A stretch of DNA of 64,000 nucleotides, taken from contig CAJNYD010000052.1 in the NCBI GenBank assembly GCA_905331295.1, positions 1 to 64,000 on the forward strand, given 5' to 3'. Below, one piece after another: positions 1 through 64,000 of the stretch. The position numbers and the translations under genes were made by a program. Under the pieces are notes generated by a model. It was not told where the DNA came from and did not search any database. It saw only the letters and a list, made by a program, of their open reading frames with translations. Numbering within the stretch: the first letter of the stretch is position 1; every line of letters begins with the position of its first letter. Source of the stretch: Rotaria socialis. Taxonomy: Eukaryota.

Positions 1-49
1 ATTTTCAAAAATTTCGTTTTTTTTCCAGAATTTAATGAATTTGTATAAA

Positions 50-210
50 ATTGGTCCGAAAGTCCGGAGAATTTTCGGGCCGGGCCGAAATTCCTTCCGG
101 ACTTTTGGACCGGCCCGAAAAATCTCCGGAATTTCGGGCCGGGCCGAAAGTCCGGCCCGAAAATTCCGTGGGCCGAAATTCCGGTCTCCCTCCGGAATCA
201 TTGACCTGGG
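50..210. repeat. GC-rich cluster of GGCCCGAAA/TTTCGGGCC/CCGGA motifs in both orientations; probable subterminal region of a DNA transposon whose other end is outside the window
   Basis: Many short direct and inverted copies in an otherwise AT-rich region. They explain the spurious overlapping ORFs 32..235 and 35..247. Confidence 0.55.
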
Positions 211-957
211 ACGATTCATATACGCGCTGACTCATTGTATCATGTAATTTTCTCGATACATACTATGATGACTCATACATATGCATAAATAACGTCACTG
301 TTCTTTAATTTTACTGTATATTTCTTTTCATACAAAATAATATTGTTAATGCTTTTTGCTTCCATCTTTACTAGACCAGTTTTCTATACAATCTACTAAC
401 AGCAATAGAGCGAAAGATTAAGACACAACTTTTCGATTAGTTTCATTCATTTGTTAATGTTCGTCAATGATTTTGCAAAACAACTTTTCACATCAAGAAT
501 ATTGATGTCTCATATTTATTTTGAATAACTTTACATGGTACGAACAAATATTTCTGAATTTTTTTTATCTGCAGCAATGTTTTACAAAAACAAAACAAAC
601 AAAAGTGATTTTTCATTCAAATGGCAGCTGTACAATGCATTGAATATTCGAGCTACAATTGATCTGATGGCCAGCATTAGTTTGATTGATAATTGATAGC
701 ATGGCTCATTGATTCTTTTTTTCTCTAAAACGTAAATCTGAATATTTAATTCTAGGCATACTTTCGTCCAGAGATGGGCAATTCAAAAATAACTTTACTT
801 GGCGTGACCTGGGTCGAAAAATCGCCCACTTGCCCATCTCTGCTTTCACAATTGTCATTGTTCTTGCACTTAATGCGTCCTGATGTTTTTGTGGAGTTTT
901 TATTTGATCGTACATATTCAACCATTTCGAATTGTTCATCAATGAATGTTGGCGACA

Positions 958-1560
958 CTATAGAAACTTATCACAGAGCTCTCTAATTTCAACTGTGGAT
1001 GAATCATCTATTTTCAACGCACGGTGGAATTGAACTAGCTTTGTTAAATACTGTAAATTAGTTCCACTGAATCCGGAGGCTCGTGTGATTTTCTCGGATT
1101 GTTCTTTAAAAGCGAGCGGTTGCTTTAAATAGGATGCACTTTTCTCATTGGCCAAGCATATTAAAGCGGATTGGCTAGTGATATGATATGGCAGTCATAA
1201 TCTCTACAAAGTCATATGCATATATGTTCATCACAAATTCATCTTTACTAACAGGAGTTTCTCGTTTTACAAATGCTTCAATAAATGGAATGATTTGATT
1301 ACCACTCGAAATCAACAATGAACCCATCACATATTCGTGGGGAACTGAACATCAACCCATTGTCAAACCAGTAGAACTCATGGTACTGCGACAAGCAAAA
1401 TCTTGGTAATTAAATTATTTTTTGTGTTCGCGAACCATACAGCCGTCAATAGTTTCACTCTCATGCTCAATGGGATACCATAGCAATGATCCATAAGCAA
1501 AGACAGCGATTTTGCCAGTTTTTTGAATACCGTTAGCCGTGTGAGTCCACTTGAATAAAT
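958..1560 (-). pseudogene. ChaC-family (glutathione-specific gamma-glutamylcyclotransferase) pseudogene
   Basis: A minus frame reads KIAVFAYGSLLWYP (ChaC FGYGSLxW motif, about 1474-1513) with in-frame stops at 1415-1417 and 1352-1354. After a frame change it reads ITRASGFSGTNLQYLTKL, matching the ChaC C-terminal GxSGxNxxYL motif. No introns seen. Confidence 0.7.
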
Positions 1561-2429
1561 TATCATTCAATCCGTTTAACAATTTTTATGTCGCATCCAA
1601 TGAAAGAAAAAGTTTCATAGTTGCTTATGCGAGTTCTAAATGCCATTTTGAGTTAAAATGCATCTTATATTTGTATTACAAAAGCATCCTGGTGGTCATA
1701 GCGAGAAAAGCAGTATATGCCATTATTTTCGTTGATTGCCTTTTTTCAATACTAATTGCGTTTATTTTCTTTCCTTTTGTTTCTGCCCTAAGCAATTTTA
1801 ACAGTCAAACACGCGAGTGCCGCATGTTAACCAATTACAATTCACTGTCTGTCATGCGTGGTGATTCTATGGGCGCTGTGTCTTGAGCACATTGCAATAT
1901 AGTATGGATAAGATGCAGGCGAGAAAGAATAGAAATTTCAGCCTGTAATTAAAATTTATGTAGTTTTCAGTAAAATAATTCTTAGCGATATTTCTTTTTC
2001 TTAATTCCTAAAGATAAATGAATACTGACAGCAGCTATATTTCTCACATACATTTATAATAAATGTAAACATATTATGCAAGTTGACTTTCAAACAAATG
2101 ATTGTATTAATTGTAACTATCACAGAAAGTTTTCTCTTATAGGAAAAACTATTAGCACAATCTCTGTGAAATTGAAAATATGAAAAGTTCGCCTGTCACG
2201 GTTGATCAGGGTTTCTAAAAACGGTCTATTATAGTTTACGATTAAATCATTTTTTTAGTGAATTCAATAATTAAAACGTCTTACGCTACCTGTGTGTGAG
2301 GGGAAATGTATGCAAATCTCTACCATATATACTTCAACACTTTTTGTAGTTCGTCTTTCATACAGTTCTCATTTCACATGTAAATCCTACTATTCATTAT
2401 AATAATGTGAGATTTCGTCTCGATACGAT

Positions 2430-4970
2430 TTAGTGAATACGAAATATAGGCGCTAATACAGTCACTGATGCAAGGAAAATCACAAGAATGCCAATAATTT
2501 TAAACCCAACGCCAGCCCTGATCAAATCACGAATTCTAACATCACCACTTGCAAATATCATGGCATTCGGTGGTGTAGCTAGAAAGATATGAAGAGATAT
2601 ATTAAATTTCATTGAACACGCGATTTACCAATTGGTAACATTAATGAGAGTGAAACTCCCATGCACGACGACATGATCAGGTACGCGGGATGGATTTTAG
2701 TTGATTTTGCCTTCAAAACAAAAACACATTCAATACATTTCATTGTAATAGTGAAAGCAAAAAATGATATGTTCTAACCATGCCATCGAGAATAGGAAAG
2801 AGTATGCTAGCACAAGCAAGATTGCTTGTGAATTCAGTCAAAATAGCACTAACGATAATAACGATAAGAATTGTGACTGTTCTAGATGTTCCAACGATGA
2901 ATTGAAGAAAGGTAGCTATTGTGCTCGATAAATCCGATTTCTTGAAATTGCCTAATATAGTTAGAATATTTAATTTACTTCTTGAAATATACCTTAAATC
3001 CGTCAGCGATAGCTAAACCAGCACCTTGCAACATAAAAACACCCCATGGAAATACTTTTGAGAGATGACTCCATTCAAGAATTGGATTATAGTCCCAATT
3101 TTCTGAAATAAAATCGTCTATAACCAAAACGAAACTATATTATATGCAGTACTTTTAAGTGGATTCTTATTGGGTAAAATAAGTGGCAATGAGCCAATAA
3201 GTAGAGCTGCGGTTCCATCTGTGACGTATCTAAAGCAAAACCAATGTTGACCCATCATCTATCGATTATTACTCACTCTTTTCGAAACAAAACGCTCCAT
3301 CCGTTTATATTGGAAAAATCTCGTGTTACCCACAAAATGAGTAAAATAAAAAACAGAATGATAATAGTGCCTTCCTGCCAACTCATGGAGCCTAATGCTT
3401 TGTATTGTTGCTTAAGAATAGATTGCACATGTTTTTGAGATTCCTGTACACTTGCATCGACTTTTCTCCATTGAAATAGCCTAAAATAGTTATGTGCAAA
3501 TATGAAAATAAAAAAAGCAAAAATTAATGTAACTCTTTACGATTGTACAATAGTTGTAACCAAAACCAGCAGAGCACAATCAAGACCAGACTCATTGGAA
3601 AGGCAAACAAGGTGAAATTAGCAAATGATACTTCGAAAGCAGTTGATCCATTCGAATAAAATCTTGATTTGAATAGAAGATAGAGTGAGATTGTTCAAAG
3701 TTCGCCTAGTGAATAGATGCTTACTGATCAGTGAATCCTTTGACGAAGATATTTGGACCAGTTCCAACAAGTGTACCCATGCCACCTACAGCGGCGCTAT
3801 AAGCTACTGATATAAGAAAACCTTCAAAAAAAAAACATAAACAAGAGAATATATAACACATTATTTTCTTTATGTTGCTACCAGTTTTTAGTTGTTTATA
3901 GTCAATTTGCTGTTTTGTAAGAGGAAATTCCCTTGCTGAGCTGGAAGATCGATGATCAATGGGTGGAGAAAGTCTATCATAAAGTAAACTATATTTTATT
4001 GATATGATAGTTTCTCCAAAGGAATCTTACTCTATTGCCCTTTCATCGCAACTTTCCTGAGCTAATAGTGGTTCGTCATCATCGCTGCTACCAATTATTT
4101 GCATCGGAAGCAGAGCTGAAAAATGATGATGATGATATAGTTGAGATAAACTAAAACATAATGATCTGTTTTTTTTGATTACTCAATCCATTCACGGATA
4201 ATATTTCTTCGGGTTCTCGTTGGCTTTGATTTGTTTGATGGTGTTGTTGGTCATAACTTTTAAATTCATCTATAATGGCGATTGCAGCCGGTATCATGAT
4301 ACTTGTCGCAGCTGAATTATTGATCCACATACTCAAAAAAGCAGTGACAATCATTAGACCAGCCATACTCCTATTCATCAACAACAAAAGTATTTATTTC
4401 AAAAGTACGAAGAGTAATTAATGTACAGGAGATCATTACGTAATAACTAAAATACTCACCATTTCACTGATGAACCAACAATTTTCAGTACGAATAATGC
4501 TAGTCGACGATGTAACTGGACATGTTCCATTGCGTGAGCCAAAATCATACTGCCAAGAAATAGAGTTGAAATATCCTATAGTAAAAGCATTTATGCGGAG
4601 TAATGTAATTAAAAGACAGTAACAACAAAAAAAGATTTATTCACTTTGAAATAATTATGGCCGATCTCGTCACCAGATATAACGCCAGCCATAGGAAAAA
4701 ATGCAAGAGGAAGCAAAGAAGTTACTGCATAGGGCATTACTTCGAACACCCAGTAGATTGTAAGTAGAAGAACAACATAGGCACATTTTGCTTGCTAGAA
4801 AATGATAAATTATTTGAAACTAAACAATTTTACATAGAAAAATAAGATTGAATATTTACGATCGAATTCACAACTATTGGAAGTGGAAGTAAAATAAGCG
4901 GAGTGAGTGCTATTATCAATAGACGCCACCAAGATTTAAAAAACTGCTTTACACGATGTATGTTTGCCAT
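2430..4970 (-). CDS. SLC13/DASS family Na+-dependent dicarboxylate/sulfate transporter (INDY-like), multi-exon
   Basis: Exons read MANIHRVK...LTPLILLPLP, YWVFEVMPYAVTSLLP, LHRRLAL, LSMWINNSAAT, GTGPN, FTSNLA and PPNAMIF, joined by short GT-AG introns. Confidence 0.9.
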
Positions 4971-5546
4971 TTTGTGTTGAAGAACGAGGAATGATTTCAA
5001 CTCTTTTTACGTTATGCAAAGTGCAGATTTACTGTGTAAGATAACAATCAAAAATAGATAACGTCTGCTTTTTGACAATTACAATTGTCAGGTGAGAAAC
5101 GTATGTTCTATACGTCCTTTTACCATTTTCAAGTTGTAAATAGCAACGTAATATCGACAGAAAGACAAAAACAATAATGCCTGTTTAGCAATGCGAAATC
5201 TTTTTCTCTTTCTTATGTGAAATTCTGTAATCGTAGAAAAATGAAAATTTGAATAAAATATAGGCGATTGAGTTTATTACTTTTCTGTATGTTTCATTAG
5301 TTTGAAAATATGAGTGATCCGTATTGAATGAAGTTTTTATATTATTAAGTGAGATAGAGATAAGAGGGGGGATATTTCTACTGGTGGATACAAACTCTTT
5401 CAAAATTTGATCAAGCAACGCAAATAACAAGAAAAATATTTTCAAAGAAAGTTTTGTCGCTCTCGTATCAATCGACGGACGCGAAGCCTGATGATTCCTC
5501 GGAGATAAATAGAATAGAGAAAAGACGAATTTCTAAAATAACTCTA

Positions 5547-7146
5547 TTATTTATTCATATTGAAAAAAAATGATAATAAAAAACTTAACACCGCTAAGCA
5601 CGACGACAAAATCGATGCAGATGATGAAACAGGAAGAAGAAGTTTCGGTTGCCAACTATCGATTTCTAGTTCGTTATTATTATCGATTTCATAGATTTTA
5701 TTAGTAAGTAAATCTTTCCATCGATTGGAAACTACAGTTGAATCGAATGAAAGTTTTTTTGTTCGATTAAACGATTGATTTGAAACAACGATTACAAGTG
5801 GACCTTTCTTATACACATAAGTATCATTATCAATGAGCATTGTTTGTTGATGGGATATAAAAAATTCTTCATTATATTGTTCTTTGAGTAACGAACGAAT
5901 TTGATTAAGTTTAGCTAAATATTTATATATCCACATTGAACGGTTATATCCCGACTTCCACAACGGTTCACGATTCCATGGATCTGTTGCACCATATTTT
6001 TCATTTGGATTTCCGGTAAAATTTTGTTCTGTACCCATGTAAACAATCGGAATTCCATCACTGAACATTAGATAGACAAGAGCATTTTGAATGCGTACTG
6101 AATTTTGAGTATGATTTAAAAATCTATCTTGATCATGATTATCTAAAAATATTCCACATAAAGTTGTATCATTGAAATATTTTTCATTTTCTTGAACTTG
6201 ATTTTCAATAACGAACATTGATTGTCTTGATTGATCGTTATCTTGAAAAGCTTGATTTAATAAAAAATAAAGTGGGTAATGAAGAATTCCATCAGCAACA
6301 TTCTGATAGGCACCAACGTACGACGCGTCGGATGTTGCCACTTCTCCAAGAGAGTAAACACCTGAATAACGATTATAATCTTTCCAAAACGACTTTCGAA
6401 CATGACGAAATGTATCAATACGAATAGCATCAAATTTATATTTCATTATGGTTTCATTGATCCAAGAAACAAATGCTGATACTACAAAATCGTGTTCTGT
6501 ATTTAAATCAGGTAAAACACTTCTTTCGCTACCAAGCGAACAAAATTCAACCTGAAATAAATCAGTGAACATTGTTTTTCAAAAATATCTCGTTTTCGTT
6601 TGTTTTTACTTCTGTTTGATTTGAATAATCCTTAATCAAACATAACGGTTGATGAAAATATTCACTTTTATTGAATGGGACGTAGTAATTATTTGTTACG
6701 TTGGGTCCGACATGATTGGCAACAACATCTAACATAATCCAAATATCACGTTTATGTGCTTCATCAATGAAATTAATTAAATCTTGTTCTTGACCGAAAT
6801 ATTTATTTAGCTGATAAATATTATCTTGCCAATAGCCATGCCAACCGACTCCGTAAATAGTCTCTATATCAGTATTGGATGGTATTGGTGAAATCCATAT
6901 TGCATTAAAACCCATTTCAACGACATAATCCAATTGATCAATAGCACCTCGATACGTTCCACCACAATAATGTCTCATTGAATATTCTGTAATTGGTTGT
7001 TCCATACATTTCGTATAGGAAAATTTTTCCGGAGAAAATCGATCAGTTAATATCTGATAAATAGATCTTGAACGCCATTCGTTTGCATTCTTGCAATAGA
7101 TAATACCAATTAAAAGATTTAACAAAAATATCTTCGTCATCATCAT
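5547..7146 (-). CDS. Secreted GH13 alpha-amylase of fungal Taka-amylase type, about 513 aa, two exons (intron 6552..6609), with a C-terminal hydrophobic GPI-like tail
   Basis: Motifs WRSRSIYQILTDRF, MGFNAIWISP, HGYW, DVVANH, DAIRIDT, GEV and FLDNHD. N-terminal signal peptide. Splicing the 58-nt GT-AG intron joins ORFs 6562..7149 and 5547..6572 in frame. Confidence 0.92.
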
Positions 7147-8656
7147 CAAAAAGAATTGATCTCTTATCGTGAAGACATCATAAATGAAAATGAAAATGAA
7201 AAGAAAGTTATTGTGACAGAAAAAAAACGAAATTCATGGTTACCTTTGCAATAGAAAGAAAGATTTGGTCGAAGGCTATACAGATTTTTTTTCTTCTTAT
7301 TATCACTTTTTCTGCTTACGTCAGAGAAGACGGAATATCATATCTGCTCATGATAGCGTTTCTAAGTAAATAACGGGCGTATCAGATTTTTTTGCAACAA
7401 TCGTATGCGGATGGATTTTCTTGAAGCGAAATAATATCATAATAACAACAGCACACATAAAATACATAGCTTCCTATCCGTTTTTTCCTTCGCTTGTTTA
7501 TTACTCGTTTTTAATAGCTGTTGTGGTATCGACATGCTTCTTTTTTCCTTTCTTTACGGCACGTGATGTGTACTTGTACTTTTTCCTTTAGATATATCTA
7601 CAAGCATGAGTCAGTGTACATTGTAAGAACATATCGGTGCTATATTTTGAAACGTCTTGGGTTCATAATGCACTTTATAGATTAAACATATATTTCCATT
7701 TCTATCGTGGAATGATGTTTTGAAGATGAATATTGAGGATGTGCGTGTGGTTGCAGACTGTCCGATGAATATATGAGCCAGATGACTAGCTTGAGTTTGT
7801 TGGACCCACACATCACTTCAAAGCGTTCAACCAAATCTTAATACAGATTCCTTGCAACCTTAATTGCACTTATTTTCGCACTCCACCTAGCCAAACAATC
7901 ATAGCAATGAGTTGAACCTATCAAATTCGTTTGAGCCATTGACTAGTTTTGCTGCTATTTCAATTTGGGCCATTTCAAGTGCTACAAAAGTATTCACAGC
8001 GTATATTTCGACGAAAGTATAGGACAAATCTAGTATTTTCTAGAAAAAGAACTCGATGATTTTAAATATGGATTTAATTCTTAATGGCAATGCACTAATC
8101 CGATTACAGAATATTTCCATTGATTGAATCTAACAATTTGAATGTCTAAGCAGAAATAAAATATGCACTCAATCGTGAATATGAATATTGTGTGAATCAA
8201 CAAATGCATGCTACATTTACTCAAACTGAAGTTTGGATGCGTGAAAAACAGTTGTTGAGAATTTATTGAAGAAGTATTTTGTAATTATATAAATGAGCTC
8301 AAATTAATAAATTATATATTTAATATTTCATTTTGACTTGAATCTTGCCAGTATAGTTCTTTGTGGAATGTGATTATGGTGGTGTGGTGTGGTGTGCATT
8401 TGAATGTGGATAAAAAATGAACGAGGCTTCTACTTGGATATGAGGGTATGAATCATGAACGTAACATTTTTAAATCATAGAAAGAAAAAGACAGAATTAC
8501 AAAGTCTCTTTCAAACTTCGAAAATATCAACTTTTTATTTTGTTTGTATGAAAAATGATACGTGATCGATGACTTTCAGAGAATTTTATTACGCATTCTA
8601 AATTGAAAACTGATTACTATAGAAGCAAACTGTTTTTAATAATTCTGTTTTTGTTT

Positions 8657-9289
8657 TCAATTAATGGATGTAACATTCATCGGTACCATTCCGCCAATAC
8701 TTGCCGCATCATTAAACTCAACTAATTCAATCGTTAATACACCAAAATAAATTTGAACTGGCATATTCCCGGTAGCTCGAACTGCAACATCAATTACGTG
8801 TAAGCCTGGTTGTAAATAAATCAATTCTGACTTTCTGATTGTAGTCGCTATCCCTGAAAGAAAAGCGTATTGTCCTGCACCAATATGATCAAATGAATGA
8901 ACTTCAGTATATCCCGGAATTAATGTGTAACGATCGTCAGTATTCGGTATAAACCTATCGTTATAGAAAAGTTGATTATTGACCATAATCCGAGGGAATA
9001 CCCATATAGTACCCTTTGGATTAGTGCATATTGCATCAAAAGTAATTTTATACAAGAGAGGTACAGTATGATGAAACGCAGTAGTGAAGCCAGTCACTTT
9101 CCCATATATATTAGATGCACCATTAATAAGAAAGCTTGTTGGCGTTTGAAACTTTTTGTAAATCTTTTCGGATCGAATGAAAGCATTGCTATCCATTCGT
9201 CTGCCCGATAAAATTTGGATGGTATCGCCACATACATATCCCACGGCTATTGCTAGTATAAAATTTATCATAATCCACGTTGTCACCAT
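8657..9289 (-). CDS. Uncharacterised secreted protein, 210 aa, intronless
   Basis: Long ORF in AT-rich DNA with a hydrophobic N-terminal signal ending at VCG-D and beta-strand-like composition. No recognised motif. Confidence 0.7.
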   Translation of the reverse strand: MVTTWIMINFILAIAVGYVCGDTIQILSGRRMDSNAFIRSEKIYKKFQTPTSFLINGASNIYGKVTGFTTAFHHTVPLLYKITFDAICTNPKGTIWVFPRIMVNNQLFYNDRFIPNTDDRYTLIPGYTEVHSFDHIGAGQYAFLSGIATTIRKSELIYLQPGLHVIDVAVRATGNMPVQIYFGVLTIELVEFNDAASIGGMVPMNVTSIN

Positions 9290-9590
9290 GGTTCAAAATG
9301 AAGAAAACACAATATTTATGTGGATACTTGGGATGAGTGTGAGGTAATGTTTGTTTCCTACACGATGTTTCGAAATATTGATCTATCCTATAGACCACCG
9401 ACTCCTTTTATATATGCCCTAAACTAAAAATGCACGCCTGAAAGATGAGGTGAATAATTTTAGCACTTGAAATGAATATTGCACTTCCTTATTATTCATA
9501 ATAATACACTCAAAATTAATATTATTCAAGCGAAGGCTGAGTCAAATAAGCATTGCTGCATTTTTCGAAGAGGGAATATGGTATTGGCTC

Positions 9591-9635
9591 GAGGGTGTGG
9601 ATGTGAATTCGAAGAAAATATGCACCCACACTCAA
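9591..9635. repeat. Short element with inward-facing degenerate telomere-like arms
   Basis: GAGGGTGTGGATGTG-AATTCGAAGAAAATATG-CACCCACACTC; resembles the reverse complement of 10531..10582. Confidence 0.6.
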
Positions 9636-10530
9636 CATTAATAGAAGTATTAAATAAATAGACATTTATCGAAAATATTCGTGAATTGTGTGTTGTCATT
9701 ACGCATTACTATTTAAAATCAAAAACAATTATGTTTCAATGCAAGATGGGCAAGTAAGAAAAAATGTTGTCCTTGCCAAAATCTATATGTATTTGTTTAA
9801 AAAGAAAATTGATATCACTCAAATTTGGATACAACCTAATTATGACTTCAATCAAATCAATTTACCACAAACAAAATTTTAATCCAGTTACAGTTCAATT
9901 GTTTCTGTCCGATAAAAATTTAATTTGTTGTTTCGAAGTAGCTCATCATTGAAATATCGCATATTTTATTTCCAATCGTAATTTTTTTAGGAACCCAACA
10001 AACCAAAACAAGCTAGCGCAGAATTACAAGAGGCTGATCTGACAAAAGAAAGCTAGTACGCGTCTTTTATTCTGATTGTTCTGATCTCTATTAAATTTAT
10101 CCCGTTTCTAGCATCAATGGAAAAATTTGTGAATTGTATAGCAAATATGAGAAACAAACAAAACATTTGAAACAAATAGAAACGGGTAACCCACTTCGAT
10201 CTTTTTTCACATTAACCATGTTTTCTTTTTCTCTAGATTCAAATTTCAATGTACGAAATGGTACTGAAAGCTAGCCTGTTGATTCAACATATACCGGTAA
10301 TAGAAAACGCTTTCTTTTTGATTCTATATACTTTTCATTTTTCTTTATATTCAAGTTTCAGTTTGCCAAGCAGCTCAGGAACCTGTTCGATGTATTCGAC
10401 ATACGCTGGCAAGAGAAAACACTTTCTTTTCTTTTTTATCGTATCTCATTTATTTTTCTCTAGATACGAATTTCAGTTTATCAAGTTGTTACGGGCCTGC
10501 TCTCGCACTAGTCATTTCTTGTCTTTTCTC

Positions 10531-10582
10531 GAGGGTGTGGGTGTGTAGATGCGGATATATAGCTTCTTCGAATCCACACCCA
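10531..10582. repeat. Short element with inward-facing degenerate telomere-like arms
   Basis: GAGGGTGTGGGTGTG...CTTCTTCGAATCCACACCCA. Both this and the 9591 copy are preceded by CTC, giving CTCGAGGGTGTGG. Confidence 0.6.
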
Positions 10583-11102
10583 TATCGTTTTGTCCTCAAT
10601 AATCTAGACAATATTCGATCTCAAATACAGGCTGTATGTAACACAGTTTTCAATCGCATAGATCACTCAATTTAAAATCAAATCTGATTGTACCTGTTTA
10701 CTTAAAAACTTAGGTATATTGATCTTATTTAGACATCTGTATGAGAAAAATAATTGGTATTGGCTCTCTTGTTTTGATGTGTCAAGAAGAAACAAATTTA
10801 TTTCGATTATTATGTTTCTTCTTTTCATTATCCGAATAGGTTTGAGGAAAAGCTACCTCCTATTGGTTGAGAAGAATATTATGTATGACGACGACAAACA
10901 ATAAAGAAGAAAAAGAAAATCAGCTGTTTTGATTAATTAGTTCATAACTGAATTTTGCTCGAGACGCTTTGATTTGCTTGAAACTACGCTACATTTAAAA
11001 TACCTAGCTAAATGAGTTAGCTACGATTTTTTTTCCGAATATAAGCATATTTATTTGAAAAGTGTCTTTTGTAAGCAGTTATGGTGAAATAAGTAACAGT
11101 GA

Positions 11103-12529
11103 CTACTTATTGATCAATAATGCTAGACAAACACACATAACAGTATAAAAATATCCCAATAGTCTTCCATCTCTACGAAATGAAATGGACTTATTAGCAT
11201 TTGATTCAAAACATTGAAACAATGACATGTGAATATTTGTAATTGTTCCAAGATTTTCTCTTGATAAATAGATCGTTTGACGATTATCTCCGTTTGTAAG
11301 GACAATGACACCTACAGTGTTCTTCTCATTAATCAATATCAAATGTTTCATGCCCAATAATGTACCACTATGCCCCATGTACCGAACACCTTTGCTAGTT
11401 GTTTCCCAATACCAACATAGTCCAAAATGTGGCTCCTGAAGAAGCTCTTTAGCGTTTTTACTTGGCTTTTTTTGGTGATAAGGAATACGACCACCGCCTA
11501 CAATTGTTCGCATTGCGGCGATGGATTGTCGAGTAACAATGGTAGATCCTTGGCTCATGATCATACGAAGAAATATTGACAGAGAACGTGCAGACATACG
11601 CCAAAGGCCTGCAGGATATCCAATAATACTGAAGAATGGGAACTCTATCCATGTTGGAAAAGTTGTCTAAAAAGATTTTAACAAAACCAGGCGAAATATT
11701 AAACTGATAATGATATGTATTCATTTACCGATAGCGGTGTAAGATTAAATTGTGGTAATAGTTGTTTCCATACTGGAAGATAAGAGGCATTTGATGCATA
11801 TGTATAGTGGCGTACAAGGTCTTCTTGATTCTCGAAATCAGCTAGGTGAACGCCCATTTTTGTAATATCTATGTTCAATGGCTTGAAAATATTTTTCAAA
11901 ACATACTGATCATAAGGCATTTTTGTCATTCTTTCAACGACTAACGCAGCAAGAGCTGAGCCTTCATTCGAGTAATACGTGACGCTACCTGGCGGTTCTG
12001 GCAACCGATTCGATGTGTTTGGATTGATATATGTGAAACATATATCTGCTAAAGTTGTTTCCATAAAAGCACTATCACCCGGCCTGTAAAAATTTATCCA
12101 GCCTTGAGTGTTGACAGCAATAGAAGCCGAATGAGAAAGTAATTTGCGTAGAGTGATTGAATGAGAAGGATAATGTGGATGAAAAATTTTCCGATCAGGT
12201 TCAGATAGATATTGATTTATGTCTGTATCAAGATCGATCAACTGTTTTTCGACTAGCTGCATGACAGCAACGGCTATGAATGTTTTCGATATGGAAGCAA
12301 TAGTAAAAATTGATTTATCCACATTCATAGATACTTGCGGTAAAATAGATTGATAACCGAATGCTTGTTCATAGAGTACATCAGTAGCATTAACAACAAC
12401 AATGACTGCACCTGGTATATTCGATTCAGCAAGAGATTGTTCAATGGATTTTTGATTTGGGCAATATAAAGCATTATTTTCTGTAGTTATTAGGAATAGC
12501 ACAAGGAACAAGCGTAGCGTATCTGTCAT
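11103..12529 (-). CDS. Beta-lactamase-family (class C/AmpC-like) serine hydrolase, about 454 aa, two exons (intron 11667..11728)
   Basis: Motifs SxxK (ASISKT), LLSHSAS, YSN and HSG. Signal peptide and hydrophobic C-terminal tail. The 62-nt GT-AG intron gives a continuous frame (LTPLS|TTFPTW). Confidence 0.9.
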
Positions 12530-13619
12530 CTTTTGATTCTATGAGAAAAAGAATGAAAGTTTTTACGAAAAGATACTGTATTTAACGTTGTAATCGCTCT
12601 TGTAAGAAGCTATGCCGTTTTGCCACGTGTTGTATCTAAGGACAAACAGAAATGCAAATATCTTAAAAGTTAAGAGCAACCATCTATGAGATGGCAAGCG
12701 AGGACAGTATCGAAACTTATAAAAAAAATTACTATTGATACAAATATCAGGCAGCGTTTTGATAATGGATCTTTTTTCCTTTCTTTTTTTCTGTATTATC
12801 ATGTGCGGCTTCGATTCTCTTCTTTCTATTTTCTCTCGCTACTTGTTTTATACGTAGAGTTTTGTTTAGCCTATTTCTGCTTGCTTTATGTCTTGTCTAT
12901 ATTTCTATAGAGCACATAAAGCTTCTTTAATTGAGAAAAGCGAAAGAAAAACAACTTGACTTTTGTCAGATGCAAAACAAACACCTCGATATCATACGAA
13001 TTTCTGAATCAAAATGACTAATATTTTCAAGTATTCGACAAATATCTCCTCGGTGGCACAAATGATTATTTGAAGCAGAAAAATGCCTACAGAATTCAGC
13101 CACAATAAACATATTGAATCAATAAAGACTAAGAAAATCATCTTCCTTACAGTAACAAGTCACGCAGCACCAGAAACAGGTCCAACGAAAATGCTCTCGA
13201 AAAATGAAAAACCTTTGATACAATGAATGAAAAAATCTTTCGAGCGTACCACAACATATTCACCCATATTGGATAGTAGAAAGAAGAAACGTAATTTTTG
13301 GAGCTGCAAAGTTTGAAATAAATGGATGCGATGATTTTTCAGGTTGATTCAACTAATTTTTTCTTTAATTTCTTTTAGTAACATTAACAAAACGTTTTTT
13401 GCATGGAGAAATGTTATCGAATGAGAATGATGTAAATAAACAGTTATTGGTGTGTAGAAATGATTAAAAATTTTGCTACAGAAGTATTTATCGCTGCATT
13501 CTGGAGAATATTGCGATGCTTGTATTGCAGTCTATTTGAAATAATGAGATAATAGATTCTATTGTGTATCATCTATTGTGGCAAGAAAACTTGTTAGCGC
13601 AGCCCCTTTGGGGCTAAAA

Positions 13620-13928
13620 TGTGGAACTCACATATATCCCTTCGGCTTACTAAAATAATTCAAAATAGTTCATCTAAAAAATCTACCCTGATTTCCAAAA
13701 CCTATAATTAGGTCATTGCCTATTTGCTTATGTCTGTAGTCGGCAAACATTGCTTTCTTCGTGTAGTTTGTAATTAAACAAAGGAAGAAATAGCAGTCTA
13801 ATTAATCAAGCTCCTAATTAGCACAACTTTAAACTCATTAAGGTCTGTAATGGGGGAGGGGAGCCGCAAAAATCTCGCTTTTAAATTTACACTCACCATT
13901 TTCTTCGAAAATATATGTGAGTTCCACA
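13620..13928. mobile_element. Putative MITE relic bounded by an 18-bp perfect inverted repeat
   Basis: TGTGGAACTCACATATAT at 13620..13637 and ATATATGTGAGTTCCACA at 13911..13928. No convincing TSD. Confidence 0.5.
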
Positions 13929-15006
13929 AAAGCGATCCTGGAGGTGTGGACGTGGTCGTGCGTACGGTTGATTAGGGGATTGACATCCGCACCCCTAAAT
14001 TGAAAATTCCAAGTTCATACACAGTCAGAACGCTCAAAGCTTCTACTGGAATTAGAAATGTATTTGATTAAGTGAACGAGTATTCTTTGACCACTGTCTG
14101 AAGCATTCAGCAGCGTTTCATTCGATCAGTGCGTTCTCTAAAAATATTTTCTTGGGAAAAAAATGTAAAAGTAAAATCATACAGTCGAAAACTTTGGGGC
14201 TATTCAAATGACAACGGTAACAACGTGCATTAAAACTACCAGAAATCAGCTATGATCATGACCCAACTACTTGTAAGTCATGCAAACACCAAAGCAACGT
14301 ATATTTTTGCAAAAATACTAACTAAGCTGAAGACATTCTAATCATCAGGCAAAGTAAACACAGACGATGATACGCAAACGCATGGAAAGCATCCTATTAC
14401 ATTGAAAACAAAACAAGTTTCCACTGGTTGTAATAGTATAACCTCTGAAATATGTATTTTTTGTAGTCTTTGAACAATTCGAATTAATGAAAAGTTCAAC
14501 ATAAGCATCTGTTCAAACACTTGATTACATCAAAATTGTCTCGATACAATCTCACACCCACACCCCGTTATTCATTAGAATGAAAAGTATAATATAACAA
14601 GAAATTAAGAGCTTATCGAAGACTGCTGTGAGACTCCCAATAAGGCTTTATCCTCCATGTATCACGTAGGCTAAATTGTAATATATCTTTGGGGAAAATA
14701 TATTTGTCTACAGGTAATGAAAGTTCACTTTGAAACGGCTTACCCGTACTTGCTGGACATAATCAGGATGAACTAAGGTTTGTGGACGGCAACAGATTAA
14801 GTGTGTATTAATAAAGATGGTAACTGTCGATGAAAATAATAAACAATAACTGAACTGGTTAAAGAGAGAGAGAGAGGAACACAAGGCGGCCAATGACCGA
14901 CAGATCAAAGAGAAAACATCAAAGAGGATTAATATGATGTAATTGATATATCATAGTGACAAGTTAAGTGCCAATGAGTACCATCTATTAATGCTAACAA
15001 CTACGA

Positions 15007-18000
15007 TCATGCCGCTAATTGGATTTCAAACTTTTGAACTCTGTGATTCCCATGATCAGCCACATAAAGGTTGCCGTGTCGGTCGAACGATAAACCGATT
15101 GGTCCAAAGAGTTGATTTTGTAGAGATCCCGCACTACTTTCACCAACAAGAATCTGTCCTTCTGTTGCTCCTTTTGGCCAACGCACTATTCGATTATTGC
15201 CTCTCTCAGCAACATACAGAGTTCCTAATTGATCAACTATAATTCCTTCAGGAAGATTCAATTGAGAAAGTGAACTTCCTCTGCCACGACCGCCAGCCAC
15301 TACTATTCCTTCTCTTGCTCCTTTTACCCATTTCATCACACGATCATTCACCATTTCTGAAACATACACTGAATGATCACGATCAACAAAGACTTTTCGG
15401 GGATCATTGAGTTGGTCAAGTCGATTTCCTATCCCGTTTCCACCTGCCACCACTATTCCCTGAGTTTCTCCGACTTGCCACCGTCTCACCTCTTGCTTTT
15501 CAACGTCGCTGACATATAGAAACCCTTGCTCGTCCATTGTCAATCCCTTGCATGTTACTCCAGAAATGATTGTTTCCCCATTATTTGCATTTCGCAGAAA
15601 CCATCGTACAATACGTTTGTTTCCCCGGTCGCAAATGAAAAGACTGTCTCTTGCTTTATCAAGAATCACATCACTTGGATATTTCAGTTGACCATTTCCA
15701 CCAGCTGCAATTCGACCGGAAGCCGCTCCAATTTTTCCGTTCAACAATACGATGATTGCTCCATTCCGCTATGTAAAGTGTTTGATCGTTATCAAGAAAC
15801 AAACCATGTGGAACATTGAGTTGATTGGTTCCAGTGCCTGGTCCATTTCCACCAGCTACAGTAACACCATTCCTTTTCCAAGTCGAATTGAAATTAATGT
15901 GAGCCGAACAGAGAGGAGCTGAAATGATGTAAATATTTTTTAAACATTTAGAGACAAACGTAAAATACGATTAGAAAAGAAATGAAAAACTTTCTTGAAA
16001 TATACAATACTAAAAAATGACTTGATTACAAAATCTTGTTAGTGTAGCCTAATTGTGACGGAAACGTGAAGTTCACATCTTTTTTTCGGTTTTCTTATAC
16101 TTATATAAAATACACGGTGTTATGTTGCTGTCTTTTTTTATTTGTACATTTCAAAAAGCAATTTTCCTTTCTATTTCGCAAGTACTTTTAAGAATCGTTT
16201 TTAGGTCTAACACTGAACTCATTCGATAGAAAATCAATTTCTCGACAAACTTGTTCACAGTATTTGTCAAGTTAGCCTTTCTTTTTCGTAAGAAACTTTA
16301 AAGGTTAACCGATATTCATTAGTAGACCTGTGAAGGCTAAAAGCGTGAAAAAAATTCTGCTGAAAATTCAGGTGTGGTTCAAAAGTTAACACCGAATTCT
16401 GCACATTTTGATCAGTTTTTCTGGTAGATCTATAGCTTAACTCTTCTAGTTGTTATGCGCACTATTTTTCTCAGAATTAAGCTGTATAGCTGATTCTCAC
16501 GAATAAGATTATCAAATGCCTTCAAAATATAGAGCAGTAACTTCTCTAGCTAATCATAGTACGAACTTATGTTTGAATATCGACTTTTGTGAACTCCAGA
16601 TTAAACATATTAATTTACATCCAAATATATTTAGAGTTTGCAGATCGCCGATCGAGTAAGGGTTAATATTTGAGGTTTCGGACCAACGCAAAAGATGAAT
16701 GTAAAACATACTTTGAACAGTTTTATTATATATAATTTCATATTTGTCAAAAGTTTTACTTCCACATAGAAGACGACTCTTTTTCTCCTCATTTTTGAAG
16801 ATCTTGTAAAGAGGAACTCAATATCTTAGTTATATTGAGAATCATTTTGAACTTTATATCGACAGGTAAAATCGACATAGTAAAATTAGCGGCGAACACT
16901 AAAAACAACTTGCTCGAATAAATAATCCTATCTATTACTGTCCAACTAAATCTATATGTGCAGAGAACACGAACTAGGCAATACTCTATTGGTATCACTA
17001 ACCCAACGTACTCTCAAAATAGGATATGGAATACTTAAGGACTTATACAGTGAACTAATAATTGTCTGAGCACCTGAAATGCATGGTTGTAAACGTGAAT
17101 CAACTAGTCGAGCTGATTCTGCTTGAATGAAATCGAAATTTGTCTGTCGATACCGCATGATCGTGATTAAGTTTTGTTTTACCGCATTATTGGTGATAAA
17201 GTCATACCAAGGAACCATCTCCAGAATCTGTAGGAGAGCAGGTCCGACAGCCAACGTTCTTTTCCATTCGTTTCCGTCGGCAATTTCCACATTACCGCCA
17301 AGAAGGCGTTTTGAAATCACGCGGATTTGAGTTGTATAGTAGGTACAATTAGAACTAATTGCACCCCGGTCACCAAATGGTATACAATGAGCGAAACTAG
17401 CATCATCATAAACGCGAGAGCATCGGGGTACTTTAGCTCGCTCTTCGATCATGCCACCCACAAGTGATCTAGTTATAACATGGGTTCCACAAGTGTTGAT
17501 AAAATCCTCGTAGAGGTCTGAATCGAACGTTGTTGTTAGCTGTGAAAGGGCGTGACGTGCAAATTCATTAAGCTGAACAGCTGAGGCATTTATTGTTAGT
17601 GTGTATAGGCCAATCACACGTTGAGACAGCGCCAAAGCTTCTTCACGGTTAAAGTAACTAAGAAAACATAAACTTTTTGGTGCCAAATATTAAGAATACT
17701 ATTTTAAATTCATCCAAACACCACACATCATAATCGAGGAGTGTGAATGTGTCTCTGATTTCATAGTTAGCCCACATTCTCACTCGCACCTTCGTCAAGA
17801 TAGTAACCCTAGTTATCAGAAAACAATTCAACTTGCTCTATTGACTTATTACAAAAAGTGTATGGTTTTGCCTGAATACCCTGAAGTGCCCACAATCGTC
17901 TCCTTTAGGAATCCAACAAGTAAATAATTATTATAGATTTGAAGCACGTTGGAAAGCATGCTGTTTCAAAGGGTTTTATTCAGATAACATTAACATCGGC

Positions 18001-18970
18001 TGCTCAATGATTTCTAACTATTTGAGTACAAGTCTGTAAACTTTGATGAATGAGATACTTGTGATTGAAAGATCACTTTTGTTTCATTGAGTTCGTTAAC
18101 ATACAGTGCTACTTGTTCTATGAAACAACCAGAACGGTGATTCCAACGAAAAATACATATTTCGAACCGGATATGAGAAAGATCCGAGACTATTTTCTTA
18201 CTTAGTATTTCACTAGTCGTGACAATTTTCGTTCCTATGCCACTAATAATCATTCAACAGGTTACAAATCAATTGTGCATCATTACTCCCAGACGCACTT
18301 ATTGATTCACAACTCAAGCATTGGCGGTTCTATCAGCGTCCGATATAGTGCACAGTAGTGAAAATATGATATGAATTACTAATAAAAGAACAGTCTATCT
18401 TTACAAAGCGAAAATAAGACGCCAGTTGAGTACACTAAAAGAAAACACTCACTTCTCATAATATTCAAACATTTCAGGTCGGCGGGCTAATTCTCCACCA
18501 CGAAGTTTCCCATCGGCAAATGTTTATCGCCATGCTGCATTCAATTGTGAAGCATTGTGAAAAATATGAACACGAGCAGTATCGGTAGCGGCTGCTACTC
18601 GGTTAGCTGGTCCCAATGTGGCCTCATTAAATAAATCGAAAATTGCACTTGTATGACCATCAGTCCAAGTACGACTCCCTATAGGTGGATATGTTAATTG
18701 TACTGCTGGAGCCATGAGTCGACCAGTACTTCTATCAACACTAATACCGACACCACGTGGTAATTTCATAAAGTCCGACTCAAAGTTTCGACCAGAAGTA
18801 CGTGTAGAACTGCCATCAAAGCATCTCATTCCTGTAGTACCAACAAACGGACAAAGAGCAGCTCGTGCTTCTTCAGTGAATTGAAAAACTGATGTGACAT
18901 TTGGAGATACAAACACATGTTGCACACAGAATAATAGCATATTAAAAATTAAATGTACTGGTCGCTGCAT
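15007..18970 (-). pseudogene. Signal peptide + MACPF (perforin-like) domain + six NHL repeats; predicted exons 18970..18453, 17657..17074 and 15918..15007; disabled
   Basis: MACPF-like signature FINTCGTHVITRSLVGG and six NHL blades. Splice phases are compatible (AA|T, G|CT). In-frame TAA at 18524..18526 and a +1 frameshift in the A-run at about 15732..15736. The exon 2 donor (GTGCTC) is weak. Confidence 0.7.
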
Positions 18971-19729
18971 CTAACAAAAAAGATATGGTGAAAAAAATGG
19001 GTTATTGTCAATTCAGATAATCCATTCAGTTGCACAACCATAGAAAATATTTTACAAGGGGGAGAAACTGCAACTGAAGATACTACAGAGTGGGTGTGGA
19101 TTTAAATCTTCTGACTGACCACACGCGCCTTAATTCAAAACCTACCATAATAACTGTATCAATGTTCAAGTTTAATTGTCGGTTTATATAAGGCAATAAA
19201 ATTGCAAATTGTAACCAAATCAGTACTGCATATTTCGCATGGATGAAAATACGTATCAAACTTCGGATTAAAGATTGAAATTTACTGCCCACTACTTTTC
19301 TTTCTTTATCATGCAAATTGGTGGCCAATAACCTAAGTATTACCATAAATTCAGAATATTTAAAAAACGGCAATCATTACATCAAAAATTATTCAAGGAT
19401 AATTAGATACACAACTTAATCGATTCATTCCGCCAAAATTGTCGCTGATTTGCCTTTCTATTCATAGAACAGTGCAAGTTATGCAAAGTTCTAAATGGAA
19501 AACTATCTATGATTAAAAGCTCAATCGTTTCAATAGATGTCACTAGTCTATGTCATATTATTGTTTACCAGCAAATGAATCGATCTCGACCTCTCCAATG
19601 AAGTTTTACTGTCTTTGTTAATTTCATTTGTGTACTTAGTGTGTATTATTTCGTCACAATTCTTACTTAATTTTTAGTGTGAATTAACTACATTGCTTAG
19701 ATTCTTTTTCCAGATTTATACAGTGTACG

Positions 19730-22700
19730 ATGGCCGATGAAACTGCTCGCCGTACGCAATATGAATACAAAGCTGTAAGTAGAATAAATTCAATTGAATT
19801 AAAAAAAACAGTAATTTCGTCTTCTTTTTAAATAGAATTCCAATTTGGTCTTACAAGCAGATCGATCTATTATTGATCGACGTGGACGTAACGAAGCGAC
19901 CGGTGAAGTACTTTCTCTTACGAGTCATTTAAAAGGAACTAAAATGGGTGATCGAGCTCAACGTACTCGGCCAGAACGTAGTAATAAGTTCGTAGTATTT
20001 CTCGATATATATATATTTTCTCTCATAAGTATTTTTTTTCTTGTTTTTAATAGAAAACAAAAAAAAGAAGAAGATCATGCATCAAAATATGATATAGGAC
20101 GATTTAAAGGTCAAACTCTACTTGGCGACTCGGCTGATGATGCATCTACTATACTATATCGACCAAAAACTCAAGAAACTAAACAAACTTACGAAGTTTT
20201 ACTTGGTTTTATTCAAGAAGCCATTGGTGATCAAGCGCGAAGTATTTTATGCGGTGCAGCTGATGAAGTTTTGATTGTACTTAAAAATGATAAATTACGT
20301 GATAAGGATCGTAAAAGTGAAATTGAAACATTATTAAGTACGAAAATTCCTGATCAACGTTTTGCATTTGTTGTAAATCTCGGAAAAAAAATTACTGATT
20401 GGACAACGGATGATAAAAACGGAAAAGAAGGTAAATTATCCGAAATGTTTTCTCGATATAAATCTAAGACTCTATTTTTTTTTTAGATGAAGAAATCGAT
20501 GAGACCTACGGTGTCAATGTTGAATTTGAAGATTCTGGCGATGAAGATGAAGGCGATGAGAATGAAGTACACGAAGATGAAGATGGTGATTTGTCAGAAG
20601 GTGAAGAAGCAAAAATGGATTATACAATTCAAGAAAAAAATCTCAATAAAGCGGTAAATCATTTTTTGCTCTTCATACACAAAAGCTTTAAACAGCGTTT
20701 TGATAGTGCCAATCCACGAATAGGAATAGTGAGACAACAAAATTATGAGACGGAATTTAAAAAGACTTAAATTCATTTCGGACTAGTCAAAATTTATTAA
20801 AATTAATGCGATGTACGCGCCCGAAACTCTTCTCATTCGGAGAAGCATATATATTTGATTCTAGAGGGAAAAAAATCGTTTGTATTTATTACAATTGCAT
20901 TCAAAGCTCTCTAATTAGCCATCGCCATTTTCAATGTATTTTTTTTTATTTCGAAGATTAGCTTTTCATCTATGCTCATATTTTCTTTAGTCTGCAAATG
21001 ATAATTTTACTCGTCCGAGTAAGGCTTTGCAACCACATTCAATTGATGCTTTCTGGCTACAACGAAACTTGAGTAAAGTTTATCCTGAAGCAACAGATGC
21101 AAAATTAAAAGCACAAGAGCTTCTTGAAATTCTCAAAACGGCATCTGATGATAGAGAATTAGAAAATCAACTTGTAACTTTACTTGGCTACGATCAATTT
21201 GATTTTATTAAAACTTTACGAACACATCGTCACATGAGTATGTTCTTTTTTCTTATCAAACAATTCGATCATAATTTATTTTATTTTCGTTTATAGTTCT
21301 TTATTGTACTTTACTTGCTTCATCACAAATCGCGTCTGAAAAAGAAAAAATTGAAGAAAAAATGAGAAACGATCCAGAACTAGTTTGGATTCTACAAGCT
21401 TTATCAGAAACTGATCGAAGTGATAATGTACTAGTAAGTTTTTCTTGTTGCTACTAATTTCTACGATAATGAAATTTTACTAACTAGGATGATCATCAAC
21501 ATCGCGCTTCATCAAAAAAACGTCGTGCTGAAGATGGAGACAATGATGCAATGGACACAGAAAATGGAACTACTGAAGTGAATTCAATTTTTTGAAATAA
21601 ACTATATTTGAATGAGAATCATACTTTGTTTTTAGTCGACAAGTAATGCACAGCACGTTGTCAATTTGGAAGATCTTGCATTTGCTCAAGGAAGTCATTA
21701 TATGGCGAATAAAAGTTGTCGATTACCAGATGGTTCATATCGATTACAAAAGAAAGGTTATGAAGAAGTACACGTGCCTGCTCTTAAACCATCAGCACTT
21801 GATCCAGGAGAGGTAAATTTCAAAGAGAGTCTTTCTATATGCCGATATGAATACATTGTAGGTTCTGTATCCGATTGGTAATTTACCAAAATATGCTCAA
21901 CCAGCATTTGAAGGTTATAAAGTGTTGAATCGTATTCAATCACGTATGGTTAAAGCCTCCTTAGAATCTGATGAAAATATTTTACTCTGTGCACCAACTG
22001 TAAGTTAAGAAATTTTTATGAAAAATTTTGAATTTATTTTCTTTCAGGGTGCTGGTAAAACTAATGTCGCTTTACTTTGTATATTACGTGAAATCGGTAA
22101 ACATGTGATGTCCGATGGTACGATTAATGTTGACGAATTCAAAATGATTTATATCGCACCAATGAGATCACTCGTACAAGAAGTTGTCGGCAATTTCACT
22201 AAACGTTTAAATCCATTTGGATTAAAAGTAGCTGAATTAACTGGTGATCATCAATTATCACGAGAACAAATCAATGAAACACAATTAATTGTTTGTACAC
22301 CAGAAAAATGGGATATTATCACACGTAAAGGTGGCGAACGTTCCTATACACAACTAGTTCGTTTAATTATTCTTGATGAAGTACATTTATTACACGATGA
22401 TCGTGGTCCTGTACTCGAAGCTGTTATTGCACGAACAATACGTACAATTGAAACAACGCAAGACGCTGTTCGTTTCGTTGGTTTGAGTGCAACATTACCT
22501 AATTATGAAGATATAGCTACATTCCTCAATGTTAAACGTGAAGGCTTATTTCATTTTGATAATAGTTATCGACCTGTACCACTTGAACAACAGTATATTG
22601 GTATAACTGAGAAAAAAGCTATTAAACGCTTTCAAATTATGAATGAACTTGTTTATGATAAAGTGTTGGAACATGCAGGAAAAAATCAAGTAAGTGTCAT

Positions 22701-25700
22701 TGTTTTTCTTTTTGATCATTAATTTTTGAAATTTTTCATAGGTATTGATTTTTGTACATTCAAGAAAAGAAACTGGTAAAACAGCACGAGCCGTACGTGA
22801 CGCTTGTTTAGAAAAAGACACAATTGGCGCATTTCTCAAGGAAGGTTCAGCTTCACAGGAAATTCTTCGTACTGAAGCTGAACAAACGAAAAATTTGGAA
22901 TTAAAAGATTTATTTCCATATTCATTTGCTATACATCATGCTGGTATGAACCGAGCTGATCGTACTTTAGTTGAAGATCTTTTTGCTGAACGACATATTC
23001 AAGTACTTGTATCAACAGCTACACTTGCTTGGGGTGTCAATTTACCGGCGCATACGGTTATAATCAAAGGCACTCAAGTTTATAATCCAGAAAAAGGTCG
23101 TTGGACAGAATTAGGTGCTCTCGATGTTATGCAGGTAAGAGAACAGTTCATGTTTTTTTATTTTTCAAAATTAGAAAAAATTCTTTTTCTAGATGCTTGG
23201 TCGAGCTGGTCGCCCACAATATGATACTCGTGGTCAAGGTATTTTAATTACTAGTCATAGTGAACTGCAATATTATTTGTCATTAATGAATCAACAAGTA
23301 AGTCAAATCGATGATGAGGAAAAGAAAATTATTTTTGATAACATTCTTTTGTTTATTTTAGCTTCCAATTGAAAGTCAAATGGTTTCAAAATTAGTCGAT
23401 AATCTCAATGCTGAAATCGTTCTTGGTACTGTTCAAAATATTCGTGAAGCCGCCGAATGGCTTAGTTATACTTATTTATATGTTCGTATGATAAAAGAAC
23501 CTCAATTATATGGTGTATCAAACGAATCGTTACTTGTTGACAAATATCTTTTTCAACGACGTCTAGATTTAATTCATTCAGCAGCTATACAATTAGATAA
23601 ATGCCATTTAATACGTTACGATCGTAAGACGGGCAATTTTCAAGGAACTGAGCATGGTCGCATAGCAAGTCATTATTATTGTACACATGAAACTATTGCC
23701 ATGTATAATCAATTATTGAAACCAACATTAAGTGAAATAGATTTATTCCGTATATTTTCTTTGTCATCAGAATTTCGTCATATCACCGTTCGAGAAGAAG
23801 AAAAAATTGAATTACAAAAATTACTCGAACGTGTTCCAATACCTGTTAAAGAAAGTATTGATGAGCCCAGTGCGAAAATTAATGTTCTTTTACAAGCATA
23901 CATATCACAATTGAAACTTGACGGTTTTGCGTTAATGGCTGATATGGTTTATGTAACGCAGAGTGCAGGTCGATTAATGAGAGCCATTTATGAAATGGTT
24001 CTGCAACGTGGATGGGCACAATTAGTCGAGAAAACTTTAGGTTTATCGAAAATGATTGATAAACGAATGTAAGAGACGAAGAAAAAACAGTTGATTTGAT
24101 TTTTCTAATTTTTTCTTTCTTTAGGTGGCAAAGTATGTGTCCGTTGAGACAATTTAAAAAGATTCCAGAAGAAATCATTCGAAAAATTGAAAAGAAAAAT
24201 ATTACTTGGGATAGATTTTACGATTTAGACGCACATGAAATTGGTAAGAATAAACTTTGTTATTCTGTTCACTATGAAATTCTTTGTTTTCTTTTTATCT
24301 CAGGTGAATTGGTTCGTGCACCGAAAGTTGGCAAAACAATTTATAAATATATTCATCATGTACCAAAATTAGAATTATCTGTACATGTCTTGCCTATAAC
24401 GCGATCGACATTAAAAGTTGAATTAACAATAACACCTGATTTTCAATGGGACGATAAAATCCATGGAATGGCTGAAGTAAGTTTAGATTTGTTGAATAAA
24501 AAAAAAAAAGAATTCGTTTGTGTTCTTTTTTCAGCCATTCTGGATTTTAGTTGAAGATGTGGATTCGGAAATTTTACTTCATCATGAATATTTTCTTCTT
24601 AAAAAGTAAGTTTTCAAACGATAGAATGACTGTCCGAGCTTCTTAACTATCTGAGATTTGAATGGATAAAAAACACTTTCTTGATTTTATCGAGCGAATT
24701 ATATAATTGTTGCTTATTAATTTTAGAAAATATTGTGAAGACGAACATTACGTGAAATTCTTTGTTCCTGTATTTGAAACATTACCACCACAATATTTTA
24801 TTCGCGTTATATCCGATAAATGGATTGCATCTGAAACTCAAGTTGCTGTTTCATTTCGTCATTTAATTTTACCAGAAAAACACCCAGCACCGACTGAACT
24901 TCTCGATCTACAACCGTTACCTGTCAATGCATTGAGAAATGCAAAATATGAAGATTTATATAATTTTAAATATTTTAATGGAATTCAAACTCAAGGTAAA
25001 AAATAAAAATTTCTTTCCTATTTCGTTTTTCGCATATGTGTTTCGTTTCAGTTTTTAATACATTATACAATACGGATGATAATGTATTTTTGGGTGCATC
25101 AACAGGTTGTGGAAAAACAATTTGTGCTGAATTTGCCATATTAAGATTATTTTCCAATGAAAAATTAAAGGAAGTACCAGAACCGAAATGTGTTTATGTT
25201 ACACCAAAAGAAGAATTAGCTGAAATTGTTCGACAAGATTGGGATCGACGTTTTGCAACTGTTGACAGAAAAGTTGTTATGCTTACTGGTGAAACTGCTA
25301 CAGATCTTAAATTAATTGCTAAAGTAAATTTTCGAAAATGAATAAAATTTTTGAATAGTTGCGTTTTCTCTCTCTCTCTAGGGTCACATTATCATTTCTA
25401 CGCCAGAAAAATGGGATATTTTATCACGTCGATGGAAACAACGAAAAAATGTTCAAAATGTTAATTTATTTATTGTTGATGATTTACATGTGATTGGTTC
25501 CGATGAAGGGGTAAGTTAAAGAAAAGGACAATGCTATTGAGTACTCTTATAAAAGACGTTCGATGAATAGTTTGATACAGAGATCTTTTACTATTGTGTT
25601 TTTTCGTTTTAGCCTGTTCTTGAAGTCATTTGTTCTCGTATGCGTTATATGAGTTCTCAAATTGGTCGTAACGTTCGTATTGTATCTATGGCTACATCGA

Positions 25701-28138
25701 TACTTAACGCAAAGGATATTGCTCAATGGCTTGGCTGTAGTCCAAATGCAACATTTAATTTTCGACCCAGTGTTCGACCAGTTCAACTTGAATTACATAT
25801 TCAAGTAAGTTTCGTATTGCTTTCAGATTTATCAAAAGACTTTTTTCTTTAAATAATCTAGGGTTTTAATATGACACATAATGCATCGCGTTTAATCGCC
25901 ATGGCTAAACCTGTTTATCAAGCAATAAATCGTCATTCACCGAATCAATCAGTGATTGTTTTTGTTCCATCACGAAAATTATCTCGTATAACAGCCATCG
26001 ACATTTTAACATTCGCTGCTGCCGAACAAAAACAAGATCGATTTTTACATATATCAGCAGCTGAAATCGAACCATTTACAAACGAACTCGAAGATCAAAC
26101 ATTAAAGGAAACTGTTCTACGGGGTGTTGCCTATCTACATGAAGGTTTAAGTCATAAAGATCGTACTATTGTTGAAGAATTGTATACAGCTGGTGCTTTA
26201 CAAGTTTGCATTGTATCACGTAGTATGTTATGGACATTGAATCTATTTTCCTATTTGGTTATTATTATGGACACACAATATTATAATGGCCAAGATCATA
26301 CCTATGATGACTATCCTATCAATGATGTTTTACAAATGATCGGCCGCGCTAATCGTCCATTGAAAGAAGTCGATGCTAAAGTTGTGTTAATGTGTTTATC
26401 ATCGAAAAAAGATTTTTTCAAAAAATTTCTTTATGAACCATTACCTATTGAATCCCATCTTGATCATTGTTTACATGATCATTTCAATGCTGAAATTGTA
26501 ACCAAGACAATTGAAAATAAACAAGATGCTGTTGATTATTTAACATGGACATTACTCTATAGACGTATGACACAAAATCCGAACTATTATAATTTACAAG
26601 GTGTTTCACATCGGCATCTATCAGATCATCTATCAGAATTAGTTGAAAATACATTAACTGATCTTGAGCAATCAAAAGTAAGAGAAATTTATTTTGAATA
26701 AAAACCTAAGCGACACAAAAACAATTTCTTTAATTTTAGTGTATTACAATTGAGAATGAAATGGATACATCACCACTTAATCTTGGCATGATTGCTGCTT
26801 ATTATTATATTAATTATCGAACTATTGGTAAGTTTTATGTTCAATCGATATTTTTATTCTTATTTGTTGTTTTTTATCTTACAGAATTATTCAGTAAATC
26901 ATTAACGGCGAAAACCAAAATTAAAGCATTACTTGATATTGTTGCTAATGCTGCTGAATTTGAACATATTCCAATTCGACATCACGAAGAAAATATTTTG
27001 AAACAGGTTCGATACTTTGTTTTGAACACGGAGAAAATTTTATGTTGATTTCTATTCCTTTTAGCTTGCTACACGTTTACCAAATAAATTAAATAATGTT
27101 AAATTTAATGATCCACATGTTAAAGCAAATCTTTTACTTCAAGCACATTTATCACGTATTCAATTGTCAGCGGAACTTCAAAAGGATACTGATGAAATTT
27201 TAATTAAAGTAAATTTTTTTTTGTTTTCAAAAATTGTTGTTTCATTGAATTTTTTAACTTTATTTAGGCTATTCGACTTATTCAAGCATGTGTTGATGTC
27301 TTAAGTTCGAATGGCTGGTTATTACCAGCATTGGCTGCTATGGAATTGGCACAGATGGTTACTCAGGGAATGTGGAATAAAGATCCATATTTACGTCAAT
27401 TGCCACATTTTACATCAGAAATAATTCAACGATGTACAGAAAAGGTATGTGCACAGAAATTATTTTTCGCTGTCTACAGCTTGAGAAAATGTTCAATCCG
27501 ATCACGGCAGACTACAAAGAGTATTTTAGTTTTGTGATCATTTTTTTCCATCGTAAGGGCTTGAAAAGATAAGGGATATGTTCGAAATATTACTACGATG
27601 AGAAACAATAATTCATAGGAGTTCGATCTTTTTAAATTGATTTTATTTTATTTAGAAAATTGAAACCGTATTTGATTTAATGGAAATGCAAGACGAAGAT
27701 CGCGTTGAATTACTTCAATTAAGTACATCGAAATTAGCTGATGTTGCTCGATTTTGTAATCGTTATCCAAATATTGAAGTGTCCTATGATATTCCTGATA
27801 AAGATGATGTATCAACAGGCAGTATCGTTAATGTTAATGTAGCATTAGAGCGTGCCGATGAAGTATCAGGACCCGTTATAGCGCCATTGTTTCCACAGAA
27901 ACGTGAAGAAGGTTGGTGGTTAGTCATTGGAGAACTAAAAACAAATGCTTTAATATCAATCAAACGTTTAACATTACAACAAAAAGCTCAAGTTGTTCTC
28001 GATTTTAATGCACCTTCAGCTGGCACACATAATTATATTCTATATTTTATGTCGGATGCTTATATGGGATGCGATCACGAATATAAATTTTCACTTAATG
28101 TTCATAAAGGAGCTAGTAATGATGTTGAGATGAAATAA
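19730..28138 (+). CDS. SNRNP200: U5 snRNP 200 kDa Ski2-like RNA helicase (Brr2), multi-exon
   Basis: [15 protein letters not shown] start, APT|GAGKTN, DEVH, SATLPN, HHAG and MLGRAGRP motifs, a second helicase cassette, Sec63 domains and the C-terminal [11 protein letters not shown]. Confidence 0.97.
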
Positions 28139-28673
28139 TCATCGTATCTTTTTTTTTTCTTGTCCTTCTTTTTTTTGTAAGTGTCTTTGTTGTTGTTGTT
28201 GTTCTTTGATGGTGTGTACTTGTAATGAAATTACTTGAAAAGAAAGAACAAATTTGTCTCTTAATCTAGCTAACATTCTGTATATAAGAGGATACTGAAT
28301 TGGTATAATGATTTCATTCAAGTAAAATACATGGAAATACTAATTCGTTTTCTTTTTTTCTATTTGTGAAAATCTGAAGAAAAATTATGTTTATTCGAGC
28401 AACTGTTTCTTAATGATTGACTATGAGGTCAGATGCCGATCGGCACCGAATTGGTTTTTAACTTTATCATGCTAACTAACATCGTATCATTCAAGTAGCG
28501 ATTCAAAAGAATATCGAATGGAGAATTGGATCGCAGTTGTCACTACTGTTTGAGTTTAAGAAGATTTTATTCAAAACGAAAAAATAAACAAACGAGATTT
28601 GAGTAATTAGGCATTTACATGGAAAATCAAACAAAGATTAGCATGATTATTATCGGCAAAAAATCGATCATGT

Positions 28674-28913
28674 CTATTCTTTGGTACCAACCTCGGCATT
28701 GAGATGAGCTACTGGTGTTTCGTTAATTGTGAACTGATCGCCGGACAACCAGCCTTCATTTTCTGCATCTGCTTTCTTGCGTGGGTCAAAATCCGGTGAT
28801 TCTTGCTTCGGCAATTTCAGCGGCGATGATCATTTTTTCTTCTGAAAATATTTTCGAATAAATGATTTGGAAATCTGCAATAAAACAATCATACCTGAAC
28901 TTGGCGAACTCAT
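28674..28913 (-). pseudogene. Microprotein family copy 1, frameshifted
   Basis: Same two-exon structure as copy 2 (intron 28842..28894) but lacks 14 nt at 28792/28793, giving ...EARITGF-stop. Confidence 0.8.
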
Positions 28914-29859
28914 TTCGTGTTAGAGAACTAGTGTTGTTCATACCCTGTTGTACACGTAGCAAATTTGATTTTGTATTTGCTAAATCATCGATATGCATAC
29001 GCCTATATGCTAATTATTGTACTAACAAATCACTGATGAAAAATGCAATAGGAGAAGGAAAAGCTAATGTATTTTTGCGTATGTGTAACATAATTAGAAC
29101 CAGACGTCTCTTAACTGTTGCCAATCCGAGTTAGTCGACGACATCCAGTGAACAAGGGCACTTATAGCTTATTGGTTGAGAGTATTGAGTACGCTTTTGT
29201 CAGAGATGATTCTGATATTGGCATAGGCAGAGACATAACTCTTCGGATTAGATATTTTACACGATTGATTGCACATCAGAGAATGATGGAAAGCTTTAAA
29301 AATAATAGCACATATTCATACGTAAAATGACAAGACAACAATCATCAATATATGAGATATTACGAATGTTGGTCCGATCATATTTTCGCATATAAAACAC
29401 ATATAAATTTGTTCAAAGAATCAGACTAATGAAAATATGAACTAACGTTTATTCAACATGATCCTAGTGAATGTATTAGACTTTAGTCAAGTATTGATCG
29501 ATATTTGTTACCGTCCAGTCATGCACGTTCAATATATGTTAGGACAAATGAATTTTTGTTCAGAATAGTAATATCCAAGTTATATACGTATGTCACCAGA
29601 TCAATTTTTTGTTTATTTCGAACACACTAGAGTAGGAGTTTTTCCAATACTTATCAACACGATGTACATAGCCCTGAATTCTTATCAGTTGTGGAAACTA
29701 CATCAGAAAAGAATCTTCATATGGTTCTTACTACAAACAGATGGAGCCATTTGTTCCTGAAAAACAAATTATCGTTGCATAAAAATGTTGTTTCACATTG
29801 ATGTGACTTAAAATAAAAATGTATTTGTACTTATTACTCGTGAAGTAATATTTTGGAAG

Positions 29860-29938
29860 CACATTCAATTGATGCATTTTCGTTACAACGAAACTTAAGT
29901 AAAGTTTATTCCGAAGCAATAGATGCGAAATTAAAAGC
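29860..29938 (+). pseudogene. Relic fragment of a duplicated SNRNP200 exon
   Basis: CACATTCAATTGATGCATTTTCGTTACAACGAAACTTAAGTAAAGTTTATTCCGAAGCAATAGATGCGAAATTAAAAGC aligns without gaps to 21034..21112 ([26 protein letters not shown]). Confidence 0.85.
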
Positions 29939-30374
29939 GTCTTCACTCGTTATGTTTATACTGTCACTCGAATATGTATTAACGCAAAACATTTTATGTG
30001 ATAGTTTTCTATTGGTGAAAAATCTTTGATGTGGATTCGAGCAACTATCTCTTGATTGTGAACTGTTAGTTGAGATGATGATAACTATCGAACTAGTTTT
30101 GTACTTCAGAGTGCAAACTAATATCGTATTATTTGAGTATCTATTCAAAAGAACATCGAGTGGAGAATTGGATTACAGTTGTCACTGCTGTTTGAGCTAT
30201 GAACCTCTGCAACTTGAAAACAAAACAAAATATAGATCTGAATTACTCGCTCGTTTAAGAAGATTTTATTTAAAAAAGTGCAGCAAATAACAAACGAAGT
30301 GTGGGTGATTGAAATTTGCATGAAAAAACAAATGAAGATGACAACGATTATTATTCGTCAACAGCCTGTTTTAT

Positions 30375-30629
30375 TTATTCTTTGGTACCAACCTCGGCAT
30401 TGAGATGAGCTACTGGTGTTTCGCTAATTGTGAACTGATCGCCGGACAACCAGCCCTCATTTTCTGCATCTGCTTTCTTGCGTGGGTCAAAATCTGGAGT
30501 TTCTTGACCGGTAATTCTTGCTTCGGCAATTTCAGCAGCGATGATCATTTTTTCTTCTGAAAATATTTTCGAATGAAATGATTTGGAAGTCTGCAATAAA
30601 ACAATCATACCTGAACTTGGCGAACTCAT
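30375..30629 (-). CDS. Novel 66-aa microprotein, copy 2 (exons 30629..30611 and 30556..30375): MSSPSSEEKMIIAAEIAEARITGQETPDFDPRKKADAENEGWLSGDQFTISETPVAHLNAEVGTKE
   Basis: A 54-nt GT-AG phase-1 intron at the same position in all three copies. Mostly synonymous divergence from copy 3. TATATAA about 100 nt upstream (30732..30738, minus strand). Confidence 0.85.
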   Translation of the reverse strand: MSSPSSGMIVLLQTSKSFHSKIFSEEKMIIAAEIAEARITGQETPDFDPRKKADAENEGWLSGDQFTISETPVAHLNAEVGTKE

Positions 30630-32561
30630 TCTGTTATATTTCGTGTAAGAGAACTAATGTTGTTGAGAAACCTTGTTGTAAGCGTAAGCAATTTGATATT
30701 GTAGATACCAAACGATCACTATGCATTAGCTTATATACAAATGGTTGTGCTAACAAATCACTACTGAAATACGCAATAGGAGAGTGATAAAAGAACTCTT
30801 TTTCTGCGTATATACGACACCAATAGAGCAGCAGATGTTTCTATAATGCTATCGTTCTGGGTTACCAAGGGCGTTAGACGATCGAGGATCTCTATAATTT
30901 ATTAATTGTGATTGGGTTATTGAGTACGGTTTCTTTTGCTGCGGCAATACTGCATTCAAATCAGAGAACGATAGAAACCTTGAAAAATACTAGCAAATGC
31001 CTGATGTAAAAGAGCAAGATAGCAATCATCAATAGATGAATAACAAAGAAGTCGCCGAACTCATCAATAGTGTAAATGACTTTATCGAAGATGTAGAAGA
31101 TTTTACCAATATTGTTCGAATATTATTTTCAATGTGAAGAATCAGTATTTGCTTTGCATATATAAAACACAGACATGACTTCATCGTCTAAATCTTCAAT
31201 AGAGAAAGAATAAGCCTAATGACGATCAATGGAAATACGAATCAATTTTAATTGAAGAATTTTCCACTGAATCTATTAATCGTTACCCCTCATTGCATAG
31301 ATGTTCGACATACTGTGAAAACAACTAAAATTCTAGTTTTAGTGTGTAATAGAATACTAGTTTTATCCAAAATAGACTATTTTCTAAAATAAATTTATTG
31401 TCAATAGTTCTTTTGAAAGTTTATTTTACGTTGACCGTCTTTAGAAGAATATATGAGTAAATCATATCAATATGAATTTGAATGGCAATTATTAACAAAT
31501 CGAACAATTGCAACATCGATACTATTAATATGTAAGATAAAATTTGAAAAGTCTTTATCTGTCGTTTGCTATAGTATGTAATCATCATCTTTTTTAGCCT
31601 GTTTACTAAGAAAATGGATTATGTTCGACTCTATAATTCTTTATCGATATTAGCTCGTAAAATGATCTCTCCTCAACGTGTCAATATGATCTTACAGAAG
31701 ACACAGCAGAAAAGAACATCCCTAATGATATAGTTCACATTGAGAGGAACGAAATTATTGTTAAAGAAGCCCTAATTTTTGTTGCATATATAATTTCTGA
31801 CCATTCAAAACTTTTCTTTTTAAAATACAACTATTATTTAACCTCAATCAAAAACATTTGTAACACGTTATGAAAATTTGTTCAAATACTGGATACACGA
31901 ATGATTTTAGAGACGAATAGTAATTCAAGCATGAACTATCTACACTCGAACATTATTTGGAAATTTTCTTATAGTTAGAGACTAATTAGAGCTATGATCA
32001 ACAAATATTTCATTGAAGTTTACTCCGTCAAATCTAAAGTGTTATACAGCTGTTATTATTATTAAAGCATCTTTTTCTGATATGGTATACATGCGAATTA
32101 ATATGTCTTTCCTCGAAGTGGTGAACAAAAAACCAGTCCATACGATTAGCGGGAGCTTGCTCATTATTTTTCATTGAATCATATTTCAAAGCGAGTAGTA
32201 TTGATTAGTACATTCCTATCAAGTTCATATCTTTGGATGTCATACGGAAAAATTTTCTGAGTTGAAGTCCCAGTCAGATGACCTTCGAATTGGATTGTAG
32301 TGACCTTCTACAGAATTGTCATCACTGAGTCGCTTAATGACGACAGAATGATTAACAATATATGCAGTAAAATGAAAAAAATGATCGACAGCGATATTTC
32401 TGTCGTTTTGAGTCATTCCTGTTTGTGCTTATTGGTTGTAACTCTCAACACAGCGAATGTACTGACGAATTGTGTTCATCTTGTATGATATTTTGAATTA
32501 TTCATTAATGATCATTGCGAGATAAAAAAAACGATTGTTTGGTTAAGAAACGAGGTATGTT

Positions 32562-32889
32562 CAGATTTCCGAAAAAGTAAATTTCAGAAAATAACAAATT
32601 TCTGTCACACTATTAAAAGACACACAAGCGTGCCAACAGAAGTTTCCTTGAAACTTCAGAAATTGCCATTACGTGAAAAAGTAAATTCTCAGGAATTACC
32701 ATATTTTAAAATACCAACCAACAAAACATCCAGGGAATTTCTGAATTTTGATTTTGGCTTATGGTGAATAATATTGCGGTAATTACGAAAGTTTCTGATA
32801 TTTTCTACAACTTGAATTTTTCGTCCCTCTAGTTTCCGAAATATGTATATTTAGCTAGGAAATTTCCTCTTTTGGAAATCTGCCCACTG
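32562..32889. mobile_element. Degenerate MITE relic with imperfect terminal inverted repeats
   Basis: CAGATTTCCGAAAAAGTAAATTTC at about 32562 versus GAAATTTCCTCTTTTGGAAATCTGCCCACTG ending at 32889, with internal GGAAATT/AATTTC motifs. No TSD found. Confidence 0.4.
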
Positions 32890-33422
32890 CTGTAAGAAAC
32901 TAGAATTTCGATTGACCTTATTGTGTTTTTGGTAGTTAGCTTTGCATATTCAATCTACGATTGTCAACATTGGCTGTAAATTACTCATGCATAGTGTTGT
33001 AGTTAATTGTTCTGTTAACTTGTTAATAATATGCCTCATGTTAGTTGCTAGTACTATTGCATGTGCGCAATCAGCAAACATGTTCTGTTTTTTTCTACTT
33101 CTTGATGTACATAATCATATAGTCGTTATATATATATATATTTCATTATGATTGTATCGAAAGGTATTGCCGAAAGAAAAAAGAGCTAGTTGACAGAATA
33201 GTGAGTCCTGTTGCTTCACATTTCACATATTGATAGAATATATGTTCACGCATCAGAAATAATGCTTTGATAGTACATCGCAATTTCTCCTTTTGCGTTT
33301 TTGCAACAAACGCCCTCTCAACTTTTTCATCAGTCAATTTGTTTTTTTTAAGTGCCTACTTTCGCATTTTTATTATTCTAATATTTTGATCTTGCTCAGG
33401 AAGTCAATACAACCAGTGCTGT

Positions 33423-35045
33423 ATGCTGAACGAAGGAACTTCTATTCCAGTGGAATTATTGGAAGAAGCAGTCGTAGAAAATAGATCTGGTCAACATGAC
33501 CAATCTACTACCAAAATCACAGCACGACAGATTCGTACAGTTCTCGTTTCTTCGACAGGTTTCTTCATGGACGCTTATGATATCTTTGTTATTAACTTGG
33601 CTGTGCCCATGCTTTGTTATGTTTATTACATGAATCAAAATAACACGGTACCATCAGATATTCAAGGCATCGCTAAGGGTATTACCAATGTTGGTAATCT
33701 AATTGGTCAGTTGGTGTTTGGTTTTTTAGGTGATAGTAAAGGCCGTAAAAGTATTTACGGTATTGAACTTTTAATTATTATTGTGGTTACAATTGGCTCT
33801 GCAATGGCTGGATCGGCGGCAACTGGTGTCGGTACATTGGGTTTTCTTGGTTTCTGGCGTTTTTTATTGGGTATTGGAATTGGTGGTGATTACCCCATGT
33901 CAGCAACAGTCTCGAGTGAATGGTCAAGTGCAGGACGACGTGGACAAATGCTTGCGATTACTTTTTCCATGCAAGGTTGGGGCCAATTTTTCGGTGCTTT
34001 GTTCGCTATTATTCTGGTAGCTATTTTCAAGGGTCCTATTGAAGCTAATCAAATCAATATTGATTATGTCTGGCGAATTTTACTAGCTCTTGGTATTTTA
34101 CCTGCTGTATGTACACTCTATTCGCGCTTTCATCTACCAGAATCACCTCGGTATGCCGAACGAGTTCTCAAGGACCAGGAACTAACTGAAATTAGTAAAG
34201 CGTATGCACTCGGAGTAAATCCAAAAAGTTCCGCGAATCTGGTTCTAAATGAGCCAGTGATACAACCGACAAAACGTTCCGATAGTCGACATCATTTTCG
34301 AGATTTTCGAACTTACTTTTCAAAGTGGCGTAACTTGAAAGTTCTCATTGGTACTTGTTCAACTTGGTTTTTACTTGATATTGCATTCTATGGCCTTACT
34401 CTTAACCAATCAATTGTTATATCGGCTATCGGCTTTGCACCAGACACAAGTACAACATCACCATGGGAAACGTTGTGGAAACAAGCACTCGGAAATTTGA
34501 TCATTTCCCTTTTTGGTTCGATTCCTGGCTATTATGTTACTGTTTTCACTGTCGAACGTCTTGGCCGTAAGACCATTCAAATAATAGGTTTCGCCATGGA
34601 AACTATTCTATTTATTATTGTGGCTGCAGCATTTTATCCGTTGAAAGATCGATCTACAGGAGCATTTATTTTTATGTTTGTTCTCATTCAATTTTTCTTT
34701 CAATTCGGTGCTAATGCAACAACATTTATCATTCCGGCTGAAGTGTTTCCAACACGCTTTCGTGCCACGGCTCACGGTATGTCTGCAGCATGTGGGAAGT
34801 CAGGCGCTATTCTCGCAGCATTTGGTTTTAATGTATTAGTGAATCTTGGAGGCAAAAATGCATTTCTACCACAGACACTGGGCATTTTTGCTGCTATTCA
34901 ATTTGTTGGCCTTCTAGCTACCATTTTTCTATTGCCAGAATCAAAGGGCCGAGATTTAGATTCTTTTGAAGACAATGAAGCAGAATGGCGTCCAGAAAAT
35001 CGAACAGATAATGATACCATTACCGAACAAGAAGTCCAATTTTAG
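33423..35045 (+). CDS. MFS phosphate:H+ symporter (PHS family; fungal PHO84 / plant PHT1-like), 540 aa, intronless
   Basis: GFFMDAYD, the family signature GGDYPMSATVSSE, RRGQML...MQGWG, WFLLDIAFYG and ANATTFIIPAEVFPTRFRATAHGMSAACGK. About 12 hydrophobic segments. Confidence 0.95.
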   Translation: MLNEGTSIPVELLEEAVVENRSGQHDQSTTKITARQIRTVLVSSTGFFMDAYDIFVINLAVPMLCYVYYMNQNNTVPSDIQGIAKGITNVGNLIGQLVFGFLGDSKGRKSIYGIELLIIIVVTIGSAMAGSAATGVGTLGFLGFWRFLLGIGIGGDYPMSATVSSEWSSAGRRGQMLAITFSMQGWGQFFGALFAIILVAIFKGPIEANQINIDYVWRILLALGILPAVCTLYSRFHLPESPRYAERVLKDQELTEISKAYALGVNPKSSANLVLNEPVIQPTKRSDSRHHFRDFRTYFSKWRNLKVLIGTCSTWFLLDIAFYGLTLNQSIVISAIGFAPDTSTTSPWETLWKQALGNLIISLFGSIPGYYVTVFTVERLGRKTIQIIGFAMETILFIIVAAAFYPLKDRSTGAFIFMFVLIQFFFQFGANATTFIIPAEVFPTRFRATAHGMSAACGKSGAILAAFGFNVLVNLGGKNAFLPQTLGIFAAIQFVGLLATIFLLPESKGRDLDSFEDNEAEWRPENRTDNDTITEQEVQF

Positions 35046-35298
35046 GATTTTGCTTGTAATTCAATCAAATAAATTCTAATCAGTTTAACAGCAGCATGAT
35101 GGTAAAGGTGCCGGTTAGAAAAACAAATCGAATGACATATCCACACCTTCAATCTAACTAATTTGTTTCAGTTGGAGAGAGTTCTTCAGTTCTTCGATCT
35201 ATTTATTCCACGAACAATAGAACACGAGAGAAAACGAAGACAAAACTATAAAGCATGTATAACAAAAACACAAAAGATAGAGCATTCCTTCCGAGGGG

Positions 35299-37472
35299 GA
35301 ACAAGCGGACTTCGGTACTTCCGAAGTACGAAAGTACGAAAAAGTACGAAAAAGTACGAAAAAGTACGAAAAAGTACAAGAAGTACAGAAAAGCACGATG
35401 AGAGCTGTATAGGTACATGAATATGCATAGAAGTTTCTTCAAACTTATTTGAAAGAAAAAATCTAACCATAGCTATAAAACATTAAAAACGATTGCTATT
35501 ATCTTTGCGGCTTGATTGAATGACTCGAAAGAGTCGACCATTTCACAAGCAGGTGTTTTTATCAGTTAATAACCGGCAAGCTAGTGGAGGTGGAGCCATT
35601 AGGGCTGGATAGGCTCAAATTAGGATAGATAAAGGCTGAGGTAGACGCGAATCTAACATAGATTTGAGGAGATTAGATTTAGGCAAACTTCAAATAGGCA
35701 CACCAAAGGCTTGATAGGTTCGACAAAATATAAAAATTTTCTACTAATGCTTATTTTCATAGTTTTTCGACCAATGGCGTACTCTAAGATTTTCAGCGCA
35801 TATCTCAGCTACTTCTAACTTTTGTTCAATGATATATTTTTTGAATTTCATTGACATGTAATTAGATTGACGTTGAACTGTTTCTTCTTAGTATAGAACA
35901 ATTGAATTTCTTTTCCCAATATTCTATTTAAAATAGTTTTTGAATTGTATCCCTGCCACAAAAACTAGGTAAATTGTAGAGGTCAATCGCAGTTTACTCG
36001 AAAAATTGCCGACTAGTAGCTGTAATAGAGCCAGTTAATGAATCAGTAAAATCGTTGGTTTTTGTCGGTTTTCATTACATTAATAAATATTTGAAAGCGT
36101 TACTCCTTTCCTGTCGCAATACCAGATAAACAAAATCAGACTTTACCTTTCTTTCACAATAAAGCACGAAGCCCACTAGTTTTCACGAAATTTCATCCTC
36201 TAGTGTAATTCTATTAAACAATTCAAATGATAACTAAAAGCGAATCAAGGTTATGAACAGAAATACCATAGGTAAAACTAATAAAAATCTCACTATCAAC
36301 TTGATGAAGCGCTTTCACTGATTTTATTTAAAAAGATCAAGACAAGAAACTCGTTTTTAGCTACCGAACAGGCCTATTTCTTGTTAGGCTATAATTTCTA
36401 ATGCTTTTTCAATAACATTTTTCAGTTAATTGGTTATAGTTTCTGTAATTTCGGGTGGAATCATGCATTAGATACTAATCACGTTTATAAACAATCAAAA
36501 TCTAGCTAGAAAATCGACAACGATCGTCATTGTAAAAAACAAAATGCTTTTCAACTGGTTCACATTCATAAATACAAAATTAGGACTGGAATCAGATTGA
36601 AATGAATAAAGCAATTTCTTATACTAATGATGTTTTAATCAATTTTCAAACCATTTTTATCAAAAGCAACGTAAAAAATCGAAATTTCATGGATTACGAA
36701 ATTCACACTGACTATATTCGATTAAGACTTGATAAAAACTAGAGTGTAGCTGGTGCAAACTACGTTAAAACTTTTCATTGGTCATAGAGAAAAGAATTAA
36801 AGTCTAATGATAATAATCAAATTTGAATCCTGTATTTTTACATCGACAGACATAATTTTCTCAAAAAAGTGAGCCTACCCTAGATTGGAGTCATTCCGCC
36901 GTCTCCGTATCGGTGTGCTCAGGCGCTATTTAAAATAGCTATTAAAAGTGGATATCAGAGCACTAGCGTACTGTGTGATTGAAATTTTTTATCGCGATCA
37001 CGATTTTTTTAAAGTAAAATTCACGATCACGAATATTTCTATGTGATTATAAGAGGCACGAAAACGTTTTGGTCATTCGATTGCAATATTTCCCCAACGT
37101 ATTTCATTCGGTACATTCAATGTTAGTAGAAATTAACAGTCACAATCGATAGCTTTCATTTGTATTCTAGTAGAAATTCTTTGAAAACATAATAAATTTT
37201 AATAAATATTTGAGATTTTGAAACTATATGTTAAATTCGTGATCATAAAATCTTAATGTCGTTCACGATAACGATCACGAATTTTTTTTCTCAATCACGA
37301 CTACGAACACGATCACGAGCAAAAGACATTTCTTACTCACGGGCACGATAGCGCAGTACAATATATAGCAATAGTACTACCATAAAGTAAAAGCGAAAAA
37401 ATTAATTCGATACATTTTTGAAGTACCAAGAAGTACTGAAAAGTACGAAGAAGTACAGAGGTCTGCTTGTTC
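35299..37472. mobile_element. Old non-autonomous DNA transposon with AAGTACG(A) subterminal repeats, apparently carrying nested insertions
   Basis: Left end GAACAAGCGGACTTCGGTACTTC and right end GAAGTACAGAGGTCTGCTTGTTC form an imperfect inverted pair. Tandem AAAAAGTACG repeats at about 35323..35395 and AAGTAC repeats at about 37420..37456. Confidence 0.5.
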
Positions 37473-37802
37473 TCGCTTGATTCCTTCTCTCGAAACATCT
37501 ATGTCTGCATACTGAGATACCGACGATATTTCTCTTAGCTTGCGAGTGATGCATAAAAAACGAGAGAAGTAAAGCGTGCTACAGAAAGGTAAAAAAAGTA
37601 GCAAAAGTAAGACATAAAAAAGAAGTGGCATATTCTCAGGTTGTGTTTTGTTTCTTTGTAATAACCAACATTCGAGATTTCCTCTAAAACAGTCTTCAAC
37701 AATTTAACTTAAACAATATAGTCATAATAATTTGCCATCTTCCACGTTAAGTCCTAGTACTAGTTGAATGTATTGCCATATTATTTAGTTCCATCCATTT
37801 CA

Positions 37803-38726
37803 TCAACGTTTTCCAATTTTGTTCCTCAATTCAGTCGAGCATGCAAAGCTGACCAATGGTAGGAGAAATGTAAGCAGCCAGAGCAAGTAATACAAGTAGA
37901 TAATCTGTACGTCAGTGGCAAAGTTGGACATATTACTGAACAACTGAATAAGTATCACGAGAGCATACGGTACTTGATATGCGGAATATACGTTCGAAAT
38001 GATTAATAGTTGAACAATCCTTTTGCGATATTTGTGCCATTGTGCACCTTACTGTTGTTGCTGGCCAACCAGTTGTCGAAAAACTGCTCGCAACACAAGA
38101 CTGGTGTCGAGTAAAATGGCGCAAACTTGTGGGATCCAAGTATGGGCAAAGAGATCATAGTATGATATGTTTACATAAGTAATGTAGCATGGATAACCAC
38201 ACAGAAGCTCCTTGAAATCAAACTGCTGCTCACATGGAAAAATAAAAATGGCGACAGCATAGAAGAGAAAGGGATAGACAACGCTTGCTATTGGTGGCAA
38301 ATAGTGAAAATATAAATGTTGCTTGGTTGTAGTAAAAAGATGGGCGTGGAATATGAGTAGATGACGTTTCATTGATGCCCAAAGCATCAGAACATTGATA
38401 CAACCATTGAATGTCAAATCACACCATATTCAAATGTCACAATTCAGATCGGTCTGCGGTGTTACTATGCCAATACGTAAATAATGTATAATACGAGGTA
38501 GTTCTATAAGATTTGTCACCAAGCTGGCAATGAGTAAGCCCAAAAGAGCATGATAATGAAGAGTTTGTCGTAGATTTTGATCGGCGATGAGAAAATAGAC
38601 GAGAGCACAGCTACAGATTAGTGCAGCTGGTGCAAGAGCAACAAAAAGGCCGAATTTGATATTTCGTGTCCACTGAGTTTCAAACACCAGCAAAGTTTCT
38701 GTTGAATTGTTCTCTGCCGAAATCAT
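37803..38726 (-). pseudogene. Rhodopsin-like 7TM GPCR pseudogene, intronless
   Basis: A succession of hydrophobic helices with [12 protein letters not shown] at the DRY-equivalent position. In-frame stops at 38430..38432 and 38049..38051 and a frameshift near 37930. Confidence 0.8.
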
Positions 38727-39303
38727 ATTGTCTACAAAAAGAAGTCAAATGTCACTTTGTGAAAAGCTCACTTCGCCTTAAATACGACACAAACAGAAAA
38801 TATGTTGGTAAAAATGGACGCAATCATATAGTAAATAATGCACACACTCAATTATTTTACACTCAAAGATTTTTTCAAATACAATGTCCTCTAGTATAAA
38901 ATCTTTATTGTCACATGCTTTTCTCATCCTCTATGTGTCATTCACAGTTTGAGTTTGAAATGCTCAAGAAATCATAAGAAGATGACTAGCAGAATAATAT
39001 AAATAAGTTGTTTATCGTCGTTTCCTAAAAATAGTTATTTATTTTGTTTATCTTTACAAATATCACTAATCATTTGGCTCACATGACCGTAACTTACTAA
39101 AGCGATTGATGAAAAATATTAGATACATGCATTCAGGTGCATGTGTTATAATTTTATGGTGATAATCTTGAGAGTGTAGGTAAATCAATTCAGAAAAAAA
39201 TCAGCCTATCTTATAACGAAAAGAATGTTTAAATAACTGCAGAGCTTTATTTCGATGATGCGTTTCGTGCTAATGATTGAAATATTAAAATACTCTTCAC
39301 AGG

Positions 39304-39708
39304 TAGAGGTGTCAGCCGTACGGCTGAGCCGCCGCAGCCACTAAATTACTGGCAATTTTAAGAATTTTGGGGGAGCCGCCGCTGCGAAAAAACAAGTTTA
39401 GCCGTTGCACCGCTGCAAGAGATAAAAATTTTTGATAGCGTTATTTGCCGCCGCTGACATCAATACATATGCGATCGAATCGAACATTTTTCTTTTAATT
39501 TTCATCAGTGAACTTTTAACTGAGCCGCCGCCGTCACATAAGGACTTACAAATATCAGCCGACGCCGCCGCTGTGAAAAACAAATTTAAGAATTTGTAGC
39601 AGCCGCCGCTGAAGACATTACTCATTCAAATAACGAGCCGCTGGAAATCTTGAAAAATTGAAAATTGTTGCCCGCCGTCGCCATTCACCCCTTCGGCTGA
39701 CACCTCTA
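39304..39708. mobile_element. 405-bp non-autonomous hAT-type MITE
   Basis: Perfect 15-bp TIRs TAGAGGTGTCAGCCG / CGGCTGACACCTCTA, perfect 8-bp TSD TTCACAGG (39296..39303 and 39709..39716), and internal GCCGCCGC repeats. Confidence 0.92.
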
Positions 39709-40638
39709 TTCACAGGTATATGTATTATAAGTAAGCGAAACAAAAAAATCAATGAAATAATATAAAAGTAAAAAGTTAGAGAGCACAATTATATTATGTT
39801 TTACGATTAGTTCAGTCATCTCAATGTCAAGATATCTTACAATTCTCTCACATTTTTGAATAATATTCTATGTCAAAATATCATGAAAATGATATAGATC
39901 GTTTTCTTACGATATCTAGAACATGTACTTCAAAATAGTCTATCTTATCTTTGAAAATTTAAAAGAATTGTCTTCGGCAAGATAATATGCTTGAATACCA
40001 TTCATCGTTTCAGCTATCTTTCTGATTATTTAGATCAATAATTTGTTATCATTTTCACCATTTTCATTGCTGGCCACATGTGAATGGTCATAAATATCAT
40101 TCAAGTCACGAAGACACTGATCTCAACGGCCATACCTGCAGCCATTTGTAATATGACTGTGGTTATTTATACCACGTATTACAGATTAATAGACTGACAC
40201 AGATGAAATTTATTTTGTTAGACACTATCTCTTCAGTCTAGGGAAAAAATAAATCATTACAATTTAATTTATAATTCGTTTCACCAGTTACAAATCCGTA
40301 AATAAATAGCAAATCCCTTCTGTTCGAATAATGAAAGAAGAGAACAAGAAATTGTGATTTAGATCGCATAATAAGGTTAGATTAGTTGAAAGATACACTG
40401 AAGTCTTACCGATATCTTGTTTGATGATCATGATTAATCGGCGCAAGAAGAATATCATTTGGATTATGTAAAGTAACGTGAAAGAGCAAGATCAGCAAAT
40501 ATTTGTTCTTCTTCAAACGATCGGATCAACGTAACAATTGTGTTATTGATATTGATCAAACTTCAGCATCATGGATACCTTTTTTTCACTATTTATTTGC
40601 GAGTAATCAATATAACACTAAGTCATTACGTGCATCAG

Positions 40639-42051
40639 ATGTCTTGGGTACTGTTTTTCTCAATTACTTTTATTACTAAAGTACATACCATTGATTTATA
40701 TTCTCCATGGATAATCTCCGCTGGTCCAACCTTCAATGCCTACAAGTACAACGTCCTTCAACATCTTACCAGCATTTCACCTTATTTTGAATCTATCTCT
40801 GACGGACTAAACCCTGATCCTCCTCAAGGTTGCAAAGTCAATAAAGCTGTCTATCTCGTGCGCCATGGTTCCATTTACGTAAACGACAATGATTACTTCT
40901 TGACTATTGAACCATTTTTGCAACGTCTCAAGAACTCGTCTTATTACGTTGACTTTTCCAATTCGACAGAGTTAGCTTTCTTAACTCACTGGACCTCATA
41001 CATATTGAACAGCAAAGAACAAATAGAAAAGCTTGCCAAACTCGGGTTTGTCGAATCATTTAATTTTGGTGCTCGCCTCGCACATCGATATCCACATTTA
41101 TTACCTGTAAAAAAGGATGCGTCTTTCAAAGTCTGGGGATCAAGTGCGAATAGAACATTGCGCAGTGCCGAGGCTCTCTTTGCTGGACTTTATGCTGGCC
41201 ATGAAACGATCGGTAATGTAGTTAGTATATTAGAAGGCAGAGATCAAGGAGCCAATACACTGACACCGAGGAGAACCTGTCCAATATTTAATACTTCACA
41301 TGCTTTTAAACTATCTGATGAATGGCTAAAATATTACACAGTACCAATTATAGCGCGACTGACCGCTAAAGGATCGGGATTTCAATTTACACCAAAAGAT
41401 GTGTTAGCGATGCAAGAACTGTGTGGATATGAAACGATCATTCGAGGTTCATCAGCATTCTGTGAAATTTTTACTTCCGAAGAATGGTTATCTTTTGAAT
41501 ACTATGAAGATATCAAGTACTACTATGAGCTGGGTTACGGAAATACTAAATCAGTTAGCCTCGGTATGCCTTGGGTCGTTGCAACAGGAAATCTTCTTAA
41601 TCAAACAGATGTCAATGATCAACATCTATATATTAGCATCGTTCATCGACAAATGCCACCCTTTGTTGTGACAGCATTGGGTTTATACAATGATTCTGAG
41701 TACACTAGCCCAACAAATATAAATCATACGCTTCCACTCAACGAAATTAATAATCGACGAGCATGGAAAACGAGCCGTTTCTTGACATTTATGGGCAACA
41801 TTGCATTGGAACGACTTGATTGTGCATCTGCTGCGTACACTGGATCATTTGTGAGAGTTCTTGTGAATTCAGCACCAGAGCCTCTACCAGGATGTAGAAG
41901 TGGTCCGAGTTTTAGTTGTCCCTTAAAACAGTACATGGATTATGTCAAGCGCCGCAGTGACTCATACGAAGCTTTTACGAAAGCTTGCGGATTAGAAAAC
42001 AGAAATGCTGCTGAAACGTTGAGTTTTTTTGTGAACGAAAAAGTTGTTTAG
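40639..42051 (+). CDS. Secreted histidine acid phosphatase/phytase (branch 2, fungal-like), about 470 aa, intronless
   Basis: PPQGCKVNKAVYLVRHGS (RHG catalytic motif), ANTLTP, MQELCGYET, FEYYEDIKYYYELGYG, VRVLVN and GCRSGPSFSCPL. Signal peptide follows the ATG at 40639. Confidence 0.92.
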   Translation: MSWVLFFSITFITKVHTIDLYSPWIISAGPTFNAYKYNVLQHLTSISPYFESISDGLNPDPPQGCKVNKAVYLVRHGSIYVNDNDYFLTIEPFLQRLKNSSYYVDFSNSTELAFLTHWTSYILNSKEQIEKLAKLGFVESFNFGARLAHRYPHLLPVKKDASFKVWGSSANRTLRSAEALFAGLYAGHETIGNVVSILEGRDQGANTLTPRRTCPIFNTSHAFKLSDEWLKYYTVPIIARLTAKGSGFQFTPKDVLAMQELCGYETIIRGSSAFCEIFTSEEWLSFEYYEDIKYYYELGYGNTKSVSLGMPWVVATGNLLNQTDVNDQHLYISIVHRQMPPFVVTALGLYNDSEYTSPTNINHTLPLNEINNRRAWKTSRFLTFMGNIALERLDCASAAYTGSFVRVLVNSAPEPLPGCRSGPSFSCPLKQYMDYVKRRSDSYEAFTKACGLENRNAAETLSFFVNEKVV

Positions 42052-42844
42052 ATATTTCTGGATAGCGTCAATACATAATGCTTGGATGCGTATGAATGCT
42101 GAATAGTGAACATGTTAAATATCGGCAGCATGATATATATTCATACCCTCATAAATTAGAAATTCAACAAAGTCAAGTGGAATTTGATGTTTGGAACACC
42201 CACAAATGGACTTTGTGTGGCATTCTTTGTAACATCATCAATGGAGCTGCATTTCACAGTGTTTCTAGCCCTCTCATTATAGAATGCCGTGAATTCTGAT
42301 GCATTTCTGGATGGTGGGTACCACTGTTTTTTGTCTTGTTTCGACATCTGATGTGTAATTCTAGATTAATCATATGCTATTGAATAGAAAACTACCCTTT
42401 ATCTCCTGTTTGGAATTTACACCGACATTACTCGTTCTGTTCGTATCGTTAGATATTTTAATAATAGTCGGATAAAGATTAATCATATATTTGTACAAAA
42501 GATTTGCATTTTTCAACTCAATTGATATCAACGATTGAGTATACTTTTAGTTTGATCGACACAAAAATCTTCGATTCATATGTAATCTGAATTATTGAGT
42601 TGTATTTATCTCATTTGCGAGTAAATATAATTAATGTGCATGATATTCTAGTCAACCAATCATTAGATCTATATAGCAAAAGATTGTTAGAGACGAATAA
42701 GTCGCTTCTATTTGATGATTTTATTCAAAGGGATAAGGAACCGAACGACAAACAGAGCAAATAGGAAGGCTATTCACAAAATAGAGATAATTCCATGAGT
42801 AGGACAAGTATCGTTGACAAAACACCTTTGTACTTCTGTTATGT

Positions 42845-43107
42845 TCATTCCTTGGTACCAACCACCGCATTAAGAGGAGCTACTGGAGTTTCAGAAATTG
42901 TGAATTGATCTCCTGACAGCCAGCCTTGATTTTCTGCGTCAGCTTTCTTGCGTGGATCATCCGCTGGAGTTTCAATACCAGCAATTCTCGCTTCGGCGAT
43001 ATCAGCTGCTAGGATCATCTTGCTTACTGGTTCTAATTAGAAAGAAAATAGTTTAAAAATCTGAAGCAAACAAACAAAGAAATGAAACCTGTATTTGATG
43101 AACTCAT
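42845..43107 (-). CDS. Novel 68-aa microprotein, copy 3 (exons 43107..43089 and 43032..42845): MSSSNTEPVSKMILAADIAEARIAGIETPADDPRKKADAENQGWLSGDQFTISETPVAPLNAVVGTKE
   Basis: Absent from the ORF track. Has a 56-nt GT-AG phase-1 intron after a 19-nt first exon. 49 of the last 58 residues are identical to copy 2. Confidence 0.85.
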
Positions 43108-44765
43108 ATTATATTTCTTCGTATTAATAGAACAGGCGCGATTGACTATCGAGAATAGAATGATTATCGGTGATTTTCTTGTCGTAATTCCTTTTTGTTT
43201 TCTTGTGACATGGTATTCTTCTAGTATATATATATAATACCCGAAGATTATTATTGACTATATTTAGTACGACTCGTAATACACGTCATAAATGTGATCT
43301 TATACAGATTATCTCACCAGCAGTGCACATATGGAACACCTAAAAGACAAAAAAGAAAGGGAATTTTCTTTCCTATGCATCGATGATATTAGTAGAGAAC
43401 CAATAGTCACGTTTCCATTGCAACCTCGAATTACGCAGAAGACGTCATACTATGAAAAACAAATATCACTCATTAATGAGAGCATCTAGATCACTATTTC
43501 CATCCAATCAGATGTACAATCACTGAATTTAACCCTGTAAAACTTCAGAAATACTAAGAGATATTACATTTAAAAAATGAACAAGATATTATACATAAAA
43601 GTATGAATGATAACTTGTTAGTCAAAAAAAATGTAGAATACGAATGATTTTGATAATGTGGTTCATATACTGAGTTATGCGTATAACGAACAGTATGTGG
43701 TCTGTATATGAACATAGATGTTGAATTTGTGAAGTAGCCTGTTTTTAACTGACAGATACTGAAATAACCGTTACATTGCATGTATCCTAAGATATTGTCC
43801 AAGTTTATTTTTAAATCTTAGAACAAGCTTGCACAATTCTAAATACATAAGAACCATTCATGATTTACTTTTTTTTTGTTTCAATTATTTGAACTTGACG
43901 ACTGTATTATTCATTCTATTTACATGTTCATTGTTTTATGATACGTTGTAAATTAGCCAATCTACTGATAAAATAAGATAATATTGTTTTTTTTTCTTTC
44001 TTAATTGATATTCATAGACAATCAAATTCACCCTAGGAAAAAAACGTGTATGGTCAAAGTTTAAAAATAGTTTTTCTTCTGCATGTGACTTCCCATGTAA
44101 AACAAAATTAGGGCAATAATCAGGCAATGTAAGTCTGATTTGATTAATTGTTATTTAACAAAAAACTTCTAAATTATTCATGAAAACGATTTAAAACATA
44201 ACAGAGTATAGAGTTGTGCTGAAATTGCGTCGAAAGATCGTGATATCGATATATAAGATAACCTATTCCATCACTCCTATCGCCATTAAATATAAATATT
44301 TCTTTATATCATTCCGGCGGGCTCAAAAAAGGTCAATTTTTGTATTCCCCACTTCATTTTCTCTGTTTTAATTCTCGCATTCCAGAATTCTTGAGAGAAA
44401 CTGATTAACTTGGGCGGTAATAGGAAAATCTGTAGAAATTTAATTTACCTGTCTTTCTAGCTGGCCTCATTCATACGTTGACAGATACTTGAGAAAGACT
44501 AGTCAGGTTGTAGAAGAGTTATTGATCATTGTAGTTAGGCTATGAGCAAAGAGATGATGCATCAAATTTAAATATCTAGAAATATCAGTTGACTTGATCT
44601 GAAGGATTTAGAAAAAATCGATTGATGTTACAAATTTAATATAAAGCGAGATTTTTATGGTTGATTAAATCATTTTGTTTTCTTTATTATTCTTAATGCT
44701 TTTTAGCTGTAAAATATGAGATGTTTCCTTAGCAATAAAATGAAGAAAGAATTCGTTATCGATTT

Positions 44766-45530
44766 TTATTCTGTTTCAAATGTTTTCGGTTGTTCTTGAA
44801 GATCATTTGAATTTTCAAAAGGAACGACAGTAGGATGTGGTAGTTGATGTTCTTCAGCTGTCAGATGAAGCAATGATGCAATCGAATGTTCAATAGACGA
44901 AGCTGGTTGTATAAGCAGATCATGGAAAGTAGAAGATGAATGTCGTCGAACAGTAGAAGTCATATGCTCTTGCGCTGCGTGCCATTTATGTAAAATATGT
45001 TCAAATTCAGTCAGACCATGTTTAATTCGAGCTTGAAATTTTCGCTTACGTAATGTAAAAGTAATTTGTGAAAAAACAAGAATAATAAAAACCAATATAT
45101 AAAGTGTAAGAAAAAGAAAATGCGAACGATAGACATGAATAGTAACACAAGCTGTTATAGGTTCTAGAGATTCGTTTTTCTTCAATATTTCATCATATGA
45201 ATTATTTGATTTTAAATATTCTGAACATATAATAACACAAACATTATATTTGCCAGCAGTTAATTGCCTTAATTCAAGTGAATTTCTCCAAAATGTTAAA
45301 TTTTGTTGAGGCATCGAATGAGAATTTTTACTGTTATGACGTATAGTAAATTCATAGGTTTGACATTCCCGTTGATTATTGTTTTGCGCTATTTCAAATT
45401 GAAGATTGGCCGTACGCGAATCATGAATACGAGCACGAAGATAGAATGGACTTAGAACTTCAGTTTCTGTATTATTTGCAAATATTCCAATAGGAACTGA
45501 CAATAAACAAAGACTAAATAATAGATTCAT
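44766..45530 (-). CDS. Uncharacterised single-pass membrane protein, 254 aa (signal peptide, small Cys-containing beta-rich ectodomain, TM, cytoplasmic tail)
   Basis: Intronless ORF with an N-terminal signal and a TM segment FLFLTLYILVFIILVFSQI followed by RKRK. Paralog at 48260..48808. Confidence 0.8.
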   Translation of the reverse strand: MNLLFSLCLLSVPIGIFANNTETEVLSPFYLRARIHDSRTANLQFEIAQNNNQRECQTYEFTIRHNSKNSHSMPQQNLTFWRNSLELRQLTAGKYNVCVIICSEYLKSNNSYDEILKKNESLEPITACVTIHVYRSHFLFLTLYILVFIILVFSQITFTLRKRKFQARIKHGLTEFEHILHKWHAAQEHMTSTVRRHSSSTFHDLLIQPASSIEHSIASLLHLTAEEHQLPHPTVVPFENSNDLQEQPKTFETE

Positions 45531-46159
45531 GATAATTGTGTTATTCTGCCTTGTTATGCTACATCCTTATACATATATACACAAGTAATAAATGCTTTTT
45601 TTCTTATGATAATATAACATGCAAGAATGCACATTCTGCTACAATGCTTTTCCTTATTGAGATCAACGCTTTGTTTATTCATACGTTTTCTTGTAATAAC
45701 ATATAAAGAACATAGAATTAAGATAAATACGTCTCTTTTGAAAGTTGACCAAGAATTAATCATAATTTCCCCGATTGATAGTGAGCTGATAAATCTTTTA
45801 GAAGAATACAACGGCTTTTTCGTGACCATCATAACATTAGAAAAAACTCACACCACACTTATTATACAAAATTTTTTTATCGTAGGTCGAACTAATTAAA
45901 AGTAATTCACAAAATAGTTAAACTGAACAATCATCGCTGAAGGATGTGGAATTAATCGAGAGCATTCTTTGAGTTTTCTTATAGAGAAGGGAAAACTCAG
46001 TTCATATAAAATCATGAGAAATTCTTTTTTGCAAATAGGCAGCAGCATCAAACATCTCATTATCGACTATTTGCATAGATTAATATCAATTTCTATCTCC
46101 ATCATACAAATTTATTCAATCGACTTTTATGGAAAATTTCACAAAAGAATAACGTGTGA

Positions 46160-47164
46160 CTAAAAAAAGTCAGCTAGCCAACATGATGCACTACCATCGG
46201 AATAAGCTGTTTTGATGTTTTCAAGTTTGTCATTCGAAAGACGGATGTTACGTATCATCATATCACCTTTCTTCTCGATTTTTATCGAGTTAGCAGCCCA
46301 CTGGTTCAACTCATCGATACCAATATATTGAGGTAGACCATGAAAGCGAATAATATTTGTCTGATGTCGCTGTAAAATCTTTTCAGCTGCGGCTTTCAAC
46401 ACTTTTCGTTCAACATCAATATTTGGTGCTCGCCATTCATACACACAAATATCATCGATATTATTCGGTTTGCTAATTACCACATAGCCTGGCTCGGCGT
46501 CATGACAAATGTGCACAATAGCTTCATTGTGTTGCCAATCCCAGCCAGCCCAATGTGTGAACATAGTACCATTTGTTCGACTATACTGATACTTACGCGA
46601 AGTGTTTGAATGTATTTTAAATAGTAAATCTCGATCAGTTGATAATACTTCAGCTGCCGAACACCACTTGATATTGTTATTGTTAATAGAATTTAAATCG
46701 TTCCATTCGATAGTTACTATCATTGGTATAGATATTTGTTCCCAACCAAGCGCAGAATAATGATTATGCACATCAGTACCCAACATTGATAGATCAAATT
46801 CGCTACTTTGTTCCATCTTTTCAATCAATAACCGAAGAAGATGCCGAGAAAAGCCTCGTTTTCGATATTCTTCTGCAGTAGCAACATTGGAAATAAACCC
46901 ACACAAATATTCGTTATCATCCTCCGACGATTGAATTCTAAGACGTCGAATATGCGCTGTACTCACCAATCTTCCGTTGTGCCAAGCACCTAACTTATCA
47001 CCTTCTTGATAGTCTGGCGATGCTTCAGCAGTGTAAGAACGTTCGAAATCAGCTGGATTACAGGGGAAAATTGAATATAATAAATCGAGGACTTGTTTTT
47101 GCTCATGTTTTTTAATAGAACGATAAACAACCGACGACGTATCTACATCCCTGTTTAATGCCAT
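46160..47164 (-). CDS. GNAT-family N-acetyltransferase, 334 aa, intronless
   Basis: Acetyl-CoA binding motif A (ISNVATAEEYRKRGFSRHLL) and motif B (HYSALGW). The length suggests a second, degenerate GNAT-like domain as in Eis-type enzymes. Confidence 0.85.
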   Translation of the reverse strand: MALNRDVDTSSVVYRSIKKHEQKQVLDLLYSIFPCNPADFERSYTAEASPDYQEGDKLGAWHNGRLVSTAHIRRLRIQSSEDDNEYLCGFISNVATAEEYRKRGFSRHLLRLLIEKMEQSSEFDLSMLGTDVHNHYSALGWEQISIPMIVTIEWNDLNSINNNNIKWCSAAEVLSTDRDLLFKIHSNTSRKYQYSRTNGTMFTHWAGWDWQHNEAIVHICHDAEPGYVVISKPNNIDDICVYEWRAPNIDVERKVLKAAAEKILQRHQTNIIRFHGLPQYIGIDELNQWAANSIKIEKKGDMMIRNIRLSNDKLENIKTAYSDGSASCWLADFF

Positions 47165-48259
47165 ATTTTGATACTCTAATTAAAAAAAAAGCTATAGAAG
47201 ACATACAATAGGAACGATAGAAATAAGAGTCACTGACTATCGAAACACGTTATTTATATCGATACCATGGAATTTCGCAATCTGAATTTAGTCGATGCCG
47301 AAGTTCAGATTGCGAAATTCCGACTGTCGTTCTTTCACTTAGTCTCTCGGTTTGCAAAGTATTTTTCATTCCTTTTCTACCGCATGGCTTTTTCTCTGAT
47401 GTCGCAGGCAAACACGGGTGAGCTATCTGGTATTGAGGGAAAGCTGACATATAAACCGATGCAAATTCAAAAGATAACTATCTATTTCTCTCACCTGCCA
47501 ATTCCATTTTCTACTAACTCGTATAATTATGAAAAGAAATCGAACGGCTCTCTTCACATTTTAAATTAAATTTCGTTTCCTTTACTAATAATATATATAA
47601 AATGTGTTAGGAAACCCATTGTCAATCATATGAACCAGCTACCATGTGAGTAACGTGGGAGTGCGAGTCAAGAAAAGTAACAATGTTTCACCGGCGTGCA
47701 TTTTTTTTCTTTTTCTAGTCGGAGTCGTTCTTCCTTTTTTTTTAATTATTTTTCAGAAGAACGCAAGAGCAAAAAAAGCACACTCAACGCGTGCATATCA
47801 ACATTTGCTTAGCGTGGCACTCACATACAAGTATAATTTCCCATGTTTAAACAAATGCACACGACTAAAGATACTACTAAATAATAGAATCCGATGTTGT
47901 CTGAGATAATTCTTTGAATCGATATCTCTATTTGATTGGTGGAGGCAAAAAAACGAAGCGACCTTATTCGAGCGATTCCTGATTCGAGCTCAAATAATAA
48001 CAAACTGTTTTAAATAAGGACTACTATCACTTGTATTGTGTAAACACATAACAACGAATTTAAAAGTATAAAGAAAATTAGAACAATGGAGAGAATCGAG
48101 ACCAATAGATATCGCAGTAGTCTATTATAACAAGTTCAAAATAAGTACAAATGTTGATTATTCTAATTTGTTTTCATCTTGTTTGTATTCAGCAAGAAAT
48201 AACAGTATTGATGCATCGCAGATCTGAAAAAAATTTGATTGTATTCGAGTTCTATCGTA

Positions 48260-48808
48260 TTAACGTAAAATTTGTTTTAAGTCAATGAAGCTTTGATCGA
48301 TTTGTGCTCGAAGAAGTTTTCGTTTACGTAATGAAAAATCGATTTGTGATAAAACAAGAATAATAAAAACCAATATATAAAGTGTCAGAATAAGAAAATG
48401 CGAACGATACACACGAATAGTGACACAGGCTGTGATCGGTTTTGACAAATGTTTTTTCTTCACTATTTTATCATATGAATTGTTTGCTTTTAAATATTCT
48501 GAACATATAATAGCACATATGCGATAATTACCAAACGTTAATTGTTTTAATTCAAGTGAATTCCTCCAAAATGTTAAATTTTGCTGCGGCATTGAATAAG
48601 GATTTTTATCTTTATGTCGAACCGTAAATTTATACATTTGACATCCGCGTTGGTCGCCGTCATGTGCTATTTCAAATTGAACATTGACCGTACGCGAATC
48701 ATGAATACGAGCACGAAGATAAAATGGACTTTCAATTATAGTTTCTTTATTACTTCCAACAATTCGAACAGGAATCGATAATAAAATTATCATAAATAGT
48801 AGAATCAT
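48260..48808 (-). CDS. Paralog of 44766..45530, C-terminally truncated (182 aa); possibly a pseudogene
   Basis: Shares SPFYLRARIHDSRT, MPQQNLTFWRNSLEL, IICSEYLK and PITACVTI. The frame beyond the TAA still reads DASILLFLAEYKQ, similar to IASLLHLTAEEHQ in the paralog. Confidence 0.7.
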   Translation of the reverse strand: MILLFMIILLSIPVRIVGSNKETIIESPFYLRARIHDSRTVNVQFEIAHDGDQRGCQMYKFTVRHKDKNPYSMPQQNLTFWRNSLELKQLTFGNYRICAIICSEYLKANNSYDKIVKKKHLSKPITACVTIRVYRSHFLILTLYILVFIILVLSQIDFSLRKRKLLRAQIDQSFIDLKQILR

Positions 48809-50650
48809 AATTGTATGATTATTATTCTTCCTTTACGCTATTGTATAGATAATATTTGGGTCCTATTATATTCATACTAATTCACTGCCTCTACTCTTCA
48901 AATCGAGTTAATCTCTGCTCATATCTTTAGTGAAAAAAATACATGGGATAGAGAGTGAAGAGAGCTTGTTTTTCAAATTATTAGTCAGACGTTTAATGAA
49001 GTTGTTGATTTTTCGTCATTTTATTGCATAGATTTTTCATAACTATTGAATTCATCTATTGATATTGAACGACGATAAGCTGGATCAATTATAATACTTG
49101 AATCAATACCTTTATTTGTATTATACGAGTCAATATCATGCATATCAAATGACATATTAAGCATAGAGAGAGAGAGAGAGAGAGCATATTTAGTTAATAT
49201 GACTTCGAACGGTAAACGATTCATGAATCTACTTTAGATCAAATGCTAAAAAGAACGAGCTTAGAGCAAAAGAAATCACTTAGACGAATAACATCCATTA
49301 GCTTGAATGTTTATAATTGACTTACGCCAGAGGAAGTAAAAAACAACTTGATTTATTATCGACGACAACAGCTTGAAAGTATTATTAGAATAGTTAATGA
49401 ATCTACAACTTGATTCATCTGTATTGAATTTGAAATGTTGTTGTTTACATTTATCATCCTAGAATATCCCTGTAAACAATGTCTTGATAAGCTTTAAAGA
49501 ACTTTTCAAGGACGTATTTCTTACAACTTAGAGTAAGTGTTGATTTTTACGTCTATCCGATGACAAAGCAATGTTCTGTTCTCCAGTTACCGTTCCCATT
49601 TTGTACTGATATCGAGAATATCATTATGACATATCATCAGTATACAATCTGCATTGCATACAAATTCATCTATTATGAAACAATTGATGGGAAACGAAAG
49701 AGATGGATGTCATAAAAATGTCTGTTGTGTTCTCGCTTTTCTATTTCTTACTAATGACCCATGTATTGCATGGATCGCTTTCGTATGATCATCATCTGAT
49801 GATAAATGGTAATAATAAAAAATACTGTTTTTTCTCTTCTAATTTATTATTGAAAGAAGACTGGCAATTGTTTTTCCTACCGTACATTCTGTCAATGGTC
49901 CTATATATTGATAAAAACAATTTGTTTGGTGAAACAGCGACATTTTAAGATTATGTGGACGAATATCCAATTAAAAAATTTACAATATGCATATGTGAAT
50001 CAAATCAATTCGCTGGCACATCTGCATTCTTTTTCTTTTCTATTTCCAGGGATCAAACTGTTGTTCTGTAAAGTGACAATCAGTCTACCGGAATCTGACT
50101 AATGTATGATTTGTTTTTCCTATTGAGAAATATACATTTGATTATTGTTTTCATGAAAAAACTTTTTGTATTTTAATCAGTATCAATATTTTTGAGTCTG
50201 TTATACGGAAATGTTGTGAACGTTAGGGTTCGCGATAAACTAGATTTTCATATATGAGCTAATAGTGAAAAAGTAAAAGACATTGGAAGTTCTTAAATTA
50301 CTTAGAACTATGTGGTCTGCAAGGCGATTGAGAGTTTCTTTTATAGTGTTAGTTACTTATTTCAAGCAGTCATATTTGTCTTGACTTTATGCAAAACGAG
50401 AAACTCGTCGACGATATAAACCGGCGAATACACGGTGGTAACAATTATACTAAAAAATATTTAAAGAATTTTATAATATTGAAGTGAGAAAAAACGACTT
50501 AACTGCAAAAATATCAACATATAATCTGCATCCTCATTTCATGATGAAAATGTGCTTGTGCCGAAACGACCATTCAATTGTGCACGAGTGCATTGGCACA
50601 TCCCTTGTTTGTTTGGTTGACATTCTCAAGTTGTGTGGCTTGTCAACAAG

Positions 50651-50875
50651 ATGGAAAATCGTTTTTTTTTTGTTCTTCTTTCTTTTATTCTGGTCGAAAG
50701 CTTATCAATCGGAAACATCATTAGTCTTAAGCGGCAAAGAAGGACAATTGATACATTGTTGCTTATTGATACTACGACTAATCGAGCAGAGCAACGACAT
50801 CTGGTCATATTATACCGTAAAGGCGCTTGCAAGGTCATCAAAACGACGCGTAAAATTACTCGTCGTACAGGCTAG
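50651..50875 (+). CDS. Possible small secreted pro-peptide, 74 aa
   Basis: Signal-like MENRFFFVLLSFILVESLS, a KRQRR furin-type site and a basic C-terminus ending in RRTG. The ATG context CAACAAG-ATG resembles that of the neighbouring myosin gene. Confidence 0.4.
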   Translation: MENRFFFVLLSFILVESLSIGNIISLKRQRRTIDTLLLIDTTTNRAEQRHLVILYRKGACKVIKTTRKITRRTG

Positions 50876-51141
50876 CAGATACAAATAGAATAGATGGAAA
50901 TAAATCCGAATAGATAAATCTCCTTTTTTGGTAATCGGTTTTTTATATTGTTTATTCCAATGCAAAGGGCTATATAAGCCATTGTCAACGAATGAAATAA
51001 GCACTTAGTAGAGAGAAATCGGGGTACATACGATCATCTATATTGAAGGCAACAAGGCATCTCTGCTATACAAATTACATCTGTTTCAACAGATCATCAT
51101 ATCTATATTTTTTTTGAATATTAACCAAGAAGACAACAATC

Positions 51142-54100
51142 ATGTCGGCCGAAGCGTATGAATAAATTTTTAAATTCTATTGAGAGAAATTTATATTGTT
51201 CCTTCTCTTTTAAGAATGTGTTACGATGCCAACGATCCAGAGTTGAAAGAAGCTTTGAGATATTTAGTTTTACCAACAGAAGAGAAATTGAAACTTCGTT
51301 CTCAACCGTTCGATGCTAAGAAAGCATGTTGGATACCTGATCCAAAGGAATCTTTTGTTGCTGGTGACATCGTCGAAGTCAAAGGCGATCAAGTAGTAGT
51401 GAAAACAGCTAAAGGAGAGGTTCGTATTTTCTTTTCAAATATGTTCATTAACAATTCTAACTTTTATTTTTTTTACTTTGTTTTTCTTACGAAGAATGTT
51501 ACATTGAAAGCAGACCTTGTGCAACAAATGAATCCGCCAAAATATTGTTGTTATGATGATATGGCTGATTTGACTTATTTGAATGATGCCTCAGTCTTGG
51601 CCAATTTACGTGACCGATACTCGCGATGGCTCATTTATGTATGTCTATTTTCTTGTTTTTCTTTGGTAATATCCTAAAATTTTATTTTTCTAGACCTATT
51701 CGGGTCTATTTTGCGTTGTCATCAATCCATACAAACGTCTACCCATTTATACCATGAAGGTAGTGTTAATGTATCGTGGCAAAAAACGTACTGAAGTAAC
51801 ACCACATTTGTACGCCATTTCTGACAATGCCTATTCTAACATGCTTCGCGGTAAGTTAAACATATCAGAATTTTATTTTTCGCGTATTATTACAAATGAC
51901 TTCGAAACAATATATTAGATCCCATCATGACAGAAAAGATTTATGTAGTTTCATCAATTATGATATTCTCCTTCGTCGATGAGAAGAGTATAGGACGTCC
52001 AAAAAGATATAGAGAAATCGGAATGTCGTGACAATTTTTCTGTATGATCTAAGTAAACTAACCACAAAGGTTTCAAATTCATAGCTTAATGGACGCTCCG
52101 TTGAATAATCTCATTTATGTATCAATCAAGAGTAACAATAACAAAATGTACTACAAATCGATAGAATAATGCCATATGCGGTTTTTGTCCACATGTAGTC
52201 AATTGAAATAATTAATGATAAACACAGCTGCTTATTTAGATAGAGATCGGGCAAGCGAAGTTAATTATTTTCCAGGGATTCCCAGACAAAGTTAGATGCC
52301 AAATACGATAACAATATGTTTAATATAGTTCGAGGCTGAAGTATCATTTAGCGAACTCGACTTTGACTTTTCCTATTTATGAAATGGGCGTGCCTCCAGC
52401 TGACAGACTGACGTCAAGCTTAACCCTCATGGTTCCGAAACAAACAAATTCTTTGAGAACAATACCTATGCTTATTTTGTTTACCATTGTATCGGTATAA
52501 CAATTATGTACAATATTGACCTGCACATGTCATTTTATTTAGATCGTGAAAATCAATCCATGTTGATTACCGGTGAATCAGGTGCTGGAAAAACAGAAAA
52601 CACCAAGAAGGTCATTCAATACTTTGCTTTGGTCGCTGCTGTCGGCACAAAGAAGGAAGAGGGCGCGGCGGTAACTAATCATTTATTTCATTTTTATTTC
52701 ATTTCAACATTGTATTCCAAATAGAAAACAATGACACTCGAAGATCAAATTGTGTCTTGCAGTAAGAAAATATTTAAAAAACATTTGTAAACTTATTCCT
52801 ATACATGCACATTTTTTGTTAAAATTAGATCCCGTACTCGAAGCTTATGGTAACGCAAAAACTACTCGAAACAACAACTCTTCTCGTTTCGTAAGTATCT
52901 GATTAAACGAAAAGAAATTCCATATTGTTTTCTTGATGCAATCTTCTTATATTTGTTAATGTTTTTTGCCCGTAAGATCACTATTCTCTCTCGTTCACTA
53001 GAAGAAAGACATGAAAGGCGGATACTATGTTTTTTGTTATTGTAAAAGACCATTTATTCAATGTATTGCATAATCGTAGAAATTTATCTAAGGAAAAAAA
53101 GATTTGTCATTGGCAAGAATCTTTTCCTCTTAGAGATAAAATTCGCTGAAACATTGCAAAAAGAGAAAAATGGATATTTTTCGTTTGAAGAAACTGACTG
53201 TACAATATATAATCTCTCTTCAGCTGATTATTGCTGATAATCATTCACGCCTTTTCTTCACCAATTTCACAATACCAACTTGACTCCAAGTACTGATTCT
53301 TCTGATTCGTAAGTAATCGAAGCTCATGTAAATTGCGTAGGTAGTGGTTGCATGCATATTGTCTCTCTAATTCATATTAGTTATATGTATTTTAATTCAC
53401 TATCTGATTGTGCTGGTGAAACATAAATGTTTGATTTGCATGCGTTCAAATTTTGTTAGAATCATGCTTCAACGTCTCTCTCTCTCTCTCTTCCTTCCTA
53501 GGGTAAATTTATTCGAATTCACTTTGGTCCAACGGGTAAAATTGCTGGTGCCGATATTGAAGTATATTTACTTGAAAAATCTCGTGTCATCTTTCAGGTA
53601 TAATTTCTTGCCATCAAAAGAATTTTTTCTATTTAATCAATTGTGTTATTTATTTCTATTCTAGCAACCAGGTAGATTTGTTTCTAGTGTTTTTTATCGG
53701 CTTATTTATGATATTTCTCATTGTAGCTGAACGTAATTACCACATTTTTTATCAAATGTGTTCGAATGCCTTCCCCGATATGCACGGTAAGTTTCGATAG
53801 TACGAATTTGAAGATTCTATTTAATTGTTAATCTATTTGTAGGCGAGTGTCTCATTGGTAATGACGCATCGAAATATTTCTACGTTGCTCAAGGCATGTT
53901 AACCATCGACGGTATTGATGATACTGAAGAAATGAAATTGACCGATGACTCTATGGATGTTCTCGGTTTCAGCAAGGTTTGTATTTTCTATTGGTAGAGA
54001 ACCTCTGAAAAAAATCACGCTTCTATTCAAAATCATAGGATGAAAAGAAAAACTTGTACAAATGTACAGCAGCTATTATGCACTTTGGTAATGGTCAATG

Positions 54101-57100
54101 GAAACAGCGACCTCGTGAAGAACAAGCTGAACCCGATGGCACTGAAGATGTTGAAAAGGTGGCCCATTTACTTGGTGTTGAAGCAGCTGATCTTCTTAAA
54201 GGTTTACTCAAGCCACGTATTAAGGTTTGAACACGCTTTACTTGGTCATTCAATAACGATTTCTTGCATTTATCTAGGTCGGTAATGAATATGTTAACAA
54301 AGGTCAAAATAAAGATCAAGTTGTCAACTCGATCGGTGCTCTTTCGAAATCGGTACGTGAAAATCTGCTATATCTATATAATAGTAATCAGAGTAATATA
54401 ACGAAATTTTTGTTTCGTGATCTATTCATCTGTTTCGAAATCTAAAAAAGACTATTTCGAATGTGATAGATGAAGAATATTGTTTTTAATTTTTGTTCTC
54501 TGGATTAATATAATGCTAATTCTTTGCTTTTTTCGTGTTAACTATATTTCTTCTTTATTAGATCTACTTTCGCATGTTTTGCTGGTTAGTCGAACGTGCC
54601 AATATGACACTCGATGTCAAAGCTAAACGTCAATATTTTATTGGTGTACTTGATATTGCTGGGTTTGAAATTTTCGACGTAAGTAATTTTTTGTTTGAAA
54701 TCGTGGGTGAAAAATTGTGAATACTCGTTTAGTTCAATGGATTCGAACAATTGTGTATTAATTACACAAACGAACGTCTTCAACAATTCTTCAATCATCA
54801 CATGTTCGTCTTGGAACAAGAAGAATACAAGAAGGAACAAATTGATTGGGTGTTCGTCGATTTCGGTATGGATTTACAAGCTTGTCTTGAACTGATCGAA
54901 AAGGTTAGTTAATTGCATTCTCTCCGATGTTTTCTATATCAATATCTTATCTTTGAATATTAGCCAATGGGTATTCTTTCGATTCTTGAAGAAGAATGTA
55001 TCGTACCAAAGGCATCAGACAAGACGTTTGTTGAAAAACTTTACAATAATCACTTGGGTAAACATTCTCAATTCGGCAAACCCAAACCTGCCAAAGGAAA
55101 AGCAGAAGCTCACTTCGAAATTCATCATTATGCAGGCTCTGTTGCCTATACGGCCACATCATGGCTTGAAAAGAACAAGGATCCCATTAATACCACTGTG
55201 TATGAATACTCGTTTGTTGTTGATCTTCGTCTTTAGAAAATGTTGATCTTATTCTAGTGCTCAACTCTTCGCCAAATCGAAGAATGTTTTGTTGAGTCAT
55301 CTCTTTGCCGATGCTCTCGAAGAGGAAGGAGGCAAAGGTGGCGGTGGTAAGAAGAAAGGAGGAGGCAGTATGCAAACAATCTCGGCTACTCATCGAGTAA
55401 GTTTCTAACATTCTTTTTTGACAATCAGTTTAACAATTATGAATGACTTTCTTAGGAACAATTGAACAAATTGATGGTCAATTTGAAACAAACGCATCCT
55501 CACTTTGTCCGATGTATTATCCCGAACGAAATCAAGACCGGTGGTGTTCTTGATTCACATTTAGTTATGCATCAATTGACATGTAACGGTGTATTAGAAG
55601 GCATTCGTATCTGTCGTAAAGGCTTTCCTAATCGTATGATCTATTCGGAGTTCAAACAACGTTACTCCATTTTGGCCCCCAATGCAATTCCAAAGGGTTT
55701 CGTTGATGCCAAGAAAGCAACAGAGAATATTCTCAAAGACAAAGATGTTATGTTAGCTGAAGACTTGTACCGTTGTGGAGTCACAAAAGTCTTCTTCAGA
55801 GCTGGAACACTCGGTCTTCTAGAAGATTTACGTGATCAAGCCTTGTCAAAGATCATTGCTGCTTTACAAGGTCAAGTTCGTGGTTATATCATGAAAAAAC
55901 AATTCAAACATATGTTGGAACAACGTTTGGCTTTGTCCGTTGTTCAACGCAATCTTCGTAAATATTTATCATTACGTAACTGGCCTTGGTGGAAACTCTA
56001 TACCAAAGTCAAACCTTTATTATCCGTGGCTCGACAAGAAGAAGATATGAAGAAACTCGAAGAAGAATCCAAAGCACTTAAAGAAGCTTTGGAAAAGGAA
56101 GAGAAATTACGCAAAGAAATGGAAGATAGTATTAATAAATTAAATAGAGGTAAAACAAAGAGCAAAAGAAGGAAATCTTGTATTTGATATTTAAACCGGT
56201 GATATTTTTCTTTAGAGAAAAAAGAACTTTATGATCAATTGGAAACAGAACGAAATGGTTCATCAGGAATGGAAGAACATCTTACACGATTGTGTATGTA
56301 AAAATATTCAAAGTGAAATTGATAACATCCTTCTTTTTTTTCTTCTCAACAGTGACTGACAAAGCCGATCTTGAACAACAAATCAAAGAGATGGAAGAAC
56401 GTTTCGGTGAAGAATCACAAGCATCGCAAGATTTGAGCAATAAGAAGAAAAAATTGGAACATGAAATGGATGGATTGAAGAAAGATATTGATGACATGCG
56501 ATTGAATTTACATAAAGCCGAGAATGAATGCAAAACACGTGATACTCAAATTCATACTCTACAAGACGAAATTGCCCATCAAGATGAATCCATTGCTAAA
56601 GTAACGCGAGAACGTAAACGTTTAGAAGAACAAAATGCCAAGACCACTGAACAATTACAAGCTGAAGAAGACAAAGTCAATCATTTGAATAAATTGAAAA
56701 CAAAACTCGAACAAACACTCGACGAACTTGAAGGTGGTTTGGAACGCGAGAAGAAAGGTCGTGCTGATCTCGATAAATCTAAACGAAAACTAGAAGTCGA
56801 CTTGAAAACATCACAAGGAAACCTCGAAGAACTCGACCGAGCACGACGTGAACTTGAAGAGAATCTCAAACGTAAAGATCAAGAAATTCAACAGATGAGT
56901 ACTCGCCTAGAAGATGAACAAGGTCAAGCAGCTGGTCTTGGCAAAAAGATAAAAGAATTACAACATCGTATTGAAGAAATGGAAGAAGAACTCGAAAGTG
57001 AACGTCAAACACGTGTAAAGACAGAAAAACAACGAGCAGATTTGGCACGTGAAATCGATGAGATGGGCGATCGATTGGAAGAAGCCGGAGGAGCAACAAC

Positions 57101-60100
57101 CAGTCAAGTTGAAATGAACAAGAAACGAGAAGCAGAACTGGCTAAACTTCGTCGTGATTTGGAAGAAGCCAATTTACAACATGAAGCCACTGCTGCTCAA
57201 CTACGCAAGAAACATCAAGATGCTGTGACTGGTAAGTTTGATCGATATGATAGACAATGATACAGGAACGATTACTCATGTCTATCACTTTTTAGAAATG
57301 GGTGAGCAAATTGATCAACTTCAAAAATTGAAAAATAAATTGGAGAAAGATAAACAAACAGCTAAATCAGCTTTCGATGATTTACATTCACAACTCGAAC
57401 ATCTTCAAAAAGGCAAAGCAACAGCCGAGAAACTGTCCAAACAAATGGAACAACAATTAGGTGAAATGCAAGCCAAGATTGATGATCATGCCAGACAAAT
57501 CAATGAACTTCATCAAAAGAAATCAAAATTAACCAGTGATAATTGTGAATTAGTCAAACAATTCGAAGATATCCAAATTCAGATCATTTCAATAACCAAG
57601 ATCAAAATTACTTTACAAACACAACTTGATGAAACTAAACGAATACTCGAAGACGAATTGAGAAGCAAGGGACCAATGAGTAAGTTTCGGATAATATTTC
57701 TTTTACTTCTCAATAATTAACTAATTTCTTTGTTTAGGTTCCCAATTACGTAACTTAGCTGCTGATCTTGAACAAGCACGAGAGCAACTCGACGAAGAAC
57801 AACAAAGCAGAGCTGAATTTCAAAAATTAGTCATCAAACTTACTTCAGAAGTTCAACAATGGAAATCACGCTATGAATCCGAAGGTCTAATTGATATAAA
57901 TTTCATATCTCACTTTTGTATTCTATGCATATCGTTATTCTACAGGCATAGCCCGCGGAGAAGAACTCGACGAAGCCAAACGTAAATTGGCATCGAAATT
58001 GTCTGAAGCAGAAGAACAAGTCGAAGCAGCCATATCCAAATGTAATGCATTAGAAAAAGTGAAAATTCGTCTTCAAGGCGAAGTTGAAGATCTTATGGTT
58101 GATGTAGAACGTGCCAACTCTAGTGAGTTCATATTTAATTACAGAAGCAACGCATAGTGGGTGTCGTTCTCTCTTTAGATGCATCATCCATGGATAAGAA
58201 ACAGAAACAATTCGACAAATTAATCAACGAATGGAAACAGAAATGTGAAGATATCAGTATTGAACTTGAAAATTCACAAAGGGAATCACGATCATTCTCA
58301 ACTGAATTGTTTAAAATCAGAGTTCAATATGAAGAATCATATGAACAAATTGATGCTTTACGCAAAGAAAACAAGAACTTGGCTGAAGAAGTCAAGGTAC
58401 ATAATTGCTTATTTTTTGACGTTGATTGGAAATTATTTCTCTTTGTTGTTCTGTTCAGGATCTTAGCAGCCAATTGACCGATGGCAGCAAAGAGTAAGTG
58501 TTGAATTTACAGAAATATCTTTAAATTTAACTAAAATATCTTTTGTTATTTTATTATTCAAGTGTTCATGAAATTCAAAAAGCTCGTAAACATGCTGAGT
58601 TGGAAAAAGAAGAAATGCAAACTGCTTTGGAAGGAGCCGAATCAGCTCTTCAACAAGAAGAAGCTAAAGTATTACGTGTTCAATTGGAATTGAGTGTCGT
58701 CCGACAAGAAATTGAACGACGCGTTCACGAGAAAGAAGAAGAATTCGAAAACACTCGTCGAAATCATGCACGTGCTCTCGATTCCATGAGTGCCAGCTTA
58801 GAAAGCGAAACCCGTGCAAAAATTGAAGCATTGAAACAGAAGAAGAAACTCGAATCAGACATCCACGAACTTGAAGTTGCTCTTGATCATTCAAATCGTA
58901 GTAACACCGACTTACAGAAATCATTCAAACGATTACAAGTGAATATTTCCGAGTTACAAATACAATTCGAAGAACTACAGCAACAACGTGATGGAGCTAA
59001 TGAACTTGCTTTGGCAGCTGAACGTCGTGCCAGTGGTATGATTGCTGAATTAGAAGAATTACGATCAGCTTTGGAACAAGCCGAACGAGCTCGCCGATCA
59101 GCTGAGAGTGAATTGCACGAAGCTGCTGATCGCATCAGTGAAGTTTGTACAATTAATGCTAACATATCTTCACAAAGACGGCAATTGGAATCAGCAGTTT
59201 CGTCCATGGAAGCTGATTTGAATGAAGCTATCAGTGAATTGAAACGTAGCGAAGAAATATCCAGGAAAGCTTGTAAGTAACATTGATAGGTAGAATTCAT
59301 GACTCATATTGAGATTATTTCAGCTACTGACGCTGCTCGTGTCACCGAAGAACTACGTCTAGAACAAGAACATGCTTCTAGTGTTGAACGATTACGTAAA
59401 GGTCTTGAAGTACAAATTAAAAACCTTCAAACTCGTCTCACTGAGGCCGAAAGTAATGCATACAAAGGTGACAAACGTGTCATGGCCAAACTTGAATTAC
59501 GCGTATGTTGTTAAGTGAATCTCAAACGAAAAAAAGATCTGCTTTTTTTGTCTAGATTCATGAATTAGAGGCTGAAAATGAAGCAGAACAACACAGTCAT
59601 CAAGAAACACTCAAGGAATTACGTAAAAATGATCGTCGATTGAAAGAAATCGCCTTTCAAGCTGAAAGTGATCGTAAACATCAATTGCATTTACAAGATC
59701 TTGTTGAGAAATTACAAAGTAAAATCAAAGTCTACAAACGACAAGTTGAAGAAACTGGTAAGTACTTTTGATATCTACAGCTTGTTGTATAAAACAAAGA
59801 CTTACTATTGTTCAGAGGAAATTGCTACACTCAATTTGGCTAAATATCGCAAGAGTCAACTTGAACTCGGTAGGTTGAGAAACGATAAATGAAAAAAATG
59901 ACTATGATAGATATTGTATTACAGAGGAATCGGCTGAACGCACAAATATTGCCGAATCTCAACTTGGAAAGTTTCGCATCAAAACTCGCTCAACTGTCAG
60001 TGTTGGTCGCGTCGGTGAATCAGTAAGCAACTTTTTTTTCTTATTCGCAGAATAATCATCTACATCGTTCTTTTCGTTTTCTAGCACGAACACCATGAGT

Positions 60101-60156
60101 CAACAATTGTTCGATCTGCATCCGCCATCCGTTCAAGCTCAGTTCGTCCACGTTAA
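51142..60156 (+). CDS. Mhc: Myosin II heavy chain (striated-muscle type), multi-exon
   Basis: GESGAGKT P-loop, [52 protein letters not shown] and a long coiled-coil rod. Ends ...SSVRPR with TAA at 60154..60156. Confidence 0.97.
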
Positions 60157-60932
60157 AGAACATTCTAGGATCCTTATGTATCTTTGTAGTTCGTTTGCTC
60201 ATGTTTTTCGATCAGTATGATGTGACCCTTCACGTGTTGCCTTGTCTTTCTCGTTGCACTTTCTGCTAAATATTTTATGAAATAAAGAACGACTATTAGA
60301 ATTAATATTCCATGTTCGGACAAAAACCTATTTACATTTTGCTATATTGGCTCATTTAAAAAAAAACTAAATGCAAAAGAAAACTGAACGGTTAGAATTG
60401 GTGTTTTTTAATAATTATCTATTCTTCGATTCTGATTGTATTCATGTTTTATTGTGGCAGAAAAAATCTCTCATGGAGTTTAATTTTAACAATTAAAATT
60501 TAAGAATATGTCGTTGTTTTCTCTAACTTCTTCAAACGGTGAAGATACTAGTTTATCACAAATTTTCTTCAGTATTTACTATTTTTACTATGTTTCATAG
60601 CGCACTTGTCGTTCTGACTAGTTGAATAATCTTCCATACATATACTATAAACATTGTAAAATTTCAATAGATCAATGCATTTTTGTTTTTAATTCTGCCA
60701 ACAGTAACTCTATGTTTGAATTTACATTAGCTACTGACAATAAATAATTTCTTTCTCTTTCTCATGTAAGTTTTCGACAAGCATACGTTAATTTACTTAG
60801 TTGGAGAAAAATATTCCACGTTACTTTTTCAATGATTTCATGCAACTGCTCAACTTCCTAGCGAAGAAACGCCAATTTAATTTTATCTTGCCACTGAAAA
60901 ATAGTTTGTCATTGATTCAAACTTTTGAAGTT

Positions 60933-62600
60933 ATGTCGATACTACACATTCTGTTATTTTTCATGTACTGCCTTTCAATCTATAGTGATTATTCATTATA
61001 TCATACCGATATTCATGAGCTGTCTAATCTAGACTTCGATTGTTTATATGCTTATTTAGTTGATGGTGGCAGAGAAATAGGTGGAAGTTATATTCGTAAT
61101 TATCATTTAATTCCATACTGTAGACGTCCTGATAATGATAAAGAATTGGAACAAGAATCTCATCTTAACCATGAGAATATAGCGCAACGGATAAGTTTTG
61201 ATGAATTGAGAAAACGCAATGTCACAAGTGAACAATTACTCGCCTGGCTTGCACCAATTGATGTTGCAGAAAAATATGAAATGAATAATGATGGTTCAGA
61301 TATTTTTTATCAATGCAAATCACCATGGTTTGGTCCTATGTGTCAATATAAATTCGGTCATAGTGTATCGATATCGTTCAGTGATATTGTTGAAGCTACT
61401 TTTAACAATTATTCGAAAATCATTGAAAATGTTACGACAGGTTCTTGCTATAGATTCTTAGATAATTGCAACCAAGAATTGTGGCCTCGATGTCTCGATT
61501 GGCGAGAAATTTGTGATGGGAAAACTGATTGTTTGAATGGAGAAGACGAACGTTGGTGTGATCAATTAGATATGACTAAATGCAGCGATCTTGAATATCG
61601 ATGTCATTACGGTGGTCAATGTATTCCAGCAGAATTTGCTAAAGACAACAGAATAAGTATTGATTGTCTAGATGGTAGCGATGAGCAAGAGGAGCATTTT
61701 CAATTTAGTTGGTTGATCTATCCCCAGTGTACGAATATTCAAACATTTCAATGTCAGGAACGTACTACTCGATACCCTTTCTCGTTCTCATGTGGTGATG
61801 GTCAATATTTATCGTCCTTTGATTTGCCTAATCTCATACGTAGCTGTTCGAATTATCGAGATATAGAATTCTCACGTTCAATCCTTACTTCGCTAGATCA
61901 TATCTCAAACATTGACTGTCGTGATGCATTTCTATGTGCTATGTACTCCAATCGAACACAAAATACAGGTAAGCATATATTTAGAGAAAGAAAATAAAAC
62001 TGATGAGTATATGAAAATCACTGTTCTCTTGTATTCAATCGATCACTTAAGAGAATATACCGAATAATCTCCAATTTTCAGTTTTTAAAGCTTATTAAAA
62101 GTCTTCATTTTTCAAGTGTTAGAATAAAGTTATATGAGACAATCTCACTAAACCAAATGATTCATTTTAGGGCAGCCTAATCCTGCAGACCTAGGACCGT
62201 TTGAATCGATTATTGATCATGTTTGGGATGAAGGCTGTCAACCGTTATCTCAGCATTGCATGATGGAATGGATCGTCATACCCGAAAATCCGACAATGTT
62301 TGGATTTTTTCAATTCGTTTATTTGACAAATCGATCGACAAGTGAATTTCAAGCAAGTCCTGCACCTGATTTTATTTGTTTCGATGCACAACGATGTCCT
62401 GTATTATTGGCTACGATCACCTCCATTAATATAGTTAATGGTCTTACATGTTGCCATATTTCTAATCTAATAGAATATGTCGAATATATGGACTTTTATC
62501 AATTACTATCAACGTTCCTGAATTTTGGTCGTAAATGTTTGAAGACAAGTGTAGAGAAATCATGTATTAATGCATCTTATTTTCACTGTAATGAATCTTA
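60933..62600 (+). pseudogene. 5' part of a large secreted/receptor protein with EGF and LDL-receptor class A repeats (exons 60933..61968 and 62171..about 62600), abruptly truncated
   Basis: Signal peptide, CKSPWFGPMCQY, CLDWREICDGKTDCLNGEDE and CHYGGQCIP...DCLDGSDE. Ends within a Cys repeat (YFHCNES). Confidence 0.75.
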
Positions 62601-62619
62601 TTGTACTGAAAACAATACT

Positions 62620-64000
62620 TATTTTGATTAATTGAAATATTTGTTTTTATATGATAACCAAGAATAGGATCAAGAGAAAAAAGAAAACCTTTTGTTGAAA
62701 ATTGGCATTTAGCACCATAATAACAATCTTGACAAACACATGTCGATTTCGTTGGGCATGTTTCATTATTTTGAAAGCATTGTCCATCATTTTCACAATA
62801 GTTATGTCCTTGACAATCATAATTCATTGTATGATTAAATGAGAAACAATTGGAAAATCGTTCGAGATCACATATACAAATAAGATCATTATCATAGAAG
62901 CACATCATTGTTCTATTTTGTCGACATAAAAGTGGATAATATTTCGTTCGATTCAAATATCCAGAATTGATAATTGTATTATTAAGAAGCGTCGAAATAG
63001 GTAAACAGCGTTGCTGTGATTTTATTTCAGTATGAATATGTTCAGAAGGTATGGATGTTTCTCGAAGTATTCCTAAATAATAAGATCCATTTGGTATTTG
63101 CAAAAGAAGAATATTAAACGGTTGCGAAACATAAAGTGTGAGACCATGTCGATTATAAGGAACTTTTTTCAAAAGTGTTGTACGTTGATGTTCAGCATTT
63201 TTGAAAGCAGTAATAAAATGTACGAACAGTAAAGAGCTTTCTTGTATTCTTGTATCAACTAAATATATGGGTGTGGGGTGTGGGTGTGGGTGTGGGTCCT
63301 TCCTTAACTCACGCACCCACACACCCACACCCCACGCCAAATGAATTGAAGCGTTAAGCTAACATGTTGATTTTGCCATTGGCATTGAGCTCCAAAATAA
63401 TTCGGTGGACAAAGACATACTTTTGTTTCATTCATACCATGTAATACAACAATACCACGATGGGAATAGGAAACAAGAGTAGGATTAATCGTTGGAGTGA
63501 TTTCAGTTTTTGGATTCTGTTTGAAAATAATCGGTATCGAGCGATTATTCATTATTAGTGGGAAATAACCGAATCGGGCGCATGTGAGAAATACACCAGT
63601 AACCATTTTATAACCCATGTTCACGTCAAGATAACATATGGGTTCAATATGCTCGAAAAAGTGAACAGGCGTCGTCAAAGTCTCACCTACTTGATTACAT
63701 TCATGAACGTACAAATCCGACTGTGCTCGTAGCATTGATGTATTGATAGCACTTCGACAGATTTCCTCTAAAATATTACATTTACTCTTGTTTCACGACA
63801 TGTAGTCATTACTGATATCCTTCGTTCCATTATAGAAAATAACTTGACGAGAAGTTGATGGATTGCTGCAATCATCGAGATATTTATCAAATAAATGAGC
63901 ACGAGGAAAACAATACGAGATTTCGAAAGAGAAGTCACCACACACATACTCGTTTGACGAGCATAGACTATTTGGGCAATTTAACTCGTCAATACCATTT
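62620..64000 (-). pseudogene. Inverted internal portion of an LDLa/EGF-repeat receptor gene, disabled, running off the window
   Basis: NGIDELNC, CLCPPNYFGAQCQ and CENDGQC...CVCQDCYYGAKCQ. In-frame TGA at 63793..63795, a telomeric-repeat insert at 63269..63335, and a break after YHIKTNISINQ. Confidence 0.75.
63269..63335. repeat. Interstitial head-to-head telomere-type repeats (TGTGGG)n - spacer - (CCCACA)n
   Basis: GGGTGTGGGGTGTGGGTGTGGGTGTGGGT-CCTTCCTTAACT-CACGCACCCACACACCCACACCCCAC. Confidence 0.9.

Follow-up and report, generated by a model that had tools for sequence, protein, structure and literature searches.

The far end of the window, by which is meant the whole 64,000-nucleotide stretch analysed, holds the remains of a receptor gene. 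An intact protein of the family, P0113 (1575 amino acids), has matches to LDLa, EGF and 7tm_1 domains, and two pieces of such a gene lie on the minus strand. The upstream piece (63334–64000) corresponds to residues ~610–831 of P0113 and contains an in-frame stop codon at 63793–63795, while the downstream piece (62624–63268) corresponds to residues 1055–1269 and runs into a deletion of 17 nt at 62626, past which the reading frame is shifted. In the opposite orientation, the plus strand at 60933–62599 encodes the N-terminal half (residues 1–488) of a protein of the same receptor family. A homologue search with the downstream piece gave 95 homologues among 526 candidates, and those that were named are all bdelloid. 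The N-terminal exons match Rotaria socialis proteins at up to 98–99.7% and those of R. magnacalcarata at 86–94%, and the host is, judged by these identities, R. socialis or a very near relative.

The two minus-strand pieces are separated by an insert at 63269–63333 that consists of two telomere-like tracts and a short spacer. The left arm, located by a tract scan at 63269–63297 (plus strand), is a G-rich tract of ~4.5 TGTGGG-type units; the 12-nt spacer CCTTCCTTAACT, at 63298–63309, has no G on its plus strand; and the right arm at 63310–63333, both of these as read from the sequence, is a C tract on the plus strand, counted as ~3.5 units on the minus strand and including the variant units TGTGTGGG and TGCGTG. 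On each side the G-rich strand leads, 5' to 3', away from its own flank. The arms carry different variant units, and the left is no mirror image of the right. TGTGGG is found at the scaffold ends of A. vaga, and P. roseola has TGAGGG as its telomere unit and TGTGGG as a minor one (PMC7943196 supplement 10). On the minus strand the coding sequence runs up to the insert with ...SLTLQFIWR and takes up again beyond it, in a different frame, with IYLVDTRIQ..., and translation of the first frame on through the insert meets a stop within the spacer. A preliminary description of this DNA had given the coding break, the inward polarity and the 12-nt spacer, all of which are borne out. It had also placed the insert at 63269–63335; the right end belongs at 63333, since the CG of an Arg codon CGT (63334–63336, minus strand) is genomic. 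Contig ends and codons together mark this codon as the last genomic letters before the right arm; contigs of runs X5 and X7 terminate at 63334, and the T at that position is probably genomic as well. The first GGG of the left arm appears to be in register with the genomic T that precedes it, and the right-arm repeat with a GT supplied by the Arg codon, its putative priming site; codons and contig ends at this one site thus point to one or two register letters at each 3' end.

Two-unit tandem TGTGGG tracts arose in none of 60 Markov-3 simulations of 64 kb, and as periodic tracts the arms scored 56 and 40 bits, where the highest null score from 12 simulations was 23. The spacer occurs once in the window, even with two mismatches allowed. 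That it is a leftover of the coding sequence missing here was ruled out, as residues 832–1054 of P0113 (the 223 lost residues) offer no compatible codons. The spacer is codon-compatible with TFLNF (residue 460) and SFLNF (residue 1346) of P0113, a fit of a kind that 29 of 300 shuffled spacers also found somewhere in the gene. At the TFLNF site the window's own DNA differs from the spacer at 3 of 12 letters; SFLNF is a candidate source. One gene model, P0110, treats the scar (63259–63335, minus strand) as a 77-nt GT-AG intron whose removal restores the frame. This intron is the predictor's guess in a copy that bears other lesions, and it raises the thought that telomere-repeat scars may seed new introns.

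What stood at this site before the break can be stated to the base, and this is new here; among all sites examined, the scar is the one whose empty state is known. Intact single contigs from runs X4 and X3 have 678 nt between the positions equivalent to 63264 and 63339, an interval that measures 74 nt in the window, and two overlapping pieces in run X7 sum to the same intact length. Subtracting the 9 flank letters that fall inside 63265–63338 leaves 669 nt, and the comparison with P0113 gives the same figure, with 223 residues absent between Arg831 and Ile1055. Thus 669 nt of uninterrupted exon have been swapped for a 65-nt insert of G tract, spacer and C tract. The preliminary description had supposed a probable loss of coding sequence, and comparison with the intact allele puts that loss precisely where the insert sits and shows no duplication. 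Among 68 homologues with both flanks aligned, the median spacing from W to I is 223 residues (223 or 224 in 47), and only the scar-type records P0002 and P0110 have a spacing near zero or none.

The middle of the scar allele has a history of its own. Over 63334–64000 (minus strand) it shows ~61% identity to the intact R. socialis allele and 83% to an R. magnacalcarata copy. In 50-residue comparisons it matched R. magnacalcarata P0003 at 42/50 and 37/50 and P0113 at 19/50 and 29/50. An old divergent haplotype and a conversion tract are the candidate readings. P0003 has sequence present at the scar position, and some P0003-type residues persist just downstream in the window; since P0003 shares the divergent upstream haplotype and keeps the sequence at the scar, the loss is derived. 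P0003 and P0113 stand about equally near to the downstream piece, at 93%. On the whole these comparisons fit a loss on a single haplotype, though a join between two paralogues keeps some slight probability on account of that equal nearness.

The deleted allele appears in other data. Ten protein records lack the deleted segment, in five amino-acid variants: P0106 and P0002 have the insert translated, P0110 joins the two flanks directly, and seven, as indirect evidence, bypass the region by means of a predicted intron. With five variants on record, the deleted allele is not private. Gene models fused to FAH exist for both types, intact in P0102 and deleted in P0103, and suggest that the two are alleles of one locus. 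Contigs in runs X1–X4, four of the eight runs compared (X1–X5, X7, X9 and X10) and from two studies, start 56 letters before 63339, inside the insert position; runs X9 and X10, which like X11 have small shares, added no information at the scar.

A rearrangement junction had been reported about 650 bp from the scar, and had been taken as a sign of recurrent repair. It is real in the window, at ~670 nt, where 62599/62600 joins the minus-strand copy (near residue 1275) to the plus-strand N-terminal half (residue 488), and contig and homologue comparison showed a 10-nt overlap (62590–62600). It has no telomere repeats, however, and so has no bearing on the scar. P0100 reads across it, whereas six of the ten scar-type records run on to a normal C-terminus, which removes it as evidence for a recurrent route. 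Among the contigs compared, both sides show ordinary continuations, and in runs X3 and X5 the depth is wholly accounted for without a bridging contig. The junction is either a chimera or a private event of later date, and in both cases separate from the scar. Its chimera-like look, next to a scar that was masked in the contig comparison (63265–63338) and that none of the records compared shows whole, letter by letter, is what could be said for an assembly or amplification artefact. Such an explanation has almost nothing left to stand on when four runs from two studies share the same 56-letter overhang and the ten deleted-type records, two of them translating the insert, fall into five amino-acid variants.

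A second telomere tract lies at the equivalent of 63505, 167 nt from the scar, in another gene copy and not in that of the window. There it appears as a loose contig end in three of four runs (X3, X5 and X7), has the polarity of the right arm and includes a TGAGGG unit, and it is a second event, independent of the scar. The scar itself is a heritable null lesion in a copy that also bears a stop codon and a frameshift; that copy is dead for other reasons too, and the functional weight of the scar is small.

The reading preferred here, to which a probability of roughly two in three is given, is that both ends of a break were extended by telomerase-type copying and were then end-joined. A germline break, either one with resection or two lying close together, would have lost a 669-nt piece of the receptor exon. 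Priming on the one or two genomic letters that appear in register (a T for the left arm, GT for the right), telomerase-type copying would have added a few repeats to both free 3' ends, with telomerase a likelier enzyme than the Athena reverse transcriptase. End-joining would then have fused the two short caps at their tips, and the spacer could be a run-on or filler tail produced at that step. What the sequences show directly is how much was lost and where, together with the polarity, the lack of a duplication, the unlike arms and the recurrence of such pairs, and all of these favour this order of events; the sharing of words between loci beyond chance speaks against it, being contrary to a purely random filler. 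The preliminary description had proposed the same capping and ligation, which the 669-nt loss and the count of six convergent pairs to no divergent ones support, telomerase being the presumed agent. Desiccation is an unlikely cause here because the host is near a species, R. socialis, that is obligately aquatic in the species listing of PMC7943196.

The degenerate look-alikes that had been mentioned elsewhere in the window were confirmed by tract scoring. The window holds six convergent tract pairs and no divergent pair, and twelve simulations gave totals of three and one (a null of ~0.25 per window); the spacers differ. Besides the scar, there is an intergenic pair at 10533–10582 with a 27-nt spacer, which overlaps two plus-strand frames not recognised as genes, and the other four lie outside open reading frames of at least 100 codons. 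Three of these are degenerate (9580–9637, 13943–13994 and 19090–19128), and the weakest, at 7734–7811 with a 54-nt spacer, could be a chance match. Strong single tracts at 8378–8409 and 14553–14565 have no partner within 80 nt. Imperfect fold-backs at 53–155 and 47269–47321 bear no relation to the telomere unit.

A scan of metagenomes gave at least 120 loci (of ~300), from many organisms; one match in viral contigs was excluded. Twenty-six kilobases of metagenome flanks contained one convergent and no divergent pair. The spacer set was built from 24 loci in four assemblies with several AT-rich matches, less L085 and L086, leaving 22; two of the 24 loci were checked for rotifer origin, and both, L026 and L080, were nearest to rotifer clusters. 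All 22 spacers are different and none is palindromic, against 19 of 53 in the other loci. They run from G-rich to C-rich (105 against 79.5 ± 6.4, p ≤ 0.0004; other loci p = 0.77), and non-palindromic spacers with G before C are the pattern expected if two G-strand tails meet. The polarity holds when the six window spacers are added (p = 0.002), with the six alone at p = 0.62. Purine-rich untemplated tails found no support, with p = 0.46 for A/T polarity, p = 0.06 for purine then pyrimidine and p = 0.63 for run structure. Nor is TGAGGG clearly enriched as a fixed first unit, since TGA stands before 5 of the 48 initial GGG runs and before 14 of the 124 that follow.

No target-site duplication had been seen at the scar, and this stands: no flank repeat at the scar is longer than 4 nt, and across 22 elements the flank repeats of 1–4 nt resemble those of 462 mismatched-flank controls. 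This bears directly on the alternative that had been put forward earlier, a telomere-mimic mini-transposon, whose terminal inverted repeats would resemble the telomere repeat and which would have inserted with or before a flanking deletion. The hairpin into which the insert folds (−28 kcal/mol), the many dispersed elements, some with common starts, and the inverted-repeat flanks of L085 would suit such an element. It founders on the want of a duplication, on unmirrored arms, on the lack of any fixed length or fixed core among the elements examined and on a 669-nt loss precisely at the site, and is very improbable. MITEs and other transposons with terminal inverted repeats were rejected likewise, for lack of a target-site duplication, for unmirrored termini and for want of near-identical copies of fixed length in the window and the metagenome loci.

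Several metagenome loci deserve separate mention. At L085 (285–371), a similar tract pair is flanked by sequences that are themselves inverted repeats, and this may be a fold-back element of a different sort. At L026 (885–1160), a long form of the insert interrupts a rotifer open reading frame with an ADP-ribosyltransferase domain, and its contig ends in repeats. Related segments of 120–150 nt adjoin the inserts of L078 (1353–1474) and L096 (151–298), at opposite ends, and show no far-flank homology. A search for empty sites found no homologue for that of L089 and no alignable far flank for L078 or L096.

Another possibility is that no new telomerase action took place and that the break took up, through templated end-joining, a unit that already existed elsewhere in the genome, either a head-to-head tract or telomeric fragments. 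The pairs at 9580 and 10533 have their first 13 nt and a 10-nt word of the spacer in common, three metagenome arms (L009, L041 and L074) open with the same 12 letters, and telomere capture with microhomology has been proposed for tumour insertions in the portion of 10.1101/157560 that treats them. Against these stand the two arms of the scar, which both appear to begin in register with the genomic ends, its spacer, which is single-copy in the window, and the lengths of the elements, which vary from 38 to >180 nt; capture of a module is accordingly quite unlikely.

The spacers share more than random filler should. Of the 378 pairs that 28 spacers form, 7 have at least 9 nt in common and 4 at least 10 nt, where three null models of 150 rounds each gave means of 1.5–1.8 (maximum 6) and 0.3–0.7, respectively. 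Words are shared between samples, with 12 nt common to L046 and L096, 10 nt to L072 and L078 and to L030 and L078, and 9 nt to L117 and the window pair at 10533. The nearest-neighbour alignment sum for 27 spacers was 512 against 451 ± 14, above the maximum of 492 in 200 dinucleotide shuffles, and 7 of 54 arms pass out of the repeat through TGG and then ATG. All of this would suit an RNA-templated patch, in which a single round of reverse transcription made the spacer together with one arm, on an RNA that has unique sequence beside its repeat template, and the other end was capped separately. That RNA would be either telomerase RNA, copied on past the boundary of its template, or an Athena/terminon RNA, copied at its 3' end. 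The geometry resembles that of TERC-ITS types B and C as set out in section 11 of PMC8537989, and terminon RNAs terminate in (ACACCC)n according to the part of PMC6431247 concerned with them. The scar spacer itself, however, has no partner better than its shuffles find (p = 0.84), window and metagenome spacers show no excess similarity (p = 0.53), and related elements within one sample could share words through descent. Rfam gave no hammerhead and no telomerase-RNA family match in the window or 20 loci, although a 12-nt hammerhead remnant would be too short to match its models; its other matches were sub-threshold microRNA hairpins over repeats and tRNAs in L017 and L041. No rotifer telomerase RNA is named in the titles or openings of the literature searched. 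Terminons as outlined in that same portion of PMC6431247, moreover, are 5'-truncated by telomeric repeats head-to-tail, which would give tracts on the same strand, not inverted ones. The shared words are thus a hint of an RNA template, one to which the scar spacer adds no sign of its own. The patch, more a refinement of double capping and joining than a replacement for it, is unlikely.

Known systems resemble the scar in parts. Insertion of an Athena/terminon element found no support, as neither the window nor 20 loci gave an Rfam hammerhead match, though a tiny remnant may have escaped; telomere repeats beside short unique sequence at broken or uncapped ends are common to both (in what PMC6431247 and PMC5537684 relate of such ends), whereas the scar has no open reading frame, no hammerhead match and tracts that are inverted and not tandem. 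Fusion of two chromosomes telomere to telomere, ruled out because the flanks are collinear within one gene, is represented by the human 2q13 interstitial telomere, which shares the head-to-head polarity (in the section of PMC7215372 dealing with it); the flanks of the scar are ordered parts of one exon and not two chromosome ends. Short interstitial telomeric sequences (ITS) and TERC-ITS of vertebrates, as treated in the relevant sections of PMC7215372 and PMC8537989, come closer, with short tracts at breaks, deletion and added letters and no duplication; they also have genomic letters in register, of which the scar may have one or two per side. Like short ITS, the scar has an empty allelic site and the changes of end-joining, here a 669-nt loss, a 12-nt spacer and no regular duplication. 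Deletions are the commonest change at short ITS in the survey portion of PMC7215372. As these sections present them, vertebrate ITS are rarely head-to-head and have short deletions, whereas in the window convergent pairs are the leading form of strong tract (~1 pair per 10 kb) and 669 nt were lost. TERC-ITS hold a piece of telomerase RNA, and none was identified in the scar. Three of 41 TERC-ITS in the set tallied in PMC8537989 are head-to-head, for which a second telomerase on the other end is invoked there.

Closer to the host, telomere repeats have been seen at deletion breakpoints in A. vaga as likely transient caps, in the part of PMC13564844 on neotelomeres. The bdelloid TGTGGG at deletion breakpoints is common to both cases, yet the A. 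vaga caps, in that account, are one-ended and transient, on unligated fragments that were rebuilt from the homologue, while the scar has two caps that were ligated and inherited. Two-sided insertions in tumours, in the relevant portion of 10.1101/157560, also have repeats of opposite orientation on both sides of a break and junction microhomology; they are somatic, make up 2% of insertions and are linked to ALT, and ligation of tract to tract is not part of the description given there. The deletions covered in the section of PMC2861651 that bears on this have microhomology and no telomere-repeat inserts. A literature search, with subscription papers, including the primary Athena/terminon ones, outside its scope, returned no account of a head-to-head class in bdelloids.

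Telomerase is normally suppressed at breaks, and telomere caps serve to prevent joining. Scars in which both ends were capped and then joined are rare in the data from vertebrates and tumours; should they prove to be the form that strong interstitial tracts usually take in bdelloids, they would amount to a countable fossil record of germline breaks, comparable between species that dry out and species that do not, and would be one way in which large receptor families lose genes. In a bolder and distinctly doubtful form, capping and ligation of both ends would be routine germline repair in bdelloids, even in species that never dry, leaving thousands of scars per genome and deleting pieces of genes, and the spacers would be read-through copies of the RNA beside the repeat template, such that stacked spacers would spell out part of a bdelloid telomerase RNA or a terminon end. 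The locus makes a handy test case, with its state before the break known, both alleles present in the species and a second gene copy with an independent tract.

The rest of the window has features of its own. Amid the degenerate pairs at 7.7–19 kb, a gene of the beta-lactamase family (PF00144) occupies two open reading frames at 11103–12538 on the minus strand and is possibly of foreign origin, as foreign genes are common in bdelloids. Old tandem and dispersed duplications, with 74–80% identity, lie at 28356–31039, 42836–43021 and 44984–48820.
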